The notes under the pieces were generated by a model. That model was not told the DNA's origin, made no database searches, and was given only the letters and a program-made list of their open reading frames with translations. Source: an uncultured Planctomycetales bacterium (GTDB lineage: Bacteria > Omnitrophota > Gorgyraeia > Gygaellales > Profunditerraquicolaceae). From it: a DNA stretch of 64,000 bases. The translations under genes and the position numbers were made by a program. Shown piece after piece: positions 1 through 64,000 of the stretch. The stretch spans positions 179,513-243,512 of the forward strand of contig CAZRVK010000002.1 of assembly GCA_964603585.1 (NCBI GenBank). The letters run 5' to 3'. Position 1 is the first letter of the stretch; every line of letters begins with the position of its first letter.

Positions 1-357
1 TATTATTTTATCGACAACCGGATCACCGTAAAAACCGTTGGTGATCATAATCACGTTCCTTGCGTTTTGTTTTGCGTAATCAATGGCTTCGAATATCCCC
101 TCATATAAAAACGGCTCCCCTCCGGTCAAAACCAAATCCGGGATATCCAGCTCTACCATTTCGTCAATGATGCTCTTTATCTCTTCTACCTTGATCTCAT
201 ATTCTTTGTTAAACTCGAGGTTCTTTATCCCGCACATAATACAGTGTTGATTGCAGAGATAATTAATGGTCAATGTTACGTTACGGGGAGGAAACAGCGG
301 CCAGTCGATTTTCTTAGAAATGAAATAACGTATGCGCTCTTTATTCTTTTTTTCCAT
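1..357 (-). CDS. radical SAM protein (partial; C-terminus lies beyond window start)
   Basis: Reverse-complement translation from ATG at 357 gives MEKKNKERIRYFISKKIDWPLFPPRNVTLTINYLCNQHCIMCG... with CxxxCxxC (CNQHCIMC) and a GGEPFLY glycine-rich SAM motif. Not in the ORF track because it is truncated by the window edge. Confidence 0.6.
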   Translation of the reverse strand, partial: MEKKNKERIRYFISKKIDWPLFPPRNVTLTINYLCNQHCIMCGIKNLEFNKEYEIKVEEIKSIIDEMVELDIPDLVLTGGEPFLYEGIFEAIDYAKQNARNVIMITNGFYGDPVVDKII

Positions 358-1312
358 AATACTCTACGCCTCCTACCATACAATTCATCATACAGGGCCT
401 TTGGCAGCTGGCTACCGCACGAAGTGCATCATCGGTGCTTGATTTATTCCAGATGGTCAGGAAATCATCTTTCTTTAGATCACCCAGACAATGGTCACAA
501 ATACAAACCTTGCCGTCCACGCATACGCTAAGAAAATCACGGCCGTTCCTGCATCTGAAAATGCCCGGCTCTAACATATTCTTATAATAATTGACGATAT
601 TATTCAGATAATCCATGGTGTTAGCAACATATATGGGTGCGGAACGGTCATTTTTTATCGCAATTATCTTCTGGATCTGGGAATCCAAAGCCTTCAGGTC
701 ATCTCCCCGGACCCAGAAAGGATCGGCTAACTGATTCTGCCGCAAATCAGCGTTATCAGACAAAAATACTTCATAGGTTATATTATTGCACCCCCAGGCA
801 GAAGCTAAATTCAGGATATTCACGAGTTCAAGCACATTATTCTTTACTATAACGGTATTAACGGTTAAAAACGGTTTTTTCCCTTTTGCCTTTCTTTGCT
901 TGAGATAACGCATAAACCCGCTTAGCCTGAAAAATACCCCTTCTCCTCGAATGCTATCATGGGTTTTACTATAACCTCCGTCCAGCGATACGGTAATCTG
1001 ATCCACCGGAAGAGAAAGCAAAAGATCTGCAAAGGCAAGCCCGTCGAAACCATTGGTGACGATCTTGACTTCTTTAAAAATGGTGCGTGAGGTCTTTAAT
1101 ATTTCTGTTATTCCTTGTTTCAACAAAACCTCTCCCCCTACAAAATCTATCGTAGACACACCGGCTGCGGATAAATCCTTAAGTATTGCGATGATCTGTT
1201 TTGTCGATAACTCCTTTAGGCTAAGGGTAGAACTTTGAAGATTGCAAATCCTGCATTTAAGCTGGCATCGGTATGTAATATTAAATACTGCTGCAGAAGG
1301 TATATCTGCCAT
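341..1312 (-). CDS. radical SAM / SPASM-domain protein
   Basis: CQLKCRIC (CxxxCxxC) near the N-terminus, a GGE motif, and a C-terminal Cys-rich SPASM-like cluster (CRNG..CVDGKVCICDHC..CQRPCMMNC). Confidence 0.8.
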   Translation of the reverse strand: MADIPSAAVFNITYRCQLKCRICNLQSSTLSLKELSTKQIIAILKDLSAAGVSTIDFVGGEVLLKQGITEILKTSRTIFKEVKIVTNGFDGLAFADLLLSLPVDQITVSLDGGYSKTHDSIRGEGVFFRLSGFMRYLKQRKAKGKKPFLTVNTVIVKNNVLELVNILNLASAWGCNNITYEVFLSDNADLRQNQLADPFWVRGDDLKALDSQIQKIIAIKNDRSAPIYVANTMDYLNNIVNYYKNMLEPGIFRCRNGRDFLSVCVDGKVCICDHCLGDLKKDDFLTIWNKSSTDDALRAVASCQRPCMMNCMVGGVEYYGKKE

Positions 1313-1349
1313 AGGTTTAACCCGGGTTATTTGTTGTTATTGTCGCGCA

Positions 1350-2405
1350 TCAATTATTCAAAACCCCGCCCGAAAGGTAATCATATAATTCTTTTGCCAC
1401 AAGCGCATGCCCAGCCGCATTAAAATGATACCGGTCGCCTAAGGCCAATTTAAGGCTATTCATCCCATAATCATCGAAGGCCTTCTTCATATCGATAAAT
1501 TCAAACCCGATGCTTTTTAGCTGTGTTGAAATCCAGGCCTGCTCTTTTTGGCTGGACTCCCAATATTCAAGACTGGGGAAAACGACAAAAACGGCCTTAA
1601 AATTGTGCGCCTGGCTCAACTGCTTCAATCTTTGCAGTGCCTGTATCGTAACACCATCACCTAAATCGACATAACTCGCCGGGATTTTAAGGATTTTACA
1701 CGCCTTAACCAAAGAATGGTTCACCAGCTTATATAATTCTGAATTCATATAAAGCCAAACAGAAAACGGAACTCCCGGGCACACAGGGACACTCCTTGAC
1801 AGATCAGCGCACGCATAATATCCTTGTTTCCTTATGATCCTGTGTTTTATATCCCTGTCGTTTAAACAATACCCTACAACCACAAGGTCCGGCTTAAAAG
1901 GCAGTAGTTTCTTCTCTAAAAATTCCACCTCTTGAGTAGTTGCATATCCCGGGATACCGCAATTAACCACGATATATTCTCCGGATCTGTCTTTATTAAG
2001 CAATGCCTCCAGCTGGTAAGGGTAATAATCACTGTCTAAATCCGCGCGCGGCTCTAAACGTGTTGTCGAATCGCCCAAGACAAATATCCTGTATGCGCCA
2101 GGTGAAGCGTTGATCCTGGATTTAAAACCATAAAACCAGGTATTCGGTTCATAAAATAACCGGCTGTTACTGCTAAGCACATAGTGCGGCGGTTCACCGT
2201 TTTGAGTGTGCTGAAACGTAGCCATCCCCCACCATCGTCGGTTGTCTTTAGCCAATATCTCTAATTGGGATACTCCCAATGCAAAAGGAGAATACCTCTC
2301 ATATATCCGAAGGAAACATTCGCATGCGAATAAACCCGCGAATATAGCAAATAAAACCAGGGGTAAATTCCCGAATCGCTTAGGCATTTTAGATTTTTCC
2401 CGCAT
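1350..2405 (-). CDS. SGNH/GDSL-family hydrolase with N-terminal membrane anchor
   Basis: Hydrophobic N-terminus followed by an IFVLGDSTT block (GDS motif). Sits inside the glycan cluster. Confidence 0.55.
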   Translation of the reverse strand: MREKSKMPKRFGNLPLVLFAIFAGLFACECFLRIYERYSPFALGVSQLEILAKDNRRWWGMATFQHTQNGEPPHYVLSSNSRLFYEPNTWFYGFKSRINASPGAYRIFVLGDSTTRLEPRADLDSDYYPYQLEALLNKDRSGEYIVVNCGIPGYATTQEVEFLEKKLLPFKPDLVVVGYCLNDRDIKHRIIRKQGYYACADLSRSVPVCPGVPFSVWLYMNSELYKLVNHSLVKACKILKIPASYVDLGDGVTIQALQRLKQLSQAHNFKAVFVVFPSLEYWESSQKEQAWISTQLKSIGFEFIDMKKAFDDYGMNSLKLALGDRYHFNAAGHALVAKELYDYLSGGVLNN

Positions 2406-2408
2406 GAT

Positions 2409-4337
2409 TTAATCACAAAAGCAAGGCAAAAGGCAAGGATTACCGCATGCCTTGACCCTTGCCATCGCCTGACGGCTTTCTTTAGAATCGAAGATATTTT
2501 TTAAATAATCCTTACGCACATTCCCATAACTGCCATAACAGGTGGTAACCTCGCCGTTATTTGCAATAAGCATGGTCCTTTCCGCATAAAGGCACCTCAC
2601 ATCCTGTGGGGCTAAATTACCGCGAAAGTATTTTTTGGCTAAAGCAAGATTATTCACCGAATTGCGCAAGAGCGAAACATTTTTATTCTTAAATTCTATC
2701 AGATCATCAATAACCTGGTCCAGGACAGCTAATCTTTCCTTGGGGATCCAATACTTAACCTTGCTCGAGCGCTGTTTCATTATCAGATTGTTAGAAAGTA
2801 ACGGCTGGAATTGTATCGAATTCACATTCAGGGATTTTAAAAACCCGGCCAAAGATAAAAGCTCTTCTAAGTTCTCATTAAGTATTATGGAAATAACGTT
2901 GAAGTTTATCCCCGGGTCGGTTTTCTTAAGATATGCGAGTTTCTTCAGCCCTTTAATAGTCTTTTCAAAACACCCCTTGCCACCTCTTATATCATCATGG
3001 ATCTCCGGCGTTAAAGCGTCCAGGGAGATACTCAAAGATAGCGCACGGGAAGTTAAATAAGGCGATAATCTGCCAATGAATTTGTCATCCAATAATATCC
3101 CGTTTGTTAAAATCCCAGTATGATATTTTTTCTCTTTTACATAATCCAGTATCTCAAATATATCCTCTCGTATAAGCGGTTCACCCCCGGACAAAACAAA
3201 CTCCTTTACCCCCCAGTCATAAGCCTGGGCAATCAGGCTTTTTACCTCGTTTGTGGCAAATTCCTTGATCGGACGGTCGGATCTAATCTCACAGATATTA
3301 CATTTTAGATTACACCTATGGGTTATATCCAAGATAATGAATTCCGGGCGATCATTAAGCGGGACGGTTTCCTTGAAATCCCCGGGTAAATCCGGATCAA
3401 TGAAGTTATGTGTCCTGAAATATTCGGAAACATTCCCTGCCAAGTAGATAATTTTATGCAAAGCTAAATAAGCATAGATCCGGGATCTCTTATAAAGATC
3501 GGCCTGCCCCTGCAAAGAAACCAGGCCATTACCTAAAAGACACGAAAACCGCGGGATCTTTAAAACATTAATTATAGTGGCAAACCAAAAAGAAACCTTG
3601 CCGGTAGAGAGTTCTTTTAACAGAGGGTGATCTTTATGTATCCTTTTAACAAGTAAATTCCCCCGGCCGTAAATGTATGCCTGTTTCATAAAACTCCGCA
3701 TATTTTCATCGCGATAATGTATGACTTTTATCTTTTTATCCCAAATGAACCTGTGCCCCCCCTTAAATAACCGCCAAAAGAATTCCAGGTCTTCTCCTCC
3801 GGGCAAAGGAAATCTTTCATCGAATTTATATTTGTCAAATACCCACCTCTTTAATGAAACATTGCAGGTGGGGAAAAAAATCACCTCTTTATTTCCTTTT
3901 ATGCTGGTTTCTATGCTGAATGTGCTTAAAAACTGGCTGACCATGACCGGGGTTTTCTGATTAGAAGCCAGGGTCAAGCCGCCTACTGCGGCAATATCCG
4001 GATTACTGCGGTGTGTCTCCACCATAGCCCTTACCCAGCCAGGGTGTGCCGTACAATCATCGTCGATAAAACCAACGATTGCACTGCAACTGTTTGTGAC
4101 CCCTAAATTCCTGCCCTTTGCCGGGCCAAATCCGGGTTGAGAAAAATATCTTAAGTTTGGATGCCGGGGCCTAAACCTGTCTATCAAAGACCTGGTCTCA
4201 TCACTGGCGGCATCATCGATTATGATAACCTCAAACGCATCCTGCGGATAATCCTGATGAATAAGGGATTTCAAACATTCCGCAAGTTTATCTTGCCTGT
4301 TATATGTCGGGACGATTATTGAAATATCAGTGGGCAC
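2409..4337 (-). CDS. family-2 glycosyltransferase fused to a radical SAM/SPASM domain
   Basis: N-terminal IIVPTYNRQD...IIIDDAASDE (GT2 fold, DxD). The C-terminal half has ITHRCNLKCNICE (CxxxCxxC), GGEPLIRED and a terminal CGNPCLLPCFCD SPASM-like cluster. Confidence 0.75.
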   Translation of the reverse strand: MPTDISIIVPTYNRQDKLAECLKSLIHQDYPQDAFEVIIIDDAASDETRSLIDRFRPRHPNLRYFSQPGFGPAKGRNLGVTNSCSAIVGFIDDDCTAHPGWVRAMVETHRSNPDIAAVGGLTLASNQKTPVMVSQFLSTFSIETSIKGNKEVIFFPTCNVSLKRWVFDKYKFDERFPLPGGEDLEFFWRLFKGGHRFIWDKKIKVIHYRDENMRSFMKQAYIYGRGNLLVKRIHKDHPLLKELSTGKVSFWFATIINVLKIPRFSCLLGNGLVSLQGQADLYKRSRIYAYLALHKIIYLAGNVSEYFRTHNFIDPDLPGDFKETVPLNDRPEFIILDITHRCNLKCNICEIRSDRPIKEFATNEVKSLIAQAYDWGVKEFVLSGGEPLIREDIFEILDYVKEKKYHTGILTNGILLDDKFIGRLSPYLTSRALSLSISLDALTPEIHDDIRGGKGCFEKTIKGLKKLAYLKKTDPGINFNVISIILNENLEELLSLAGFLKSLNVNSIQFQPLLSNNLIMKQRSSKVKYWIPKERLAVLDQVIDDLIEFKNKNVSLLRNSVNNLALAKKYFRGNLAPQDVRCLYAERTMLIANNGEVTTCYGSYGNVRKDYLKNIFDSKESRQAMARVKACGNPCLLPCFCD

Positions 4338-5535
4338 CTAAACCCCTTTCGCTCTCGGCCTTATTATTACCCCGGTGATAACCTTTAAGGCGCTCACCTC
4401 TCGAAACCGGACTAAAATAAAAATTCCTGTAGCAATCATTCATGAACCCATCGAATTCTTCTCTGCGGGTACAGCCTAATAAACAAGGGTTGGCGCATTG
4501 TTTAATACATTTTCTGAATGTATTCGCCTTGCGCGAATACCAAAGCTGCCGCAAGCTATCTTTATAAATATCTCCGAAGCTTATTTCACCTTGCATTGGC
4601 TCTTGAGCACAAAAATACATTTTGCCATCTTGAGAAACGATCATCCGATTAAAACCCGTATAACATTTCTGCTTAGGCAAGGTGCCCCTGAAATACCATT
4701 TCACCATTTGTAATTGATCTACTCCATTAAATATAAAATCGAAGTTTTCTTTGGATGAAAGTTTATACTCTACTAATTTGTTTATTGCCCGATCAAGTTC
4801 TGGATAGCGATCCCTGGGTATCCAATTTGAATCCGGGTTATCCCTTATCCTGGCGTCCGTGTTATCACTAACAACCGGCTGAAACCCGATACAGGCAACT
4901 TCTAATTTTCTTGCTAAATCCACAATATCCAGCAATTCTTCTATATTGTGATCCATTATAGTGCAAAAAATAACTATGTTGGGTAAAAAAGACTTCTTCG
5001 CTTTCTTTTTGCTATTTAACAAATTTATGTTGGATAATATCCGCTGGAAAATACCTTCGCCCCTGATTTTCTTGAAAGTATCTTCACACGCACCATCAAT
5101 CGAAACCACCAGATCTTCAAGCCCGGAGGCAAACATTTTGTCCACTATATCTAACCGGTCCAGAAGGGTGCCGTTTGTCGAAACCAGGGTTTTCATATTG
5201 CAGGTGTTGGCAAATTTTATGATCTCAAAGATATCCTCCCGTAAAAAAGGCTCTCCTCCCAGTAAAAACAACTGTTTAATCCCCATTTCCCGGGCTTGCA
5301 TTATCAAATTTATTATTACTTCATAAGGCAGCTCTGAATTCAGCCCGGATTGTTTAACTATTTCTGACCGTTCATGCATGTTGCACATTTTGCACCTTAA
5401 GTTACAACGGAACAAAAAACACAACTGCAACATATCCGGCTCAACCAAAGGATAACCTATTTGCCTGGAAAGATAAAATCTAAAATGTCTAAGTAATATT
5501 CTGGCTGTAGACTGCCAGTTCAAGACATCATTCAT
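4327..5535 (-). CDS. radical SAM / SPASM-domain protein
   Basis: FRCNLRCKMCNM (CxxxCxxC), GGEPFLREDIFEII, and a C-terminal CYTGF..YFCAQE...CIKQCANPCLLGC cluster. Paralogous to the adjacent rSAM genes. Confidence 0.8.
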   Translation of the reverse strand: MNDVLNWQSTARILLRHFRFYLSRQIGYPLVEPDMLQLCFLFRCNLRCKMCNMHERSEIVKQSGLNSELPYEVIINLIMQAREMGIKQLFLLGGEPFLREDIFEIIKFANTCNMKTLVSTNGTLLDRLDIVDKMFASGLEDLVVSIDGACEDTFKKIRGEGIFQRILSNINLLNSKKKAKKSFLPNIVIFCTIMDHNIEELLDIVDLARKLEVACIGFQPVVSDNTDARIRDNPDSNWIPRDRYPELDRAINKLVEYKLSSKENFDFIFNGVDQLQMVKWYFRGTLPKQKCYTGFNRMIVSQDGKMYFCAQEPMQGEISFGDIYKDSLRQLWYSRKANTFRKCIKQCANPCLLGCTRREEFDGFMNDCYRNFYFSPVSRGERLKGYHRGNNKAESERGLGAH

Positions 5536-5552
5536 TTTTCACCCCATGCCAC

Positions 5553-8270
5553 CTATCCATCAATACTAAAGTCGCCAGCAAAATAAAAATAATTCCCGGG
5601 GGCCATAATTAATTTAATCGGGTCCAAACACTGTATTAACCGGCCCCGGTGATAAACGTCGGAATTCACGATATTAAGGCGCTGATTGGCATTTACCCCT
5701 TGATTAAACAATGTGATCGTAGGCAATGATTTCTCCTGATCCGAGGTTTTAGCTACGCCAATACGCCTGGCATTATCCTCACTCGAATAAATAACATCCC
5801 ACTTGTCATCGAGGTTATTATTAAATACGGGAAAATCCTGCACCAAGGTATCTTTTATCCACCGGGAGTATATCTCTGAAACCATAAGATTTGTCTGCGC
5901 GGATTCGATCTCTACCTCTTTATTGATTTCCATTCTAACATTAAATTCAATAAGATTATCGTCTTTTATACCTATCTGCCAATATTGCGTCAGAGGTAAA
6001 TACACCCACTCTCCGGCAGCCTTAATTATCCGAGTATCATTTTCTATAATCTTCCATCTGGCAAAAGAAGCCGAATCATACCACCTCCCCTTAGAGCACA
6101 TGGAGGTATAAAGCCCCAGTTTCTTAGTCAGTTCGAAGCCATCCCAAAATATACGCCCGCTTCCCTGGCTAAAAATAATCTTCAGCCTATTGCCTTTCAA
6201 CTCATTTGAAACGGGACGACGCATTAAATCATTCCGCCCCAAATGCATGTCTAATTTAAAGCAAGGATATGTACCGACAGATAATTTATTGGCCCTTTCC
6301 GGATCTACTTTATCTATACGCATTATTCTTGCCTTATCATAAAAATTAGAATTGATGATTTTCGCATAATTATGAGATAGATTGGAGAACTTCACGTTTA
6401 ATTCCGGCAATTGTGCCTCTGGGACGGAAAGCCCCAATTCACCTTCAGGCAGGCATATTTGCAGCATATCCATTTCGCTTTCCCGGAAACTTTCCGGAAA
6501 AACTCCTACGCCATACTTGCTAAACCAATGTGAATAACCATCACAACAGGCAATAGAAAAATGCTGCTGATCAATAACTAACTCTTCAGCAACCTGGATG
6601 CTCACATCCCAATTAACAGAATTGCCACCGTTAATTTCTGCCTCCCAGATCTGGATCAATGCAAGACCAGGCCACCGACCTAAAGCAATGATCTTATTAC
6701 TACCTTGTTTCTTAACCTCCCATTGCGCCAGATTAGAAAAATACCCTTTCCCGCCAGAATAAACAGCTGTGCTGATGTGGTTGTTCTTGGTTAAGCTCCT
6801 GCCTTCATATTCGAGGATAAACCTGCCGTTATCGAACACGAGCTTTAAATCCTTGGCAGATAAAACAAACTCATTTTGTGTTTTTGAAAGATATCCGTCT
6901 ATATCTGCAGTATTTATCACCATCTTGCCTGCAAAACAAATGGACTGATCCGCCTGATGGACTGACTGGAGGGAAAAAGGGTTCAATCGGTACTGCAATA
7001 TGCGTGACCGCGATAAATAATCCGAGTTTATGATCGATCCCTGCGACAAGCCTCCTAACGGCAGTTTTTCAAACAGAAAAGACTTCATAATGGAATCATC
7101 CGAAGGCAAAGAATACACCCCAAGACAGGCGCTCGTAACAAGCCTTGTAAATATAGGTACCGGGATTTTATCTTCACCGCTAATTACAGGGAAAACCCCT
7201 TTCTTGGAATCAGCAAACCATTGGAGATATTCTTCTTTCATTGCAACATTAACATGCATTTCAAGCAAATCCGGGCTTTTATCCACCTCCAGCTCTATAT
7301 CCCAGGTAACCTCCATATTATCTGAAACCTCTATGTGCCAAACTTGAGTCAACCCTAATTGATAAAAATTACCGGCTGCCGTAAAGGCCCCGAAAGAGGT
7401 ATTTTTAATCTCCCATTCCGCTTGAGCAGAATTATACCACCTGGATCCGGCGTTAAATGCCGTATAGGCGCCCAAAGGAGAAGTAACTGGATCGCCGTTC
7501 CAGCTCAAAAATAATCTGCCATTATTAAATATTAAACCAAGGGGCCCCCTTTCAATTATCGCTATCCCCTCCGGGCTGCCAATGGCTTGAGAGTAAACAG
7601 GCACAACCTTAGAAGATGTATCGTCTTTTACCAGGGTGCCATTCTTCATAAAAAGCGCCCTTTTGCATAACCGTTGTAAAAGCGCCATATCATGGGTCAC
7701 AATAACAATAGTCCTGGATTGCTCTTTCAGCTCCAACATCTTTTTTATGCATTTTCTTTGAAAATATTCATCCCCCACCGACAAGGTATCATCGATAAGC
7801 AAAATATCCGGATCCGTATGAATGGCTATGGCAAAGGCCAGCCGCACGAACATACCCTGCGAATAACATTTTACCGGAGCATGAATGAACTTGCCTATCT
7901 CTGCAAATCCCACGATCTCTTCATATTTGGTTTCGATTAAATCTTTAGATAAACCAAAAAGTTCGGATTGCAGATAAAGATTTTCCCTGCCGGTCAATTC
8001 CGGCTGAAAACCAGCACCTAACTCCAGCAGCCCGGACACATTCTTCGATACTTTTATCTGGCCGCGGTCAGGTTTTAACATCCCTGCGATCAACTTTAAA
8101 ATCGTGGTTTTACCAGAACCATTTTCACCGATTATACCGACAATCTCTCCGGGTTCTACCGAAAATGTTACCCCTCTTAACGCCCAGAAATTATCCCAGG
8201 AGGCCTTGCCCTCGGCCATAAACTTGATCCGGTACATTTCCCAAACATCGCTTAATTCAATTATCGCCAT
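5553..8270 (-). CDS. wzt: ABC transporter ATP-binding protein, Wzt-like, with three tandem C-terminal substrate-binding-type domains
   Basis: Walker A GENGSGKTT, signature-like YSQGM, Walker B ILLIDDTLSVGD in the first ~250 aa. The remaining ~650 aa hold three ~160-aa repeats sharing NGR(L/F)(F/I)L..W.G / W...A.W(E/K)(I/V)K / Q.W.I motifs. Confidence 0.8.
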   Translation of the reverse strand: MAIIELSDVWEMYRIKFMAEGKASWDNFWALRGVTFSVEPGEIVGIIGENGSGKTTILKLIAGMLKPDRGQIKVSKNVSGLLELGAGFQPELTGRENLYLQSELFGLSKDLIETKYEEIVGFAEIGKFIHAPVKCYSQGMFVRLAFAIAIHTDPDILLIDDTLSVGDEYFQRKCIKKMLELKEQSRTIVIVTHDMALLQRLCKRALFMKNGTLVKDDTSSKVVPVYSQAIGSPEGIAIIERGPLGLIFNNGRLFLSWNGDPVTSPLGAYTAFNAGSRWYNSAQAEWEIKNTSFGAFTAAGNFYQLGLTQVWHIEVSDNMEVTWDIELEVDKSPDLLEMHVNVAMKEEYLQWFADSKKGVFPVISGEDKIPVPIFTRLVTSACLGVYSLPSDDSIMKSFLFEKLPLGGLSQGSIINSDYLSRSRILQYRLNPFSLQSVHQADQSICFAGKMVINTADIDGYLSKTQNEFVLSAKDLKLVFDNGRFILEYEGRSLTKNNHISTAVYSGGKGYFSNLAQWEVKKQGSNKIIALGRWPGLALIQIWEAEINGGNSVNWDVSIQVAEELVIDQQHFSIACCDGYSHWFSKYGVGVFPESFRESEMDMLQICLPEGELGLSVPEAQLPELNVKFSNLSHNYAKIINSNFYDKARIMRIDKVDPERANKLSVGTYPCFKLDMHLGRNDLMRRPVSNELKGNRLKIIFSQGSGRIFWDGFELTKKLGLYTSMCSKGRWYDSASFARWKIIENDTRIIKAAGEWVYLPLTQYWQIGIKDDNLIEFNVRMEINKEVEIESAQTNLMVSEIYSRWIKDTLVQDFPVFNNNLDDKWDVIYSSEDNARRIGVAKTSDQEKSLPTITLFNQGVNANQRLNIVNSDVYHRGRLIQCLDPIKLIMAPGNYFYFAGDFSIDG

Positions 8271-8271
8271 A

Positions 8272-9063
8272 TTAAATATGCTTTAATATCCTATCCTCAA
8301 AATACACGGAAATAAATAAACCAAGGCACACGCTTAATACCGTCCAACAGGCAACTTCCTGAAAAGTGGATATTGCGGGGATCTTACCTTGAAAGACTAT
8401 ATCATGATAAAAAGTAACAAAAGGGAGCGCCGGATTGAACTTAAAGATCCATCTAAACGCCTCCGGAACCATCTCTATGGAATAAAACACCGGCGTTGCC
8501 CAAAACCAAAACATCATAAAAACACCAAGAAAATGTTCGATATCCCGGAAGAAGATATTGGCTACCGAACAAATTAACCCTATCCCGCTGGCAAATAGAT
8601 ACGTAAACAAAAGGATGAATGGCAGCAAAGGAAAGACCCAGGCGATTTTAGGGTTGGAGAGCAAGAAAACCGGGTAGATCAAACACCAGCTCAAAAGAAA
8701 TGTGAAAAAGTAAGAAAGTGTTATACAAAGAGGTAATATTTCCTTGGGCAGGCCAAATTGATGCAAAACCCCGCGTTGATTGATAAAAGCCGGCGTTGTT
8801 TCAGATACCGCTCCGGACAAAAACATCCACGGCAAGATCCCGGAAAGCACAAATAATCCGAAATTTTCCATTTCCGTCTTAAAAACAACGGTAAATACGA
8901 AGGTTATTGCCAGCATTATCAAAACAGGGTTAATTATCACCCAGAAAACACCCAGGAAAGATGCAGCGTATTTAGCCTTAAATTGTTTTACCGCCATAAG
9001 CCATAAGGAGCGCCGGAAATGGTATATCTTCTTAATTTTTTCGGCAATTAATCTTAAAAGCAT
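8272..9063 (-). CDS. wzm: ABC-2 type transporter permease (Wzm/TagG/KpsM-like)
   Basis: 263 aa, six hydrophobic segments. Immediately upstream of and translationally coupled to the Wzt-like ATPase. Confidence 0.7.
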   Translation of the reverse strand: MLLRLIAEKIKKIYHFRRSLWLMAVKQFKAKYAASFLGVFWVIINPVLIMLAITFVFTVVFKTEMENFGLFVLSGILPWMFLSGAVSETTPAFINQRGVLHQFGLPKEILPLCITLSYFFTFLLSWCLIYPVFLLSNPKIAWVFPLLPFILLFTYLFASGIGLICSVANIFFRDIEHFLGVFMMFWFWATPVFYSIEMVPEAFRWIFKFNPALPFVTFYHDIVFQGKIPAISTFQEVACWTVLSVCLGLFISVYFEDRILKHI

Positions 9064-9134
9064 CCCGGGATTTAACCATCCTTCCAGATTATTTTAGATC
9101 AGTTGCATTTTTTACTAACTTTACACCCTCTGCG

Positions 9135-10457
9135 TTACGCCATCCCCCGCTCATCCCCCCAGAGCTGCATGGCTAAATTCGCGCCATCCAACAACGCATC
9201 TTCCATTGACATATACCGCCATGAACCATAGCGCCCACAGGAAAAAATATTATTCTTAGCTAAAAATCCAAGGATCCCTTCCCGTGACCGCTTATACTGC
9301 CTGTCATAAATCGGATAACCATATTTAATATCGTTTACGTCTTCTGCACAAATTTGATCGGTTTTATCCAGGATCCCGGTCTTTAGCAGGTCCGCGCGGA
9401 TCTTGCGGATCATTTCGGATTTATTCACGCGGCCATTCTTAGGATAAGAAACTTCGGCATATAAAGAATACTCCCCGGGCCGGGAGAGAACGAAATTATG
9501 ATAAAACCCTACCCGAAAAAAACAAATCTCCTTTTGAGGAAAATACATCCAGTGCCGGGAGGAATTATCATGTTTTTTAATCCCCAGGTTTAAATTAAAA
9601 ATGGAATTCCACTGCAGCTGGTTAAATAATTTACTTATCTCTGCAGGCAGGCTTTTAATCATGCCCGGCAATTCAGGCAAAGGGATGGTAGAAATCAAAT
9701 AGTCGTATTTTTGCCTGATCCCGGAGGCGGTTACTACCTCTTTTTTATCAAGATCGATACCCACCACCTTAGATCCAGTACTAATGTTTTTAGTCTCATT
9801 TGACAAAGCCGAAATCAACCGGCTTATCCCCCCGTTTTTGGGATACCAAAAACGGGCATTATATCCGAATTGCCTTTTGCTATCTTCGACGGTTCCTTCG
9901 ATCAGCTGTTCTAATGAAGGCACCGGGATCACCCCATCCAGCCACTCACAAGTCAGGTCACGAGGATCCAGCGTCCAGAATTTACGGTTATACGGCACCA
10001 TAAAATGGCGGGCGATACCTTTGCCAAAGGTCAGGTTGATCCAATTTAAAAAACCCGGATCTTTCCTATTACGGCTTTCGCATCCATACCTGCGGGCGTT
10101 AATGAAACCCAAAACGCACTCCTTGGAAACACGCGGAGGCAGGCCATGCAGATTTGCCTGAAAAGGATATGGGATATACCTTCCGCAGGTATACACCCAG
10201 GCACTTCTTTTATGAACCAGCAAATTGTCCGGCAACAGGTGCTTGATCAAATCGAATGATTCCCTGCGTTTAAAATGCAGCAGATGCCCTGAACAATCAA
10301 ACGTGAAGCCGTTTATTTGTTTTGAGCAGCATAAACCTCCTACGATGGGATCTTTTTCCAAAATCCGGTAATCTGCGCCTTTTTTATCGAGTTGCCGCGC
10401 GGCGCTTAAACCCGCTATCCCTGCGCCTAAAATAAGGAATTTTTTCTTAAGCATCAA
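9135..10457 (-). CDS. FAD-dependent oxidoreductase (amine-oxidase fold; UDP-galactopyranose mutase-like)
   Basis: N-terminal ILGAGIAGLSAA dinucleotide-binding motif. Sits in the glycan cluster and overlaps the MraY-like gene by 11 nt. Confidence 0.55.
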   Translation of the reverse strand: MMLKKKFLILGAGIAGLSAARQLDKKGADYRILEKDPIVGGLCCSKQINGFTFDCSGHLLHFKRRESFDLIKHLLPDNLLVHKRSAWVYTCGRYIPYPFQANLHGLPPRVSKECVLGFINARRYGCESRNRKDPGFLNWINLTFGKGIARHFMVPYNRKFWTLDPRDLTCEWLDGVIPVPSLEQLIEGTVEDSKRQFGYNARFWYPKNGGISRLISALSNETKNISTGSKVVGIDLDKKEVVTASGIRQKYDYLISTIPLPELPGMIKSLPAEISKLFNQLQWNSIFNLNLGIKKHDNSSRHWMYFPQKEICFFRVGFYHNFVLSRPGEYSLYAEVSYPKNGRVNKSEMIRKIRADLLKTGILDKTDQICAEDVNDIKYGYPIYDRQYKRSREGILGFLAKNNIFSCGRYGSWRYMSMEDALLDGANLAMQLWGDERGMA

Positions 10458-11430
10458 TTTTGACCCCGTTCATTTTAAAACCAACTGCTATCCCCGCCAC
10501 AAGTATTACGGCGATAACCATAATACCCAAGCCATTAGAAACCTGGCTTATTATCACCCCAGAAATAGCAAAAACCAAGCTCAAGCTTAACATTAAAAAA
10601 AGCGCCTTACGATTAGAATGGCCGATTTTTAAGAACCGCAGGACAAGATGATCCCCGCTTTTATGGAAAACCGGCCTTTTTTGTTTGACCCTCATACAGG
10701 CCAAGAATATCGTATCGAAGATCGGAAACCCCAGGATCAATAATGGAGTAAGTAACGCCGGGTGCCTACCGCTCTGCGCGTAGCTGATTAAGATCGCGAT
10801 CCCCGCCAAGAAAAAACCCAGGAAATGGCTTCCGGAATTACCCAGATAAACCCTGGCCGGAGGTAAGTTATAGATCAAAAATGCCCCCACCGCACCAAGC
10901 AAGGCAGCCAATAAAGCCGCCGCCATTATATTTCCATTTAAAAAAGATATGATAAAGAATGCCCCGGCAACGATAACCGCAACCCCGCCGGCCAACCCAT
11001 CAACCACATCTAACAGATTAAAAGCATTAGTAATCCCGATCATCCAGAGAAAGGTAATAAGAATATTGGCAAAAAGCCCTATATGGATAATCTGTGTCCG
11101 TAAACCGGATAAAACAAGGATCGAAACTGCCAGAGCCTGAACAATTAACTTGGTTTTTACTGAAAGTTCCTTCAAATCGTCTATCATTCCGAAAATAAAC
11201 ATTGCCGAAGAAGCTAATATAAGCGCCATAACAGGCTTTGGCAAAAACATCACCGGGGTTATCCAAAGCCAATACACCAGAATAACGGACAAGATAATGC
11301 TTAGCCCTCCGACAAGAGGAACGCCTTTAAAAAGAAACTTGTGTTTCCAGGAAAGTTTTATTAACAGGACAAGCAAGACCAATCCTAAGAAAAAACTCAA
11401 GATTGAAAAAAGGATATATTGTAAAGCCAT
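10447..11430 (-). CDS. polyprenyl-phosphate sugar-1-phosphate transferase (MraY/WecA family)
   Basis: Polytopic membrane protein with a GMIDDL motif and NAFNLLDVVDGLAGG (the NxxNxxDGxDGL motif of the family). Confidence 0.8.
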   Translation of the reverse strand: MALQYILFSILSFFLGLVLLVLLIKLSWKHKFLFKGVPLVGGLSIILSVILVYWLWITPVMFLPKPVMALILASSAMFIFGMIDDLKELSVKTKLIVQALAVSILVLSGLRTQIIHIGLFANILITFLWMIGITNAFNLLDVVDGLAGGVAVIVAGAFFIISFLNGNIMAAALLAALLGAVGAFLIYNLPPARVYLGNSGSHFLGFFLAGIAILISYAQSGRHPALLTPLLILGFPIFDTIFLACMRVKQKRPVFHKSGDHLVLRFLKIGHSNRKALFLMLSLSLVFAISGVIISQVSNGLGIMVIAVILVAGIAVGFKMNGVKIDA

Positions 11431-11523
11431 GATGATCTGGTTTTATGATGCTTTAAAAAATACCGCCTAATCGAGTCAATATTATATCATAAATATAATC
11501 CGCGGATTTATTTAATCAGCGTT

Positions 11524-14500
11524 TTAACGACAATTCATTGAAAGAGGCACCCTGCAGCAGAGGATCTTTATATATCGAAAAACCCGCGCAGCACCCTTAT
11601 AGTGGCATAATACCGCTTTGACCGTTCGATTATACTCATCTAAAGCCAGCGTAGCTTTATCCTCACCTAATTGATGTTTACTGTAATTAGCCTCTTCGAA
11701 CCTTTCCGTAAAGCGAATAAAGGTTCTATCGGAAATACCATACTTATTCTCGGCTATCACGGCTAATTCTAACGGGGGGATGAATTCCAGGTTCTGCGGG
11801 CTTAAAATCGAGAGTAATTCATTTAAATTACGGTATAAGGCAATGATAAATCCTCTGGGATCACTGTGCATCAGGCGGCATAACCGCTGCTTGGCCTGTT
11901 CAGCGATTAAATACAATACGAGAAAAGCTGCTGACGCCGCCAAAAGAATTGATCCGAATACCTTGGCCGCAATAACAAAGATCCACTCCCAGGTAACAAT
12001 AACCGAAACCTTAACCGGCAGGCTTTCTACCCCGCCGTATTTCGCATTAACTGCAGTTTCTCCGATAATTAAAGGATTGATCTTGCCTTTTTCTATTTTT
12101 AGTATTCTGGGCTTAGAAACATGCCAAAGGACTTCTCCGGTCAAATCCAAGAGGCTGTCATCGCTATAATATCCTTCTGCCTTTAGAGTTAATTGATCGA
12201 ACATGGATATCCTTGGATCAGACGGGGACAGCAAAATAGAAATAAGTTTGGCGCTATCTACTGTAACTATAGCGTTATTGCTCTTTATCCCGGAGATCTG
12301 GGCATAAATACCGGCGCTTCCCACAGAAACGCCCTGGACTTGCCCATGTTTAGAAACTCTTGCGACCGACTCATCCTGGCTCACCCACTCTACTGCCGAG
12401 GTAAGGTCGATCTCGGTTTTATCGCTAAGCACCCCCTGGGCTATTATTTCTCCGCTGGCGCCAAAAGCAAAATTCTGGGATTCCGGGATTATTTTTATTG
12501 CCACCAGGTTCTTCTCTATTGCCTCTACCCCCTCGTCTCTTTCAGCTTGTTCATTTTTGGCACCTTCTTTTGAAAAATTCTCTTCCTGCTCTAAATTAAA
12601 ACCTATCGCCAAATACCCGCTCAACTCCTTTAGACTATTTGCCAGGTTATCTCCTAATTGCCGGCTGATAACACCCTGTTCCTGCAATTTATCTATCCTG
12701 CCTTCTATGGAACCAGTCTCTTCTTCCAGGCCTTTTAAACTGTCAGTTTGGCTTAATTTATCAATTCTACCCGCAAGTTCTTTTTTGGTTTCCGGATTAG
12801 AACTATCCAGGTGTTTCTTAATTTCATCTTTTTTCTCTCCAACCGCACGTTGAGCCTCGATTTTAACCAACTCTAATTCTACGTTCTGCATCTTTTGTTT
12901 CTTTACATCGTCACCGCTGTCCCTTTTATCTGTAATCTCATCACCGCCAGTCCCTTTACCGCCGCCACTGCCTTCTGCACCTCGAATTTGCCCAAAACCA
13001 TCGCTAACACCGTCGCTCTTACTGCCTATGGAAATAGATTCAGCACCTGCGGCGGTGTTCAAACCCTCTCTAGCGGATTGACCTTGGGGATCAATCTTTG
13101 CCGTTAGATCATCTGTTTTCCTGGACAAATCCTGTTTTTCCAAACGCTCGGCCATTGCCTTCTCTTCATGGCCAGAAGATGCCTGGCCTGCGGCATTGTC
13201 TTTATTTGCCCCTCCTTGAACACCCGCTTCAGACAGATTATCCGATCCAGCCCCGGCAGATATTCCTTTATTGGACTGGCGAGCTCCCGTTTCTTGCTTG
13301 CGCCCGCCTTTTTTGCCTGAACTTCTGGCAACCAAATCTTTTTTTGCATCATACAATTTCTCTAACTCAATGATGATCAGGCGTTGCCCGGAAGAAGAAG
13401 CGCTTGAACGAAAATCATCTATCTTTTTTTGCAGTAAATCCAGGTCTTGCATGTTTTCCGCGCGTTTTATACCTTCCAATGCCTGGTTAAAATCTTCCCT
13501 GGCAAAAGCTTCTTGCAAATCACTCTTTACCATTAAACTATCCAGCTGTTGAGAAATAACCTGCTCATCTAAATGAACATCCAAATCTGCCGCCCCCTGT
13601 TCAGGCAGGTGTCGGCCTTCTATTTCTACATTTTCCAGTTCCTCCAGGATAGCCTTAAGATCATCGTGGTTATCTTCCAATTTAGCCGCACTTACCGAGT
13701 ATTCGAGCTCGTCGATCGTCTTTTCCGCCTGATCCAGCTTAACTTTGGAGAGATTTGTTTTCTCCAAACCTTTCTTCAGCGTGCGGTTTTTTTGCGCCAT
13801 AAGCATTCCCACTTTTAAAGAAAGCACTTCCTCCATATCCTCAATTATGTTTTTTTGCGCACCAACCGCTAATCCAGCCAAACTTTCCATTTGTTCCTGC
13901 ACCTGTTTTAAGCTGGAGGATTTACTCATTTTTTCAATATTGCCAAGGGCATGAAATAAAGGATCCCGCATCTCTTTGCCTTCTTCGGAGATCTTTTGCT
14001 TCAACTCTTTCATTTTCTTTAAATAAAGCTGGTAAAGTTTCCACTCTTTAAGAGAAACCACGGATGTTTTTTCTTCTTTTTTCAATTCCTTGTCCAATGA
14101 AGATCCCATGATCTCCGTATATGCGTTTTTTGCGTTTTTAACTGCCCCCTCCGAAGTATCGCTTTTCTGGATCCTACTTGTAGACTGATATATAAGGACC
14201 CGGTCTTTTATATTCAGGGGGTTGCTTTTTAGAACCTCCATTGCCTTGTTACGGGATATTTGCATATTTAAGAGCGCTTTGGTCTCCAGATAATCATTAG
14301 CTAAGGTTAAAATCTGCTCTGTATCATTTTTCTCCAGCCCCGGGCCTGGCTCCTTTAAAAGACTGACCAGCCCCTGATGCGCCGATTCCACCTCCACAGT
14401 ATCCGCGGAGTTTTTTATCAGGCGCTCTATAAAGCTCAATACCTGCCGGGCTGTTTCTACGGAGTCGGTCTTATTGATCAGGACGGTCGTTTCATTTTGC

Positions 14501-15192
14501 AGGCCATCCTGCAGCCGGTAGTAATTCTCTTCCAGTTTTTCAAAAGTATCTTCCATATCTGTTGCGCCAAGGCGGAAAATGCCTCCGCCAGATCTATAGA
14601 CCAGAGATTTGGTTAAAGCCATACAAGAAATGATCACTCCGCAGATAAAAATTGCCACGGCAATGATAGTGGAATACTCCCGGGGCATAGAACCACCGAT
14701 CGGAGAATGCGCAAGCCGGTAAAACTTTATTTTTAGAATAGCAAAACAGATGACAATGAATAAAAATGCTTTAATAACCACTGCCGGGGAGAAATCCTTG
14801 ATAAATACCGGCAAGCACCAGAACAAAAGTACAGAGATAACCTGGAGGTAAGAGAGTGTCCGTTGGCGAAATGCGCTAACGGCCAAGATGGTCGCCAGCA
14901 AAAATCCTCCTTTTACGCAAAGGAGCATAATGTTCTTATAGAGAAAAGCCGAATTCAAGAAGGTATGCACAAACCAGCCAAAAACCGCCATCACGGCAAC
15001 GTTCATGATTATATTGCGGACAGGAGAAACCTGGTCTTGGGTATAAAATGCAGCGACAAAAGCGCTAATGATACAGAGCGCAAAGAATAATCCGCTGTAG
15101 GGCAAGGCCGAGCCATATAATAATATTAAAATAAGAAAAAGCCCGAGGGTAAAAATCAGTTCCATATACCGATAGGCATTGTTCTCTTTCAT
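11524..15192 (-). CDS. giant membrane protein with a DUF4129-like C-terminal domain (TgpA-like architecture without a transglutaminase core)
   Basis: 1222 aa. The N-terminus has ~6 hydrophobic helices. It is followed by a long E/K/Q-rich coiled-coil and a G/S-rich low-complexity stretch, then a Big_2-like Ig region. After a late TM helix the C-terminus reads ALYRNLNELLSIL..FIRFTERFEEANY.. (DUF4129-like). Last gene of the MoxR-DUF58 operon. Confidence 0.5.
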   Translation of the reverse strand: MKENNAYRYMELIFTLGLFLILILLYGSALPYSGLFFALCIISAFVAAFYTQDQVSPVRNIIMNVAVMAVFGWFVHTFLNSAFLYKNIMLLCVKGGFLLATILAVSAFRQRTLSYLQVISVLLFWCLPVFIKDFSPAVVIKAFLFIVICFAILKIKFYRLAHSPIGGSMPREYSTIIAVAIFICGVIISCMALTKSLVYRSGGGIFRLGATDMEDTFEKLEENYYRLQDGLQNETTVLINKTDSVETARQVLSFIERLIKNSADTVEVESAHQGLVSLLKEPGPGLEKNDTEQILTLANDYLETKALLNMQISRNKAMEVLKSNPLNIKDRVLIYQSTSRIQKSDTSEGAVKNAKNAYTEIMGSSLDKELKKEEKTSVVSLKEWKLYQLYLKKMKELKQKISEEGKEMRDPLFHALGNIEKMSKSSSLKQVQEQMESLAGLAVGAQKNIIEDMEEVLSLKVGMLMAQKNRTLKKGLEKTNLSKVKLDQAEKTIDELEYSVSAAKLEDNHDDLKAILEELENVEIEGRHLPEQGAADLDVHLDEQVISQQLDSLMVKSDLQEAFAREDFNQALEGIKRAENMQDLDLLQKKIDDFRSSASSSGQRLIIIELEKLYDAKKDLVARSSGKKGGRKQETGARQSNKGISAGAGSDNLSEAGVQGGANKDNAAGQASSGHEEKAMAERLEKQDLSRKTDDLTAKIDPQGQSAREGLNTAAGAESISIGSKSDGVSDGFGQIRGAEGSGGGKGTGGDEITDKRDSGDDVKKQKMQNVELELVKIEAQRAVGEKKDEIKKHLDSSNPETKKELAGRIDKLSQTDSLKGLEEETGSIEGRIDKLQEQGVISRQLGDNLANSLKELSGYLAIGFNLEQEENFSKEGAKNEQAERDEGVEAIEKNLVAIKIIPESQNFAFGASGEIIAQGVLSDKTEIDLTSAVEWVSQDESVARVSKHGQVQGVSVGSAGIYAQISGIKSNNAIVTVDSAKLISILLSPSDPRISMFDQLTLKAEGYYSDDSLLDLTGEVLWHVSKPRILKIEKGKINPLIIGETAVNAKYGGVESLPVKVSVIVTWEWIFVIAAKVFGSILLAASAAFLVLYLIAEQAKQRLCRLMHSDPRGFIIALYRNLNELLSILSPQNLEFIPPLELAVIAENKYGISDRTFIRFTERFEEANYSKHQLGEDKATLALDEYNRTVKAVLCHYKGAARVFRYIKILCCRVPLSMNCR

Positions 15193-16430
15193 TTTATCCC
15201 CTTTAGAAAGATTTCCTCTAAATTGTCTCCCCGGGAGATAAGAATCGGGGAAATATTATATGCCTTGGACACCTTCATTCTGACGTCTTGCACAACTTCC
15301 TGGTTTTCTATCGAATACAGGAATGTGGAGGAAACTAAAATCAATGGCAACAAGCTAACGTTCCTCTTCTCCAGAGGGATCATGGCGGGCAGATTATTCC
15401 ACTCCTTATCCAGCATGATCACAATCAGATTCGAATCCCGCGGGATATGCAAAGATGCGTCTTCGAACATTTCTCCTAAACTGATCTTGCTCTGTGCTTG
15501 GGCCGAGGCCAAAAACTTTAATATCTCCTCCAGATGAGCCTGGCCTTTATTAAAAGGAATATGCACAGCTTCATTGGCCTGGGAGATGATTTCCAGAGAA
15601 ACGTTCTTTTCGACGAGATATTTCGCCACCGAAGCCGCTAATCTGATCATGTATTCGGCAACACTTTCTCTGCCTGAACCGAAATTATCCTCCTTGCGTA
15701 AATTAAGCATTATCGTCGCCCGGAAAAAATTCTGGGGCTGAAGCTGTTTGATGATCAGCTTATTCTGTCTGGCAGTAGAGATCCAATGGATCCGGTTAAT
15801 CGGATCACCGGATTTATACTCCCGGATCGCGAAAAACTCATCTTCATCCCCGAAAGAACGGGAAGAATTGATACCGAACCAAGGCAAGGCCCCCTTTATC
15901 ATTTCAGGGAAATCGCGGATTTTGAAAGTCCGCGGGTAAACATATACCTCGGAATATACCGGGTATGTCTTTTTAATAAAAAATATCCCGAAAGGATCAA
16001 AGAAATAAATCACTGCCGGCCCTAAAATATACCGGCCGCGCTTATAAGTTGAGCAAGTATAATTGACAGCCGCCTGGCTTTTCGCTAACAAATAATCCAG
16101 CCTTGCCCTCTTAAACCGTTCTGGTTCCGCGGCACAAGTCAAATTATCCTGTATGATCAAATTAAATACAGGGAAAAACCCCTTATTCCGGACAAACATC
16201 CTGACTTCTATAATATCTAATTCATCTACTTTCTCAATAGCCTCCCGGGATAAAGATAGCTTTGCCAGAAAATATTCTAAGATCGTCCAAATCATGCTTA
16301 TCGCCATGACGGAAGACAAGAGGTAAAAAATAAACAAGAAAAACCCCAGCGCGTTTTTTAGCCCCATAAAAAGGCTGAACGCCATCACAAACAAAAGAAA
16401 AACTAATTTTTTTAAGCAGGTTTTAAGCAT
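15189..16430 (-). CDS. DUF58 domain protein (vWA-like, MoxR partner)
   Basis: Two N-terminal TM helices and a DPINRIHWISTARQNKLIIKQ motif typical of DUF58. Overlaps the MoxR stop and the downstream giant gene. Confidence 0.7.
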   Translation of the reverse strand: MLKTCLKKLVFLLFVMAFSLFMGLKNALGFFLFIFYLLSSVMAISMIWTILEYFLAKLSLSREAIEKVDELDIIEVRMFVRNKGFFPVFNLIIQDNLTCAAEPERFKRARLDYLLAKSQAAVNYTCSTYKRGRYILGPAVIYFFDPFGIFFIKKTYPVYSEVYVYPRTFKIRDFPEMIKGALPWFGINSSRSFGDEDEFFAIREYKSGDPINRIHWISTARQNKLIIKQLQPQNFFRATIMLNLRKEDNFGSGRESVAEYMIRLAASVAKYLVEKNVSLEIISQANEAVHIPFNKGQAHLEEILKFLASAQAQSKISLGEMFEDASLHIPRDSNLIVIMLDKEWNNLPAMIPLEKRNVSLLPLILVSSTFLYSIENQEVVQDVRMKVSKAYNISPILISRGDNLEEIFLKGIK

Positions 16431-16431
16431 T

Positions 16432-17358
16432 TTATGGTATCGGGATGCTTTTTACGATCTCATTTACCAGTGATTCCGTTGTTTTCCCGGCAATCACCGC
16501 CTTGGGCTGTAAGGCGATCCTGTGCCTTAGAACAAAAGGTAAAAGTTTGATCACATCATCCGGGATCACATAATCCCTGCCTTCTAAAAATGCCCAGGCA
16601 GATGATGCTTTCATCAGGGCAATGGATGCCCTGGGGCTGGCGCCTAATTTGATCTCTTCCATTTTTCGGGTAACTGAAATCAGGTGCACTATATAATCCA
16701 TAACATTGGCGGAAACCTCTATATTCTTCACCTCTTCTTGCAGTTTTAAGATCTTTTCCAGTTCCAATACCGGCTTAAGGCTTTCCACCGGATGAGTTTT
16801 CTTTTGTTCCAAAACGACCTTTGACTCTTCCTCCCGTGAAAGATACCCCATACTGATTTTCATTAAAAACCGGTCTATCTGCGCCTCCGGCAATGGATAT
16901 GTCCCTTGAAATTCAATGGGATTCTCGGTCGCCACAACCATAAATGGGCGGTTCAATGCAAAGGTATGCCCGTCAAGGGTAACCTTGGATTCCTGCATAC
17001 ACTCCAAAAGCGCTGACTGTGTCCGGGGGCTGGTACGATTAACTTCATCTGCCACAAGGATATTAGTAAAAACCGGGCCTTTACGAAAATCGAAATCCGA
17101 GGTTTTAGAATTATAGACAAAACCCCCGGTTACATCCGAAGGTAATAAATCCGGCGTAAACTGTATGCGCTTAAATTCCGCGTTTATTGATTTGGCCAGT
17201 GCCAAAGATAACATTGTTTTTCCGGTGCCCGGGACATCTTCAATTAAAATATGCCCATTGGTCAACAACCCGGTAATCAACAGCTTGACTATTTCCGTTT
17301 TCCCCACAATAACCTTCTCAATATTGTCCACCAATATTTTTAATGATTCATTGCCCAT
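16432..17358 (-). CDS. MoxR-family AAA+ ATPase
   Basis: LIEDVPGTGKT Walker A, 308 aa, and the typical MoxR length and order (MoxR then DUF58). Confidence 0.85.
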   Translation of the reverse strand: MGNESLKILVDNIEKVIVGKTEIVKLLITGLLTNGHILIEDVPGTGKTMLSLALAKSINAEFKRIQFTPDLLPSDVTGGFVYNSKTSDFDFRKGPVFTNILVADEVNRTSPRTQSALLECMQESKVTLDGHTFALNRPFMVVATENPIEFQGTYPLPEAQIDRFLMKISMGYLSREEESKVVLEQKKTHPVESLKPVLELEKILKLQEEVKNIEVSANVMDYIVHLISVTRKMEEIKLGASPRASIALMKASSAWAFLEGRDYVIPDDVIKLLPFVLRHRIALQPKAVIAGKTTESLVNEIVKSIPIP

Positions 17359-17377
17359 ACCCCCTCCTTTTGACTAA

Positions 17378-18517
17378 TTAATTATTTACCGATCTCTGAT
17401 AAAGCCAACTATGCTCTTCTACCATATGCTCAAGGTTAAACCGTATTCCTAAATAATCCCGGGCATTTTTAGCCAGGCAAACACGTAACTTATCATTTTT
17501 TAGTAAAGTAACCGTTTTTTCTGCCAAGGATTGCAAATCATGGGGAGTAACCATAAATCCTGTATAGGAATCTTTGACTACCTCGTTGACCCCTCCGGTA
17601 TCGGTAACTACAACCGCAACTCCGGCAAGCATGGCTTCTAAGACGCAGATCGGCTGCCCTTCCCATAATGAGGTCAATACAAATACATCCAGTGACGCCA
17701 GCAACCTCTGGATATCCCTGCGCCAGCCAAGTAAAATAAATTCTCTCTGTAAAGAAAGCCGCCGGATCCTTTCTTCTACTGCGTGCCGCAAACACCCATC
17801 CCCTGCCAAGATAAATCTGGTCTTAGGAATTTCCTTATGGATCAGGCCCGCCAAGGATACAAAGTCCAGAGGAGCCTTTTGCGGCTTAAGGCAGGCAACC
17901 ATGCCTACGGCAAATTCATCATCTGCCAGGCCAAATTCACTCCGGCAGGACAACGTTTTATTGGAAAACTCCTCGTAGTTCAAGCCATAACGGATCAGCT
18001 TGTATTTTTCGGAATAAGCGATCCTTTGCGCCAGGCCTTTTTTACGGTCATATTCGCAAACAACAACCAGGCAATCGGTAAGACTGCCGCATATCCTTTC
18101 CAATAAAATATACAGGCCTCGCACCAAAGGATGCTGAAAATCATTAAAGCTCCATCCATGCACCGTATGAATGATATTTTTTACTCCGGCCAGATGCCCG
18201 CCCAGGCGGCCAAGAATGCCGGCTTTGGAACTATGCGTATGCACAATTTGTATCCGGTTTTCCCTGATAAAACGGTATATTTCGATCAAACAGATCAAAT
18301 CGTTTACCGGACTAATCGGTCTCTCTAAAAACCGGGATAGTTTTAACTTTAACCCGGGAATCCCTCGAGCTTCATCGAGCAATAAACCTTCTTGAGCGGT
18401 AAATAAAAATACCTGGAAATCCGCTTCATCCAGCCTGCGGATAAGGCTCAACACCTGCTTTTGAGCCCCGCCCAATTCCATTTTTGTTACGATATAAAGG
18501 ATATTGATCTTAGGCAT
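17378..18517 (-). CDS. GT-B fold glycosyltransferase (family 4-like)
   Basis: 379 aa. The C-terminal E..TGGVNEVV region is typical of GT4 retaining glycosyltransferases. Confidence 0.7.
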   Translation of the reverse strand: MPKINILYIVTKMELGGAQKQVLSLIRRLDEADFQVFLFTAQEGLLLDEARGIPGLKLKLSRFLERPISPVNDLICLIEIYRFIRENRIQIVHTHSSKAGILGRLGGHLAGVKNIIHTVHGWSFNDFQHPLVRGLYILLERICGSLTDCLVVVCEYDRKKGLAQRIAYSEKYKLIRYGLNYEEFSNKTLSCRSEFGLADDEFAVGMVACLKPQKAPLDFVSLAGLIHKEIPKTRFILAGDGCLRHAVEERIRRLSLQREFILLGWRRDIQRLLASLDVFVLTSLWEGQPICVLEAMLAGVAVVVTDTGGVNEVVKDSYTGFMVTPHDLQSLAEKTVTLLKNDKLRVCLAKNARDYLGIRFNLEHMVEEHSWLYQRSVNN

Positions 18518-18522
18518 ATCAA

Positions 18523-19272
18523 TTATTTATATTTTAACACGATTTTTCCCCAACTGATCAGGTTTCCGCCAATAATAATCAAGGCGCCTAACACCCCTTT
18601 TATCGAACGGGCAAAATTTATACTTTTATCCAAATCATCTTTCGACCCAACCAAATTAGCCGTAGCCGTAGCCACCGCATCGGCTAACCCAGGGTCTTTT
18701 GATAAGATAGTTACGCTGTCTGCCAAACCGAAACTAAGCGAATGTCCAATAGTCCCTGATGAAGTACATACTCCAAGAGGCGTATCAGAAGGAGGAATAA
18801 ATAAGCCCAGGCCCTTTAAACTCCGGGCCCCCCCGGTATAAACCCCGATCCGACAAGGTTTGGAAATTTTCAAAAAAATATCTCCTCCATTCTCGATGAT
18901 TATATCTTTATAACCAAGACGGATGAAATCGCGTCCTAAATATCCGGCGATACTCCCCGCTACTGCCGCCATTGGCCCGACATTGGCTTTTTTAGCATAA
19001 CCACTCATTGACCGGACGATTGCTGGTGCGTGCATCTCTACTGGCAAAGGCTTTAAACTGTTTAAAAATCTTTCATCCCTTAAAATATATTGCTGGATCT
19101 GGCGCCGGTATAATAAAATCCTTTCTTTCAAAAAGATTTCATCGATTGCCTTATCTGCCGACACCTGTAAATCGGTTTCCCCTATTACCTGGCGATAAAG
19201 ATACCGGCCTTTGCCCCTGACCCAATCCCGGTAAAACCTTTTTTGGTATCCATTGGTTTTCACTGCACTCAC
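18523..19272 (-). CDS. UPF0280-like conserved protein
   Basis: 249 aa with a GTG start. An ..RFYRDWV.. N-terminal motif resembles UPF0280 family members. Low certainty. Confidence 0.35.
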   Translation of the reverse strand: MSAVKTNGYQKRFYRDWVRGKGRYLYRQVIGETDLQVSADKAIDEIFLKERILLYRRQIQQYILRDERFLNSLKPLPVEMHAPAIVRSMSGYAKKANVGPMAAVAGSIAGYLGRDFIRLGYKDIIIENGGDIFLKISKPCRIGVYTGGARSLKGLGLFIPPSDTPLGVCTSSGTIGHSLSFGLADSVTILSKDPGLADAVATATANLVGSKDDLDKSINFARSIKGVLGALIIIGGNLISWGKIVLKYK

Positions 19273-19335
19273 CGGCGATTTCTTGTACTGATAAAAAATA
19301 ATATATTCTATGGCTATTTATTTCACCTTCTGGAT

Positions 19336-19968
19336 TTACTCTAACCGGACCCCCAAAGAAAACAAATCTTTCTTAAGCTGATCCGGGTTTTGAAAAACAA
19401 AACCATTTATACCCAAGCTCCTGGCTTCTTCTATCAACTCGGCGCGATCATCAGTATAAAAGGCGTTTTCGGGCAGAACATTCATCTCCTTCAAGGCCCA
19501 AAGATAAATTTCATGGTCTGGTTTCTTTCTTTTTAACTGGCAGGAGGCAAAGATATGGCTAAAGATATCCAGGACGGGAAAATGATTCTTGATGTACTCC
19601 AGATGTAAAATATTAATATTGGAAAGCAGTCCGATCCGGTAATACGCTTTAAGTGACTTGGCTAAGGCGTATACCTGGCGGTTATGCTCGCTAAAAAAGA
19701 AGATCTCGTTCCAGATCGGCAAAAACTTTTCGTAAGAAATATCCGCCCCCAACAGGTCTTTAACCTTGAGGAAGAAATCCTTGGGACCGATCAATCCTTC
19801 CTCAAAAGCGCCGGTAATGCCGGAATCAAAAAACAGCTGGTATATCTCTTCGACGGTTTTATTGGTATAAGGTTTAATGCCCCTTGCTGCGATCGAGTGG
19901 TCAAAATCAAGCAAAACATTCCCCAGGTCAAAGATTACCACCGAAATGGTTGCGCCGGAGCGGGTCAA
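19336..19968 (-). CDS. HAD-superfamily hydrolase
   Basis: N-terminal VVIFDLGNVLLDF (DxG/DxD motif I of HAD phosphatases). 210 aa. Confidence 0.6.
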   Translation of the reverse strand: MTRSGATISVVIFDLGNVLLDFDHSIAARGIKPYTNKTVEEIYQLFFDSGITGAFEEGLIGPKDFFLKVKDLLGADISYEKFLPIWNEIFFFSEHNRQVYALAKSLKAYYRIGLLSNINILHLEYIKNHFPVLDIFSHIFASCQLKRKKPDHEIYLWALKEMNVLPENAFYTDDRAELIEEARSLGINGFVFQNPDQLKKDLFSLGVRLE

Positions 19969-20975
19969 TTGTTGTTTTCCTTTGTCTTGCGAAAAAGGTC
20001 TAAGAACCTATCTTCATACTCTTTATACACATTCCATTTGTCAAGTTCCTGTTTTAGCAAACCGGCTTTTGTAAGATCGCTTTTTGCCTGGACAAACAGC
20101 TGTTCTATCTTCTCTTTGATCGAAATAGGCAATTTAGTCAATTGGCTCAAAGATTTCTTTATTTTTTCTATGTCATCTTCTCCGATCGGCCCGACTGGAG
20201 GGGTGATCTTTAGAAAATCCAGAAGTTTATTGATCTCTTCCTCCATATTATGTGCCTGGACCAATAATTTAGAGAAATCTATTTTAAGATTTAATACCCT
20301 GGCCAATGCATCTAACACCGCGCATGCCGCTTTGGGATTGTCAATCTGGATAGCATAAAGCGGGATCTCTCCTAACAGACAGAAACCTTCCAGACCGGAT
20401 TTTTTTGCCAACCCTAAAAATAACCCGTTCATGCCGCTGATCTGCCCATCCAGCATCGGATTCATATTAAATCGTGCCAAATGCAGATTTAACGCCTTTG
20501 AGGTAGAGGCGAACCAGACATTGGGGGTTTGGGTATGATCTATCGGTTGAGGCATAGCCGCAAAACCAACAATTGATTTTATTTTCAATGTTTTCGCTAA
20601 AGAAATGATCGCCTGGCAGTATCTTTCTGCGTTTGCCAGATCCGGCTGTGCGTTGCTGATAAAAAAAACCAGGTCGGATTTAAACGGCTTTAACCCTGCG
20701 GTTTTGGATACAGCCGAACCTTTTAAAGCGGCGGGATTCTTCCAATAATAAAACTTACCGGAGGGAAGCTCCGGGGTATTTAATATCCCGTTTTGAATAT
20801 TGCAAGCTACCGGATAAAAGAAATCTTCCGAGGCGATTTCAGCGAATTCCTGGGCCTTTAAAGTATCTATCAAATAACTGGCGGCATTGAACGCCACCTC
20901 TCCCATCCCCGGCCAGGCAACAACCAGCTGGGGACTTCTTAATTTCACGTTTTTATGAACTTTTATTCCTTCCAT
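19965..20975 (-). CDS. PAC2-family (ATP-grasp-like) protein
   Basis: LVVAWPGMGEVAFNAASYL resembles the PAC2 N-terminal motif. 336 aa. Confidence 0.45.
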   Translation of the reverse strand: MEGIKVHKNVKLRSPQLVVAWPGMGEVAFNAASYLIDTLKAQEFAEIASEDFFYPVACNIQNGILNTPELPSGKFYYWKNPAALKGSAVSKTAGLKPFKSDLVFFISNAQPDLANAERYCQAIISLAKTLKIKSIVGFAAMPQPIDHTQTPNVWFASTSKALNLHLARFNMNPMLDGQISGMNGLFLGLAKKSGLEGFCLLGEIPLYAIQIDNPKAACAVLDALARVLNLKIDFSKLLVQAHNMEEEINKLLDFLKITPPVGPIGEDDIEKIKKSLSQLTKLPISIKEKIEQLFVQAKSDLTKAGLLKQELDKWNVYKEYEDRFLDLFRKTKENNN

Positions 20976-20984
20976 AACATCTCC

Positions 20985-22118
20985 TTAATTTTTCTTGAAA
21001 CGGTAGTTTTTAAGAAAATCCTCCAAGACGACCGCGCCTTTATAAAGATTTTTTATTTCCGCATATTCGTCTTCCATATGCGCGCACCCATAGGAACCAA
21101 AACCAGTAGCCACTGCCGGAATATTTTTTCCCTGGAAGAATGATATCGTAGTTGCTCCTTCAGAACCCGTAATCACAGGCCTGACCGCGGATTTTTGCAT
21201 GGCTTTTATCAGCCCCTGGACCAAAGAATGCTTACGACAGATAAGGAATGGCTCCTGTATACCTTCGACTTCGATCCTGCATTCGGGATTGATTTTATGC
21301 GCCAAACGAGAAATATCCTTAAGGACTTTCCGGGATGATTCCCCGGGCAAAAAACGCAAATCCGCTTCAAATTCACACCAATCTGCTACCACATTGACCT
21401 TATCGCCTCCTTGAATCGTCCCGATGTTGATGGTAGGAGATTTAAGATATTCATTCCGAGTATATTTAAATTTATAAGTTTTTAATTTTTTAATCAATAC
21501 TAAAGCGGTATCAATGGCGTTTTTACCGAGCCAGGGATATGCCCCATGAGCCTTTTTCCCCTTTATTTTTATTTTAAGATGCATCAGCCCTTTTTGTGCC
21601 ACAACAATATGGAATTCATCGGCATCCAATACCAACGCCACATCCGGCTCAAGCAGGCCACTGTCTAAAAGTTTCATTAATCCCAGCGCTGAACCGCTTT
21701 CCTCATCCGCGGTAGCAGAAAAAATAAGATTATATCCTAATTCCTGCTTATCTTCAATCAAACTGTTAATTACTTCCATGCTCACTGCTAAATTACACTT
21801 ACAATCAGTAGCTCCCAGCCCGTAAATCCTGCCGTTCTTTATCTTTGCAGAAAAAGGAGGGATTGTCCAGTTATTCCCCGAAGGGACGGTATCTAAATGA
21901 GGGGTGACTAAAAGAGACCTTGTGCGATCTAACCCTGGGATAAATGCCACTATATTGGAACGTCTTTTGGCAAATTCATGGATTTTAGAGTCGACCCCGA
22001 AACTCGACAGGTATTTCTTCACAAACCTGGCGATCTCGAATTCATCCCCACCGGGATTGGAGGAGTTAATCCGTATCAATTGTTGCGTAAGATTTATCAG
22101 CCGTGTTTTATTGATCAT
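20985..22118 (-). CDS. M20-family metallopeptidase (ArgE/DapE-like)
   Basis: 377 aa. Has the overall M20 arrangement (TPHLDTV..G.TD.K) and a dimerisation-domain-like middle region. Confidence 0.65.
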   Translation of the reverse strand: MINKTRLINLTQQLIRINSSNPGGDEFEIARFVKKYLSSFGVDSKIHEFAKRRSNIVAFIPGLDRTRSLLVTPHLDTVPSGNNWTIPPFSAKIKNGRIYGLGATDCKCNLAVSMEVINSLIEDKQELGYNLIFSATADEESGSALGLMKLLDSGLLEPDVALVLDADEFHIVVAQKGLMHLKIKIKGKKAHGAYPWLGKNAIDTALVLIKKLKTYKFKYTRNEYLKSPTINIGTIQGGDKVNVVADWCEFEADLRFLPGESSRKVLKDISRLAHKINPECRIEVEGIQEPFLICRKHSLVQGLIKAMQKSAVRPVITGSEGATTISFFQGKNIPAVATGFGSYGCAHMEDEYAEIKNLYKGAVVLEDFLKNYRFKKN

Positions 22119-22151
22119 GCTTTAAAATAAAATTACGCGCACACCCTCGTC

Positions 22152-22832
22152 TTAAAATCCGTAATTAATACTAAAAGCGAACGCATCACTGTCAAATGAC
22201 TGGCCTTCCAGGTTCAACCAGATCTTTGGCGTAACAAAGAAATCCAGCCCATAGATCAAACCGATGCTTTTAGTGCCATCAGACATCCTGCGTTTTCGTA
22301 CGCCATCTACCCAATGGATATAATCCACCCTTGACCAGCGGGTCCCTATATAAGGAGTGGCCTTCTTGAAATGATATGCCCCCAAAACCGACCATTGCCA
22401 GTCATCTAAAATCGCCTTGTTCTTGGTATTTCCCAAATGCGTGCTTTTAGGGTGCACACTGATATGCTGAAAACCTAAAACGGCCTTCATATTATTTCCT
22501 TCCCAGAATTTCCAGCGGATCCCATAACCGCCGGCAAAACTGGAAGTATAATCCACCTCATCTCTGCCGACAGGATGCTGTTTAATATTACCGCCGCCTG
22601 CCTTTAAGTCTATAGATAACCAGTCAAACACCCCGTAAGACATCCCATAAAACTGCTGTTGACTGCGCACCTTGCCCCAACCGTCTTCTAAATACCGCTT
22701 AAATAAACTGTATGATTCCAGGCTGGCGGTCAGCTTATTCCGCAAAGGTAATGTCGGGCCATAACAGGGTGCGGCGAATATGTTTGTATTGAATAAAAAA
22801 ACAATGGCGATGGCGAATAGAAACCTGGGCAT
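22152..22832 (-). CDS. outer-membrane beta-barrel protein
   Basis: Signal peptide (MPRFLFAIAIVFLFNTNIFAA), alternating amphipathic strands, C-terminal ..FSINYGF ending in Phe. Confidence 0.5.
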   Translation of the reverse strand: MPRFLFAIAIVFLFNTNIFAAPCYGPTLPLRNKLTASLESYSLFKRYLEDGWGKVRSQQQFYGMSYGVFDWLSIDLKAGGGNIKQHPVGRDEVDYTSSFAGGYGIRWKFWEGNNMKAVLGFQHISVHPKSTHLGNTKNKAILDDWQWSVLGAYHFKKATPYIGTRWSRVDYIHWVDGVRKRRMSDGTKSIGLIYGLDFFVTPKIWLNLEGQSFDSDAFAFSINYGF

Positions 22833-22847
22833 CGAATTACCTCCTAT

Positions 22848-24221
22848 TTAAACACGGGACTCTTGTGCGGACACCGCGGCGATCACCGCAGCGCCTATTC
22901 CGGAACCATCCTTGGTCAAAGCCATTCTTAATTTATTGGATCTGGATCCAAAAATCTCTTTGAGGGCTGCCTTCAAATGCCTGGAAAATCCCGAATGTAA
23001 TTCATATAAACTTCCGTCAACAGCAATGGTATGTTTACAGGCGAGATCGCGGTCAATCCTAAAAATCAGCGCGGACAATACCGCAGCAGCTATACGTGCG
23101 CCTCGAATGGCAACCAGGCGGCAAACCGCCTGAACCGTTTTTCTGTCGATCAAAGAAGAATTCTGTATCCCGATCCTTTTTAAAAACACCTCCACTCCGG
23201 ATAAATCATAAGACAGGTCCGCTTCAACCTGCGACATATATTCCGATTTAAACTCTTTTGGGGACTCAAACATAAAAGCTGTCTGGCCGTTAAAAAGGTT
23301 TGTGTCTTTAATCAATCCCTGCAATACCAGCCTGGCGATCTCCCCCAGATACATCCCAGAAACCATTTTTTCCAGGATCTGCTGTCCTGGATTAAGAGAC
23401 GCCTTATCAAGTATCCGATCATAAGCGGTCATCGGAAGTTTGTCAAAATTACCCCATTCGACATTAATGATCATCTGTCTTGAATTAAACTTACGCCCAG
23501 CCAACTTTCGGATTTTAACAACCTTCTCCTGATAACAAGCATTGGTGCCGGTCCCAAGTATCATCCCGATCGAGCATGATGGGTCACGATAAGCCCGAGT
23601 AACCAAAGTGCCGACAGTATCATTGGCCAAAGCACATATCCTCATGTTCCTAAGCCCCTGCGCCAGAAGAGCAGAATTAAGCAATTTCACCACATCATGA
23701 CCTATTACACCGCTGGCGTTGAAATCTTTAGTCCAATGTAGAAGTTTTCCGCTATCGATCTTGGACTGTTCCACCGGGAAAGAAAAAGTAAAACCGATTT
23801 GCCTGATATCCTGATCAGAAATCCCCTGCTGGAGACAGAAATCCTTGACACACAAAGCAATAAACCCAAAAAGCTCTTTGCCGCTTCCTGCAATGTATTT
23901 TTTATCTAAAACGAATTTCCTTTCTCCGGAAGAACTGATCTGCCCCCGTCCTTTAAGCTGAAGCTCTAATATCCTAAGGTTGGTGCCGCCTAAATCCAAA
24001 GCGATGAATTTCCCTTTTTCTTTGCCTGTAGGCTTATCCGCATAAGAAGGAATCATCTTCAATGAACTGCCTTTGCCCGAAAGGCCGGCTGTCATCTCTA
24101 ACTGGAAATCCCGGCAGATCCGCTTCATCTCTTGTAAAGAAATGGCAAGATCTTCTGCGACCTTCTGTAAATATCTCATTTTAACGGGCATTGCTTGCAC
24201 CTGGGATTGTTCTTTAGGCAA
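22848..24221 (-). CDS. hexokinase-family sugar kinase
   Basis: Hexokinase signatures LDLGGTNLRI, GFTFSFP and ALANDTVGTL. Confidence 0.75.
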   Translation of the reverse strand: MPKEQSQVQAMPVKMRYLQKVAEDLAISLQEMKRICRDFQLEMTAGLSGKGSSLKMIPSYADKPTGKEKGKFIALDLGGTNLRILELQLKGRGQISSSGERKFVLDKKYIAGSGKELFGFIALCVKDFCLQQGISDQDIRQIGFTFSFPVEQSKIDSGKLLHWTKDFNASGVIGHDVVKLLNSALLAQGLRNMRICALANDTVGTLVTRAYRDPSCSIGMILGTGTNACYQEKVVKIRKLAGRKFNSRQMIINVEWGNFDKLPMTAYDRILDKASLNPGQQILEKMVSGMYLGEIARLVLQGLIKDTNLFNGQTAFMFESPKEFKSEYMSQVEADLSYDLSGVEVFLKRIGIQNSSLIDRKTVQAVCRLVAIRGARIAAAVLSALIFRIDRDLACKHTIAVDGSLYELHSGFSRHLKAALKEIFGSRSNKLRMALTKDGSGIGAAVIAAVSAQESRV

Positions 24222-24805
24222 AATTCCTTAGCTAACCTCACCAAAAGGGCATGATATTCATTATACACCTTAACATCTTTTTTCAAAGCACGCATAAAAA
24301 TACTTTGGGCTTGGGCATAAGAGATATCTTCTTTGAATAATTGATGCCGGGAAAATATTCTCTTGGTATACGCATCGACGACAAACACCGGCTTAGCTAA
24401 TGCATAAAGCAGGATGGAATCCGCTGTCTCCGGACCAATCCCTTTAACCCGCAGCAATTCCTGCCTTAAAAGCATTGTTTCGATGCGGGACATTTTTTTA
24501 AGATTTCCCTGGTATTTCTTAAAAAAGAATTCCAGGAAGCTCTTTATCCTCTTCGCCTTAAGATTATAATAACCTGATGGTACCAGAGCCCGGGCCAATT
24601 GTTTATGCCTTAATCGATAAAGTCTCTCGGGTGTTAACACTTTCGCAGCTTTAAGGTTAGAGATCGCCTTTTCTACGTTTGACCAAGAGGTATTTTGAGT
24701 AAGTATCGCCCCGATAATGACCTCAAAGGCACTCTCTGCCGGCCACCAGTACTGCTTTCCAAAATACGCATAAATCTTTTTATAAACCTTTCGGATGTCT
24801 ATCAC
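24176..24805 (-). CDS. HhH-GPD base-excision DNA glycosylase (endonuclease III-like)
   Basis: VKGIGPETADSILLYAL..PVFVVDAYTKRIF helix-hairpin-helix/GPD region. 209 aa. Confidence 0.75.
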   Translation of the reverse strand: MIDIRKVYKKIYAYFGKQYWWPAESAFEVIIGAILTQNTSWSNVEKAISNLKAAKVLTPERLYRLRHKQLARALVPSGYYNLKAKRIKSFLEFFFKKYQGNLKKMSRIETMLLRQELLRVKGIGPETADSILLYALAKPVFVVDAYTKRIFSRHQLFKEDISYAQAQSIFMRALKKDVKVYNEYHALLVRLAKEFCLKNNPRCKQCPLK

Positions 24806-26760
24806 TGCTTCAATTCCAAAGGATTGAATTTATAATAAGCAAAAATAGTATATGCTGTTCCGGATACTGAACCAGTGGTCTTGCCTTTAGGAGTCATCCA
24901 GCCATGCCCAGTATCCACAAAATCAAGGGTGGCATAAGGCAGGCAACTCTCACCCTGGCCCGAGGGAGAAGGGCTGGAAATCACCATATTCCCTAAAGAA
25001 GAAAGATACTCATCGGCCTTGCGCTCATAACTGCGCGCCTTGGCAACCATTCCTTTCTGATAACAATAATCTGCCATAATCCTAAAAGATAAAACCATTT
25101 GCGCGGTCCATTCCGAAGAAACTACCCCGCCCCTAGCCACATGGCGAAGAGGCGCAAAATCAAACCCCTTGACTTTGACTACCCTCCCTTCCGGGCGATA
25201 GTAATCGACTTCAACAGAACAGTTATCCTCGGCAAATTCAATGATCCGGTCCGGATTCATACCCAAGGACTCGAGTTTCTCCGGCCCAATCGCCGCAATT
25301 GACCAGGCATAGGTATCGGTAGCGATTGTCGAATCACCTTTACCTCGCATGATCGGGACCTCGCCTTTATCATAAGTATGTGCAACTAACCACTTCAATA
25401 CCTTATCTTCCGCCTGCATATATTTTTCCTTACCGGTAACTTGATAAAGCATTTTAAAAAAAGAATACGCATCCAAATTATGTTCGGTAGCATACCATCC
25501 TACCTGCGGCCCACCGCGAATCCCTCCATCGGAATCTTTCCCTTGGAGATCAATAACAAAATCCGCGATCTCTTCTGCCACACCCAGATATGTTTTATCC
25601 CGGGTCTTCTGGGTATACTGAAGAATGGCGATCCCCAGCCATAAATTAGGCCCGCTATGCACGATAAATTCTGCCGGCTGTCCGTCATTTACATAATAGG
25701 CGTTAAGAAACCCGCCATCGATCCTTTTAGCCTTACGGGCAAAAAAATCCAGGATCTTCTTTGCCCGCGATAAATCAGAGAAATTAGTATATGCCATGAG
25801 CACCAAAGACTGGTCATAAATAAACGCCCAGTTTTCCAAATCCCCATCCCCTTCGAAGCTTAAGACCAGGCCGGTATGCGGATTCTGATGCACTTTAAGC
25901 CACTGGTACATTTTCTCTAAATTCGCCTTTTCTAAAGTAGCTTTTCTTACATCCAGTCGTAGCAATTCCTCCGTTAAAACATTTTCCGTGCTTTGCACGG
26001 AAAGCATTTTATCCTGCAGGGCATTTTTCTCCTGCGTAATCCGCTCGATCAACGCATTAAGCTCCTCTTCACGCTTGGTTATTTTAGTTTCGGTTAATTT
26101 AGCTTTAGCGTTCAATTTAGCTCTTTCTTCGGAGACATTTTCTATCTGCATCTTTAAGGTTTGGATCTTTATCTGTAATTCTTCTTTCTCCTTATATATC
26201 TGCTTTACCTTTTGCTTGGCAATACTGGATTCCTGAACAATACTGACCAGCTGGCTGACCAAAGCCTTATTTCCTTTGATCAAAATAAAATTAAAATAAC
26301 TACCTAAACCCACCCCTAAAGCTAAAAGGATGATCAAAGAGATCGCTGCCGGCTTAAAAGCCTTTTTGACCCGGACATAATGTATCAGGCGGGAATTTTC
26401 CTTACCGGATATCTTACTGTAACTTAAACCTAAAAGATACTTGCCTTGGGATTGGCTTAATTCCTGCACCCAGGATAATCTGGCTTCGGCTTTTACGCTG
26501 TTATCGCTAAAAGGAACTTCTATATCCAGAGAAATCACAGCCTGCTTGCCCTTTACCAGCATGGATAATTCCGCATTTAAATTATTGATTTCCAGGCAAA
26601 TCCCTCCTATCCCGATATTACAGGTAAACCCTTGCAGATTACCAGAAACCGAGCTTAACCCATCAGGGCTTAAAATATGAAAGGCTACCGGCAGGACAGA
26701 ATCGATCCTTAAATACCTCCTGCGCTCATTTGAAGGCAGATCTTTCTTTTTTATCATCAT
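24802..26760 (-). CDS. PilZ-domain membrane protein with coiled-coil and a large C-terminal glycoside-hydrolase-like domain
   Basis: N-terminal RRRYLRID ... CNIGIGGICLE (PilZ RxxxR / (D/N)xSxxG-like, Ser replaced by Gly). One TM helix (AISLIILLALGVGLGSYF), ~110-aa coiled coil, then a ~380-aa Trp/Tyr-rich domain. Confidence 0.45.
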   Translation of the reverse strand: MMIKKKDLPSNERRRYLRIDSVLPVAFHILSPDGLSSVSGNLQGFTCNIGIGGICLEINNLNAELSMLVKGKQAVISLDIEVPFSDNSVKAEARLSWVQELSQSQGKYLLGLSYSKISGKENSRLIHYVRVKKAFKPAAISLIILLALGVGLGSYFNFILIKGNKALVSQLVSIVQESSIAKQKVKQIYKEKEELQIKIQTLKMQIENVSEERAKLNAKAKLTETKITKREEELNALIERITQEKNALQDKMLSVQSTENVLTEELLRLDVRKATLEKANLEKMYQWLKVHQNPHTGLVLSFEGDGDLENWAFIYDQSLVLMAYTNFSDLSRAKKILDFFARKAKRIDGGFLNAYYVNDGQPAEFIVHSGPNLWLGIAILQYTQKTRDKTYLGVAEEIADFVIDLQGKDSDGGIRGGPQVGWYATEHNLDAYSFFKMLYQVTGKEKYMQAEDKVLKWLVAHTYDKGEVPIMRGKGDSTIATDTYAWSIAAIGPEKLESLGMNPDRIIEFAEDNCSVEVDYYRPEGRVVKVKGFDFAPLRHVARGGVVSSEWTAQMVLSFRIMADYCYQKGMVAKARSYERKADEYLSSLGNMVISSPSPSGQGESCLPYATLDFVDTGHGWMTPKGKTTGSVSGTAYTIFAYYKFNPLELKQ

Positions 26761-29177
26761 TTCCCCTCTAAAACTACTCTCTCTTTAATACGTTTTGCCA
26801 GCCCTTCAAAAAAGGCCTTAAAATCCCGATACTCTTCAATCTCAACCACATTCTTTTTTAATTCCACTTTCTGTTTAAAATATATCCGCCCATCACGCAC
26901 GTTGTATTCGGCATTAAAGCGTATCCAGGGGGTATCATGGCTGATCCGTTCAGGCATATATTTTACACCGAAATCCTTTGGGATTGCAACTTCAAAGATT
27001 GTTTCTCTGGCATCCAAAAAATTGAAATTTAACGGATACTTTCTTTTTTGCCTGGCAACCAAAGAGGCGTCGATACTGGTCATCTGTGGCATGATCCGCA
27101 GGCGGCCTGCAGAAATGAAATACTCCTGCCCTTGGAAATCATAATTCAACTGCACCGGTAAATTAAGATCATCGAGATTCCTGATATCATACGTCATCAG
27201 CTGTGACCCAACAGATATATCCTGTATCTTTTCATTTAATGACTCTTTGATCAACTCCGGGGGAGTATACAAAAGCCAATGTCTTTGAGCCTGGTCATAA
27301 ACCCCGGAGGTGGACACATTTTTTCTGGCGGTAATCCCGCCGTTTTGGCTAAGTGCAATATCCAATTTATGTTGAATAAAATTATGCTCTGCGGGATATA
27401 ACGGCGTATTCTGGATCAAATAGGCATCATCTTTACAGATCAAAACGCGCCGCGCCTGATCATCTACCGGCAAATCGCCAAAGGAACAGGTTTCTGCGGT
27501 CGGGTCCATAAAAATCATTTTCTCTCCCAAAGCCACTATGGCGATACAGTGGTTAAAAAGCATGCCCGGGAAATCGTCCCTTAAGTTATAACAATCCCGG
27601 GTAGGGATAAGCACCGGCCAGCTATCGTTGATTGCGGCTTCTCTCAGCATGGTCACCAAAAGTATCGCCTGATCCTTGCAGTCTCCATATTTATTCTTGA
27701 AGATATCAGCGGCAAAATGCGGTTCATACCCTGCCTGCCCATATTCAACCGCGACATAACGGATATCCTTGGCGCAAAAATTATAGATCGCGCGGATCTT
27801 TTCCTCATCACTTTTCTTATCCCGGATCAATTCAGCTACTTTATTCTTTATTGCCGTATCCGCCGTTATCTTATCTTTCGCCAAACCCCACCACCAGGCA
27901 TAAATCTCCTGCCAATTTGCAAATGTCGAGAACAAAAGAGAAGGATTGATCTCTGCATCTGGAGGCATATTAGGTTCCGGGATGATCTGCGGGATATCCC
28001 TGAATTCCCAGGAATAACTGATCTGTGTTGGAGACTCTTGTATTTTGGGATCGGGTTTGGCGGAAAAATCGTTAAATCTTTCATTGATATATTTCAGATG
28101 CAATGGTTTTTTTCTGGGAAGGACCAGCTTAAAATTAGCCGAGATCACCGGGTCATAATTCTGTAGAGGGTAACTAAAAACAAACTCTTTCTTGTTGATC
28201 AGTTCATTGCGAGTGATTTTCAGCTTGTATTCCAAAAATACCCCTTCGCTGATCTCCGGGAAAGAAATTATCCGGACCCTGGCGTTACTATAAAGCGGGA
28301 AATTCAGGTATTTTGAGACATCCCGAATATGCCGGGATCCCACATCCACTACAGTTCCATCTGGTTTGACTGTGCGGGCATACACTATCTCAACTTTTTC
28401 ATAAGTAGAGTCGTACTCGATCCTGCTTTCGGAAAAATTCCCTTTTCCCCGCTCGTTGAGGATCTTTATCAGATAATGCATCGACGAAACCTGCCGGTTA
28501 TCCTCGGTTACCTCGATCTTTTCATCGGCCAAAAGTATCAATGCCCCTGCCTGGGGATAGGCTTCTTCGGATGGGCTGTTCTTGATCAGATCATAAATAT
28601 CCCTGTCTATCTCCTGTATTTTAAGAGGGCTGGCTTGTTTTTCTATTGAATTTATCCTTTCTAATGCCTGGATATTGAATGGTTCGTCTTTGATGGTGCG
28701 GTAAATAGCTAACGCCTGATCAAAAAGATTCAATTTTTCCATAACTAATGATTGATAATAACGCGCCTCGTCATCCTGGGGAGGATTTTTAGAGAATTGC
28801 TCTGCGGCACCAGCAAAGTCGGATAAACGGTAAGAAGCAATCGCCAGGAATTTCTTTGCCTGCGGCAGGCGGGAAGAATCGAATTCCTTGCGCGCCTTAA
28901 TAAATTCTCCGTGATTAAAATACAACATCCCTAATTCAAAATGCGCCCGGTCCAAACCTGATCCCTGCCTGACCAGGGACTGATACTCTTTTTCTGCCTT
29001 ATGATAATACTCCTGCGAAAGCTTTGCTTGGGTTTGTGCCTTTTGTAAATCCGTATTATCCCTGCATCCGGATAAAATCGTACATCCTATCCATAAGAAT
29101 AACGGTAGTACGGACAGGGCATTACCCGAGGATACCCACCATTTATCTCTATGCCTTGTACACATCGCTATAGGCAT
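26757..29177 (-). CDS. TPR + transglutaminase-like (DUF3857/transglutaminase-core) lipoprotein
   Basis: Lipobox ILSGC after a signal peptide and TPR-like helices. Later a YGDCKDQAILLVTMLREAAI Cys-containing transglutaminase-core-like motif. 806 aa. Confidence 0.6.
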   Translation of the reverse strand: MPIAMCTRHRDKWWVSSGNALSVLPLFLWIGCTILSGCRDNTDLQKAQTQAKLSQEYYHKAEKEYQSLVRQGSGLDRAHFELGMLYFNHGEFIKARKEFDSSRLPQAKKFLAIASYRLSDFAGAAEQFSKNPPQDDEARYYQSLVMEKLNLFDQALAIYRTIKDEPFNIQALERINSIEKQASPLKIQEIDRDIYDLIKNSPSEEAYPQAGALILLADEKIEVTEDNRQVSSMHYLIKILNERGKGNFSESRIEYDSTYEKVEIVYARTVKPDGTVVDVGSRHIRDVSKYLNFPLYSNARVRIISFPEISEGVFLEYKLKITRNELINKKEFVFSYPLQNYDPVISANFKLVLPRKKPLHLKYINERFNDFSAKPDPKIQESPTQISYSWEFRDIPQIIPEPNMPPDAEINPSLLFSTFANWQEIYAWWWGLAKDKITADTAIKNKVAELIRDKKSDEEKIRAIYNFCAKDIRYVAVEYGQAGYEPHFAADIFKNKYGDCKDQAILLVTMLREAAINDSWPVLIPTRDCYNLRDDFPGMLFNHCIAIVALGEKMIFMDPTAETCSFGDLPVDDQARRVLICKDDAYLIQNTPLYPAEHNFIQHKLDIALSQNGGITARKNVSTSGVYDQAQRHWLLYTPPELIKESLNEKIQDISVGSQLMTYDIRNLDDLNLPVQLNYDFQGQEYFISAGRLRIMPQMTSIDASLVARQKRKYPLNFNFLDARETIFEVAIPKDFGVKYMPERISHDTPWIRFNAEYNVRDGRIYFKQKVELKKNVVEIEEYRDFKAFFEGLAKRIKERVVLEGK

Positions 29178-29219
29178 GGCATACTCCTTCTACAAAGGCT
29201 TTTACACAACTATAATTCC

Positions 29220-30041
29220 TTATACGATCTCTATTTCTAAAATATTGTCGATACGAAAAGTTCTCTCATCATTCTTCAGGGAACAAAACCCCACTAAATA
29301 ATTGTGCTGATTCTCCCGGCGGATCACTTTTGGTTTTACTTCCCTTAAGGTAACCTCTGCCGTGGATGAAGATAAATACCGGATTTTAAGACCAGCACCC
29401 AGATCAATTGCTTCTTGGATTTGAAACAACTTTTGGGCCAATTCGCCACCTAAAAAATGCTTATTCACGGAAAACAAACTGGCGTAATGTCGGTAATCCA
29501 TAACGCCTTGGGATTTTAATTTATTTTTTAGCTTCTGAAATACCGCAAAGGTGAGCTCCACGTCAGAAAAAGCCCGATGCTCCTGTTTACATTTTATTCC
29601 CAGATGTTCGGCTACAAACCAAAGGGCATACCGATCCAATCCCGGCAACAACCTTCTGGCCATTTTCAGGACATCCAAAACCATTATCGTTTTATCCAGA
29701 TCCTGATTGAGCAGTCTCAATTCATTCTGCAAAAACTCCAGATCAAACCCGGCGTTATACGAACACAAACAGCTGCCTTTAATGAACTCCATAAACTCTG
29801 CAGCCACTTTTCTCATCCCGGGTGCGTTTTTTAGCATTTCCTGGGATATCTGGTTAACCTTAAACGCTCCAGGAGATACCTCTCTGTCCGGATTGACCAA
29901 TGTCTGGAAGGTATTGATCAAAGAAACGCCTTTAAACCGCATCCCGGCGATCTCTACGATCCGGTCTCCGGCTTGCGGTGAAAGCCCGGTGGTTTCGGTA
30001 TCGAAGATCGTCAATTCTATTTCATCGATTTCCTTGTTCAT
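29220..30041 (-). CDS. DnaQ-like DEDDh 3'-5' exonuclease fused to a C-terminal WYL domain
   Basis: Exo I IFDTETTGL, Exo II YNAGFDLEFL, Exo III EHRAFSDVELT. The C-terminal ~100 aa contain YLVGFCSLKNDERTFRIDNI (WYL / R.FR.D(R/N)I signature). Confidence 0.6.
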   Translation of the reverse strand: MNKEIDEIELTIFDTETTGLSPQAGDRIVEIAGMRFKGVSLINTFQTLVNPDREVSPGAFKVNQISQEMLKNAPGMRKVAAEFMEFIKGSCLCSYNAGFDLEFLQNELRLLNQDLDKTIMVLDVLKMARRLLPGLDRYALWFVAEHLGIKCKQEHRAFSDVELTFAVFQKLKNKLKSQGVMDYRHYASLFSVNKHFLGGELAQKLFQIQEAIDLGAGLKIRYLSSSTAEVTLREVKPKVIRRENQHNYLVGFCSLKNDERTFRIDNILEIEIV

Positions 30042-30177
30042 ATCAGCAATGTTTTCCTCTTAATAATGCCATTAAGAGTAATCGTGCCGCCGAAGTGGCA
30101 AGCGGCGACGCAGTCTCAAAAACAAGATTACTCCGCCCTTAGGGGCTCGCAATTACTGTTAAGACGGTCCCGGGAGG

Positions 30178-31068
30178 TTATTTTTTAACGATATACGCCG
30201 GAATCAGTTTTACCGGATGATAAGATAATTTTACCTGCTTTAAATTCTCCAGTCCGGAATCATCCATAACATTTATATATTTATACCCTTTAAGCTCGGA
30301 GCAAAAGGCCTGAAAAATAAACTGCGCCAGCCCTTTAATACTTAAATCGGTAATTTCATAGAGTATGCAGAAAGTATCTGCATTTATAGGGTACCCGAAT
30401 GTAAACCCCTTTATTCGTCCGGACACCTCAACAACCCTGCCGATACAATCCAGTCTTTCATACCGGTCCAGCATAATCCCAAAAGCATTTTGGCTATCAT
30501 CGATCAAGCCTTGATATACCGGATCATCGCTTTTAGGCAAACGCTGCTTTGCCCAGAGGCCAAAAAGGTCCCGGCATGCAGCGTCATCATTTTTTACAAA
30601 AGGCTTGAACTTATATGCATAGTGTTTGCAAAAATAATTACGGCTGGCGCGCTTGGATTTAAAAGCGTTGCCTTTTAGCCGTACCAAATCCGTCCGCAAG
30701 CAAATATAATCCGATGATTTTGGGAATGATTTATATCCTAACCTATGATAAAGATCCAGATCTTTTTTTTCAAGATTCTCGATGCGTGAGACTTCCGGAT
30801 TGGGATTCAAATCATTCATTAATGCAAAAACCTTAACGATTGTTTCTTCTGTTATCCTTACCCCTAAGGGGGGCAGATACAGAAAAATCCCCATTTTATC
30901 CCTAAAGAAAACACAAAGACAGTCCTTGTCTATCGTCCAGTTTACTTCAAATAATCCCTTCCAGATATAAATATTAGCAAAGGCATAAACCGATAACTCG
31001 CGGCATGATATATTCAAGTATCGCTGAAAGATCTTACGGTCAGCAATAGATAGTTTCTTTAGTTTCAT
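30178..31068 (-). CDS. DUF2156-family protein (MprF C-terminal aminoacyl-tRNA-dependent transferase-like domain)
   Basis: 296 aa, soluble. Resembles standalone homologues of the lysyl-phosphatidylglycerol synthase C-domain (GNAT-like tandem fold). Moderate certainty. Confidence 0.45.
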   Translation of the reverse strand: MKLKKLSIADRKIFQRYLNISCRELSVYAFANIYIWKGLFEVNWTIDKDCLCVFFRDKMGIFLYLPPLGVRITEETIVKVFALMNDLNPNPEVSRIENLEKKDLDLYHRLGYKSFPKSSDYICLRTDLVRLKGNAFKSKRASRNYFCKHYAYKFKPFVKNDDAACRDLFGLWAKQRLPKSDDPVYQGLIDDSQNAFGIMLDRYERLDCIGRVVEVSGRIKGFTFGYPINADTFCILYEITDLSIKGLAQFIFQAFCSELKGYKYINVMDDSGLENLKQVKLSYHPVKLIPAYIVKK

Positions 31069-31071
31069 GCA

Positions 31072-31563
31072 TTAAATCTTTAATTCCATGATATCCAGGA
31101 CTTCTTCATATGCCTGAATAATGTGTGGATTGTCTTTTAATATGCTTAACTGTGCCGGTGAATTCAGGCAAGCACTTAAATATTCGACATACTCTTTAAA
31201 CTCTTTATCTTTTATCTTTTTTTGTATATATGGACAGTTTAAGTCTACGGTAAGAATGACCTTCTTATTGCGCATACCGATAAGGAATGGATAAAGCTGG
31301 CATTCAAAGGGGCGCCGGGCATAAATCTTACACTTATTATCCTGTAAACTCAAAAGAGGGCAAAGGAAACCTTCTTGCGAAGGATCTTTGACCAGTCCAA
31401 TCCGTTTGTCTAACGAGATCGTGACTGACGCCAAATCATTATCCAGTAATCCCTGGATCTCCTCATCCAGAAGACAAGGGGACCAGAGGGAATTCTCTTC
31501 TTTAAACCGGCAACATCCCCGGCATTCCAGGCAAACTTCCTGCGGAACAAACTGTTTTATCAT
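31072..31563 (-). CDS. YkgJ-family zinc/iron-chelating (CxxCxxCC) protein
   Basis: N-terminal CLECRGCC motif plus further C..C pairs, as in UPF0153/YkgJ. 163 aa. Confidence 0.65.
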   Translation of the reverse strand: MIKQFVPQEVCLECRGCCRFKEENSLWSPCLLDEEIQGLLDNDLASVTISLDKRIGLVKDPSQEGFLCPLLSLQDNKCKIYARRPFECQLYPFLIGMRNKKVILTVDLNCPYIQKKIKDKEFKEYVEYLSACLNSPAQLSILKDNPHIIQAYEEVLDIMELKI

Positions 31564-31880
31564 TTAACCGTACTTCCTAATTTAATTTGTTTTACTGGGC
31601 TAACTATGGCAAGCCCAGTATCATCAGAAGCCGCCAAAAGCATACCCTGGCTTTCCACTCCTCGCAGCACTGCCGGTTCTAAATTATCCACCACTATTAC
31701 TTGTTTACCGATCAAATCTTCTTTAGAATAAGCGCCTCTTATACCGGCCACGATCTGCTTGATTCTATCACCCAGATCAACCTTAATAACATACAGCCGA
31801 TCTGCATTGGGATGTTCCGTAACTTCTTTTATTTCAGCAACTTTAAGCTCTATTTTCCTAAAATCATCGATGGTAATCAT
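31560..31880 (-). CDS. CsaA/EMAP-like tRNA-binding domain protein
   Basis: FRKIELKVAEI..EHPNADRLYVIKVDLG..QIVAGI...LIGKQVIVVDNLEP..LRGVESQGMLLA matches the OB-fold tRNA-binding domain of CsaA / MetRS C-terminus. Stop overlaps the YkgJ start (ATGA). Confidence 0.8.
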   Translation of the reverse strand: MITIDDFRKIELKVAEIKEVTEHPNADRLYVIKVDLGDRIKQIVAGIRGAYSKEDLIGKQVIVVDNLEPAVLRGVESQGMLLAASDDTGLAIVSPVKQIKLGSTVK

Positions 31881-32211
31881 TACAAATGCCTCCTTTTAAT
31901 ATACGCTAATTTTACCATGCCCCGTCTTAAAAAACAAGGCAAAAAACAGGGAATGGTCTTCCTCCGCCAGAGAATAAATGTGTCACTCCTGCCAATTCCC
32001 ACATTCAAGCCTAAAAAAGAATTTTGTTTTGAAACAACAGAATTCCAGTTTAACAAGCCCTAATCTAAAAACCTTAACGATATATTTGTTCTTTCCCGGA
32101 GTGTTTTTACCGATCATGGCTGTCATTTTCTCCCTCTGGCATAATTGAAAGGCCTTCTGCTTATTAAACGCATAGGCCGGAAAAAAGTTTCATAATTTTA
32201 GCCGGGACAAG

Positions 32212-32245
32212 AAACAAAAAAGCACTCCGTAAAGAGTGCTTTTAA
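32212..32245 (-). terminator. rho-independent terminator downstream of tRNA-Asp
   Basis: Minus-strand GCACUC-UUUACG-GAGUGC hairpin followed by UUUUUUGUUUCUUG. Confidence 0.6.
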
Positions 32246-32263
32246 AATACCGCATAATATAAA

Positions 32264-32339
32264 CGGGGCCGACGAGATTTGAACTCGCGATCTTCGCCGT
32301 GACAGGGCGACGTGTTAAACCAGACTACACTACGACCCC
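32264..32339 (-). tRNA. tRNA-Asp (anticodon GUC)
   Basis: Reverse complement GGGGTCGTAGTGTAGTCTGGTTTAACACGTCGCCCTGTCACGGCGAAGATCGCGAGTTCAAATCTCGTCGGCCCCG folds as a cloverleaf: 7-bp acceptor, anticodon loop CTGTCAC, T-arm GTTCAAATC. Confidence 0.85.
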
Positions 32340-32346
32340 AGGACTA

Positions 32347-32384
32347 CAGATTCAAGATTAAAGGACCAAGACTCAAGAATGAAG
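32347..32384 (+). repeat. heptamer tandem array CAGATT-CAAGATT-AAAG... (left arm of an inverted pair)
   Basis: Plus strand reads CAGATTCAAGATTAAAGGACCAAGACTCAAGAATGAAG. It is the inverted counterpart of the array at 32756-32820 and overlaps the stop of the four-helix-bundle gene. Confidence 0.7.
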
Positions 32385-32735
32385 TGATTTAATTATTGTA
32401 CACAAAATTTTAATAACTTCAATGTTTTCTTTTTCTATTCCGAGCAAATCCGACTTATCAAAACAAATCACTTTTGAATCTTTTAATATCTGCAACCAAT
32501 TGTCAAACTCATAACTTGAGTTTAACGCGATCTGAAAATATGTTTCTTTTTGTTTCGCGTTATGAGAATCGTTACCTTCTGCGACATTGGCCCCTACCGA
32601 AGTAGCTGCGCCGAAACATTGATCAATAATTCTCGAATATTTTGGATTGCTTTTATCCAGTAAATTTATGATTAAAAGCGCATTTTTATGTGCCTTTTGC
32701 CAAACGATAAGTCTTCTATAACTCGGCTCACCCAT
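32373..32735 (-). CDS. four-helix-bundle protein ('23S rRNA intervening-sequence protein' family)
   Basis: LIVWQKAHKNALLIINLL ... QCFGAATSVGANVAEGNDSHNAKQKETYFQIALNSSYEFDNWLQILKD matches the TIGR02436/PF05635 pattern (VWQ..., NIAEG). Confidence 0.8.
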   Translation of the reverse strand: MGEPSYRRLIVWQKAHKNALLIINLLDKSNPKYSRIIDQCFGAATSVGANVAEGNDSHNAKQKETYFQIALNSSYEFDNWLQILKDSKVICFDKSDLLGIEKENIEVIKILCTIIKSLHS

Positions 32736-32755
32736 ACCGCCTAAAATCGCAGGTC

Positions 32756-32820
32756 TTGCCCTCTGAATCTTGGATCTTTGATCTCGAATCTTGAATCTTT
32801 AATCTTGAATCTTGAATCTG
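32756..32820 (-). repeat. heptamer tandem array (CAAGATT)n, ~8 units, immediately 3' of tRNA-Val
   Basis: Minus strand reads CAGATT CAAGATT CAAGATT AAAGATT CAAGATT CGAGATC AAAGATC CAAGATT CAGAGG, starting 6 nt after the tRNA-Val discriminator. Confidence 0.8.
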
Positions 32821-32826
32821 CATTTA

Positions 32827-32900
32827 TGGGCGGTAGAGGACTCGGACCCCTGACCTTCTCTGTGTAAGAGAGACGTTCTAACCAGCTGAACTAACCGCCC
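32827..32900 (-). tRNA. tRNA-Val (anticodon UAC)
   Basis: Reverse complement GGGCGGTTAGTTCAGCTGGTTAGAACGTCTCTCTTACACAGAGAAGGTCAGGGGTCCGAGTCCTCTACCGCCCA. Perfect 7-bp acceptor, anticodon loop CTTACAC. Confidence 0.85.
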
Positions 32901-32932
32901 TGCGATCTAACTTCCGGATTCAAAAGATAAAT

Positions 32933-33382
32933 TTACAGTTTGCCTAAGGTGCCTAAGGTAAAAGCCATGACAAATAAAGCTACGGTTTCGATAACACCCA
33001 AAACAACGATATAACTACCAAATCCCTTTCCGGTCTCTCCCATCGCATCACAAGCACTTGCCGCGGCCTTACCCTGCCAATAAGCAGAAAGCCCGATAGC
33101 CAATCCGGCAAACAGGCCGATACTCCACAAATATATACCTTTATTTACCATTTCGAGGATTTTATTCATTACGATCATCCCATACACTGTTTGAGTAAGC
33201 GGAGCGCCAACAAATGCGACCAGCATAAACGATGCCGGCTTGTTTTGAGAAAGATTCTTTTTCCAGGCGCCAATCGCGCTCATTCCGGCAATACCTGATC
33301 CTAAAGCCGAACCACACGCCGAAAGGGCTAAAGCCATAATTGCCCCTAAATCCTTAAATTGCCCCATTAACCCGTTATCCAT
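32933..33382 (-). CDS. atpK: V-type ATPase subunit K (proteolipid c-ring subunit)
   Basis: 149 aa, four hydrophobic helices, Gly/Ala-rich. Last gene of the V-ATPase operon. Confidence 0.75.
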   Translation of the reverse strand: MDNGLMGQFKDLGAIMALALSACGSALGSGIAGMSAIGAWKKNLSQNKPASFMLVAFVGAPLTQTVYGMIVMNKILEMVNKGIYLWSIGLFAGLAIGLSAYWQGKAAASACDAMGETGKGFGSYIVVLGVIETVALFVMAFTLGTLGKL

Positions 33383-33404
33383 AAAACCCCTCCCTTATAA
33401 TGCC

Positions 33405-35174
33405 CTAATCTTCTTTAAACGGTTTATATTCTAAGCCGCTCCAAGTCACATTAGCATGCCCGGAAAACTCCAGCACATTGAGCCTGACCCCATGCACTAA
33501 AACCGACATCGGACCAAGAACAATATTTAAAGCATGCCCGGCTAAAAGAATTACTGCGCTCAATAAAAGCGCAATAAAATTAGCCTGTCCGACAGATCCC
33601 GCCATCGCATTAAATGTGTCTGCGATAGCAACCCCGGCCAAACCCACAGCAAAAAGGCGGACATAAGAAACCACGTCGGTGAAATTATTCATCAGGTTTA
33701 AAAGCAACGTCCCTATCCCTGCGCCAACCGCCTTAAACAGATTCCTTTGGGGGTTAGTAAAAAATACCACTAAGATAACTCCGAGAATTATCAAATAATT
33801 GCCAAAACTCGGGAAATTATCACCTAAGATCAAGGTTTTAGCCAATAAAAATGCTGTCCAGAGAACACAAACCCAACCTAAATCCGCTAATGCAGATAAA
33901 GATGGGATTTTTAAAACCGCTCTCCAGGCATGTGCAATAGTAAGATGTATCGCCCCCAACGAAAAGCAAAAAGCTTGCAAAGCCTTACTATCGCTTAAAG
34001 CCGGAAGCAAAGGCTTATAAATCCCGGCTAACCATGCCTGGCCAAAAAATGTCCCGGTCAAAAGCCCCCATATAATAGCGCAAAAACTTAATATGTAAAA
34101 GAGAAAAAATGGTGATTTATCCGCTGCTCTTTTCCCAGACTTAATATATGCCCAAAAGGTCAGCAATAAATAAATCAGGCCATACCCGGCGTCTCCAATA
34201 AGCATACCGAAGAAAATACTGAAAAAGAAAAGAAATGGTAAGCTGATATCCAATTCGTGATAGCCCGGGATAATCTCTAATAATTTAAAAACCGGCTTGA
34301 TCAAAGAAACCCACCCGGGATTACGGATTAAAGTAGGAACGTTATCATCTTGCCGGGGATCATTGACCATTAACCCCCATTTTCTTTCTTTTGCCCAGAG
34401 AATTAACCTATCCAAGGCATCAACCGGGATAAATCCAGACAAGTAAGAGATCTTTTCGCTTTTACCCAGTCCATTCAAAACCCCGAGGAATTCTATTTCT
34501 TTCTCCAAATGCCGTTTTTTTTCCACAAAGTCATCGGCGTAACGAGTGGATCTGATGATTTCCTGTTTGATTGACTCCATTGTCTTCTGGTCCTCCAGGA
34601 GTTTGCTGTGCATCTGGCTTAATCCCTGTTTAGGGGGAATAATCTCTTTTAAATTACATTCGAATTCGCCCTGAAAGAAAACCGTGCAAAAAACTGTATT
34701 GCCTTGTGCAAAAATCTCTTTTACGACCGCACCGGAAGGGAAATTCTTTAATTCTTTCCGAGGCACCTGAAAAAATCTTACAGAAATACCTTTTTGCTTT
34801 AAATGGCGGATCTCTGCCGGATCAAAATCCCCCCAAGGGCACCAAACGCTGATTTGATAGCGCATATTGTTAGAATATACATCCAATTGATCATAACGTT
34901 TCCAAAGGTCGTTTATATGCCGGGCGCAAAACATCCAATCTCCGGGAACCTTAGCCGCAGGGATATTTAGTTCTGTCAATCCCTTAGCCCAGTTGAGGAT
35001 CCCTAGGACTGTATTTACTGCAGATAGCTCTTCTTGCAGGACAGCGGTTTCTTTGCCATGCGGGGATAAGTCACGTTGGATATGCATAACCCCCAATTTA
35101 GCCAAATCCCTGACAGCCGTAGAGGCATCTTTATCCTGAATAATGATTGTGGCTTTTTTCATCTGCACAATCAT
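33405..35174 (-). CDS. atpI: V-type ATPase subunit I (a-subunit)
   Basis: 589 aa, hydrophilic N-terminal half plus polytopic C-terminal half. Placed between D and K. Confidence 0.75.
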   Translation of the reverse strand: MIVQMKKATIIIQDKDASTAVRDLAKLGVMHIQRDLSPHGKETAVLQEELSAVNTVLGILNWAKGLTELNIPAAKVPGDWMFCARHINDLWKRYDQLDVYSNNMRYQISVWCPWGDFDPAEIRHLKQKGISVRFFQVPRKELKNFPSGAVVKEIFAQGNTVFCTVFFQGEFECNLKEIIPPKQGLSQMHSKLLEDQKTMESIKQEIIRSTRYADDFVEKKRHLEKEIEFLGVLNGLGKSEKISYLSGFIPVDALDRLILWAKERKWGLMVNDPRQDDNVPTLIRNPGWVSLIKPVFKLLEIIPGYHELDISLPFLFFFSIFFGMLIGDAGYGLIYLLLTFWAYIKSGKRAADKSPFFLFYILSFCAIIWGLLTGTFFGQAWLAGIYKPLLPALSDSKALQAFCFSLGAIHLTIAHAWRAVLKIPSLSALADLGWVCVLWTAFLLAKTLILGDNFPSFGNYLIILGVILVVFFTNPQRNLFKAVGAGIGTLLLNLMNNFTDVVSYVRLFAVGLAGVAIADTFNAMAGSVGQANFIALLLSAVILLAGHALNIVLGPMSVLVHGVRLNVLEFSGHANVTWSGLEYKPFKED

Positions 35175-35848
35175 AACATTACCTCCTCTAAAGCACTGGT
35201 TTCAATCTTACTTTTTGCCATTTTACTGCGGCCGACGGCATTGGCCATCTGGTCGCCGATATAGATCTTGATCACCCTGATCGTTTCTTCCGTGGCCGGG
35301 ATCTTGACTTTCTCAAAAAGATTGACTCTTTGCGACGTAACCCTTAACTCCCGTTTTAAGACCGCTATACCCTTTTCGATCACCTTTATCTCTTCCTGCA
35401 AGGAAACTAACCCCCGTAACTGATCGATCGCCGCATCCATCCATAAGGGAACAAGGAACAGGTCATATTCGACAGGCGTAAAATCTAACTGATGAAAAAC
35501 CGGAATATCCACGCCGGCAACATTCTTTACTCCGGAAATGACCTTGCTCGGATTAAGCCATGGCTTGAAATTTATCCCTGGCTCCGCCAACAACCCAGCC
35601 CAGGCCTGCGCCAAAACCTTTTTACCCTCCAGAGTTTTTTTCTGTTCGCTTAAAAGATTATACTGCCCAAGGATCTCTAACTGTAATTGTTGTTTTTTAA
35701 GCTGTAAAGTCGGCAGATACCGTGAATACTGCTTAAGTGCATCCCTCTGCTTCTTAAGTTCTCCCTTGGTTAATTTTACTTTCACACCTTGCCCCTTACC
35801 TCTGCATAGCTGGCTTTGTATACAGACATCCTCTATCCCTTGGGCCAA
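35171..35848 (-). CDS. atpD: V-type ATPase subunit D
   Basis: 225 aa, highly charged coiled-coil protein following subunit B, overlapping stop/start. Confidence 0.75.
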
Positions 35849-37128
35849 TATTTTTCAACTAATGACTTTTTGATCCCGGTCTCTTGGGGAGAAAAACATT
35901 CCCACATCATCTGCCAGCCTAAATCCAAGGCCTTCTCCAGAGGAATATTTACTTTTAACGACATCATTTTTTCCTCAAAAATCTTTCCATAGCGCAAAAG
36001 TTTCATATCCCAGGCGCTCATCTGGAAACCCATAGCTTGCTTCTCCAGGGTTTCACGATAGCTGGCAAAAAGCTGGATCATTGTATCCATGATCGTACGA
36101 TGGTCATCGCGTGTATTGCCGTTGACCTGTTGTTTCAACCGGCTCAATGATCCAAAAGGTTCGATCACAGAATTCTTCAAATAAAACTGGCCTTCTGTAA
36201 TATAACCGGTGTTATCCGGGACCGGGTGGGTCACATCATCACCCGGCATAGTAGTTACCGCTAATATCGTAATTGACCCCGCCCCGTCAAAATCAATGGC
36301 CTTCTCATACCGTGCCGCCAGCTGGCTGTAAAGATCCCCCGGATAACCACGATTGGAAGGGATCTGTTCCATAGTGATAGCGATTTCTTTCAGGGAATCG
36401 CAGAAATTAGTCATATCGGTTAGCAATACTAAAACCCGTTTCCCTTGCAAAGCAAAATTTTCCGCTACCGCCAAACTGATATCCGGGACCAAAAGGCACT
36501 CTACCGTAGGATCGGAAGCGGTGTGCACAAACATGATCGATCTGGAAAGCGCACCATGTTCTTCAAGGGTGTCCCGAAAAAACAAGTAATCGTCATGTTT
36601 TAAACCCATCCCCCCTAAAATAATGATATCGACTTCCGCCTGTGTCGCAATCCTTGCTAAAAGTTCATTGTACGGCTCGCCGGCGATGGAAAAAATCGGC
36701 AATTTTTGCGATTCCACCAATGAATTGAAGATATCGATCATCGGGATCCCGGTACGGATCATCTTATCCGGAATAACCCTTTTAACCGGATTAGCTGATG
36801 GTCCTCCAATATCAATCATGTTTTCCGTCAATTCCGGGGCGTGATCCAAAGCCATCCCGCTTCCATTAAAGATCCTCCCCAAAAGATTAACCCCGCTGGA
36901 AATTTTCATCGAGTGCCCTAAAAACCTAACCTTGTCCCCCGTAGAAACCCCACGGCTGCCGGCAAAAACCTGTAAGAACACTTTTTTGCCATCCAGCCGG
37001 ATCACCTGCGCCAAAGAAACTCCCCGCAAGGTAGAAACCTGCGCAATTTCAGAATAACCGACACCCTCGGCTTCTACGGTAATCACATCGCCGGCGATCT
37101 GGATAATGTTCGTGTATGTTTTTTGCAC
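35833..37128 (-). CDS. atpB: V-type ATPase subunit B
   Basis: 431 aa. Non-catalytic nucleotide-binding subunit fold (..SIAGEPYNE.., ..[22 protein letters not shown]..). Confidence 0.9.
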
Positions 37129-37129
37129 T

Positions 37130-38866
37130 TTAGCCCTTCCTTATTTTTTCTTTTACAATGCCATTAATTTCTTCTTCTATTGTCTTGAATTCATCGGTTT
37201 GCCAAGAGGCCGAGTTCCATCCCCTAAACAACTGCCTTAGCTTTTGAAAGAAACCCAAGGCGTCCTCTTTGGAAACAAACGAAAATTGCCCCAGTAAAAT
37301 CTGTTGAATAAAACCAAAAATATAAATCTGGCGATCCCGCGGAGTAAACTCATCTACCGGGTCAAAGGCATTTTGCTGCAGATAAACAAAATCCAGGAAT
37401 TCCCCCTTTAGATAATCGATATAATCTGACAACGATGTCCCCTCTTCTCCAATAACTTTCATCATCTGTGATACCTCATGGCTTTTACGTAAAAAACCGT
37501 GTGCGATTTCCATTTGTTTTGCATCAATAAAACTTTTATATTTGCTCCAACTGATCAGAGGATCGATTGCCGGATACCTCCTGGCATCCGACCGCTCCCG
37601 AGAAAGGCCATGAAACGCGCCGACAACTTTTAAAGTAGCCTGGGTCACCGGTTCTTCGAAATTCCCACCGGCAGGACTAACTGTCCCGCCAATCGTAACG
37701 GACCCGATACCGCCATCATAAAGCCTGACCACCCCGGCTCTTTCATAAAATGAGGCGATCCGTGACTCCAGATACGCCGGAAATGCCTCTTCTCCGGGGA
37801 TCTCTTCCAATCTGCCGGACATCTCACGCATCGCTTGCGCCCAACGTGAAGTAGAATCTGCCAGCAATAAAACATTTAACCCCATCTGCCGGTAATATTC
37901 AGCAATGGTCACTGCAGTATAAACACTTGATTCACGGGAAGCTACAGGCATGGAACTGGTATTGCAGATAATAACCGTGCGATCGCTCAAAGGTTTACCC
38001 GTCCTGGGGTCATGCAGTTTGGGAAAAGTTTTCAAAGTTTCTACAACCTCGCCGGCACGTTCCCCACAGGCAGCAATAATAACTATATCCACCTCGGCAT
38101 GCCGGCTGGTCAATTGCTGTAAGACAGTCTTACCGGCGCCAAACGGCCCGGGGATACAATAGGTCCCTCCCAGAGAGACCGGGAACAGAGAATCAATCAA
38201 ACGTATCTTTGTCACCAGAGGCTCGCTGGGCTTTAATTTCTCCGCATAGGCCTGAATAGGGATTTTTACCGGCCACATCTGGCTTAAAAATACGGGATAA
38301 ACCTTCCCTGAAGGATCCTTTATTTGTGCCACCGCTTGTTTTAAATTAAATTTGTCTTTGCCGACAATCTCTGCTACCTCAAAAACCCCCTGCAAATGAA
38401 AAGGGACCATTACGTAATGCTTAAAGATCTTTTCCTGTACGAAACCGATTTTTTGTCCGGGGCGCAATTTATCCCCGATTTTAACCTGCGGAGAAAATTC
38501 CCAGGACTGGTTATCAGATAGGGCCTTGAGATAAACCCCTCGCTGCAGGAAAAATCCCGACTTTTCTGCAAGCAGCGGAAGAGGATTTTGTAGACCATCA
38601 AATATCTGTCCCAACAGTCCCGGACCAAGTTCAACGGATAAAAGTTCAAGGCTAAATTCCACCTCATCCCCGACCTTTAACCCTCCGGTAGATTCATAAA
38701 CCTGCATTTCAGCAAAATTCCCTCTAACACGGATGATCTCTGACTTCAGCCGCTCTTGGCCATGGATAATATAAGCGACTTCATTCTGCATTACTGTAGC
38801 ATTAAATTTGACTGTAACCATATTGCCGTTGATCTTTACAATATTGCCAAGCCGTGTTTGCGTCAT
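37130..38866 (-). CDS. atpA: V-type ATPase catalytic subunit A
   Basis: 578 aa. P-loop GPFGAGKTV and the bulge domain typical of A subunits. Confidence 0.9.
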
Positions 38867-38879
38867 CTAATCTCCATTA

Positions 38880-39413
38880 TTACCCCTTATTCAGGGTATT
38901 TTCTAACAGCGCGGTTTTATCAGCACCTTTTATCCTATCCCAGCGTTCTAATATCAATAATTTATAGGCATAAACAACGAGTGCCTCAAAGTTGAAATAC
39001 TGGCCTTGCGATAGCTCTTCCAGCTTATTCCACCTGGCATAATCCAGCATTTTCTCTGCTTCAATGATCGAGGGGTTGCGATGCACGGCAGAAGCAAGAT
39101 GTGTAACAGAAATATCCGAGGCGTAATCCATGCGCAAATATCTTGCCGCCTCCAAATGTTTTCGGCTGGCGCGGATTTTTGCTAGTTCATTCCTAAGCAA
39201 GCCATCGAATAAAACCCATTTTCTTAAAACAGGCGTTTTAGGTAACCCCTGATCGTAATTGTCCGCCTGCGGCAGATGGCTTATTAGTTTATAATCGCGT
39301 TCCGGGATAAATTGCCGGCATGACTCCAGGAATTTATCAAAAGCAAAAGGCATATTTCCGTCAAAATGCAACACGGGCAAACTGGACATAAAATATACAT
39401 AGAAATCTATCAT
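38880..39413 (-). CDS. V-ATPase operon-associated hypothetical protein (DUF2764-like)
   Basis: 177 aa, no motif recognised. Occupies the slot between subunits E and A, as in spirochaete/chlamydial-type V-ATPase operons. Confidence 0.3.
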   Translation of the reverse strand: MIDFYVYFMSSLPVLHFDGNMPFAFDKFLESCRQFIPERDYKLISHLPQADNYDQGLPKTPVLRKWVLFDGLLRNELAKIRASRKHLEAARYLRMDYASDISVTHLASAVHRNPSIIEAEKMLDYARWNKLEELSQGQYFNFEALVVYAYKLLILERWDRIKGADKTALLENTLNKG

Positions 39414-39414
39414 T

Positions 39415-40035
39415 TTATTTTCCCTGGCCGAGTAAAGCCTCGGACAAAATCTGTTTTAACTTGGGTTTTAATCCGTTCCCGATATACTCTGCCAGAGCCT
39501 TATCCGTGAACTCATACTGTGACCGCCCAGAATCATAACTAATTGTAAACCCTCCTGTAATCTCATTGGCTGATCTTAAGGTTATCCCGCGCCTGGTTTC
39601 TTCCTTCAGCCGGGCGAAAAAAGTTTTTTCCAAAACTTCCCGGTCCTCATCTTTTAGCCCGATAACAATATCCTGCCCGGCAGATACCCCAACATCTAAA
39701 ACCAACCGGCTTAAAATATTCGATAAAACCTCCGGGGTTAATGCCATACGCACATCCATAGCGATAATCGCCTGGAATATAGACTCTATCTCTTTTCTTA
39801 CACCCAAAAGCAAATCCCGTCCGGCCTGCGCCAGAAGTGCTTTTGCCCGCGACTCATCCCGGGCAATACCCTCTTTGGCGCTGTCCATCAACTCTTTCGC
39901 CTGGCTCTCGGCATGAGCCACGATCTCTTGCGCACGGTGTTTAGCTTGGACTTCCATCTCTTGGGCTTTTTTTTCGGCCGCCTGGAAACCTTCCTGATTA
40001 ATCTTTTCAATCAAATCCTTGATCTCTTCTGCCAT
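39415..40035 (-). CDS. atpE: V-type ATPase subunit E
   Basis: 206 aa. Long N-terminal charged helix (EEIKDLIEKINQE..AEKKAQEMEVQAKHRAQEI) plus a globular C-terminus. First gene of the operon. Confidence 0.65.
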   Translation of the reverse strand: MAEEIKDLIEKINQEGFQAAEKKAQEMEVQAKHRAQEIVAHAESQAKELMDSAKEGIARDESRAKALLAQAGRDLLLGVRKEIESIFQAIIAMDVRMALTPEVLSNILSRLVLDVGVSAGQDIVIGLKDEDREVLEKTFFARLKEETRRGITLRSANEITGGFTISYDSGRSQYEFTDKALAEYIGNGLKPKLKQILSEALLGQGK

Positions 40036-40048
40036 ATGCCTCTCTCTT

Positions 40049-40798
40049 TCAAATTAAAGCGTCCACTGCCGCCAAAGGGTCCGCCGCCTCCAAAATAGGC
40101 CGGCCAACAACTAAAAAATTGCTACCCGCCTTAAGTGCTTCTTTGGCTGTTGCGACCCTTTTTTGATCATCTGTTTTTAAACTCTTGGCCCTGATCCCGG
40201 GTGTAACAATGATAAAATCAGGGCCAAATGATCTTCTGATCATTTCGGCTTCACTCACTGCACACACTACGCCATCTAACCCGGAGTCTTTGGCTAATTG
40301 TGCCGCCGATAAAACCTCCTGATTAATATTATCGCTTACGGCATCACTAGTCAAGCGGGTAACACCGACCATATAAGGCTTGGCGATTTTTAACTCTTCC
40401 GACCTTTCTTTAGCCGCTTTAGCGACCTGCAGAAGCATTTCCTTACCGCCTTTGGTATGCACCGTCATCATAAAAACAGGGGGTGCAATAATATTTTTCG
40501 GGTTACCGGTACTTTCTGATAATACCCCTTTACCTCCTAAAAACCCCGCTCCGGCAACCGTCCCGGATAACACCGCCCGATAAACGGTATTGGGAATATC
40601 GTGGTATTTTAAATCCAAAAAAACTTTTGCCCCCTTTAACCCGATCATCTTAACCGCTTCCGGACCACATGCCGTAAACAATTGCATGCCGACCTTAAAC
40701 ATAGTTACTTTAGGGTATAAGATATCCACAAAACGTTCTGCCTCTTCTAATGTGGGCAGATCTAAGGCAACAATGAGTTTTTCTTTTATATTCGTCAT
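40049..40798 (-). CDS. pyrF: orotidine-5'-phosphate decarboxylase
   Basis: LIVALDLP..A...V..L...V.MFKVGMQLF and DLKYHDIPNTV motifs of OMP decarboxylase. Confidence 0.85.
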   Translation of the reverse strand: MTNIKEKLIVALDLPTLEEAERFVDILYPKVTMFKVGMQLFTACGPEAVKMIGLKGAKVFLDLKYHDIPNTVYRAVLSGTVAGAGFLGGKGVLSESTGNPKNIIAPPVFMMTVHTKGGKEMLLQVAKAAKERSEELKIAKPYMVGVTRLTSDAVSDNINQEVLSAAQLAKDSGLDGVVCAVSEAEMIRRSFGPDFIIVTPGIRAKSLKTDDQKRVATAKEALKAGSNFLVVGRPILEAADPLAAVDALI

Positions 40799-41703
40799 TG
40801 TAAAGACCCGGTTAATTGTCGGATCGAAGACATCTTGTTCTTTCTTAAATAATCCTTGATCCCGGATATAACTTCCATTGCTGTCCGGGGATCAATAAAA
40901 TTTGCGGTGCCGATACTGACGGCGCTTGCACCGGCGATAAAAAACTCCAGCGCGCTTTGTGCATCCATGATCCCCCCCATGCCAATAACAGGGATTTTAA
41001 CCTTTTGAAAAACCTCCCAAACCATCCGCACGGCTACCGGCCGGATGGCAGGGCCGCTTAAACCTGCAACACCCCGCGCAATCTTGGGTTTACGGGTATA
41101 AATATCGATGCTCATTCCGGTCAAGGTATTAACTAAAGACACCGCATCGCTACCGGCCGATTCTGCCGCCTGCGCGATTTCAGAAATATCCGCGACATTG
41201 GGAGAAAGCTTGGCGATCAAGGTTTTCTTTGTCGCCTTGCGGATATTCCTGACCACAGAGTATGTTTCCAATGGATCCTGTGACACTAACCTTGTTTTCT
41301 TAAGGTTCGGGCAGGAAAGGTTCAACTCTATTGCCGCTACCTCATTTATCCGTTCAAGCCTTTCCGCAAGGATCAAAAACTCCCCGGGATCCTTATCTGA
41401 AGAAATACTGATAATGACAGTGGTCCCGATCTTTTTCAGATAAGGCATTTTTTCCAAGAGGAATTTATCTATCCCGGGGTTTTCCAGACCAATGGAATTG
41501 AGCATCCCTGCGGGCGTCTCACAGGTACGCGGCATGGGATTGCCTTTGCGCGGATTGACCGTAATGGTTTTCGTGACCACGGCCCCCAAATCCTTCGGAT
41601 CAAAAAAGTCTCTAAACTCATCGGCATAACCAAAAGTACCCGAAGATACCATTACCGGATTTTTTAATTTTAATCTGCCGATACAAACACTTAAATCAGC
41701 CAT
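40795..41703 (-). CDS. pyrD: dihydroorotate dehydrogenase catalytic subunit (class 1B)
   Basis: 302 aa. Matches PyrD motifs (NPVMVSSGTFGY, ..TKTITVNPRKGNP.PR.., ..NSIGLENPG.., GGI..). Confidence 0.85.
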   Translation of the reverse strand: MADLSVCIGRLKLKNPVMVSSGTFGYADEFRDFFDPKDLGAVVTKTITVNPRKGNPMPRTCETPAGMLNSIGLENPGIDKFLLEKMPYLKKIGTTVIISISSDKDPGEFLILAERLERINEVAAIELNLSCPNLKKTRLVSQDPLETYSVVRNIRKATKKTLIAKLSPNVADISEIAQAAESAGSDAVSLVNTLTGMSIDIYTRKPKIARGVAGLSGPAIRPVAVRMVWEVFQKVKIPVIGMGGIMDAQSALEFFIAGASAVSIGTANFIDPRTAMEVISGIKDYLRKNKMSSIRQLTGSLQ

Positions 41704-41705
41704 AT

Positions 41706-42065
41706 TTATTTAGTAAAAATCATTTTTAAGGCAATGAATAATAAAAACATACCAAACCCTTTACGTAATATCGGATCGGATAGATTTTTCACGGCATGGG
41801 CGCCCAATAAGGCTCCGAGGGCAAAACCGATAGCGATGAACACCGCAATCCCTATTTTTACATTCCCGGCATAATAATATTGTATCGCCGCCAAAAGCCC
41901 AATCGGGGGGATCATCACAGCCAAGGTGGTCCCCTGGGCCTGATGTTGAGTTAAGCCAAAAATAAACACTAATGCCGGGATCAAAATAACCCCGCCGCCA
42001 ATACCAAACAACCCGCTTAATATCCCGGCAGCTAATCCCAGAATTATATATAGCACTTGTGACAT
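41706..42065 (-). CDS. half-size TSUP (TauE/SafE-like) membrane protein
   Basis: 119 aa, four TM helices with GxGGG (LFGIGGGVILIPAL). Corresponds to a single TSUP repeat unit. Confidence 0.55.
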   Translation of the reverse strand: MSQVLYIILGLAAGILSGLFGIGGGVILIPALVFIFGLTQHQAQGTTLAVMIPPIGLLAAIQYYYAGNVKIGIAVFIAIGFALGALLGAHAVKNLSDPILRKGFGMFLLFIALKMIFTK

Positions 42066-42115
42066 TCTTGCCTCCTATGGCAATAAAACTTTATCTTGAT
42101 GGCTCCGGACAGGGA

Positions 42116-43024
42116 TTAATCCCAAATCACCTGGTTAGCAGCAAATACCGGACCATCCTTACAGACCCTTTTATATTCAAAATCATCCTGGCGATTGTTA
42201 TCCTCGACAAAACCCGGTATTTTTGGGGGCCTGTCTTCTGAATTTGCGATTTTAACTACACACCCCAGACAAGCACCTATTCCGCAGGCCATATGGGCCT
42301 CCAAAGAAATCTGTGCTGGGATTTCTTGCTCGGCGGCAATTTGAGATAACGCCTTAAGCATGGGTTTAGGCCCACAAGCGCATATAGATCTTTGCCCATG
42401 GCTCGTGGCTTTTAGCTCATGGCTTAATAGTTCAGTAACCCGGCCTTTGAAGCCTTTTGATCCATCATCGGTAGCAACCTTTACCTGATAACCTAAAGCT
42501 GCAAATTCTTTTTCGCACAATATATGGCTTTTGCTTTTTGCCCCAATTAATACCACCGGTTTGCTTCTGGCCTTGCAGCCTTGCCCTCTTTGAATCGGCT
42601 TTGTTTTGCTTAGCACTGCCTTTGCAACCAATGTCTCCGCCAAATAGACAAGAGGTGCCACTCCCATCCCCCCGGCAACAAGAATTAGCTCTTGGCTCAC
42701 AGCCCCTGGCTCATAACTGAATCCATTTCCTAAAGGGCCAATTACGTCCACATATTCACCGGGCTTCTTCGCGGATAAGATACTGGTCGCCCGGCCAACT
42801 GCTTCGACCAATATATCAAAGGTGTCTTTTTTAACCCGATGAATGCCTATCGGGCGGCGTAATAGCGGATCATCCGAAACCGAAACCATTATTTCCACGA
42901 ACTGTCCCGGCTTCGATACAGAAGTGATATTGGCAGAGCCCAGAGTAAGATGAAACTGGTTTTCGCCCACCTTTTGGTTTCTTAACACCTTGGCTTTTTC
43001 CTGAAAAATCTTTTTCTTCATCAT
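42116..43024 (-). CDS. pyrK: dihydroorotate dehydrogenase electron-transfer subunit
   Basis: FAD/NAD-binding fold plus a C-terminal 2Fe-2S ligand cluster (CACGPKPM..CGIGACLGC). Confidence 0.8.
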   Translation of the reverse strand: MMKKKIFQEKAKVLRNQKVGENQFHLTLGSANITSVSKPGQFVEIMVSVSDDPLLRRPIGIHRVKKDTFDILVEAVGRATSILSAKKPGEYVDVIGPLGNGFSYEPGAVSQELILVAGGMGVAPLVYLAETLVAKAVLSKTKPIQRGQGCKARSKPVVLIGAKSKSHILCEKEFAALGYQVKVATDDGSKGFKGRVTELLSHELKATSHGQRSICACGPKPMLKALSQIAAEQEIPAQISLEAHMACGIGACLGCVVKIANSEDRPPKIPGFVEDNNRQDDFEYKRVCKDGPVFAANQVIWD

Positions 43025-43093
43025 TATCTTAAATATGACCGAATCAACGTCATCAGCATACCAGGCGGCAGATAATAACCCGATTATACAGTT

Positions 43094-43672
43094 TTATCTG
43101 AAATAGTTCCAAATGGTTATCCCGGTTAACACCGCTAAAACCGCTGATAACGACGGCAATTCCTTTTTTATCCACGGCCATTTCAACATTAAGTATTGCT
43201 CTGGCCTGGTTTTCAACAAAGCCGAAGGGGACGGGAAAAATTTAGGCGTGGTTAATTGGTAATTGCGGAACCTTTCGCCAAAATATCCCTTAAGGCGTTC
43301 TTCTTCCCGGCTGATTTGCGGGATATAAATCGATAGATAAATCACAAGGAATATCCCTCCAACCCAAATCCTGAATGCCGCCAGGACCACCCCTAATCCA
43401 ATCAAGAGTGTGCCAAAATACATTGGATTACGCATCAGATTATAAGGCCCTTCACACACAAGAGTTTTTCCGTCCGGATTACGCTCGGCTTTAAACCCCC
43501 TGGCAGAAATACGCAACAAATAGCCTAACAATACCGCCAATAAACCTGCGACCGATCTTATATACCGGGTACCTTTGCCAACGGGATCAGGCAGCAAATA
43601 TTTATAAAAAAAGATCAGCGCCACCACGCCCAGACAGATCAAAAATCCCTGCATTCTTATGCGCGCTTTCAT
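43094..43672 (-). CDS. isoprenylcysteine carboxyl methyltransferase-family membrane methyltransferase
   Basis: 192 aa, polytopic. C-terminal ..NPMYFG..L..GLGV.. and EE..L...FGE.F..Y motif of the ICMT/PEMT family. Confidence 0.55.
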   Translation of the reverse strand: MKARIRMQGFLICLGVVALIFFYKYLLPDPVGKGTRYIRSVAGLLAVLLGYLLRISARGFKAERNPDGKTLVCEGPYNLMRNPMYFGTLLIGLGVVLAAFRIWVGGIFLVIYLSIYIPQISREEERLKGYFGERFRNYQLTTPKFFPSPSALLKTRPEQYLMLKWPWIKKELPSLSAVLAVLTGITIWNYFR

Positions 43673-43695
43673 TTTCTATTCCTTTTGCCCGTTCT

Positions 43696-44496
43696 TTACT
43701 TCTGGCAGTTCGGGCAAAAATAACTCCCCCTTCCGGCCAAACTGATCCTTTTGATCGGCTTTTTGCACACTAAACATGCCAAACCGTTACGCCCATAAAC
43801 CTTGTGGTATTTTGCATAATTACCGCGCTTGCCATTAAGATGAACGTAATTATCCACCGAAGAACCTTTGTGCCGCGTCGCTTCGCGCAAAGTGTCCTTA
43901 ATCTCTTTGAGCAATTTTTTTCTTTCATTAGCGGTTAAACTTTGCGCACTTCTTTCCGGGCTGATACCCGCACGGAACAATGCCTCCGCAGCATAAAGAT
44001 TCCCTACCCCGGAAATAAAGGCCTGGTCCATCAATAACGGCTTGATCTTTGTCTTTTTGTTCTCGAGCATTTTATCAAATTTATCCGTATTAAGGCCAAA
44101 CGGCTCCGGGCCTAATCTCTGAATAAATCGCAAGGCATGCCAATCCTCCACTAAACGCAGATCGGCAAATAGCCGCTGGTCATTAAAATCCAGCAGCTTG
44201 CCGTTGGAAAATTTAAAACTAACCCGGCTGGTTTTCCCGTTCCCTGGATATACTAATTGCCCGGTCATTTTAAGATGGATGGTCAAGGCACACCCGGAAG
44301 ATAATTCCAAGATCAAAAGTTTGCCTTTTCTAAGGATATTTTTTATCGTGGCATTCTTTAAACCTTTTACAAAACCTTCTTGGCCGGGCTCGCGAATAAC
44401 TTTGGGATTATTCACGAACACATCTATGATCTTTTTTCCCAAAAACTCTGACTTCAGCTCTCTTTTTATCGTTTCGACTTCAGGCAATTCTGGCAT
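43696..44496 (-). CDS. mutM: formamidopyrimidine-DNA glycosylase (Fpg/MutM)
   Basis: Hallmark N-terminus MPELPEVETI and C-terminal zinc finger C..C...C..C (CLVCKKPI...YFCPNCQ). Start moved to the MPELPEV Met, five codons downstream of the track's first Met at 44511. Confidence 0.85.
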   Translation of the reverse strand: MPELPEVETIKRELKSEFLGKKIIDVFVNNPKVIREPGQEGFVKGLKNATIKNILRKGKLLILELSSGCALTIHLKMTGQLVYPGNGKTSRVSFKFSNGKLLDFNDQRLFADLRLVEDWHALRFIQRLGPEPFGLNTDKFDKMLENKKTKIKPLLMDQAFISGVGNLYAAEALFRAGISPERSAQSLTANERKKLLKEIKDTLREATRHKGSSVDNYVHLNGKRGNYAKYHKVYGRNGLACLVCKKPIKRISLAGRGSYFCPNCQK

Positions 44497-44548
44497 CCCG
44501 CATCCTTCCATTCCTTCATCATCAGCCTTACGCCCATCGATTGCATCA

Positions 44549-44938
44549 TCATACCACTTTCACCCACACCTGCCTCGACCGGGGACCGTCATTTTCACAA
44601 AAAAATATCCCCTGCCACGCACCAAGCATCAACCTGGAATCTTCCACGAATACCTGCAAGGAAAAACCGAATAATGATGAGCGTATATGACTGTCCGAAT
44701 TACCCTCGCTATGCAGGTAATCCCCCCGGGAAGGAATGAGCTCTCCCATGGTATTTTTTATGTCTTGGGGCACTGCCGGATCAGCAGCTTCATTAATGGT
44801 TAAACCCGCGGTAGTATGCGGACAAAACAAAAAACAAATCCCGTTTTTAGTCTTGCTCTTGGTCACAATCGCCTGCACCAAAGCGGTTATCTCAACCAGT
44901 TCTATACGGCTATTTGTTTTTACCTGTATTTTTTCCAC
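44549..44938 (-). CDS. yjbQ: YjbQ/UPF0047-family protein
   Basis: [14 protein letters not shown]..., [27 protein letters not shown] motifs. 129 aa. Confidence 0.8.
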
Positions 44939-47900
44939 CCTTACCTTTATGCTTTCGCGGTCTATTGAACTTTTTATGATAATCCTGCAGTGAATTAACT
45001 TCCAGATTTTTCTTTATCATCGCCTCAATCCCGCTTACCGTTGCCTGGGCCCCGGAGATCGTAGTAGTATAAGGTATATTATACATAATCACATGCGAGC
45101 GGATCTTTACTTCATCCTGGCGGGGGATCCTTCCGGTTGGGGTATTGATCACTAATTGTATACGCCCGTCTTTCATGAGATCTATTACATTGGGCCTTCC
45201 CTCGGCGATCTTCGGCACTTTTTTTACTTTGATATTATTCCTTTCCAGGGTCGCGGCAGTCCCGGAAGTAGCATAGATATTAAACCCTAAATCCTGCATT
45301 GTCTTAGCAATAAAAACCACTGCTCTTTTATCCTTATCCCTGACGGAAATGAACACATTTCCCTTCTTTGGCAGATTTTGCCCGGCGGCAAGCTGGCTTT
45401 TGATATAGGCTCGGCCAAAATCATGGTCTTGCCCCATCACTTCTCCTGTCGAACGCATTTCCGGGCCCAAGATCACATCCACTCCCGGGAAACGATTGAA
45501 AGGGAAAACCGATTCTTTGACCGAAAAATGTTCCGGGACCACTTCTTTGGTAAAACCGAGGTCTTTAAGCTTTTTACCAAGCATTACCTTAGTGGCTAAT
45601 TTCGCCAGCGGCACCCCGATAGCTTTCGAAACAAAAGGTACAGTCCTTGAGGCGCGAGGGTTTACTTCCAGCACATAAACCTTTTCATCTTTAACCGCGT
45701 ATTGCACATTCATTAATCCTATAACATGTAATTCCCGGGCCATTGCCTGGGTAGCTAAGCGGATATTATTCAATATATCCTGCGACAGTGTATATGCCGG
45801 TAAAGACATTGCCGAGTCCCCAGAATGGATACCGGCTTCCTCAATATGTTCTAAGATCCCGCCAACCACAAAAGTCTCTCCATCCCCGATCAGGTCCACA
45901 TCTACCTCAATAGCATCCTCCAAAAACTTGTCGATTAGAACCGGATGCTCCCCAGACACACTGGCCGCTTCGATAATAAATTTCTCTAAAGTACCCTCGT
46001 CATAAACAATCTCCATGGCCCGGCCGCCTAAAACATAAGAAGGCCGCACTAAAACCGGATATCCGATTCTTTTGGCTACTTCTTTTGCCTCATCGAAATT
46101 AAACGCCGTCCCATTTGCCGGCTGTAATAAGCCTAATTTATGCAGCATTTGCTGGAAACGTTTCCGGTCTTCGGCAATATCAATACTGTCCGCGCTGGTC
46201 CCCAACAGGTTCACCCCCAATTTACGCAAAGGCACTGCCAGATTAAGCGGAGTCTGCCCGCCAAACTGGACGATCACCCCCATGGGATTTTCCAAATCGA
46301 TTATATTCAAAATATCTTCCTGTGTCAGCGGTTCAAAATAGAGACGGTCTGATGTGTCATAATCCGTAGAAACAGTTTCCGGATTACAATTGACCATAAT
46401 ACTGTCGATCCCTTCTTCCTTTAAGGCATAAGCAGCATGGCAACAACAATAATCAAATTCGATCCCCTGTCCGATACGATTAGGACCTCCGCCAAGAATC
46501 ATAACTTTTTTATTTTTGCTGGCTCTGCCCTCCTGGGTAGTTTCCTGGGTAGAATAAAAATACGGCCGTTTGGACTCGAATTCCCCGGCACAGGTATCTA
46601 CCAATTTATACACCGCCTCCACCCTTTGTTTTTTACGAAACTCTCGCACGGTTTCCTCCTTAATATTCAATAAAAATGCCAGCTGACGGTCAGAGAACCC
46701 GTTTTCTTTGGCTTCTTTAAGCAATGACAACGGGATCTGTCCCCCCGGATTATTCTGGTCTTTTCTGTATTTTTTGATCTCCTCTTCCAGCTCAACTAAT
46801 CTCTGCATATTATCTAAGAACCACCTGTCTATATGTGAAAGCTGATAAATCTCTTCGCAGGACATACCGGCCTTGAGTCCATACCGGATATAAAAAAGAC
46901 GTTCGTCATTAGGCAGGCTGATTTTATCTTTAATCAAGCGCAACAACCCATTATCAGGATGCCGCAATTGTTCATCATTAATCTTATCTTTGCCGTCTGC
47001 ACCAAATCCGAAGCGGGAAATTTCTATGGAACGGATCCCTTTTTGCATTGCTTCGTTAAAATTCCTGCCGATAGACATCGCCTCTCCCACCGCTTTCATT
47101 GAAGTATTCAATACGCGCTGGGCATGTGGGAATTTCTCAAAGGTAAACCGGCAGATCTTAAATACGCAATAATCCACCGTGGGCTCAAAAAAAGACCTGG
47201 TTTTGCCGGTCACTTGATTCATCACCTCGGGCAAAGTATATCCTACCGCTAGTTTTGTGGCAACCCGGGCAATAGGAAACCCTGTGGCTTTAGACGCCAA
47301 AGCCGAAGACCGGCTAAGCCGGGGATTAACCTCTATGATCACGATCTGCCCGTTTTCGGGGTTTTGACCAAACTGGATATTCACCCCGCCTCCGGAAACA
47401 CCGATACGTCGAATGATCTTTTTGCATAAATACACGAAGTGTGCATACTCCTCGGCGGTTAAAGTTTGCGCGGGAGCAACAACAATGCTATCCCCAGTAT
47501 GCACCCCCATAGGATCGACGTTTTCCATCGAAGTAACAATGACCACATTGTCGGCACAATCCCTCATCACCTCAAATTCGATTTCCTTCCAGCCCAACAC
47601 AGATTGTTCAACTAAAACTTGATGTACAGGGCTGATCTCCAGCCCTTTAGTTAAAGATTGTTCCAGCTCCTCCTGATTATAAACGATCGCCCCGCCGCTT
47701 CCTCCCAGACAATATGCCGGACGCAGGATAAGCGGAAAACCGATACCAAGGCCAATCCGCATCCCTTCGGCAACGCTTGTAGCAATACCGCTTTTGGGTA
47801 ATCCAACCCCTATCTCCTGCATAGCCTTTTTAAAAAGCTCCCGGTCTTCGGCACAAGAAATTGCACCTACAGAAGAACCTATAGATTCTATTTTGTATTT

Positions 47901-48227
47901 CTTTAAAATCCCCTGCTTCATCAAAAAAAATGCCAGGTTCAATCCCGTCTGCCCTCCCAAGGTAGGCAAAATCGCGTCGGGCCTTTCTTTGTCGATGATT
48001 TTCGTCACCATATCCACAGATAAAGGTTCTATATAAGTGACATCTGCCATCTCTGGATCCGTCATGATAGTGGCGGGATTAGAATTAACCAGGATCGTAA
48101 AATACCCTTCTTCCTTTAAGGCTTTACAGGCTTGCGAACCAGAATAATCAAATTCACAGGCCTGGCCAATAACTATCGGTCCGGAACCGATCATAAGGAT
48201 TTTCTTTATATCCGTGCGTTTTGGCAT
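44910..48227 (-). CDS. carB: carbamoyl-phosphate synthase large subunit
   Basis: 1105 aa with duplicated ATP-grasp halves ([23 protein letters not shown] ... [20 protein letters not shown]) and a C-terminal MGS-like domain. Confidence 0.95.
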
Positions 48228-48236
48228 TTTTACTCC

Positions 48237-49313
48237 TTATTCAATAAATGATTTAAAGAAATTCTCAAAGACCCCATTTGCTTCTTCCGGACCGGCCCAG
48301 GCCGGAAAATATTGTATCCCCATAAATCTTAATTGCCTGCTTTCCAGCCCTTCGATCGTTTGGTCATTTAAATTAAGCAAGGAGGCCTTGGCTTGTTTAC
48401 TCCTGCTTAAAGATTCTTCATCGACTACCCAGGAGTGATTCTGTGCCGTGATCTCTCCCTTGAAACAACCCGGTTTATGCACCGGGTAATTCAGCCCGTG
48501 ATGCCCGGATTTCATTTTATTTATTTTCACGCCTATGGCTTTAGCTAAAACCTGATGCCCGCAGCAAATCCCCAGCATCGGGACTTTTCCTAATAGAATC
48601 CTGATGTTTTCTACAACCGTATTTAATCCGGGGTCTTCTTCTAACCCTCCAGCAAGGATCAACCCGTCCGGGCGGTATCGCATGATTTCTTTTGGAGTGG
48701 TATCATGAGGCAAAAGAACCACCCGGGCTTTAAGCCTTTCGATCTGCCGGATCAAGCTGTTTTGCACTCCTAAATCAAGGACGGCGATCTTATATTTACC
48801 GTTAGCTTTTCCTAAACGCTGCACAGTATTCACAGAGATCTTCGCCAACAGGCTGTTTTTGTTTTTTCCTCGATAATCTCCTATTTTAAGCAACAGTTCT
48901 TTGGGGTCAAAACAAAGAGTGGAAATAATCCCTAACATTGAACCCTTGGCGCGTAAATGCACGGATAAAGAACGGGTGTCTACTTTTGAAATGGCCAACA
49001 GGTTATTTCCTTTAACAAAATCTTCCAGGCTTTCCTTAGCCTGCCAATTAGAATAAATCCGGCTTTTCTCTTTAACTACCAAGCCTTGCGCCCACACACC
49101 TTTAGATTCATTAAACTTTGGGGACACTCCATAATTACCGATCAAGGGGTAAGTCAATACCAGAATTTTACCGGCGTTGGCGGGATCGGTCAAGATCTCC
49201 TGATACCCTACCACGGAAGTATTACAAATCACTTCTGCAACTCTTTCATCCTGCGTCCCAAAAGATTCTCCCGTAAAAACTGTTCCGTCCTCCAACAGCA
49301 AAATCGCTTTCAT
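48237..49313 (-). CDS. carA: carbamoyl-phosphate synthase small subunit (glutamine amidotransferase)
   Basis: 358 aa with class I glutamine amidotransferase motif GICCGHQVLA. Directly precedes carB. Confidence 0.9.
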   Translation of the reverse strand: MKAILLLEDGTVFTGESFGTQDERVAEVICNTSVVGYQEILTDPANAGKILVLTYPLIGNYGVSPKFNESKGVWAQGLVVKEKSRIYSNWQAKESLEDFVKGNNLLAISKVDTRSLSVHLRAKGSMLGIISTLCFDPKELLLKIGDYRGKNKNSLLAKISVNTVQRLGKANGKYKIAVLDLGVQNSLIRQIERLKARVVLLPHDTTPKEIMRYRPDGLILAGGLEEDPGLNTVVENIRILLGKVPMLGICCGHQVLAKAIGVKINKMKSGHHGLNYPVHKPGCFKGEITAQNHSWVVDEESLSRSKQAKASLLNLNDQTIEGLESRQLRFMGIQYFPAWAGPEEANGVFENFFKSFIE

Positions 49314-49789
49314 CCATTACTCCTCTTTAGGATTTCCTTTGTTTTTACTATAACTTCATCTACTGTTTTAACATTGATAACGCCTGGGATATCCCAGGAA
49401 TTCAAGCTGATCACCGGGATCTTGAATTGCAAAGCATAGGCTATTTCAGAAAGGGTTCCTTCTTTGCCTTGCAAAGCAATCACAACATCCGCACTTTTAA
49501 CTACTAAAATATTCCTGGCAAATCCCAGACCTGTAGGAATTACGATATCAATGAATGGATTTGCTGCTTGCTTTTCATATCCTGGAATAATTCCTATGGT
49601 CTGTCCACCTCCGGACTTAAAACCGCTTGAAACCGCCTCCATTACTCCACTTAATCCCCCGGAAACGAGAATTTCAGCCACTTTAGCTAATTTTTTGCCT
49701 AATTCATGCCCTAATCGCTCCACTCCATCTGAACACTCATGCCCCCCAATAATACTTACTACTCGCTTTCTCACATCTCTCCCCATCAT
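49310..49789 (-). CDS. TIGR00725/LOG-like Rossmann-fold nucleotide-binding protein
   Basis: VVSIIGG..., LVSGGLSGVMEAV, ...VIALQGKEGTLSEI pattern of the LOG/YvdD-like family. 159 aa. Confidence 0.6.
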   Translation of the reverse strand: MMGRDVRKRVVSIIGGHECSDGVERLGHELGKKLAKVAEILVSGGLSGVMEAVSSGFKSGGGQTIGIIPGYEKQAANPFIDIVIPTGLGFARNILVVKSADVVIALQGKEGTLSEIAYALQFKIPVISLNSWDIPGVINVKTVDEVIVKTKEILKRSNG

Positions 49790-49796
49790 CTTTTAT

Positions 49797-49826
49797 CTCG
49801 AATCTTCAATCTTAAATCTGTATTTT
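49797..49826 (-). repeat. heptamer array CAGATT-TAAGATT-GAAGATT-CGAGATA directly 3' of tRNA-Arg
   Basis: Minus strand CAAAAATA CAGATTTAAGATTGAAGATTCGAGATA. Same unit and phase as the array after tRNA-Val. Ends 7 nt before the ATG of the LOG-like gene. Confidence 0.7.
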
Positions 49827-49898
49827 TGCGCCTGGACAGAATCGAACTGTCACAACTGGCTCCGGAGGCCAGTGCTCTATCCGTTGAGCTACAGGCGC
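49827..49898 (-). tRNA. tRNA-Arg (anticodon CCG)
   Basis: Reverse complement GCGCCTGTAGCTCAACGGATAGAGCACTGGCCTCCGGAGCCAGTTGTGACAGTTCGATTCTGTCCAGGCGCA. Acceptor GCGCCTG/CAGGCGC, anticodon loop CTCCGGA. Confidence 0.85.
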
Positions 49899-49903
49899 AT
49901 TAA

Positions 49904-51142
49904 TTAAAATAAATTCAACTGTTTTTCTCCTTGAATGATTTCTTCATCTTTATTAAAAACCGAGATCGTGCCATATTCACCATCAAACCCCGGAGCAATA
50001 TTTACTTTGCCTTGACGCACCCGTAAAACTCCGTCTGCAATTTTTCTCGGCAACTGTTTATACAAATCTTCTTTCGTGGCTTTCAACAATATTTCAAACT
50101 CTGTGCCAAACCGTAAAACCAAATTCTGGTATTCCCTTTCCACCGCCACCGAAGTTTTTGCCAGGCCTTTAGCATCAGCAATAATTTCCACCAAAGGGAT
50201 AAGATTTTTGTATGGGATGCTGTTTTCCGGGGTATACCCTTCTGGCCGGTCAGATAATGCATCCACCCGGCTCATTACTCCGACTGTAACTGGCTTGGCA
50301 CATTTGGGGCAAATGCCTTTATGCATCCTTGTTTCTTCCGGAGAAAATCTTACCCCGCAAAGCCGATGCCCATCATAATGGTATTTGCCTTCTTCCGGGA
50401 AGAATTCAATGGTGTAAAGAAACCGGTTTTTATCTTTTGTTCTTAATACATCCCGTATAACATCATAGCTTAGATCGCAATCAAAAACATTTGCTTCCCG
50501 GCCAATTTTGGCCGGAGAATGCGCATCGCTATTAGAAAGCAGCGTGTATCTGTCCAATGCGCTCAACCGCCAATTCATCGCCGGGTCGCTGGAAAGGCCA
50601 GTCTCCAGGGCAAAAATCCTGGGAGATTGTTTGCCAAAACAATCCTCGATCTTATCAAATCCCGACATCGAACCAAAAAGAGAAAACCACGGGGTCCAGG
50701 CGTGTGCCGGGATCAACATACATCTTTCATCGATATCAAAAATGATCTGTGCAAGGTCCTCTGCGTCTAACCCTAATATCGGCCGGCCATCAGCAGCCAA
50801 ATTCCCGCATTTAGAAAGCGCTGTGTTTATTTTATCGGTACTCTTGAATGACGGGCTGAAAATCAAATTATGGATGCGATACCCCCGGCCATTCTTCGAA
50901 TAAATACTGCTTATTTCCGCCGTAAGGATAAAATGCACCCCCTTATACCTGAATATTCCGTTGCCCAGGTCCTCCAGCTTACCTCTTAATTCTTCTATCC
51001 AGAGATGATGCGTAAAATCCCCGGTACCTATAAGAGCAATGCCTTTTAATTTCGCCCAGTCGGATAGATGCTCCACATCCATATCCCGGCTGGTAGCACG
51101 GGAATATTTGGAATGAATATGAAAATCGGCGATAAATTGCAT
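49904..51142 (-). CDS. PHP-domain protein (TIGR00375-like)
   Basis: N-terminal FIADFHIHSKYSRA PHP metal-binding motif. 412 aa. Confidence 0.6.
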   Translation of the reverse strand: MQFIADFHIHSKYSRATSRDMDVEHLSDWAKLKGIALIGTGDFTHHLWIEELRGKLEDLGNGIFRYKGVHFILTAEISSIYSKNGRGYRIHNLIFSPSFKSTDKINTALSKCGNLAADGRPILGLDAEDLAQIIFDIDERCMLIPAHAWTPWFSLFGSMSGFDKIEDCFGKQSPRIFALETGLSSDPAMNWRLSALDRYTLLSNSDAHSPAKIGREANVFDCDLSYDVIRDVLRTKDKNRFLYTIEFFPEEGKYHYDGHRLCGVRFSPEETRMHKGICPKCAKPVTVGVMSRVDALSDRPEGYTPENSIPYKNLIPLVEIIADAKGLAKTSVAVEREYQNLVLRFGTEFEILLKATKEDLYKQLPRKIADGVLRVRQGKVNIAPGFDGEYGTISVFNKDEEIIQGEKQLNLF

Positions 51143-51180
51143 ATTTATTTTTTATGCCTGTCTTAAGGCAGTCATCCTGT

Positions 51181-52461
51181 TCACAGCTTATTCTCATAGG
51201 CGATCCTGCCGCCCAGAATAGTATATTCTACCACACCTTTTAATTTCCTGCCTAAAAAAGGAGAGTTTTTGGATTTGGAAACGATCGTTTCCTTGCTAAG
51301 CAAAAGTTCATGCTGGGGATCCACAATAATTATATCCGCATCTTTGCCAATCCCTAAAGATCCTTTATCGACCCCTAAAATCACCGCCGGATTAAAAGAT
51401 AATCGCCTTACCAGGCCCGGCCAATCTAAAACCCCCTGCCCTATCAACTCCGTAATACTAACCGCTAATCCGCTTTCTAAACCGATCTTGCCGAACTCTG
51501 CACGGTCAAATTCTATGTCTTTCTCATTATCGGTGTGCGGGGCATGATCGGAAGCTATAACATCTATGACCTGTTTTCTTAACCCATCCTTGATCGCGGA
51601 GAGATCTTCTTTTGACCTTAAGGGCGGATTTATCTTCATGTTAGTATCATAATCTACTACATCCTCTTCCGACAATGCAAAATAATGCGGGGCTGTTTCT
51701 GCAGTAATCTTTAAGCCTTTTTTCTTGGCCCGGGCAACGGCCTCGACCGATTCCCGACAACTAACATGAGCAATATGCACCCGCGCGCCTGATTTGGCAG
51801 CCAGGCCAATATCACGCTCGACGCGCAGATATTCTGATTCTCTCGATATCCCCCGCAATCCGAGTTTCGTGGAAATAACCCCTAAATTAACCACCCCATT
51901 GTTGCTTAAATTCTTATCTTCACAATGGCAGATAACCAGGAGTTTCTCCTTTTTAGCGTGCCGCATTGCCGCTAACAGAACTTTTTCATCCTCAACCGAT
52001 GAACCATCATCACTAATAGCGATTACCCCTGTTTTTTTTAAAGCCGGGATATCCACCACTTCCTTACCCAACCTGGCAATAGTGATAGCACCGCAAATAA
52101 AAACATTGCACTGGGCATCATGGGCTATAATCCCTTTTAGCAATTTCACGTTTTTGATAGAGTCTATTGCTGGTAAAGTATTAGGCATCGCTAAGACAGA
52201 GGTAATCCCCCCTTTTAAAGCCGCATGTGTGCCGGTAAACACCGTTTCCTTGTCCTCCCGGCCCGGTTCCCGCAGATGCACATGCATATCTACGGCACCC
52301 GGCATAACAATCTTGCCGCATGCATCAATTACTTGAGGGAAATGCCCCTGGATATTTTTGGAAACCAAAGCTATCCGGCCGTTGTCTACCAAAACATCTA
52401 ATTGCTCGTCGATATTGTTTGCCGGATCTACAACACGGCCGTTCTTAATCAACAATTTCAT
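51181..52461 (-). CDS. pyrC: dihydroorotase
   Basis: 426 aa amidohydrolase with PGAVDMHVHLREPG metal-binding motif. Overlaps the pyrB stop. Confidence 0.85.
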   Translation of the reverse strand: MKLLIKNGRVVDPANNIDEQLDVLVDNGRIALVSKNIQGHFPQVIDACGKIVMPGAVDMHVHLREPGREDKETVFTGTHAALKGGITSVLAMPNTLPAIDSIKNVKLLKGIIAHDAQCNVFICGAITIARLGKEVVDIPALKKTGVIAISDDGSSVEDEKVLLAAMRHAKKEKLLVICHCEDKNLSNNGVVNLGVISTKLGLRGISRESEYLRVERDIGLAAKSGARVHIAHVSCRESVEAVARAKKKGLKITAETAPHYFALSEEDVVDYDTNMKINPPLRSKEDLSAIKDGLRKQVIDVIASDHAPHTDNEKDIEFDRAEFGKIGLESGLAVSITELIGQGVLDWPGLVRRLSFNPAVILGVDKGSLGIGKDADIIIVDPQHELLLSKETIVSKSKNSPFLGRKLKGVVEYTILGGRIAYENKL

Positions 52462-53402
52462 ATTTTGATATCCTCTATGCTGTCCCTGGCCTGTGACACC
52501 AAAAATAATACCGCCATCCTCACGGCAATCCCGTTGGTTACCTGATCTAAAATTACTGAATTCGTCCCATCCGCTACTTCACTGGACATTTCTATCCCGC
52601 GATTGATCGGCCCGGGATGCATCACAATAATATCCTTTTTTGCCTTTGCCAGGCGTTCTTTAGTAATTCCAAAATTCTTGAAATATTCCAGCTGCCTGGG
52701 AAAAGCATTTTGTTCATCCCTCTCAAATTGCATGCGCAAGACATTGACCGCATCGGCATTTTTTAATGCCGCATCGATATCATAAGTAACGGTAGCCCCT
52801 AATTGCTCGATCCCATAGGGAATAAGCATTTTTGGGGCGCACACCATAACCTTGGCTCCTAATTTTGTCAATCCCCAGATATTGGAACGCGCTACGCGGG
52901 AATGCGCAATATCCCCAACGATGCTTACCTGTAATCCCTCAATCTTGCCTAGATTTTCCTTGAGAGTAAAAATATCCAAAAGCGCTTGTGTCGGATGTTC
53001 ATGCCACCCATCTCCAGCATTAACAATACTGATCTCCAAGTTGCGCGCCAGCATTTTAGCCGCTCCAGAATAATTGTGGCGCATCACAATAATATCCGCT
53101 TTTAACGCCTGGATGTTTTTACCGGTATCTATAAGTGTCTCCCCTTTACGCACACTTGAAGTTTCACTGGCAATGTTGATCACATCGGCAGACAATCGTT
53201 TCGCCGCCACCTCAAAAGAAACCCGGGTGCGGGTGGAAGGCTCATAAAACAAATTTACTACGGTTTTACCGCGAAGGGCGGGTACTTTTTTGATCTCTCT
53301 TGAAGAAACCTCTTTAAAAGACTCGGCTGTCGCTAAAATGAGTTCGATCTCCTGGCGGGATAAATCTTCTAAACCCAGCAAATCCTTACGTGTCCAAATC
53401 AT
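52458..53402 (-). CDS. pyrB: aspartate carbamoyltransferase catalytic subunit
   Basis: ATCase motifs FYEPSTRTR (carbamoyl-phosphate binding), ..HEHPTQALLD.. and HPGP. Confidence 0.9.
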   Translation of the reverse strand: MIWTRKDLLGLEDLSRQEIELILATAESFKEVSSREIKKVPALRGKTVVNLFYEPSTRTRVSFEVAAKRLSADVINIASETSSVRKGETLIDTGKNIQALKADIIVMRHNYSGAAKMLARNLEISIVNAGDGWHEHPTQALLDIFTLKENLGKIEGLQVSIVGDIAHSRVARSNIWGLTKLGAKVMVCAPKMLIPYGIEQLGATVTYDIDAALKNADAVNVLRMQFERDEQNAFPRQLEYFKNFGITKERLAKAKKDIIVMHPGPINRGIEMSSEVADGTNSVILDQVTNGIAVRMAVLFLVSQARDSIEDIKI

Positions 53403-53938
53403 TATTTCTCCACGATCACTACTTCATCTCTTCCATCTACTTGGGATAACCTGACTTCTACAGTCTCATTTTGCGCAGTAGGTATATTCTTTCCTACATA
53501 ATCAGCCCGAATGGGCAACTCCCGATGCCCCCTGTCAATCAAAACTGCTAACTGGATCGATTTTGGCCGGCCTAGGTCAATTAAAGCATCCATGGCCGCG
53601 CGTATAGTCCTGCCGGTATAGAGGACATCGTCAACTAACACCAGATCTTTGTCAGTAATATCGAAATCTATCTCTGTCTTATGCACCACTGGTTGCTGGG
53701 AGATAAGCGTCAAATCATCCCGGTAAAGAGTAATATCCAAAATACCTACCGGTATCTTTTCTTTCTCGATCCGTTCAATACAATCCGCAAGCCTTTTGGC
53801 CAGGTATGCCCCGCGGTTACGAATGCCTATTAGACACAGGTTTTTCATCCCTTTGTGCTTCTCCAATATCTCATGGGCAATACGCACCAGGCTACGGTTT
53901 AATGTTTCAGCATCAAGTATTTTTGCTTTTTCTTCCAT
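53402..53938 (-). CDS. pyrR: bifunctional pyrimidine operon regulator / uracil phosphoribosyltransferase PyrR
   Basis: MEEKAKILD...[23 protein letters not shown]...I...E....[11 protein letters not shown]....[20 protein letters not shown]...[30 protein letters not shown] is collinear with known PyrR. Start set at the second Met (53938) because the first 7 codons of the track ORF overlap the leader terminator hairpin. Confidence 0.85.
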
Positions 53939-53940
53939 AA

Positions 53941-53971
53941 TAAAAAACCCAACCGTCATAGAGGTTGGGTA
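53941..53971 (-). terminator. hairpin + U-tract abutting the pyrR start (candidate PyrR-controlled attenuator terminator)
   Basis: Minus strand ACCCAACC-UCUAUGAC-GGUUGGGU followed by UUUUUUAUU then AUG. Confidence 0.5.
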
Positions 53972-54057
53972 TATGATATACTGGTATTCTTTCCATTTTT
54001 ACTTGATCCTTGCCGGTTTCTCTTGAACCAGCTTAAAGGTTATTTGTATTAGCAAGG

Positions 54058-54086
54058 AATATACCATATTTACCGAGGATCGTCAA
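54058..54086 (-). promoter_or_regulatory. sigma70-like promoter for the pyr operon (TTGACG - 17 nt - TATATT)
   Basis: Minus strand TTGACGatcctcggtaaatatggTATATT, ~115 nt upstream of the pyrR start. The leader between contains GCUGGUU-CAAGAGA-AACCGGC and ACAGUCAAUGAGGGAG hairpin-loop candidates. Confidence 0.45.
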
Positions 54087-54335
54087 GATTTTTTCCTGCA
54101 AAATCGCTAACGCCATAACACATACTCCCTCATTGACTGTGGAAATCTTGTGCATACAGGGGATAAATAAAATCGTAGGGATGCAGGGGATAGAATAAGC
54201 CACCCGGGCTTAACATAATGTGTGGCAGCCATTTACAGCATTAAAGCCGCGCAGCTAACTACAAATATTGACAGATCGGGCTTCTATACGGTTTTATTTC
54301 TTCAATCGCCTGCAAGCCTTATAATCTGCTATAAG

Positions 54336-54989
54336 TTATATAATAATTACAAATTCACCCCGGGGATCTTGTTGCTTAAATGCAGATAGGATTGTTGCGG
54401 CAGAGCCTCTTTTGACCTCTTCAAATTTTTTGGTCAGCTCTCTGGCTACAGCAATCTCTCTTTCTCCAAAAACTGTCTGTATGTCCTCTAAAGCGGCTGT
54501 GATCCGATGGCAAGATTCATAAAACACAACGGTGTATTCGGTTTCTTCTAATTTTCGCAGCCGATTTAAGCGGGATTGGCGTTTATTAGGTAAAAAGCCC
54601 TCAAAAATGAATTTATGCGCCGGTTTTCCGGATAACACTAAAGCATCAACAAAAGCAGACGGCCCGGGGATAACCGAAACCGCAATATTATGCTGGATCG
54701 CAAGATTAATTATATTATACCCGGGGTCTAAAATCCCGGGAGTCCCAGCATCCGAAACCAAGGCCACGGATTTACCCTCCTTAAGTAATTTCAACAGATA
54801 CTCTGCTTTGGTAATCCGATTGTGCTGAAAGAAACTGGTCATCGGTTTTTTTATTCCATAATGGTCTAAAAGGATCCTGGTATGGCGGGTATCTTCGCAG
54901 GCAATTAAATCTACGCTTTTCAAGACTTCCAAAGCGCGCAAGGTAATATCTTTCAAATTGCCGATAGGCGTTGCAACTATGTACAACAT
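54336..54989 (-). CDS. rsmI: 16S rRNA (cytidine1402-2'-O)-methyltransferase RsmI (tetrapyrrole-methylase fold)
   Basis: N-terminal LYIVATPIGNLKDITLRALEVLK..DLIACEDTRHT.ILL is the RsmI signature. 217 aa, short for the family. Confidence 0.75.
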   Translation of the reverse strand: MLYIVATPIGNLKDITLRALEVLKSVDLIACEDTRHTRILLDHYGIKKPMTSFFQHNRITKAEYLLKLLKEGKSVALVSDAGTPGILDPGYNIINLAIQHNIAVSVIPGPSAFVDALVLSGKPAHKFIFEGFLPNKRQSRLNRLRKLEETEYTVVFYESCHRITAALEDIQTVFGEREIAVARELTKKFEEVKRGSAATILSAFKQQDPRGEFVIII

Positions 54990-54995
54990 ACTGAT

Positions 54996-56837
54996 TTATT
55001 CCACTGTAACCGATTTGGCCAGATTCCTCGGCTGGTCCACATCACAGCCTCTCCTGACCGCTATATAATAAGCCAACAACTGCAGTGGGATCACCGCCAC
55101 AAGAGGAGAGAAGAATTCATTGGTTTTAGGGATATAAATGACTTCCCGGATCAAATCTTTTACCTTTTGATCCCCGCAGGTAGCGATAGCAATGATCACG
55201 CCTTTACGTGAACGGATCTCCTGTATATTGGAGATCATCTTCTCATAAACCCGGGAATCAGGTGCAACACAAACCACCGCACGATATTCATCGATCAGTG
55301 CGATCGGGCCATGCTTCATCTCGCCTGCAGAATACCCTTCCGCAGGAATATAAGAAATCTCTTTTAACTTCAGCGCCCCCTCTAAAGCCAGGGGATAATT
55401 GATATTCCTGGCTAAGAATAAAAATGACCCGAAATTATGGTGTTTCCGAGCCGCACTTTTAATGACATCCTGTTTCTTTAAAACCTGCTCCTGTATTTTT
55501 GGGATTAACTGCATCTCTCCCAGCAGCCGCAAGATTTTCTCATGAGGAAGTGTTTTCTTTATCTGCGATAAAAACAAGGCGAAAAGGTAAAGGATGCTTA
55601 ATTGTGCGGTAAAAGCCTTTGTGGATGCGACCCCGATTTCAGGCCCGGCATGAGTATAAATCACCCCGTCGGATTCCCTGACCAGGGTTGAACCAAGAAC
55701 ATTACAAATGGTCAGGGACAACGCCCCTTTTCTCTTAGCCTCCCTTGCCGCAGCAATTGTATCAGCGGTTTCTCCGGACTGACTGATGGATATAACTAAA
55801 TCGCTTTTATTCACAATCGGATTCCTGTATCTAAACTCGCTGGAAACATCTACGCTTACCGGCAAGGCGCAGATCTCTTCAAGGATATATTTACCGCAGA
55901 GCCCGGCATGATAAGCGGTCCCGCAGCCAATGATAATAATGTTTTTTACCGCCGCTATTTGTTCCGTGGGGACCTTTAATTCTTCAAAACAGATCTGCGC
56001 CGATGATCCCGCCAGCCTCTGCTTTAATATCCCTTCAAGCACTTTGGGCTGTTCATGGATCTCCTTAAGCATAAAATGCGGCCAACCTTGTTTCTGTGCT
56101 TGAGAGACATCCCAATTTATCTTCACAACCTCTCTTTTTACCTGTTCACCAGCAAGATTAGTGATTTTCACCCCTTGGCGGGTTAAAGACGCCAGTTCAT
56201 TGTCTTCTAAAAATATCGCCTCTTTCGAAAAATCCAATAAGGCCGGTATATCCGAGGCAATAAAATTCTCCTCATCCCCTAACCCGACAACTAACGGACT
56301 TCCTTTTCTGGCACCGATCAATTTCCCGGGATCTTTTACGGAGATCACCCCGATGGCAAAAGAACCCTCTAATTTTAAAAGCGCCTTTCTCACTGCTTCT
56401 TCGAAAGACACCCTTGCGGAATAGAATTTCTCGATCAGATGAACAATGACCTCTGTATCGGTTTGGCTTAAAAACCTGTGCCCCTCTTGAATCAACTCTT
56501 TTTTTATTTTAGAATGGTTTTCTATAATTCCGTTGTGTACCAGGCCGATCGTGCCGTGGCAATCCAAATGGGGGTGGGCATTAATCTGATTAGGGGCTCC
56601 ATGAGTAGCCCAACGGCAATGTCCTACGCCGATACTACCAGCAAGCGGTTTAGACTTAAGAAGTGTTTCTAATTTTTTAACTTTTCCGGGAAGTTTTCTT
56701 GAAGAAAGGGCTTTTTTTTTATCTATGTAGGTGACCATCCCGCAGGAATCATATCCGCGGTATTCCAATCTTTTTAACCCGTCCAAAAGAAGTCCTGCAG
56801 CTAAACGATGTCCGACATATCCGACGATTCCACACAT
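54996..56837 (-). CDS. glmS: glutamine--fructose-6-phosphate aminotransferase
   Basis: N-terminal MCGIVGYVG (Ntn amidotransferase Cys2), two SIS domains. 613 aa. Confidence 0.95.
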   Translation of the reverse strand: MCGIVGYVGHRLAAGLLLDGLKRLEYRGYDSCGMVTYIDKKKALSSRKLPGKVKKLETLLKSKPLAGSIGVGHCRWATHGAPNQINAHPHLDCHGTIGLVHNGIIENHSKIKKELIQEGHRFLSQTDTEVIVHLIEKFYSARVSFEEAVRKALLKLEGSFAIGVISVKDPGKLIGARKGSPLVVGLGDEENFIASDIPALLDFSKEAIFLEDNELASLTRQGVKITNLAGEQVKREVVKINWDVSQAQKQGWPHFMLKEIHEQPKVLEGILKQRLAGSSAQICFEELKVPTEQIAAVKNIIIIGCGTAYHAGLCGKYILEEICALPVSVDVSSEFRYRNPIVNKSDLVISISQSGETADTIAAAREAKRKGALSLTICNVLGSTLVRESDGVIYTHAGPEIGVASTKAFTAQLSILYLFALFLSQIKKTLPHEKILRLLGEMQLIPKIQEQVLKKQDVIKSAARKHHNFGSFLFLARNINYPLALEGALKLKEISYIPAEGYSAGEMKHGPIALIDEYRAVVCVAPDSRVYEKMISNIQEIRSRKGVIIAIATCGDQKVKDLIREVIYIPKTNEFFSPLVAVIPLQLLAYYIAVRRGCDVDQPRNLAKSVTVE

Positions 56838-56883
56838 GATTATCCTGCTCCATTCGCCAGAACACCAAAAACATGCTAATTAT

Positions 56884-57100
56884 TTATGTCCCCACGGGGA
56901 TTTTTAATGAGGCCATAACTTACGGAATGAGCGCAGCGAATGAACGTAAGTTATTTGGCCGAATTAATCCCGCGCTTTAGGCGGGAGAACCCCGGTCGAG
57001 AGCTTGTCCCGCATCCCGCTGCTTAAATACCTGATGCGGGATCCCGCTCATCTCCTCAAAACTGCCGGAGCGGGAAAAAGCTCTTGTCCTACCTTATTTA
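56884..57100 (-). pseudogene. 5'-truncated second copy of tRNA-Glu(UUC), interrupted in the anticodon loop and T-loop by two hairpin-rich insertions
   Basis: Minus strand GGACAAGAGCTTTT[~70 nt TCCCGC...GCGGGA]CAAGCTCTCGACCGGGGTTC[~85 nt TCCCGCCTAAAGCGCGGGA...]AAATCCCCGTGGGGACA. Removing the bracketed segments reproduces nt 25-75 of the intact tRNA-Glu exactly. Both copies are followed by TAAATA. Confidence 0.6.
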
Positions 57101-57175
57101 TGTCCCCACGGGGATTTGAACCCCGGTCGAGAGCTTGAAAAGCTCTTGTCCTAGACCAGGCTAGACGATGGGGAC
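57101..57175 (-). tRNA. tRNA-Glu (anticodon UUC)
   Basis: Reverse complement GTCCCCATCGTCTAGCCTGGTCTAGGACAAGAGCTTTTCAAGCTCTCGACCGGGGTTCAAATCCCCGTGGGGACA. 7-bp acceptor, anticodon loop TTTTCAA. Starts 4 nt after the gyrA stop. Confidence 0.85.
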
Positions 57176-57179
57176 GGAT

Positions 57180-59609
57180 CTATTCTTCCTCGGCGATCAC
57201 CGGGGCGACACAAGAAACCCTGTCTTTGTCCTGCAGCTTTATCAACCGCACCCCTTGAGCAGACCTGCCGGTTGTACGTATATCTTTGATCGCACAGCGC
57301 AAGAACATACCGTTTTGCGTAATAACCATCAATTCATCATTATCGCTTACCGCTTTGAGATTAACCGCTGCCCCGTTTTTCTCGGTAACTTTTATATTAA
57401 TGATTCCTTTACCGCCGCGGCTGGTCAAGCGATACTCTTCTATCGGGGTCCTTTTAGCAAAACCAAGCTCGGTGACCGTCAATATAGACGCTTCTTTTTT
57501 AGCCAGCACCATATCGATCACAGCGTCTTTTTTATCCAAGGAAATGGCGCGCACTCCGTGTGCCGCCCGCCCCATATCCCTCACCTTCATCTCCGGGAAA
57601 TGAATCGCTTTTCCCTGCCTGGTGGCAATTAATAACTCCAGGCTACCGTCGGTAAGCTCAACGCCGATCAATTCATCCCCTTTATCCAAAGTGATCCCGA
57701 TAATTCCTGCCTTGCGCGGGTTACCGTAAGCATCCAGCCGGGTCTTCTTAATCTGGCCTTGACGCGTTACCATCACCAAATACTTGTCCGGGGAAAATTC
57801 TTTAACCGGGATGGTAGAGCTTATTTTAGCTCCGGATTCCATTTCTATCAAGTTAATTATTGCCTTGCCTTTAGAAATACGGCTGGCCTGCGGGATCTCA
57901 TAAACTTTAAGCCAATGCACCTGGCCTTTATCCGTAAAAATTAACAGGTAATCCTTGGTAGAAGCGACAAACAGGTGTTCTATAAAGTCCTCATCTTTCA
58001 CCTCCGCCCCGCTGGATCCGGTACCTCCGCGTTTTTGTTTACGATAGGCGCTTACCGGCAGGCGCTTGATATATCCTGCGTGGCTGATAGTTACCACCAC
58101 ATCTTCTTCGGCGATCAGATCCTCAACCTCTAACTCCTCAACCTCTGCAACAATATCCGTACGTCGAGGATCACCATATTTCTCTTTGATCAGCGTCAAT
58201 TCATCTTTTATGATCCCCTCGATCTTTTTTTCGGAAGCCAGTATTGCCCGGCAGGCTTCGATCTTTTTCAAAAGCTCGAGATATTCGGCTTCGATTTTAT
58301 CTCTTTCCAGCGCGGTCAACCGCTGCAGTTGCATCTCCAATATCGCCTGCGCCTGGATCTCTGAAAGTTCGAATTCTTTCATCAACCGCTCTTTGGCATT
58401 CTCGGTATTCTTGGAGGTTTTGATCACTTTGATGATCTGATCGATAAATTTCAAAGCGATCTTCAATCCTTCCAGGATATGCGCCCGCTTAAGAGCTTTA
58501 TCTAATTCGAATTGAGTCCTTCTGCGAATGATCACCTTGCGGTGCATAATATAGGCATCGAGGATCTGCCGCAAATTCAAAACCCGGGGGCGGTTTTCTA
58601 CCAGGGCCAGCATAATGATCCCAAAGGTGCTTTCCAGCTGGGTGTGCTTGAAAAGCTGGTTTAAAATGATCTGTGATTCCACATCCCGTTTCAGCTCAAC
58701 AACAATCCGCATCCCGTCTTTATCCGATTCATCCCGGACATCAGAAATGCCTTCGATCTTTTTTTCATCTACCAGACTGGCGATGTTTTCAATGATCCCG
58801 GATTTCTGCACCTGATAAGGGATTTCCGTGATCACAATAAGATCTTTATTGTTTTTTTGCCGCTCTACCGTTGCCTTGGCCCGTACCGTAAGCTTGCCCC
58901 TGCCCGTCATATAGGCGTCTTTGATCCCACCTTTACCGCAAATTACTCCCCCTGTGGGAAAATCCGGACCCTTGATGTGCTTGATCAAATCCTTGATCTC
59001 TGCGGCAGAATTATCTAAAAGATAAATTATCGCATCCGCCACCTCATTTAAATTGTGCGGGGGGATATTTGTTGCCATGCCTACGGCAATACCACTGGAG
59101 CCATTGACTAAAAGATTTGGCAAGGCCGCCGGTAAAAGCAACGGTTCCTGTAAAGAAGAATCAAAATTAGGCCCGAAGTTTACAGTCTCTTTATCTATAT
59201 CTGTCAGCATTTCATTGGCGATGGCAGAAAGCCTTGCTTCGGTATAACGCATGGCTGCGGCAGAATCCCCGTCGACCGAACCAAAATTACCCTGGCCGTC
59301 GACTAAGGGATACCGCAATGAGAAATCCTGCGCCATTCTGACCAAAGTATCATATACCGCTACATCCCCATGGGGGTGGTACTTACCCAGAACCTCCCCT
59401 ACGATACGGGCACATTTTTTATAAGGCTTGGAGTGGTCAAGATTTAATTCCTGCATCGCATAAAGTATCCTGCGATGCACGGGTTTTAAACCGTCCCGCA
59501 CATCAGGCAGGGCCCGGCCAACAATGACGCTCATCGCATAATTAAGATATGCGTCTTTGACCTCATCCTCTATATATATCGGCATGATCTTTTCGTTTCG
59601 CGTATACAT
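57180..59609 (-). CDS. gyrA: DNA gyrase subunit A
   Basis: 809 aa. Active-site region [10 protein letters not shown] with catalytic Tyr, QRDR-like ..[17 protein letters not shown]... C-terminal beta-pinwheel repeats. Confidence 0.95.
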
Positions 59610-59645
59610 TTTTATCTCTTTTTCTGAAAGGTTAAAACCAAACCC

Positions 59646-62365
<2,720 letters not shown>

Positions 62366-62366
62366 A

Positions 62367-63458
62367 TTAACCAAGCCGCATCGGCAGAACAATATAAGTA
62401 TAATCATCCACACGGATAACGCCGGGTTTTTCACTATCCGTCAATTCAAAATTAATCTTTTCTTCCGATAGATTTTTTAAGACATCAATCAGATAATTCG
62501 GATTAAAACCAATAATCATCTCCTTGCCACGGTATTCCACTTTAACCTCTTCCCGTGATTCTCCTATATCCGGAGTGGATTTAGAAACCACCAATTTATC
62601 CTTAAATACTTCCAACTTAACCGCCTGATAATCCGGAGTAGAAAGAAGAGCCGCGCGCTTTACCGCCAAAAGGAATTGTTCCCTCTCAATACTGAATTTA
62701 TTCTCTGAAACTGCGGGAATAACCTGCCTAAAATCCGGGAATTCCCCCTCAATCAGCCGGGAGATCACCACTACTTGACCTAAATCAAAAAGTGCCTGGT
62801 TACTACCCAACAATATTGATAATTCCCCGGAATCTTTTAAGTTCCGGTTTAACTCTTGAATAGTCTTAATAGGTATAATAATATTAACTGCTTTCTCAAA
62901 ACCTTGCTGGATTTTTCTCTCTACAACTGCCAACCTTTTACCATCAGTAGCAACCAGGGTTAAAGTATTTTTTTCGATTTTAAAAAGGATCCCGTTTAAA
63001 ATATACCTAGTCTCATCAAAAGAAACAGCAAAGGCTGTTAACCCTAGCATGGTTTTTAATACCCCTTGGTCCAACTTAATAATTTCTTTATCTTTAAATT
63101 CTGGGAGTTTGGGAAACTCTTCTTTTCCTAACCCCATAATTTTAAATTGACATAATTCTGTTTCAATATTTACCTGATTATTTTTCTTTGTATTAACCAC
63201 TATCTCATTACTGGGTAATTCACGGATAATATCGCTAAACCTTTTAGCGGGAATGGTTATCGCTCCTGTCTCCAGGATATTAACAGGGATTAAACAGGTT
63301 ATACCTATATCTAAATCCGTTGCGGTTAACCTTAATTTATCTTGAAAAGTTTCAATTAATATGTTAGAAAGTATTGGTAATGCTGATTTTGGAGTAATGA
63401 CATTTTGTACTATTTGTATTCCGCCAACTAAAATTTCTTTATCTGCTTTAAACTTCAT
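62367..63458 (-). CDS. dnaN: DNA polymerase III beta sliding clamp
   Basis: 363 aa, three-domain clamp. Begins MKFKADKEILVGGIQIVQNV and shows the typical ..ATDG.RLA.. segments. Confidence 0.9.
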   Translation of the reverse strand: MKFKADKEILVGGIQIVQNVITPKSALPILSNILIETFQDKLRLTATDLDIGITCLIPVNILETGAITIPAKRFSDIIRELPSNEIVVNTKKNNQVNIETELCQFKIMGLGKEEFPKLPEFKDKEIIKLDQGVLKTMLGLTAFAVSFDETRYILNGILFKIEKNTLTLVATDGKRLAVVERKIQQGFEKAVNIIIPIKTIQELNRNLKDSGELSILLGSNQALFDLGQVVVISRLIEGEFPDFRQVIPAVSENKFSIEREQFLLAVKRAALLSTPDYQAVKLEVFKDKLVVSKSTPDIGESREEVKVEYRGKEMIIGFNPNYLIDVLKNLSEEKINFELTDSEKPGVIRVDDYTYIVLPMRLG

Positions 63459-63603
63459 TTTCCCTCCCTATTATTATTAATTAAATGGTATAAAAAAACT
63501 ATATAGTATTGGTAGTAATAGTGGTTTTGTTTCTGTTTAAAAGTTTTTAACCTGTTTAAATAACTATATTTACTTAAGTATTTATTTGTGGATATCTTTG
63601 GTA
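63459..63603. other. AT-rich dnaA-dnaN intergenic region (candidate oriC / DNA-unwinding element)
   Basis: 145 nt at >80% AT. Contains one DnaA-box-like 9-mer (TGTGGATAT at ~63589-63597; complement ATATCCACA matches TTATCCACA in 8 of 9 positions). Confidence 0.35.
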
Positions 63604-64000
63604 TTACTGCCGAAGTCCTTGAATAACCCGGGTAATCCGGTTTTTTAAAACCTCGTCTTTTTCCAAACCCTCTTTTATTTTATTATATGCGTGTAAAACA
63701 GTTGTGTGGTCCTTTCCTCCAAAAAAAGCCCCTATTTCCGGCAAAGAAAGATCGGTTAATTCCCGGCTGATATACATGGCTATCTGTCTGGGAAAAACCA
63801 CTGTTTTATTGCGGCGTTTGTTTTTCAGGTCCTGTAAGGATATTCCAAATTCTTCCGCAATACAACGCTGTATAAAATCAACCGTGATTAATTTTTTTGG
63901 TTCTCGCAACAGGTCTTTTAACACATCTTTCGCCAGATCTAAATTAATAACCTTTTCTTCTAATAAGGAATACGCGATAATACGGACTAATGCCCCTTCC
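63604..64000 (-). CDS. dnaA: chromosomal replication initiator DnaA (C-terminal part; N-terminus beyond window end)
   Basis: C-terminal DNA-binding domain ..KDHTTVLHAYNKIKEGLEKDEVLKNRITRVIQGL and upstream ..VFPRQIAMYISRELTDLSLPEIGAFFGG.. The reading frame stays open to position 64000. Confidence 0.9.
   Translation of the reverse strand, partial: EGALVRIIAYSLLEEKVINLDLAKDVLKDLLREPKKLITVDFIQRCIAEEFGISLQDLKNKRRNKTVVFPRQIAMYISRELTDLSLPEIGAFFGGKDHTTVLHAYNKIKEGLEKDEVLKNRITRVIQGLRQ

What the first reader, a model, noticed from the sequence alone, without database searches (positions are those of the whole stretch)
32264..32900. IVS-like element: four-helix-bundle gene bracketed by inverted heptamer arrays between tRNA-Val and tRNA-Asp
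tRNA-Val and tRNA-Asp are commonly adjacent. Here they are separated by a 123-aa '23S rRNA intervening-sequence protein'-family gene flanked by inverted copies of a (C/A)AAGATT heptamer tandem array. The arrays read CAGATTCAAGATTCAAGATTAAAGATT... on the minus strand at 32820-32756 and on the plus strand at 32347-32384. In the minus-strand primary transcript the two arms can pair into a long stem, joining the 3' end of tRNA-Val to the 5' end of tRNA-Asp. This is the same architecture as rRNA intervening sequences that RNase III excises, and it carries the same ORF family. It suggests that this protein family marks a mobile or excisable stable-RNA insertion module that also targets tRNA operons.
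Basis: partly seen in the sequence, partly recalled or inferred. Interest (0 to 1): 0.7.

Follow-up and report, generated by a model that had tools for sequence, protein, structure and literature searches.

The report
Hairpin-bracketed four-helix-bundle gene between two tRNAs

Summary
On the minus strand the order is tRNA-Val(UAC), a 6-nt linker, eight AAGATTC-type heptamers, a 120-aa PF05635/TIGR02436 ORF, a degenerate inverted array, a 7-nt linker, tRNA-Asp(GUC) and an intrinsic terminator. The arms form a 33-bp stem (pair probability 0.93).

Eleven further Omnitrophota contigs carry the orthologue between the same two tRNAs, whatever the neighbouring protein genes. Their arms are complementary but use different heptamers. 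A second subfamily sits between tRNA-Lys and tRNA-Glu with the same geometry. Four relatives have the two tRNAs 54-158 nt apart with no cassette. The ORF is under purifying selection (dN/dS about 0.14).

The brackets are family-wide. In 160 distant PF05635 loci, 62% of gene-adjacent intergenic regions carry a period-7 array, against 14% of other intergenic regions (OR 9.7). The Coxiella 23S IVS also has heptamers before its ORF.

Best reading: an IVS-type cassette that rides on host transcripts, with a stem that serves RNA processing. RNase III cleavage, mobility and protein function are inferred only. About 90% of sampled family members are not in stable-RNA operons. Stem mismatches show no G·U excess on the sense strand. 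I found no paper linking this family to heptamer arrays in general.

The parts
32827..32900 (-). tRNA-Val (anticodon UAC); no CCA encoded
   Evidence: ARAGORN; Rfam RF00005, 64.5 bits
32821..32826 (-). 6-nt single-stranded linker (UAAAUG) between the tRNA-Val 3' end and the first CAG of the 5' arm. A linker of 6-8 nt is found in the other loci where the arm directly follows the upstream tRNA.
   Evidence: Sequence; comparison of loci
32764..32820 (-). 5' arm: eight tandem heptamers (CAGATTC AAGATTC AAGATTA AAGATTC AAGATTC GAGATCA AAGATCC AAGATTC). Positions 32818-32782 form the 5' strand of the stem.
   Evidence: TRF period 7, 8.0 copies, score 77; fold
32736..32763 (-). 5' untranslated stretch between the array and the ATG; no promoter-like site and no clear Shine-Dalgarno sequence
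   Evidence: Sequence; promoter scan at chance level, none in this stretch
32373..32735 (-). 120-aa four-helix-bundle protein (PF05635 / TIGR02436, Avd-like fold); the stop codon 32375-32373 lies inside the 3' arm
   Evidence: AF2 pLDDT 94.7; Foldseek TM 0.88 to Xcc0516 and 0.77 to Avd. dN/dS about 0.14.
32347..32384 (-). 3' arm: degenerate inverted copy of the heptamer array (reads CTTCATTCTTGAGTCTTGGTCCTTTAATCTTGAATCTG on the minus strand), ending in CUG
   Evidence: TRF 32348-32378, 4.4 copies; inverted repeats I1-I4; fold
32340..32346 (-). 7-nt linker (UAGUCCU) between the CUG that closes the stem and the tRNA-Asp 5' end. A linker of 6-7 nt is found in the Val/Asp orthologues (7-9 nt in the Lys/Glu loci).
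   Evidence: Sequence
32263..32339 (-). tRNA-Asp (anticodon GUC)
   Evidence: ARAGORN; Rfam, 65.6 bits
32218..32243 (-). Intrinsic terminator-like hairpin plus T-run, 20 nt after tRNA-Asp; it closes the transcription unit
   Evidence: 11-bp stem, then TTGTTTCTTG; inverted repeat I10
49790..49820 (-). Solo array of the same heptamer family (CAGATTT AAGATTG AAGATTC GAGATAA AAGATG). It starts 5 nt after the tRNA-Arg(CCG) 3' end and runs into the ATG of a 159-aa ORF. It has no inverted partner.

Best explanation
This is an IVS-type cassette. A promoter-less PF05635 four-helix-bundle gene is enclosed by two complementary arrays of tandem heptamers and sits in the spacer of a tRNA-Val(UAC)-tRNA-Asp(GUC) transcription unit of a Candidatus Omnitrophota genome.

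Shown: the anatomy; its conservation in orthologous loci with arms that differ in sequence but stay complementary within each locus; purifying selection on the protein; empty sites in relatives; and the fact that inverted heptamer brackets are a family-wide trait of PF05635 genes, including the classic Coxiella 23S IVS.

Inferred: the cassette is transcribed as part of the host transcript. The arms then pair into a duplex of about 33 bp whose base lies 6 nt from the tRNA-Val 3' end and 7 nt from the tRNA-Asp 5' end. This duplex would act as a double-strand-specific processing and insulating element, most likely an RNase III substrate as in rRNA IVSs. Cleavage would separate the two pre-tRNAs for RNase P and RNase Z and release the gene's mRNA with base-paired, exonuclease-resistant ends.

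The spacer of a tRNA pair, like a dispensable rRNA helix or an operon intergenic region, is a place where such a hitch-hiking cassette costs the host little. The protein is an Avd-like fold; its solved homologues are pentamers, and Avd binds structured RNA. It probably binds structured nucleic acid, and the heptamer duplex of its own transcript is the obvious candidate.
For: Anatomy and fold.

Co-transcription: only 32 nt separate the V-ATPase K stop codon from tRNA-Val, no promoter-like site lies in the 5' arm or UTR, and a terminator follows tRNA-Asp.

Orthologues: L003, L004, L005, L083-L087 and L167-L169 all carry the gene between tRNA-Val(tac) and tRNA-Asp(gtc), although the upstream genes differ (V-ATPase, pyrD/pyrF, F-ATPase). 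Their stems start with CAG and end with CUG. The CUG lies 6-7 nt before tRNA-Asp, and where nothing is inserted after tRNA-Val the CAG follows it by 6 nt.

The heptamers differ between loci (AAGATTC, AAGAAGG, AAGARCT, AAGAWTT, GGGGTAA, GAGTGRA), yet each 5' arm pairs better with its own 3' arm than with arms of other loci: -38.2 against -26.9 kcal/mol, permutation p = 5e-5.

A second subfamily lies between tRNA-Lys(ttt) and tRNA-Glu(ttc) with the same geometry (L013, L092, L103, L119).

Empty sites: L163-L166 have tRNA-Val and tRNA-Asp 54-158 nt apart. They interleave with filled sites in a V-ATPase I+K tree; the clade of L005 with L165 and L166 has 87% bootstrap support.

Selection: dN/dS about 0.14.

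Family-wide brackets: period-7 arrays occur within 200 nt of the gene in 57/80 and 58/80 loci of two independent samples. In 21 of the 25 both-flank loci of the second sample the two units are reverse complements. 62% of gene-adjacent intergenic regions carry an array against 14% of other intergenic regions (OR 9.7, p = 3e-22). Neighbouring genes are co-oriented in 206 of 273 cases.

Strand asymmetry: the upstream arm is purine-rich in 58 loci against 29 (p = 0.0025), and 42% of downstream arrays begin at or before the stop codon.

Literature: the Coxiella IVS has a 28-bp terminal stem cut by RNase III and 2-4 tandem GACAGAT heptamers before the S23p start (PMC4990558). Avd is a pentamer that binds DGR RNA stem-loops (bioRxiv 10.1101/2023.10.23.563531). 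Fold match to Xcc0516, BT_0352 and Avd.
Against: No transcript or cleavage data exist for this organism, so RNase III processing is an analogy.

Across 74 loci with a clear stem, G:T mismatches (G·U in the sense RNA) number 142 and A:C mismatches 140. There is therefore no signature of selection on the sense-strand RNA helix. Complementarity could be kept at the DNA level, by slippage plus hairpin-templated correction.

The start codon lacks a convincing Shine-Dalgarno sequence.

In Coxiella the homologous ORF seems not to be translated and the excised IVS RNA is rapidly degraded, which argues against stable mRNA release as a general rule.

A solo array of the same heptamer follows tRNA-Arg without any cassette. 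Arrays with the same unit also occur at other intergenic sites in related genomes: 20 of 63 distant arrays share the unit, against 2.4 expected. The arrays therefore have a life independent of the gene.

Some orthologues have weak 3' arms (L167, L169).
Confidence: 0.5

Rival explanations
1. The protein acts in trans. PF05635 pentamers would recognise heptamer-repeat nucleic acid (RNA or DNA), and the arrays around the gene would be autoregulatory copies of a genome-wide set of binding sites. The tRNA position would then be secondary. This does not exclude the best explanation.
For: The same heptamer family occurs at a second, gene-less site in the window, next to tRNA-Arg. In other genomes, distant arrays share the unit that flanks the 4HB gene in 20 of 63 cases, against 2.4 expected. 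In Xanthomonas campestris, a copy of the genome-wide GGGAATC array (186 copies) lies at the start of XCC0516, the crystallised PF05635 pentamer (PMC4692102, supplementary file 2). Geobacter metallireducens has paired opposite-strand hepta- and octanucleotide arrays, which the authors proposed bind an unidentified global regulator (PMC2700814). Typical arrays have about 4.4 units. Avd binds RNA stem-loops. AG is enriched in upstream units and CT in downstream units (82% and 78%, against 50% and 45% in shuffles).
Against: No binding data exist. The AG/CT enrichment weakens to 64% against 44% (p about 0.04) once related units are collapsed. Many genomes have several different heptamers within one locus. 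I ran no test of covariation between protein sequence and heptamer sequence. The protein of this subfamily lacks the conserved Arg of the family motif.
Confidence: 0.25
2. This is a DNA-level element. The inverted arrays would be terminal inverted repeats or a cruciform of a mobile or recombinogenic DNA cassette, and their complementarity would be maintained by DNA processes with no RNA role.
For: Presence and absence are interleaved among relatives. The cassette occurs in unrelated contexts: tRNA pairs, operon spacers, and rRNA according to the literature. Sense-strand G·U shows no excess. Heptamer copy number varies between Coxiella strains. An IS element is inserted in the 5' array of L085.
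Against: No transposase or recombinase is present in the cassette or nearby. No target-site duplication is visible next to the arms. The site is conserved across hosts whose V-ATPase I subunits are only 38-58% identical. Arm sequences differ between lineages, unlike the conserved termini of a transposon. The arms show strand-specific purine/pyrimidine asymmetry relative to the gene. The stem base lies at a fixed distance from the tRNA ends.
Confidence: 0.15
3. The heptamer arrays are a phase-variable switch. Slipped-strand changes in copy number would alter the 5' UTR, the stem register or the reading frame at the ORF ends and so switch the gene on or off.
For: Seven is not a multiple of three. 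42% of downstream arrays overlap the stop codon and many upstream arrays abut the start codon. Copy number is polymorphic in the Coxiella IVS.
Against: The window, L001 and L002 are identical over the region, so no polymorphism was seen. This idea does not explain why two arrays must be complementary.
Confidence: 0.07
4. The repeats are chance or generic intergenic hairpins unrelated to the gene.
For: 14% of other intergenic regions in the same loci also carry period-7 arrays.
Against: Odds ratio 9.7 (p = 3e-22) against other intergenic regions. The result was replicated in two independent samples. Window shuffles give 0.01 expected matches against 6 observed.
Confidence: 0.03

Closest known systems
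ORF-containing intervening sequences (IVS) of 23S rRNA (Leptospira; Coxiella burnetii helix 45; also 16S/23S insertions in CPR bacteria)
   Same: A PF05635 ORF lies in the loop of a long terminal inverted-repeat stem. The element is embedded in a stable-RNA precursor and has no promoter of its own. Its distribution among relatives is sporadic. In Coxiella, tandem heptamers lie directly upstream of the ORF (PMC4990558; bioRxiv 10.1101/2024.02.27.582315).
   Different: This element lies in a tRNA-tRNA spacer, not inside an rRNA helix, so its removal fragments nothing. The arms are long heptamer arrays rather than a unique 28-bp repeat. The ORF is under purifying selection here, whereas it is reported as decaying and untranslated in Coxiella. 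RNase III cleavage has not been shown here.
Avd (accessory variability determinant) of diversity-generating retroelements
   Same: The same four-helix-bundle fold (Foldseek TM 0.77 to 4DWL, and matches to the DGR RNP entries 8UB7/8UB8). Avd is a pentamer that binds structured RNA in which sequences upstream and downstream of the template pair with each other.
   Different: No reverse transcriptase and no template or variable repeats are nearby. Sequence identity is about 10%.
Genome-wide tandem heptamer arrays of unknown function (Xanthomonas GGGAATC, Nostoc GGGGAYT/STRR, Beggiatoaceae TAACTGA, Geobacter paired arrays)
   Same: Tandem heptamers of about 3-8 units, in intergenic regions, often as convergent pairs on opposite strands. 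The unit is genome-specific and some arrays abut start codons (PMC4692102, PMC4679880, PMC2700814).
   Different: None of those papers connects the arrays with PF05635 genes. In this 64-kb window only two loci carry the unit.
RNase III processing stems and intercistronic hairpins (rRNA operon stems, T7 early mRNA sites, REP-type elements)
   Same: A long imperfect duplex formed by sequences that flank a functional RNA segment within a polycistronic precursor.
   Different: The duplex encloses a protein-coding gene of one specific family and is built from tandem heptamers.

Membership tests
PF05635 / TIGR02436 four-helix-bundle protein (23S rRNA IVS protein family) | Scores above the curated thresholds of the family models | tested here: met
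   PF05635: 67.3 bits against a cutoff of 33.8. TIGR02436: 73.3 bits against 24.
PF05635 / TIGR02436 four-helix-bundle protein (23S rRNA IVS protein family) | Four-helix-bundle fold like Xcc0516 and BT_0352 | tested here: met
   AF2 pLDDT 94.7, four long helices. Foldseek TM 0.88 to 2GSC and 0.75 to 2RLD. Profile hits to both.
PF05635 / TIGR02436 four-helix-bundle protein (23S rRNA IVS protein family) | Conserved motif GxxRxxxSxxxNxxE (as quoted in PMC3936711) | tested here: inconclusive
   S46, N50, E53 and G54 are invariant in the subfamily, but the Arg position is Gly/Ala/Ser here (QCFGAATSVGANVAEG).
PF05635 / TIGR02436 four-helix-bundle protein (23S rRNA IVS protein family) | Homopentameric assembly | not testable with these tools
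   The homologues 2GSC and 2RLD have five chains each. Only a monomer was modelled here.
ORF-containing 23S rRNA intervening sequence (IVS) | Inserted in a helix of the 23S (or 16S) rRNA gene | tested here: not met
   The element lies between tRNA-Val and tRNA-Asp. Rfam finds only the two tRNAs in 32100-33000.
ORF-containing 23S rRNA intervening sequence (IVS) | Terminal complementary sequences that form a long stem enclosing the element | tested here: met
   33-bp stem, pair probability 0.93, duplex z-score -7.8. For comparison, the Coxiella stem is 28 bp.
ORF-containing 23S rRNA intervening sequence (IVS) | Carries a PF05635 ORF | tested here: met
ORF-containing 23S rRNA intervening sequence (IVS) | Excised from the precursor by RNase III without re-ligation | not testable with these tools
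   No transcript data. This step is inferred from the anatomy only.
ORF-containing 23S rRNA intervening sequence (IVS) | Sporadic presence among related genomes at a conserved site | tested here: met
   Filled sites in 12 Omnitrophota loci and empty sites in L163-L166, interleaved in the host tree.
DGR accessory protein Avd | Adjacent DGR reverse transcriptase with template and variable repeats | tested here: not met
   The called neighbours are V-ATPase subunits, a tRNA-binding protein, a CxxCxxCC protein and an LPG_synthase_C protein. No RT is present.
Transposable element with terminal inverted repeats (MITE/IS-like) | Transposase (or a cognate one elsewhere) and target-site duplication flanking the inverted repeats | tested here: inconclusive
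   No transposase is in the cassette. The linkers on the two sides (TAAATG and TAGTCCT) are unrelated, and no flanking direct repeat is seen in the orthologues. A trans-acting enzyme cannot be excluded.
Genome-wide heptamer simple-sequence-repeat arrays (Xanthomonas/Nostoc/Beggiatoa/Geobacter type) | Tandem heptamers of one genome-specific unit at many intergenic sites, often in convergent pairs | tested here: inconclusive
   Two loci in 64 kb share the AAGATTN unit, one paired and one solo. The rest of the genome is not available.

The most novel reading that the evidence does not exclude
PF05635 four-helix-bundle proteins and inverted tandem-heptamer arrays form one widespread cis/trans system. 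The pentameric protein would recognise heptamer-repeat hairpins (RNA or DNA). Its own gene would sit in the loop of such a hairpin and ride on host transcripts, including rRNA, tRNA spacers and operon spacers. This would also identify the missing factor for the unexplained genome-wide heptamer arrays of Xanthomonas, Nostoc, Beggiatoaceae and Geobacter. It would recast the '23S rRNA IVS protein' and Avd as members of a repeat-RNA-binding family.
Probability: 0.2. Interest if true: 0.85.

Novelty: new variant of a known kind. Interest (0 to 1): 0.68.

Why it matters
PF05635/TIGR02436 is a very large family. At least 4,732 clusters at 50% identity match even this narrow subfamily profile. Outside DGRs, its function has been unknown since 1993.

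This work contributes three things:
1. A stable-RNA niche for the IVS-type cassette that I did not find described: tRNA-tRNA spacers, seen with two different tRNA pairs.
2. Evidence that the protein is functional in this niche, not a decaying passenger.
3. A family-wide cis signature, complementary heptamer arrays on both sides of the gene. It ties the classic IVS, the operon-embedded copies and the tRNA-embedded copies together, and it suggests concrete experiments on RNase III cleavage and on binding of the protein to heptamer repeats.

The result may also connect several unexplained reports of abundant heptamer arrays in bacterial genomes to a candidate protein partner.

Tried and rejected
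- **Rfam.** A permissive search of 32100-33000 found only the two tRNAs, so no known RNA family covers the arms.
- **PADLOC and PHROGs.** No hit for the protein.
- **rRNA context.** No locus among about 165 carries several conserved 16S/23S motifs. An Rfam gathering scan of 20 loci found only a 16S 5' end 1.7 kb away in L009 and a glmS ribozyme in L017. The family sample is therefore not rRNA-embedded.
- **Sense-strand G·U excess.** This would have shown RNA-level selection on the stem. The result was negative, 142 against 140.
- **AG-per-heptamer signature.** Strong in the raw counts but only marginal after related units were collapsed. I do not rely on it.
- **4HB gene tree against host tree.** With 120 aa the internal branches are too short to test congruence.
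- **Alternative pairing with the tRNA-Val 3' end.** An 18-nt, 78% complementarity between that end and the region before the ATG (I5) is not conserved in the orthologues, so I treat it as chance.
- **Inverted partner for the tRNA-Arg array.** None found.
- **Second PF05635 gene in the window.** None found.
- **Literature.** Searches for PF05635, TIGR02436, S23p or IVS protein together with heptamer repeats found no paper making the family-wide link. Ralph & McClelland 1993 is not held in the library. The Geobacter supplements do not mention the family.
Full report
**1. The observation**

All genes in this part of the window are on the minus strand. In transcript order the region reads as follows:
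- the V-ATPase K subunit gene (33382-32933), then 32 nt;
- tRNA-Val(UAC), 32900-32827;
- a 6-nt linker, UAAAUG;
- eight tandem heptamers, 32820-32764 (CAGATTC AAGATTC AAGATTA AAGATTC AAGATTC GAGATCA AAGATCC AAGATTC);
- 28 nt of untranslated sequence;
- a 120-aa ORF, 32735-32373;
- a degenerate inverted copy of the array, 32384-32347, which overlaps the stop codon and ends in CUG;
- a 7-nt linker;
- tRNA-Asp(GUC), 32339-32263;
- an intrinsic-terminator-like hairpin, 32243-32218.

The ORF is 120 aa, not 123. It is a clear member of PF05635 (E 1.6e-18) and TIGR02436 (E 1.6e-20).

The repeat is far beyond chance: 6 matches to a 20-mer of the array against 0.01 expected. The minimum-free-energy fold of the whole transcript keeps both cloverleaves and pairs the two arms. 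The stem has 33 base pairs, 32818-32782 with 32378-32342. Mean pair probability is 0.93 and the arms alone give -40 kcal/mol. The z-score is -4.7 for the transcript and -7.8 for the arm duplex.

**2. Organism and orthologues**

The closest proteins are annotated Candidatus Omnitrophota, and two Logan contigs are identical to the window over this region. I retrieved eleven further contigs that carry an orthologue at 53-75% amino-acid identity: L003, L004, L005, L083-L087 and L167-L169. In every one the gene lies between tRNA-Val(tac) and tRNA-Asp(gtc). L089 is cut off after the gene and shows only tRNA-Val upstream.

This holds although the upstream protein genes differ. They are V-ATPase I-K in most loci, pyrD-pyrF in L167 and L168, and F-type ATPase in L169. 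The gene is therefore tied to the tRNA pair, not to a protein-coding neighbourhood. L088 (49% identity) has no detectable tRNA, but it has a tRNA-like 3' end followed by an array.

Every orthologue has a purine-rich heptamer array 5' of the ORF and a complementary pyrimidine-rich arm 3' of it. The stem starts with CAG and ends with CUG. The CUG lies 6-7 nt before tRNA-Asp in all of them. Where the 5' arm directly follows tRNA-Val (L003, L004, L005, L083, L084), the CAG begins 6 nt after the tRNA.

The heptamer itself differs between loci:

| Locus | Heptamer |
|---|---|
| window | AAGATTC |
| L003 | AAGAAGG |
| L004 | AAGAWTT |
| L005, L083, L084, L168, L169 | AAGARCT |
| L087 | GGGGTAA |
| L088 | GAGTGRA |

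Each 5' arm pairs better with its own 3' arm than with the arms of other loci. The mean is -38.2 against -26.9 kcal/mol (permutation p = 5e-5). The arms co-evolve.

**3. A second tRNA pair**

A different subfamily, 31-36% identical to the query, lies between tRNA-Lys(ttt) and tRNA-Glu(ttc) in four contigs. These are L013, from a Thermodesulfovibrionia MAG, and L092, L103 and L119. The geometry is the same, a linker followed by CAG ... CUG and a linker, and the heptamers are again different. The duplex z-scores are -5.3 to -8.0. These proteins are only marginally closer to the Val/Asp group than to family members with no tRNA nearby. I cannot say whether the tRNA niche was entered once or twice.

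**4. Empty sites and selection**

Four Omnitrophota contigs have V-ATPase K subunits 74-82% identical to the window's. They show the gene order V-ATPase K, tRNA-Val(tac), tRNA-Asp(gtc), with spacers of only 54, 93, 104 and 158 nt, no ORF and no long array (L163-L166). L165 has three TAGTCNA units and a 9-bp closing stem, which could be a remnant.

In a neighbour-joining tree of V-ATPase I+K (608 columns), filled and empty genomes interleave. L005 (filled) groups with L165 and L166 (empty) at 87% bootstrap. The window groups with L163 (empty) at 67%. The outgroup L089 is filled. The cassette has therefore been lost, or gained, more than once at the same site.

The ORF is under purifying selection. 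The median dN/dS is about 0.14 with saturated dS, and 25 positions are invariant. This differs from the Coxiella IVS ORF, which is reported as decaying and untranslated.

**5. The arms are a property of the gene family, not of the tRNA site**

The two collection scans also returned about 145 distant PF05635 loci (25-43% identity). They come from Chloroflexota, Acidobacteriota, Gemmatimonadota, Planctomycetota, Patescibacteria, Gammaproteobacteria, Bacteroidota and Firmicutes. By eye, many are flanked by inverted tandem heptamers whose sequence is lineage-specific, for example GAGAACC/CAGTTCT, TGAAYAA/TTRTTCA, AGAACAA/TTTGTTC, TAGCTTC/GCTAGAA, CAGCCRT and TAGTACW.

I then counted period-7 arrays (at least 2.8 copies, TRF) within 200 nt of the gene in each of the two samples:

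| Sample | Loci with an array on either flank | On both flanks | Arrays per kb in the flanks | Arrays per kb elsewhere |
|---|---|---|---|---|
| 1 | 57/80 | 35/80 | 3.4 | 0.17 |
| 2 | 58/80 | 25/80 | 3.0 | 0.17 |

- In sample 2, period 7 accounts for 91 of 128 flank arrays but only 35 of 116 arrays elsewhere.
- In 21 of the 25 both-flank loci of sample 2 the two units are reverse complements.
- With an intergenic-only control, 123 of 198 gene-adjacent intergenic regions (62%) carry an array, against 26 of 180 other intergenic regions (14%). The odds ratio is 9.7 (p = 3e-22).
- Neighbouring genes are on the same strand in 206 of 273 cases.
- Upstream arms are purine-rich on the sense strand in 58 loci against 29 (p = 0.0025).
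- 42% of downstream arrays start at or before the stop codon, and the median array has 4.3-4.4 units.

None of the sampled loci lies in an rRNA gene. Only 16 of 160 sampled loci lie between tRNAs.

**6. Link to the known IVS**

Warrier et al. 2016 (PMC4990558) describe the Coxiella burnetii IVS. It is 428 nt long, lies in helix 45 of the 23S rRNA, has a 28-bp terminal stem cleaved by RNase III, and carries the PF05635 ORF S23p. They also report two to four tandem heptamers (GACAGAT) directly upstream of the start codon, with copy number varying among strains. PF05635 ORFs also occur in 16S and 23S insertions of CPR bacteria.

The element in the window therefore shares with the classic IVS its ORF family, its terminal stem, its heptamers, its lack of a promoter and its sporadic distribution. 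It fails one defining feature: it is not in an rRNA helix. I file it as a new variant of the IVS kind, not as an IVS.

**7. The protein**

The AlphaFold2 model (pLDDT 94.7) is a four-helix bundle. Its best structural matches are Xcc0516 (TM 0.88), BT_0352 (TM 0.75) and Avd of the Bordetella phage DGR (TM 0.77), including Avd within the DGR ribonucleoprotein. Profile searches also hit 2RLD and 2GSC, each with five chains. Avd is a pentamer that binds RNA stem-loops in a DGR RNA whose upstream and downstream segments pair. No reverse transcriptase is nearby. PADLOC and PHROGs give no hit.

**8. Mechanism**

What is shown is the anatomy and its conservation. The rest is inference. The cassette has no promoter, lies 32 nt after an operon's last gene, and is followed by the only terminator in the region. 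I infer that it is transcribed together with both tRNAs.

The arms would then form a duplex long enough for a double-strand-specific nuclease (16 + 13 contiguous pairs). The base of the duplex holds the tRNA-Val trailer and the tRNA-Asp leader as short single strands. By analogy with rRNA IVSs, I propose that RNase III cuts the duplex, RNase P and RNase Z finish the tRNAs, and the ORF is released on an RNA whose two ends are base-paired. The same logic would let the cassette sit harmlessly in operon spacers and in dispensable rRNA helices.

Four results count against relying on this too far:
- There is no G·U excess on the sense strand (142 against 140 over 74 loci), so complementarity may be maintained by DNA-level processes.
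- There is no clear ribosome-binding site.
- Coxiella IVS RNA is rapidly degraded after excision.
- Arrays of the same heptamer exist without the gene. One lies next to tRNA-Arg in this window, and others lie at distant intergenic sites in other genomes (20 of 63 share the unit, against 2.4 expected).

**9. The most novel reading**

The last point above fits a trans model. Three observations from the literature point the same way:
- The genome-wide GGGAATC array of Xanthomonas lies at the start of XCC0516, the crystallised family member (PMC4692102 supplement).
- Xanthomonas has 70-75 convergent array pairs of unknown function.
- Geobacter metallireducens has paired opposite-strand repeat arrays that the authors attributed to an unidentified regulator.

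In the trans model the protein recognises heptamer-repeat hairpins and its own gene sits inside one. I give this reading about 0.2. The AG-per-unit signature that would support a shared recognition rule is only marginal after de-duplication.

**10. Novelty and verdict**

In the held library I found no paper that places a PF05635 cassette between tRNAs, and none that links the family in general to inverted heptamer arrays. The library is incomplete, and the 1993 Leptospira paper is not held.

Its interpretation is partly supported: the architecture is IVS-like and the tRNA niche recurs, but the family is not specific to stable RNA, and both excision and mobility remain untested. The element is a new variant of a known kind, with a family-wide extension that is worth following up.

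Noticed in passing
window 49790-49820 (-), next to tRNA-Arg(ccg) 49826-49899 (-): A solo array of the same AAGATTN heptamer (CAGATTTAAGATTGAAGATTCGAGATAAAAGATG) starts 5 nt after the tRNA 3' end and runs into the ATG of a 159-aa ORF (49789-49310). It has no inverted partner and no four-helix-bundle gene.
   Followed up: partly
window ~56985-57095 (-), just 3' of tRNA-Glu 57101-57175 (-): A partial second copy of the tRNA-Glu anticodon arm and T-stem (GGACAAGAGCTTTT ... about 70 nt ... AAGCTCTCGACCGGGGTTC). It could be an integration scar or an interrupted tRNA pseudogene.
   Followed up: no
L085 1211-2500: An IS-like ORF of about 1.2 kb on the opposite strand is inserted inside the 5' heptamer array of the orthologous cassette. 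A tRNA-like fragment (GGGGTCG...CGCCCACCA) follows tRNA-Val.
   Followed up: no
L169 3375-3500: A duplicated tRNA-Val 3' end (GGCTCGCCCA) lies directly before the linker and CAG array. It looks as if a later insertion regenerated the tRNA end and displaced the old junction.
   Followed up: no
L165 3732-3835: The empty tRNA-Val/tRNA-Asp spacer contains three TAGTCNA heptamers and a 9-bp closing stem. This may be an ORF-less remnant of the cassette.
   Followed up: partly
L030 6045-6103; L032 952-1410; L082 (several sites): Inverted heptamer-array pairs with no four-helix-bundle gene between them occur in other intergenic regions of the same contigs, some with the same unit as the gene's flanks.
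   Followed up: partly
Xanthomonas campestris XCC0516/XCC0517 (literature, PMC4692102 supplementary file 2): A four-unit GGGAATC array, one of 186 copies genome-wide, lies between bccP and XCC0516, the crystallised PF05635 pentamer. It overlaps the annotated start codon. The paper does not comment on this.
   Followed up: partly
160 PF05635 loci (L003-L162): 82% of upstream heptamer units contain AG and 78% of downstream units contain CT, against about 50% and 45% in shuffles. The excess shrinks to 64% against 44% (p about 0.04) after related units are collapsed.
   Followed up: yes
window 32735-32752 versus 32818-32835: The 18 nt before the ATG are 78% complementary to the tRNA-Val 3' end plus trailer. 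This pairing is not conserved in the orthologues and is probably chance.
   Followed up: partly

Follow-up and report, generated by a model that had tools for sequence, protein, structure and literature searches.

An interrupted partial copy of tRNA-Glu lies directly upstream of glmS in this Omnitrophota genome and is, in our judgement, likely to be a pseudo-tRNA duplicate colonised by selfish DNA of the kind represented by the Rickettsia palindromic elements (RPEs). The best explanation for the locus is that the 3' two-thirds of tRNA-Glu (nt ~19/23-75 plus a 7-nt trailer) were duplicated in tandem, giving a 5'-truncated copy without function, and the invading elements are best accommodated as small non-autonomous palindromic DNA, inserted in a nested manner. 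The insert in the anticodon loop belongs to a double-hairpin family (2hp) which is dispersed in Omnitrophota, inserts cleanly between TTN and NAA without target-site duplication, is tolerated in RNA-like hairpin loops as well as in frame in conserved proteins, and is enriched at tRNA fragments. The assignment to selfish DNA is made because copies lie in frame in conserved proteins and because orthologous sites occur in both empty and filled form. At this locus the 2hp element is probably without function for the cell.

The window, by which we mean the whole 64-kb stretch of DNA analysed, carries the genes concerned on its minus strand in the order gyrB, gyrA, tRNA-Glu(UUC), interrupted copy and glmS. 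The features are as follows:

59646-62081, minus strand: gyrB, farther upstream than gyrA (ORF list)
57180..59609, minus strand: gyrA, 809 aa, the upstream neighbour (ORF list and Pfam families on an identical Logan contig)
57101..57175, minus strand: intact tRNA-Glu(UUC), 75 nt (ARAGORN; Rfam RF00005, 60.6 bits)
57094..57100, minus strand: 3' trailer TAAATAA of the intact tRNA-Glu, first copy of the duplicated flank (direct repeat)
57076..57091, minus strand: pseudo-tRNA block A, tRNA nt 23-38 (exact repeat, 100% identical)
57007..57075, minus strand: insert 1, double-hairpin element (2hp), 69 nt, between anticodon nt 35|36
56987..57006, minus strand: pseudo-tRNA block B, tRNA nt 39-58, C36 to T-loop C56 (100% identical)
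56904..56986, minus strand: insert 2, 83 nt, in the T-loop between C56 and A57 (56|57)
56968..56986, minus strand: insert 2 part 1, solo hairpin TCCCGC-CTAAAGC-GCGGGA (weak match to covariance model R1, 11.7 bits)
56904..56967, minus strand: insert 2 part 2, long-hairpin module "LH" (same fold at 9 other loci)
56880..56903, minus strand: pseudo-tRNA block C, tRNA nt 59-75 plus trailer TAAATAA (exact repeat, 100% identical)
54996..56837, minus strand: glmS, 613 aa, the downstream gene (translation; Pfam GATase/SIS on an identical contig)

ARAGORN and Rfam make a single tRNA-Glu(UUC) call at the locus (57101-57175). The partial copy begins only 3-10 nt from this intact gene, lies entirely between it and the glmS start codon, and was resolved by exact-repeat analysis and a script into three collinear blocks that amount to nt 23-75 and 7 nt of trailer. 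Block A holds the D-stem 3' strand, the anticodon stem 5' strand and the loop as far as U35, and block C divides into tRNA nt 59-75 (56903..56887) and the duplicated trailer (56886..56880). The earlier note, made without database searches, had described a collinear partial copy identical save for two insertions, which the 100% identity of all three blocks bears out; the extent it gave, nt 25-75, was right as to the end (nt 75) and not as to the start, which falls at nt 23/24. Its ~70-nt insert in the anticodon loop measures 69 nt at 35|36, its ~85-nt insert in the T-loop, opening with a TCCCGC hairpin, measures 83 nt at 56|57, and its duplicated 3' flank is seen as TAAATAA after both copies. 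Both insert positions are unambiguous, as they cannot be shifted, and target duplication is seen at neither. The "GGT" at 57093..57091 may represent tRNA nt 19-21 with a 2-nt deletion, and the simplest history would then be a tandem duplication of 64 nt (nt 19-75 and 7 nt beyond), the 2-nt deletion and two insertions. The motif TCCCGC-N3-30-GCGGGA has four matches in the 64-kb window, all at the tRNA-Glu copy, against 0.10 expected. A search of 56780-57260 with Rfam, both at the gathering threshold and at E<=10, returned no glmS ribozyme or known glmS leader.

Comparison of GlmS places the organism in Candidatus Omnitrophota, with the best relatives being 75% identical. A tRNA-Glu gene precedes glmS in 35 of 80 Omnitrophota loci, with a gap ranging from 2.4 kb down to 8 nt (8-19 nt in some loci), and this closeness suggests that glmS is probably read through from the tRNA. 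The large gaps between tRNA-Glu and glmS contain a membrane protein gene and no integrase or mobile-element genes. Interrupted partial tRNA-Glu copies occur in several of these relatives, with TCCCGN...NCGGGA hairpins at matching loop positions: the T-loop is interrupted in L004, L012, L015 and L026, both the anticodon loop (35|36) and the T-loop in L019 and L024, and the D-loop in L018, where the interruption lies in a 5' fragment upstream of the tRNA gene. L019 repeats the architecture of the window block for block at 67% GlmS identity, with every hairpin loop different, and the closest glmS relatives (L002 and L075, 75% identity) have no tRNA fragment. Copies linked to tRNA-Glu were found through glmS homology, hence with no selection for stems, and all of them have intact stems and wholly diverged loops; this combination would also fit selection on structure and counts against the selfish reading.

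The 2hp element is ~60 nt long and consists of two adjacent hairpins whose stems open with TCCCGCC and close with GGCGGGA. Its defining features are two neighbouring hairpins with 5'-TCCCGY...RCGGGA-3' stems of >=6 bp and loops of 14-32 nt. Insert 1 has this structure, with an 8-bp stem at 57075..57042 and a 9-bp stem at 57041..57007, the hairpin pairs being TCCCGCTC/GAGCGGGA and TCCCGCATC/GATGCGGGA. The family was searched for in one metagenome scan with the pattern TCCCGY-N14-32-RCGGGATCCCGY-N14-32-RCGGGA, which selects for intact stems. At least 120 metagenomic stretches match this double-hairpin pattern, and two perfect stems of at least 6 bp are present in 101 of the 122 matches listed. 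Once copies were oriented by all-against-all comparison, one hairpin proved variable and the other tended to TCCCGCC-u-GCTAT-nnn-ATAGC-uu-GGCGGGA. The seventh stem pair, which the search pattern leaves free, covaries (CG 28, UA 12, UG 6, AU 3, unpaired 6). A covariance model, R1, built from 57 metagenome copies with the window excluded, scores insert 1 at 43.2 bits (E=5e-11), the only strong match in 64 kb. Insert 1 is a bona fide member of the dispersed 2hp family. The minimum free energy fold of insert 1, a single rod-like hairpin, was rejected because the extensions TC/GA and ATC/GAT pair within the halves and the seventh pair covaries in the family. A weak R1 match at 27320-27399 falls within an ORF of 810 aa, lacks a convincing fold and was taken as chance. 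Hammerhead, twister and bulge-helix-bulge (BHB) intron readings were set aside on inspection of the sequence, which offers no conserved unpaired core and has closed hairpins for ends.

This family has apparently not been described so far. No Rfam 15 family matches the 2hp elements, and Rfam searches of the region together with 20 element-bearing loci, at gathering threshold and at E<=10, returned only tRNAs, rRNAs and one tmRNA. The searchable literature held nothing relevant under 12-14-mers of the palindrome or under Omnitrophota with repeats. The hosts are Candidatus Omnitrophota wherever they could be placed among the few metagenomic loci checked, the placement resting on glmS relatives, LeuRS relatives and the synteny of L144 with the window. 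TCCCGC elements, whose absence elsewhere the earlier note would have held against its own reading, are indeed confined to this locus within the window but recur across the phylum. There is one 2hp copy in the 64-kb window, and the element is therefore not abundant, a point against the selfish reading. Near-identical copies at different loci, a sign of recent bursts, were not seen among the matches listed, nor did a transposase or other mobilising gene come to light, and both absences count against the selfish reading. The 2 kb between two nearly identical copies of L138 contain no transposase-like ORF. A phage origin was considered and rejected, as 2.9 million viral contigs gave a single 2hp match.

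The target of insertion can be read from the flanks, which in 66 oriented copies follow the consensus T-T-(T/G) | (A/C)-A-A, with T at -2 in 57 and A at +2 in 58. Insert 1 has the family flanks TTN|NAA (CTTTT|CAAGC). These mirror-image flanks suggest a palindromic target. The bases at -1 and +1 are complementary more often than in shuffles, and beyond ±3 nt there is no excess over shuffled controls, so a host stem is not required. The proposal that every copy occupies a host hairpin loop was dropped, given that a host stem of >=5 bp is present in just 10 of 58 non-tRNA copies. Long direct repeats flank 17 copies, 11 of them in tRNA context, and are therefore not intrinsic to 2hp insertion.

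The association with tRNA genes is strong. An intact tRNA, from one of 15 isotypes, lies within 400 nt of 35 of the 122 matches listed (P=3e-16, computed against the tRNA density of the window itself). Among the glmS loci, which comprise 676 kb and were unselected for 2hp, seven of nine copies lie within fragments derived from the neighbouring tRNA-Glu or tRNA-Arg, the neighbouring tRNA itself being intact (P=7e-8). The insertion points 35|36, 55|56 or 56|57, and the D-loop come up repeatedly: downstream of a tRNA, copies occupy the T-loop of a 3' fragment (55|56 or 56|57), and upstream they occupy the D-loop or 35|36 of a 5' fragment. Upstream 5' fragments are as common as downstream 3' fragments, and fragments reach 7-8 nt past the tRNA end. 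With the element removed in silico, none of the 122 matches listed leaves a complete tRNA at the insertion site. Fifteen of 16 downstream copies share the same orientation relative to the tRNA, which could reflect a role at the RNA level or, equally fitting, strand-specific insertion. The T-stems of fragments often differ from those of the adjacent tRNA by compensated pairs (L091, L175, L170, L198), a pattern that decay of a local duplicate does not by itself account for. In L170 identity is confined to the acceptor 3' strand and trailer (18 nt) and the T-arm comes from a different tRNA-Glu allele, in L188 versus L196 a fragment of tRNA-Gly allele 1 lies beside intact allele 2 in reciprocal fashion, and some fragments, L166 among them, are not simple tandem duplications. 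Such departures, like the shared orientation and the intact stems of the tRNA-Glu-linked copies, leave some room for an RNA-level role or for a target-restoring or xenologous-replacement process at tRNA genes.

Copies inside protein genes carry the case for selfish DNA. In-frame 2hp copies of 60 or 63 nt are found in LeuRS, a GlgC-like nucleotidyltransferase, a RimO/MiaB-like enzyme, MurB, TatD and CobT, where they add 20-21 codons to conserved proteins. One Pfam domain match runs across the insert in GlgC, TatD and CobT, the FAD-binding match of MurB is split either side of it, and in LeuRS and RimO/MiaB the insert falls between Pfam domains. LeuRS provides both states of the site, and its orthologues named in databases are all Candidatus Omnitrophota. 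Empty forms of 795-800 aa read ...RIQDN-L-KEKAD... and filled forms of ~820 aa read ...RIQEN-FPAKHSEERAGSRHATGEAGRE-KENAD...; in the DNA, an empty AAC CT|A AAA (N-L-K) corresponds to a filled AAC TT[63 nt]A AAA, without duplication. The stems of orthologous filled copies carry mutations (GCGGAATCCCGC, TTGCGCC), and orthologous 2hp copies decay after insertion. The suggestion in the earlier note of a decaying tandem copy colonised by MITE/REP-like palindromes is thus upheld, in that insert 1 belongs to a dispersed family behaving as selfish DNA.

Insert 2 is of a different make. Its 83 nt consist of a 19-nt solo hairpin of TCCCGC type followed by the 64-nt LH module, TTAATTC-GGCCAAATAACTTACG-loop-CGTAAGTTATGGCC-TCATTAA, a long hairpin whose stem of 4 + 5 + 9 bp is broken by a 2x2 internal loop and an AA bulge. 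In general form LH opens with T(T/C)AA(T/C)TC, followed by 4-5 bp, a 1-2-nt 5' bulge, 9-10 bp and a variable apex, and closes with TC(A/G)TT(A/G)A. At the nine other loci the stem shows compensatory differences (GGCC/GGCC, GGAC/GTCC, CGGC/GCCG, GCAC/GTGC). The pairing of a TCCCGC hairpin with LH recurs in L019, L024, L026, L103 and L189, and the LH loops of L103, L109 and L131 contain nested 2hp copies. Another LH holds a different nested palindrome, CCTGCC..GGCAGG. LH also abuts the ATG of glmS in L004 and L013 and that of an LpxD-like gene in L189, and in L103 it lies 11 nt ahead of a PurS-like gene.

Several other explanations have to be weighed against this reading. A functional structured RNA, co-transcribed with tRNA-Glu as a processing/stability module or as a 5' leader regulating glmS, is rather improbable. 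It would fit the position of tRNA-Glu ahead of glmS in 35 of 80 loci, sometimes by 8-19 nt, the architecture with intact stems and diverged loops shared by the window and L019, the LH fold kept by compensatory changes, the nearness of LH to start codons (L004, L013, L189, L103), the biased orientation relative to tRNA transcription, and a folding energy of the region below that of shuffles (z = -2.95). However, 2hp elements also occur in at least six unrelated conserved proteins, by 15 tRNA isotypes and in other contexts, and are therefore not glmS-specific; the closest glmS relatives have no fragment, the orthologous LeuRS copies decay, and the region has no Rfam match. Counts of G.U against A.C mismatches, tried as an indicator of the RNA strand, were symmetric and uninformative, with no strand asymmetry. 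The fragment also has no 5' acceptor strand and therefore forms no tRNA-like substrate alone. The earlier note had offered intron-like insertions among its explanations; that a second tRNA-Glu gene carries introns at non-canonical sites, removed from the RNA, is exceedingly improbable. Non-canonical tRNA introns are found in archaea of the Thermoproteales, and the anticodon-loop and T-loop positions recall them. The exon blocks are, moreover, perfectly conserved. Yet the copy is without nt 1-22, the sequence repaired by removing the inserts is not called a tRNA by ARAGORN with intron mode on or off, none of the 122 family matches listed lies in a complete tRNA, both inserts end in closed hairpins and do not show bulge-helix-bulge geometry, and in proteins 2hp is translated in frame, not removed.

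The duplicated 3' part of tRNA-Glu could also be an attR-type remnant, from which an integrase-bearing element was later deleted and into which the palindromic inserts came afterwards; we consider this quite improbable. The usual att duplication at tRNA genes spans the anticodon-arm region to the 3' end plus flank, and the copy has this extent, its flank being 7 nt. The 18 nt of acceptor 3' strand and trailer that alone are identical in L170, the T-stems differing by compensated pairs, which fit a xenologous origin, and the highly variable gap between tRNA-Glu and glmS in relatives speak for it as well. Against it, just 3-10 nt separate the copies, neither integrase nor cargo is seen in the window or at the large-gap loci, 5' fragments are found upstream of tRNAs as often as 3' fragments downstream, which integrases that restore the 3' end do not predict, the inserts are without flanking core repeats, and only one viral contig carries 2hp. 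A relic of tRNA-targeted integration, as the earlier note had it, is a possible origin for the duplicated 3' segment and not for the inserts, which have no flanking repeats. It is very improbable that the locus is an assembly artefact in which repeat-containing reads were collapsed or joined chimerically. In Logan SRR15237810, two short-read contigs from this genome match the window at 100% identity and end at 56976 and 57148, so the interval with insert 1 is without independent assembly support. The break points coincide, however, with the tRNA core, which is common to many species in the metagenome; LH, block C and glmS, the right-hand part, are matched base for base by L001; the independent assemblies L019 and L024 of other Omnitrophota have matching architecture, and insert 1 is a canonical member of the 2hp family.

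How a pseudo-tRNA colonised by selfish palindromes might arise can be sketched from the distribution of copies. The 2hp element would be moved in trans by a putative enzyme that reads the hairpin ends, and its preferred targets would be tRNA loops, namely T-loop UUC|RAA, anticodon loop YUNN|NAA and the D-loop. Insertion into a single-copy tRNA gene would presumably be lethal, such that surviving insertions would be confined to redundant or partial copies with an intact gene alongside; the lethality of single-copy insertions would explain why intact gene and interrupted fragment always stand side by side. A further possibility, unlikely in our estimation, is that 2hp is part of a tRNA-loop-targeting insertion process which regenerates its own essential target. 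Insertion would then take place into single-stranded tRNA DNA folded as a cloverleaf, at 35|36, 55-57 or the D-loop, and would be linked to a duplication, local or xenologous, by which an intact tRNA remains next to the interrupted fragment. Such a process would explain why fragments at 15 isotypes lie on the side that matches the loop hit, as well as the compensated stem differences and the reciprocal tRNA-Gly replacements (L188 versus L196), and, if true, would constitute a new class of target-restoring miniature mobile element.

The preferred reading, selfish palindromes in a pseudo-tRNA, extends an RPE-like phenomenon to an uncultivated phylum, with palindromes inside essential protein genes and RNA-like hairpins. 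Recurrent and precise insertions in all three tRNA loops form a natural data set on the target choice of hairpin elements, which also bears on the duplication, replacement and degradation of tRNA genes. There are practical effects too: 2hp elements break short-read assemblies at tRNA loci and create pseudo-tRNA signals, and they add inserts of 20-21 residues to marker proteins used in Omnitrophota phylogeny.

Among known systems, tRNA-targeted integrative elements resemble the locus in having an intact tRNA followed by a direct repeat of its 3' part and flank; the locus differs in that no integrase or cargo is seen, in the interruption of the repeat by simple insertions and in the 5' fragments that occur upstream of tRNAs too. 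The palindrome-associated elements (PATEs) of the IS200/IS605 type share with 2hp the lack of target duplication, a direct hairpin at each end and a bias of strand or orientation, whereas 2hp hairpins are terminal, not subterminal, with 14-32-nt loops, and the 2hp flanks (TTN|NAA) seem to be palindromic where those of PATEs are a one-sided tetra- or pentanucleotide; no TnpA was seen. REP/BIME/REPIN sequences are likewise GC-rich hairpins of 20-40 nt, often doublets and biased in orientation, but 2hp has no GTAG/CGTC tag, its hairpins are direct and not inverted, it also lies inside ORFs, and its copy number is low (one per 64 kb here). MITEs are small and non-autonomous with terminal inverted repeats, which in 2hp are of 7 bp (TCCCGCC...GGCGGGA), and they share with it nested insertions and the possibility of in-frame fusions; unlike them, 2hp shows no target-site duplication either in the window or at the LeuRS site, and no related IS or transposase was seen. 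Mitochondrial hairpin and double-hairpin elements are intergenic but also occur in protein and rRNA genes, with no known function (PMC2800124). The double-hairpin architecture of 2hp is that of the Allomyces double-hairpin elements and the GC clusters of yeast mtDNA, which differ in being organellar and of unrelated sequence. To our knowledge, no tie of these mitochondrial elements to tRNA-gene fragments has been reported.

The closest likeness is to the RPEs, palindromic repeats inserted in frame in unrelated proteins (PMC10969869). Going by their descriptions, the two are set apart by host (Omnitrophota, not Rickettsia) and by length (~60 nt against ~100-150), and 2hp differs further in its two side-by-side hairpins, its conserved TCCCGCC/GGCGGGA stem and its strong association with the loops of tRNA fragments. 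The 2hp family is found, as RPEs are, in frame in unrelated conserved proteins, the window copy itself lying in a tRNA fragment. Neither has a known transposase, and in both the copies are old and decaying; both are short non-coding palindromes, dispersed through the genome and tolerated in frame in housekeeping proteins.

The long-hairpin module, which terminates in TCATTAA and in the window forms the second part of the second insert in the partial tRNA-Glu copy, lies at or near the start of genes in several other loci:

Window 56904-56967: long-hairpin module
L004 3942-4000: long-hairpin module, ahead of glmS
L013 3945-4000: long-hairpin module, ahead of glmS
L189 2302-2360: long-hairpin module, ahead of an LpxD-like gene
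L103 977-1048, minus strand: long-hairpin module, ahead of a PurS-like gene

The ATG stands directly against the module end in L004, L013, and L189, with no Shine-Dalgarno sequence between the two in these loci, and the PurS-like start of L103 follows 11 nt past the module. Either the module could act as a mobile element of the 5' UTR or of translation, or gene starts may be its favored targets. In the window itself, the module end, the 3' block of the pseudo-tRNA, and the duplicated trailer together make up a sigma-70-like sequence that agrees with the consensus at 9 of 12 positions (56879-56907, minus strand; TTAAAA-17 nt-AATAAT), and to judge from this consensus match a promoter-like site for glmS may have been created here by insertion.

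Another conserved leader was observed 100-125 nt ahead of glmS in L022, L023, L031, L034, L035, and L075, in the order long hairpin (base TCCCG..CGGGA), TTTCGCTAAAT, GC-rich hairpin, AGGAGTGTGCTCA, and ATG, and is possibly an unrecognized regulatory leader; L002 has 3-4 tandem copies of a similar unit of hairpin and CGCTAAATAAAAAC. In L016, L021, L028, L029, L036, and L053 the glmS start codon lies just 8-19 nt past the tRNA-Glu end, and therefore tRNA 3' processing probably generates the 5' end of the glmS mRNA in these genomes. At the tRNA-Glu position of L003 (75-149), ARAGORN calls a tRNA-SeC(tca) with an altered anticodon stem and T-loop (AAGATCT, GGTCCAAAT), which may be a tRNA-Glu undergoing degeneration.

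A second palindrome family, CCTGCC..GGCAGG, whose translation reads ..PAGRQ.., ..AGRK.. and the like, occurs at the following sites:

LeuRS orthologues P0004, P0020, P0027, P0071, P0081, P0083, and P0088
L103: apex of the long-hairpin module
L198 and L017: spacers

Omnitrophota LeuRS has more short inserts at different sites (e.g., AKNIGGPATYCGGD), and multiple in-frame palindromic insert families seem to be present in these genomes.

Loci such as this interrupted tRNA-Glu copy break up metagenome assemblies: short-read Logan contigs of the window's genome (SRR15237810) stop at 57148, within the tRNA core, and at 56976, within the solo hairpin.

The tRNA-Tyr/tRNA-Gly cluster of L188 and L196 is reciprocally arranged. 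L196 holds a 5' fragment of tRNA-Gly(UCC) with a 'GCACAGAGGAAGTGC' D-arm and the double-hairpin repeat at 35|36, and the gene downstream of it is intact and of the 'GTTCAATGGTAGAAC' type. In L188 the two alleles are the other way round, and the fragment there holds the repeat in both D-loop and anticodon loop. The reciprocal pattern suggests tRNA allele replacement at this cluster.

Copies of the double-hairpin type, and possible relatives of its stems, were detected elsewhere:

L048 8386-8460: strong copy
L054 8403-8460: strong copy
L011 3735-3792: partial tRNA-Glu copy with replaced anticodon arm
L015 543-575: partial tRNA-Glu copy with replaced anticodon arm

The L048 and L054 copies, with first stem CCCCGCC/GGCGGGG, share a position within a conserved segment (GGGACCCTG ... 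TGGCTTTG) that matches no Rfam family and is not tmRNA. The short CCCCGCC-(AAG/ATCG)-GCGGGG hairpin replacing the anticodon arm in L011 and L015 may be related to the double-hairpin stems, as a solo or collapsed form.
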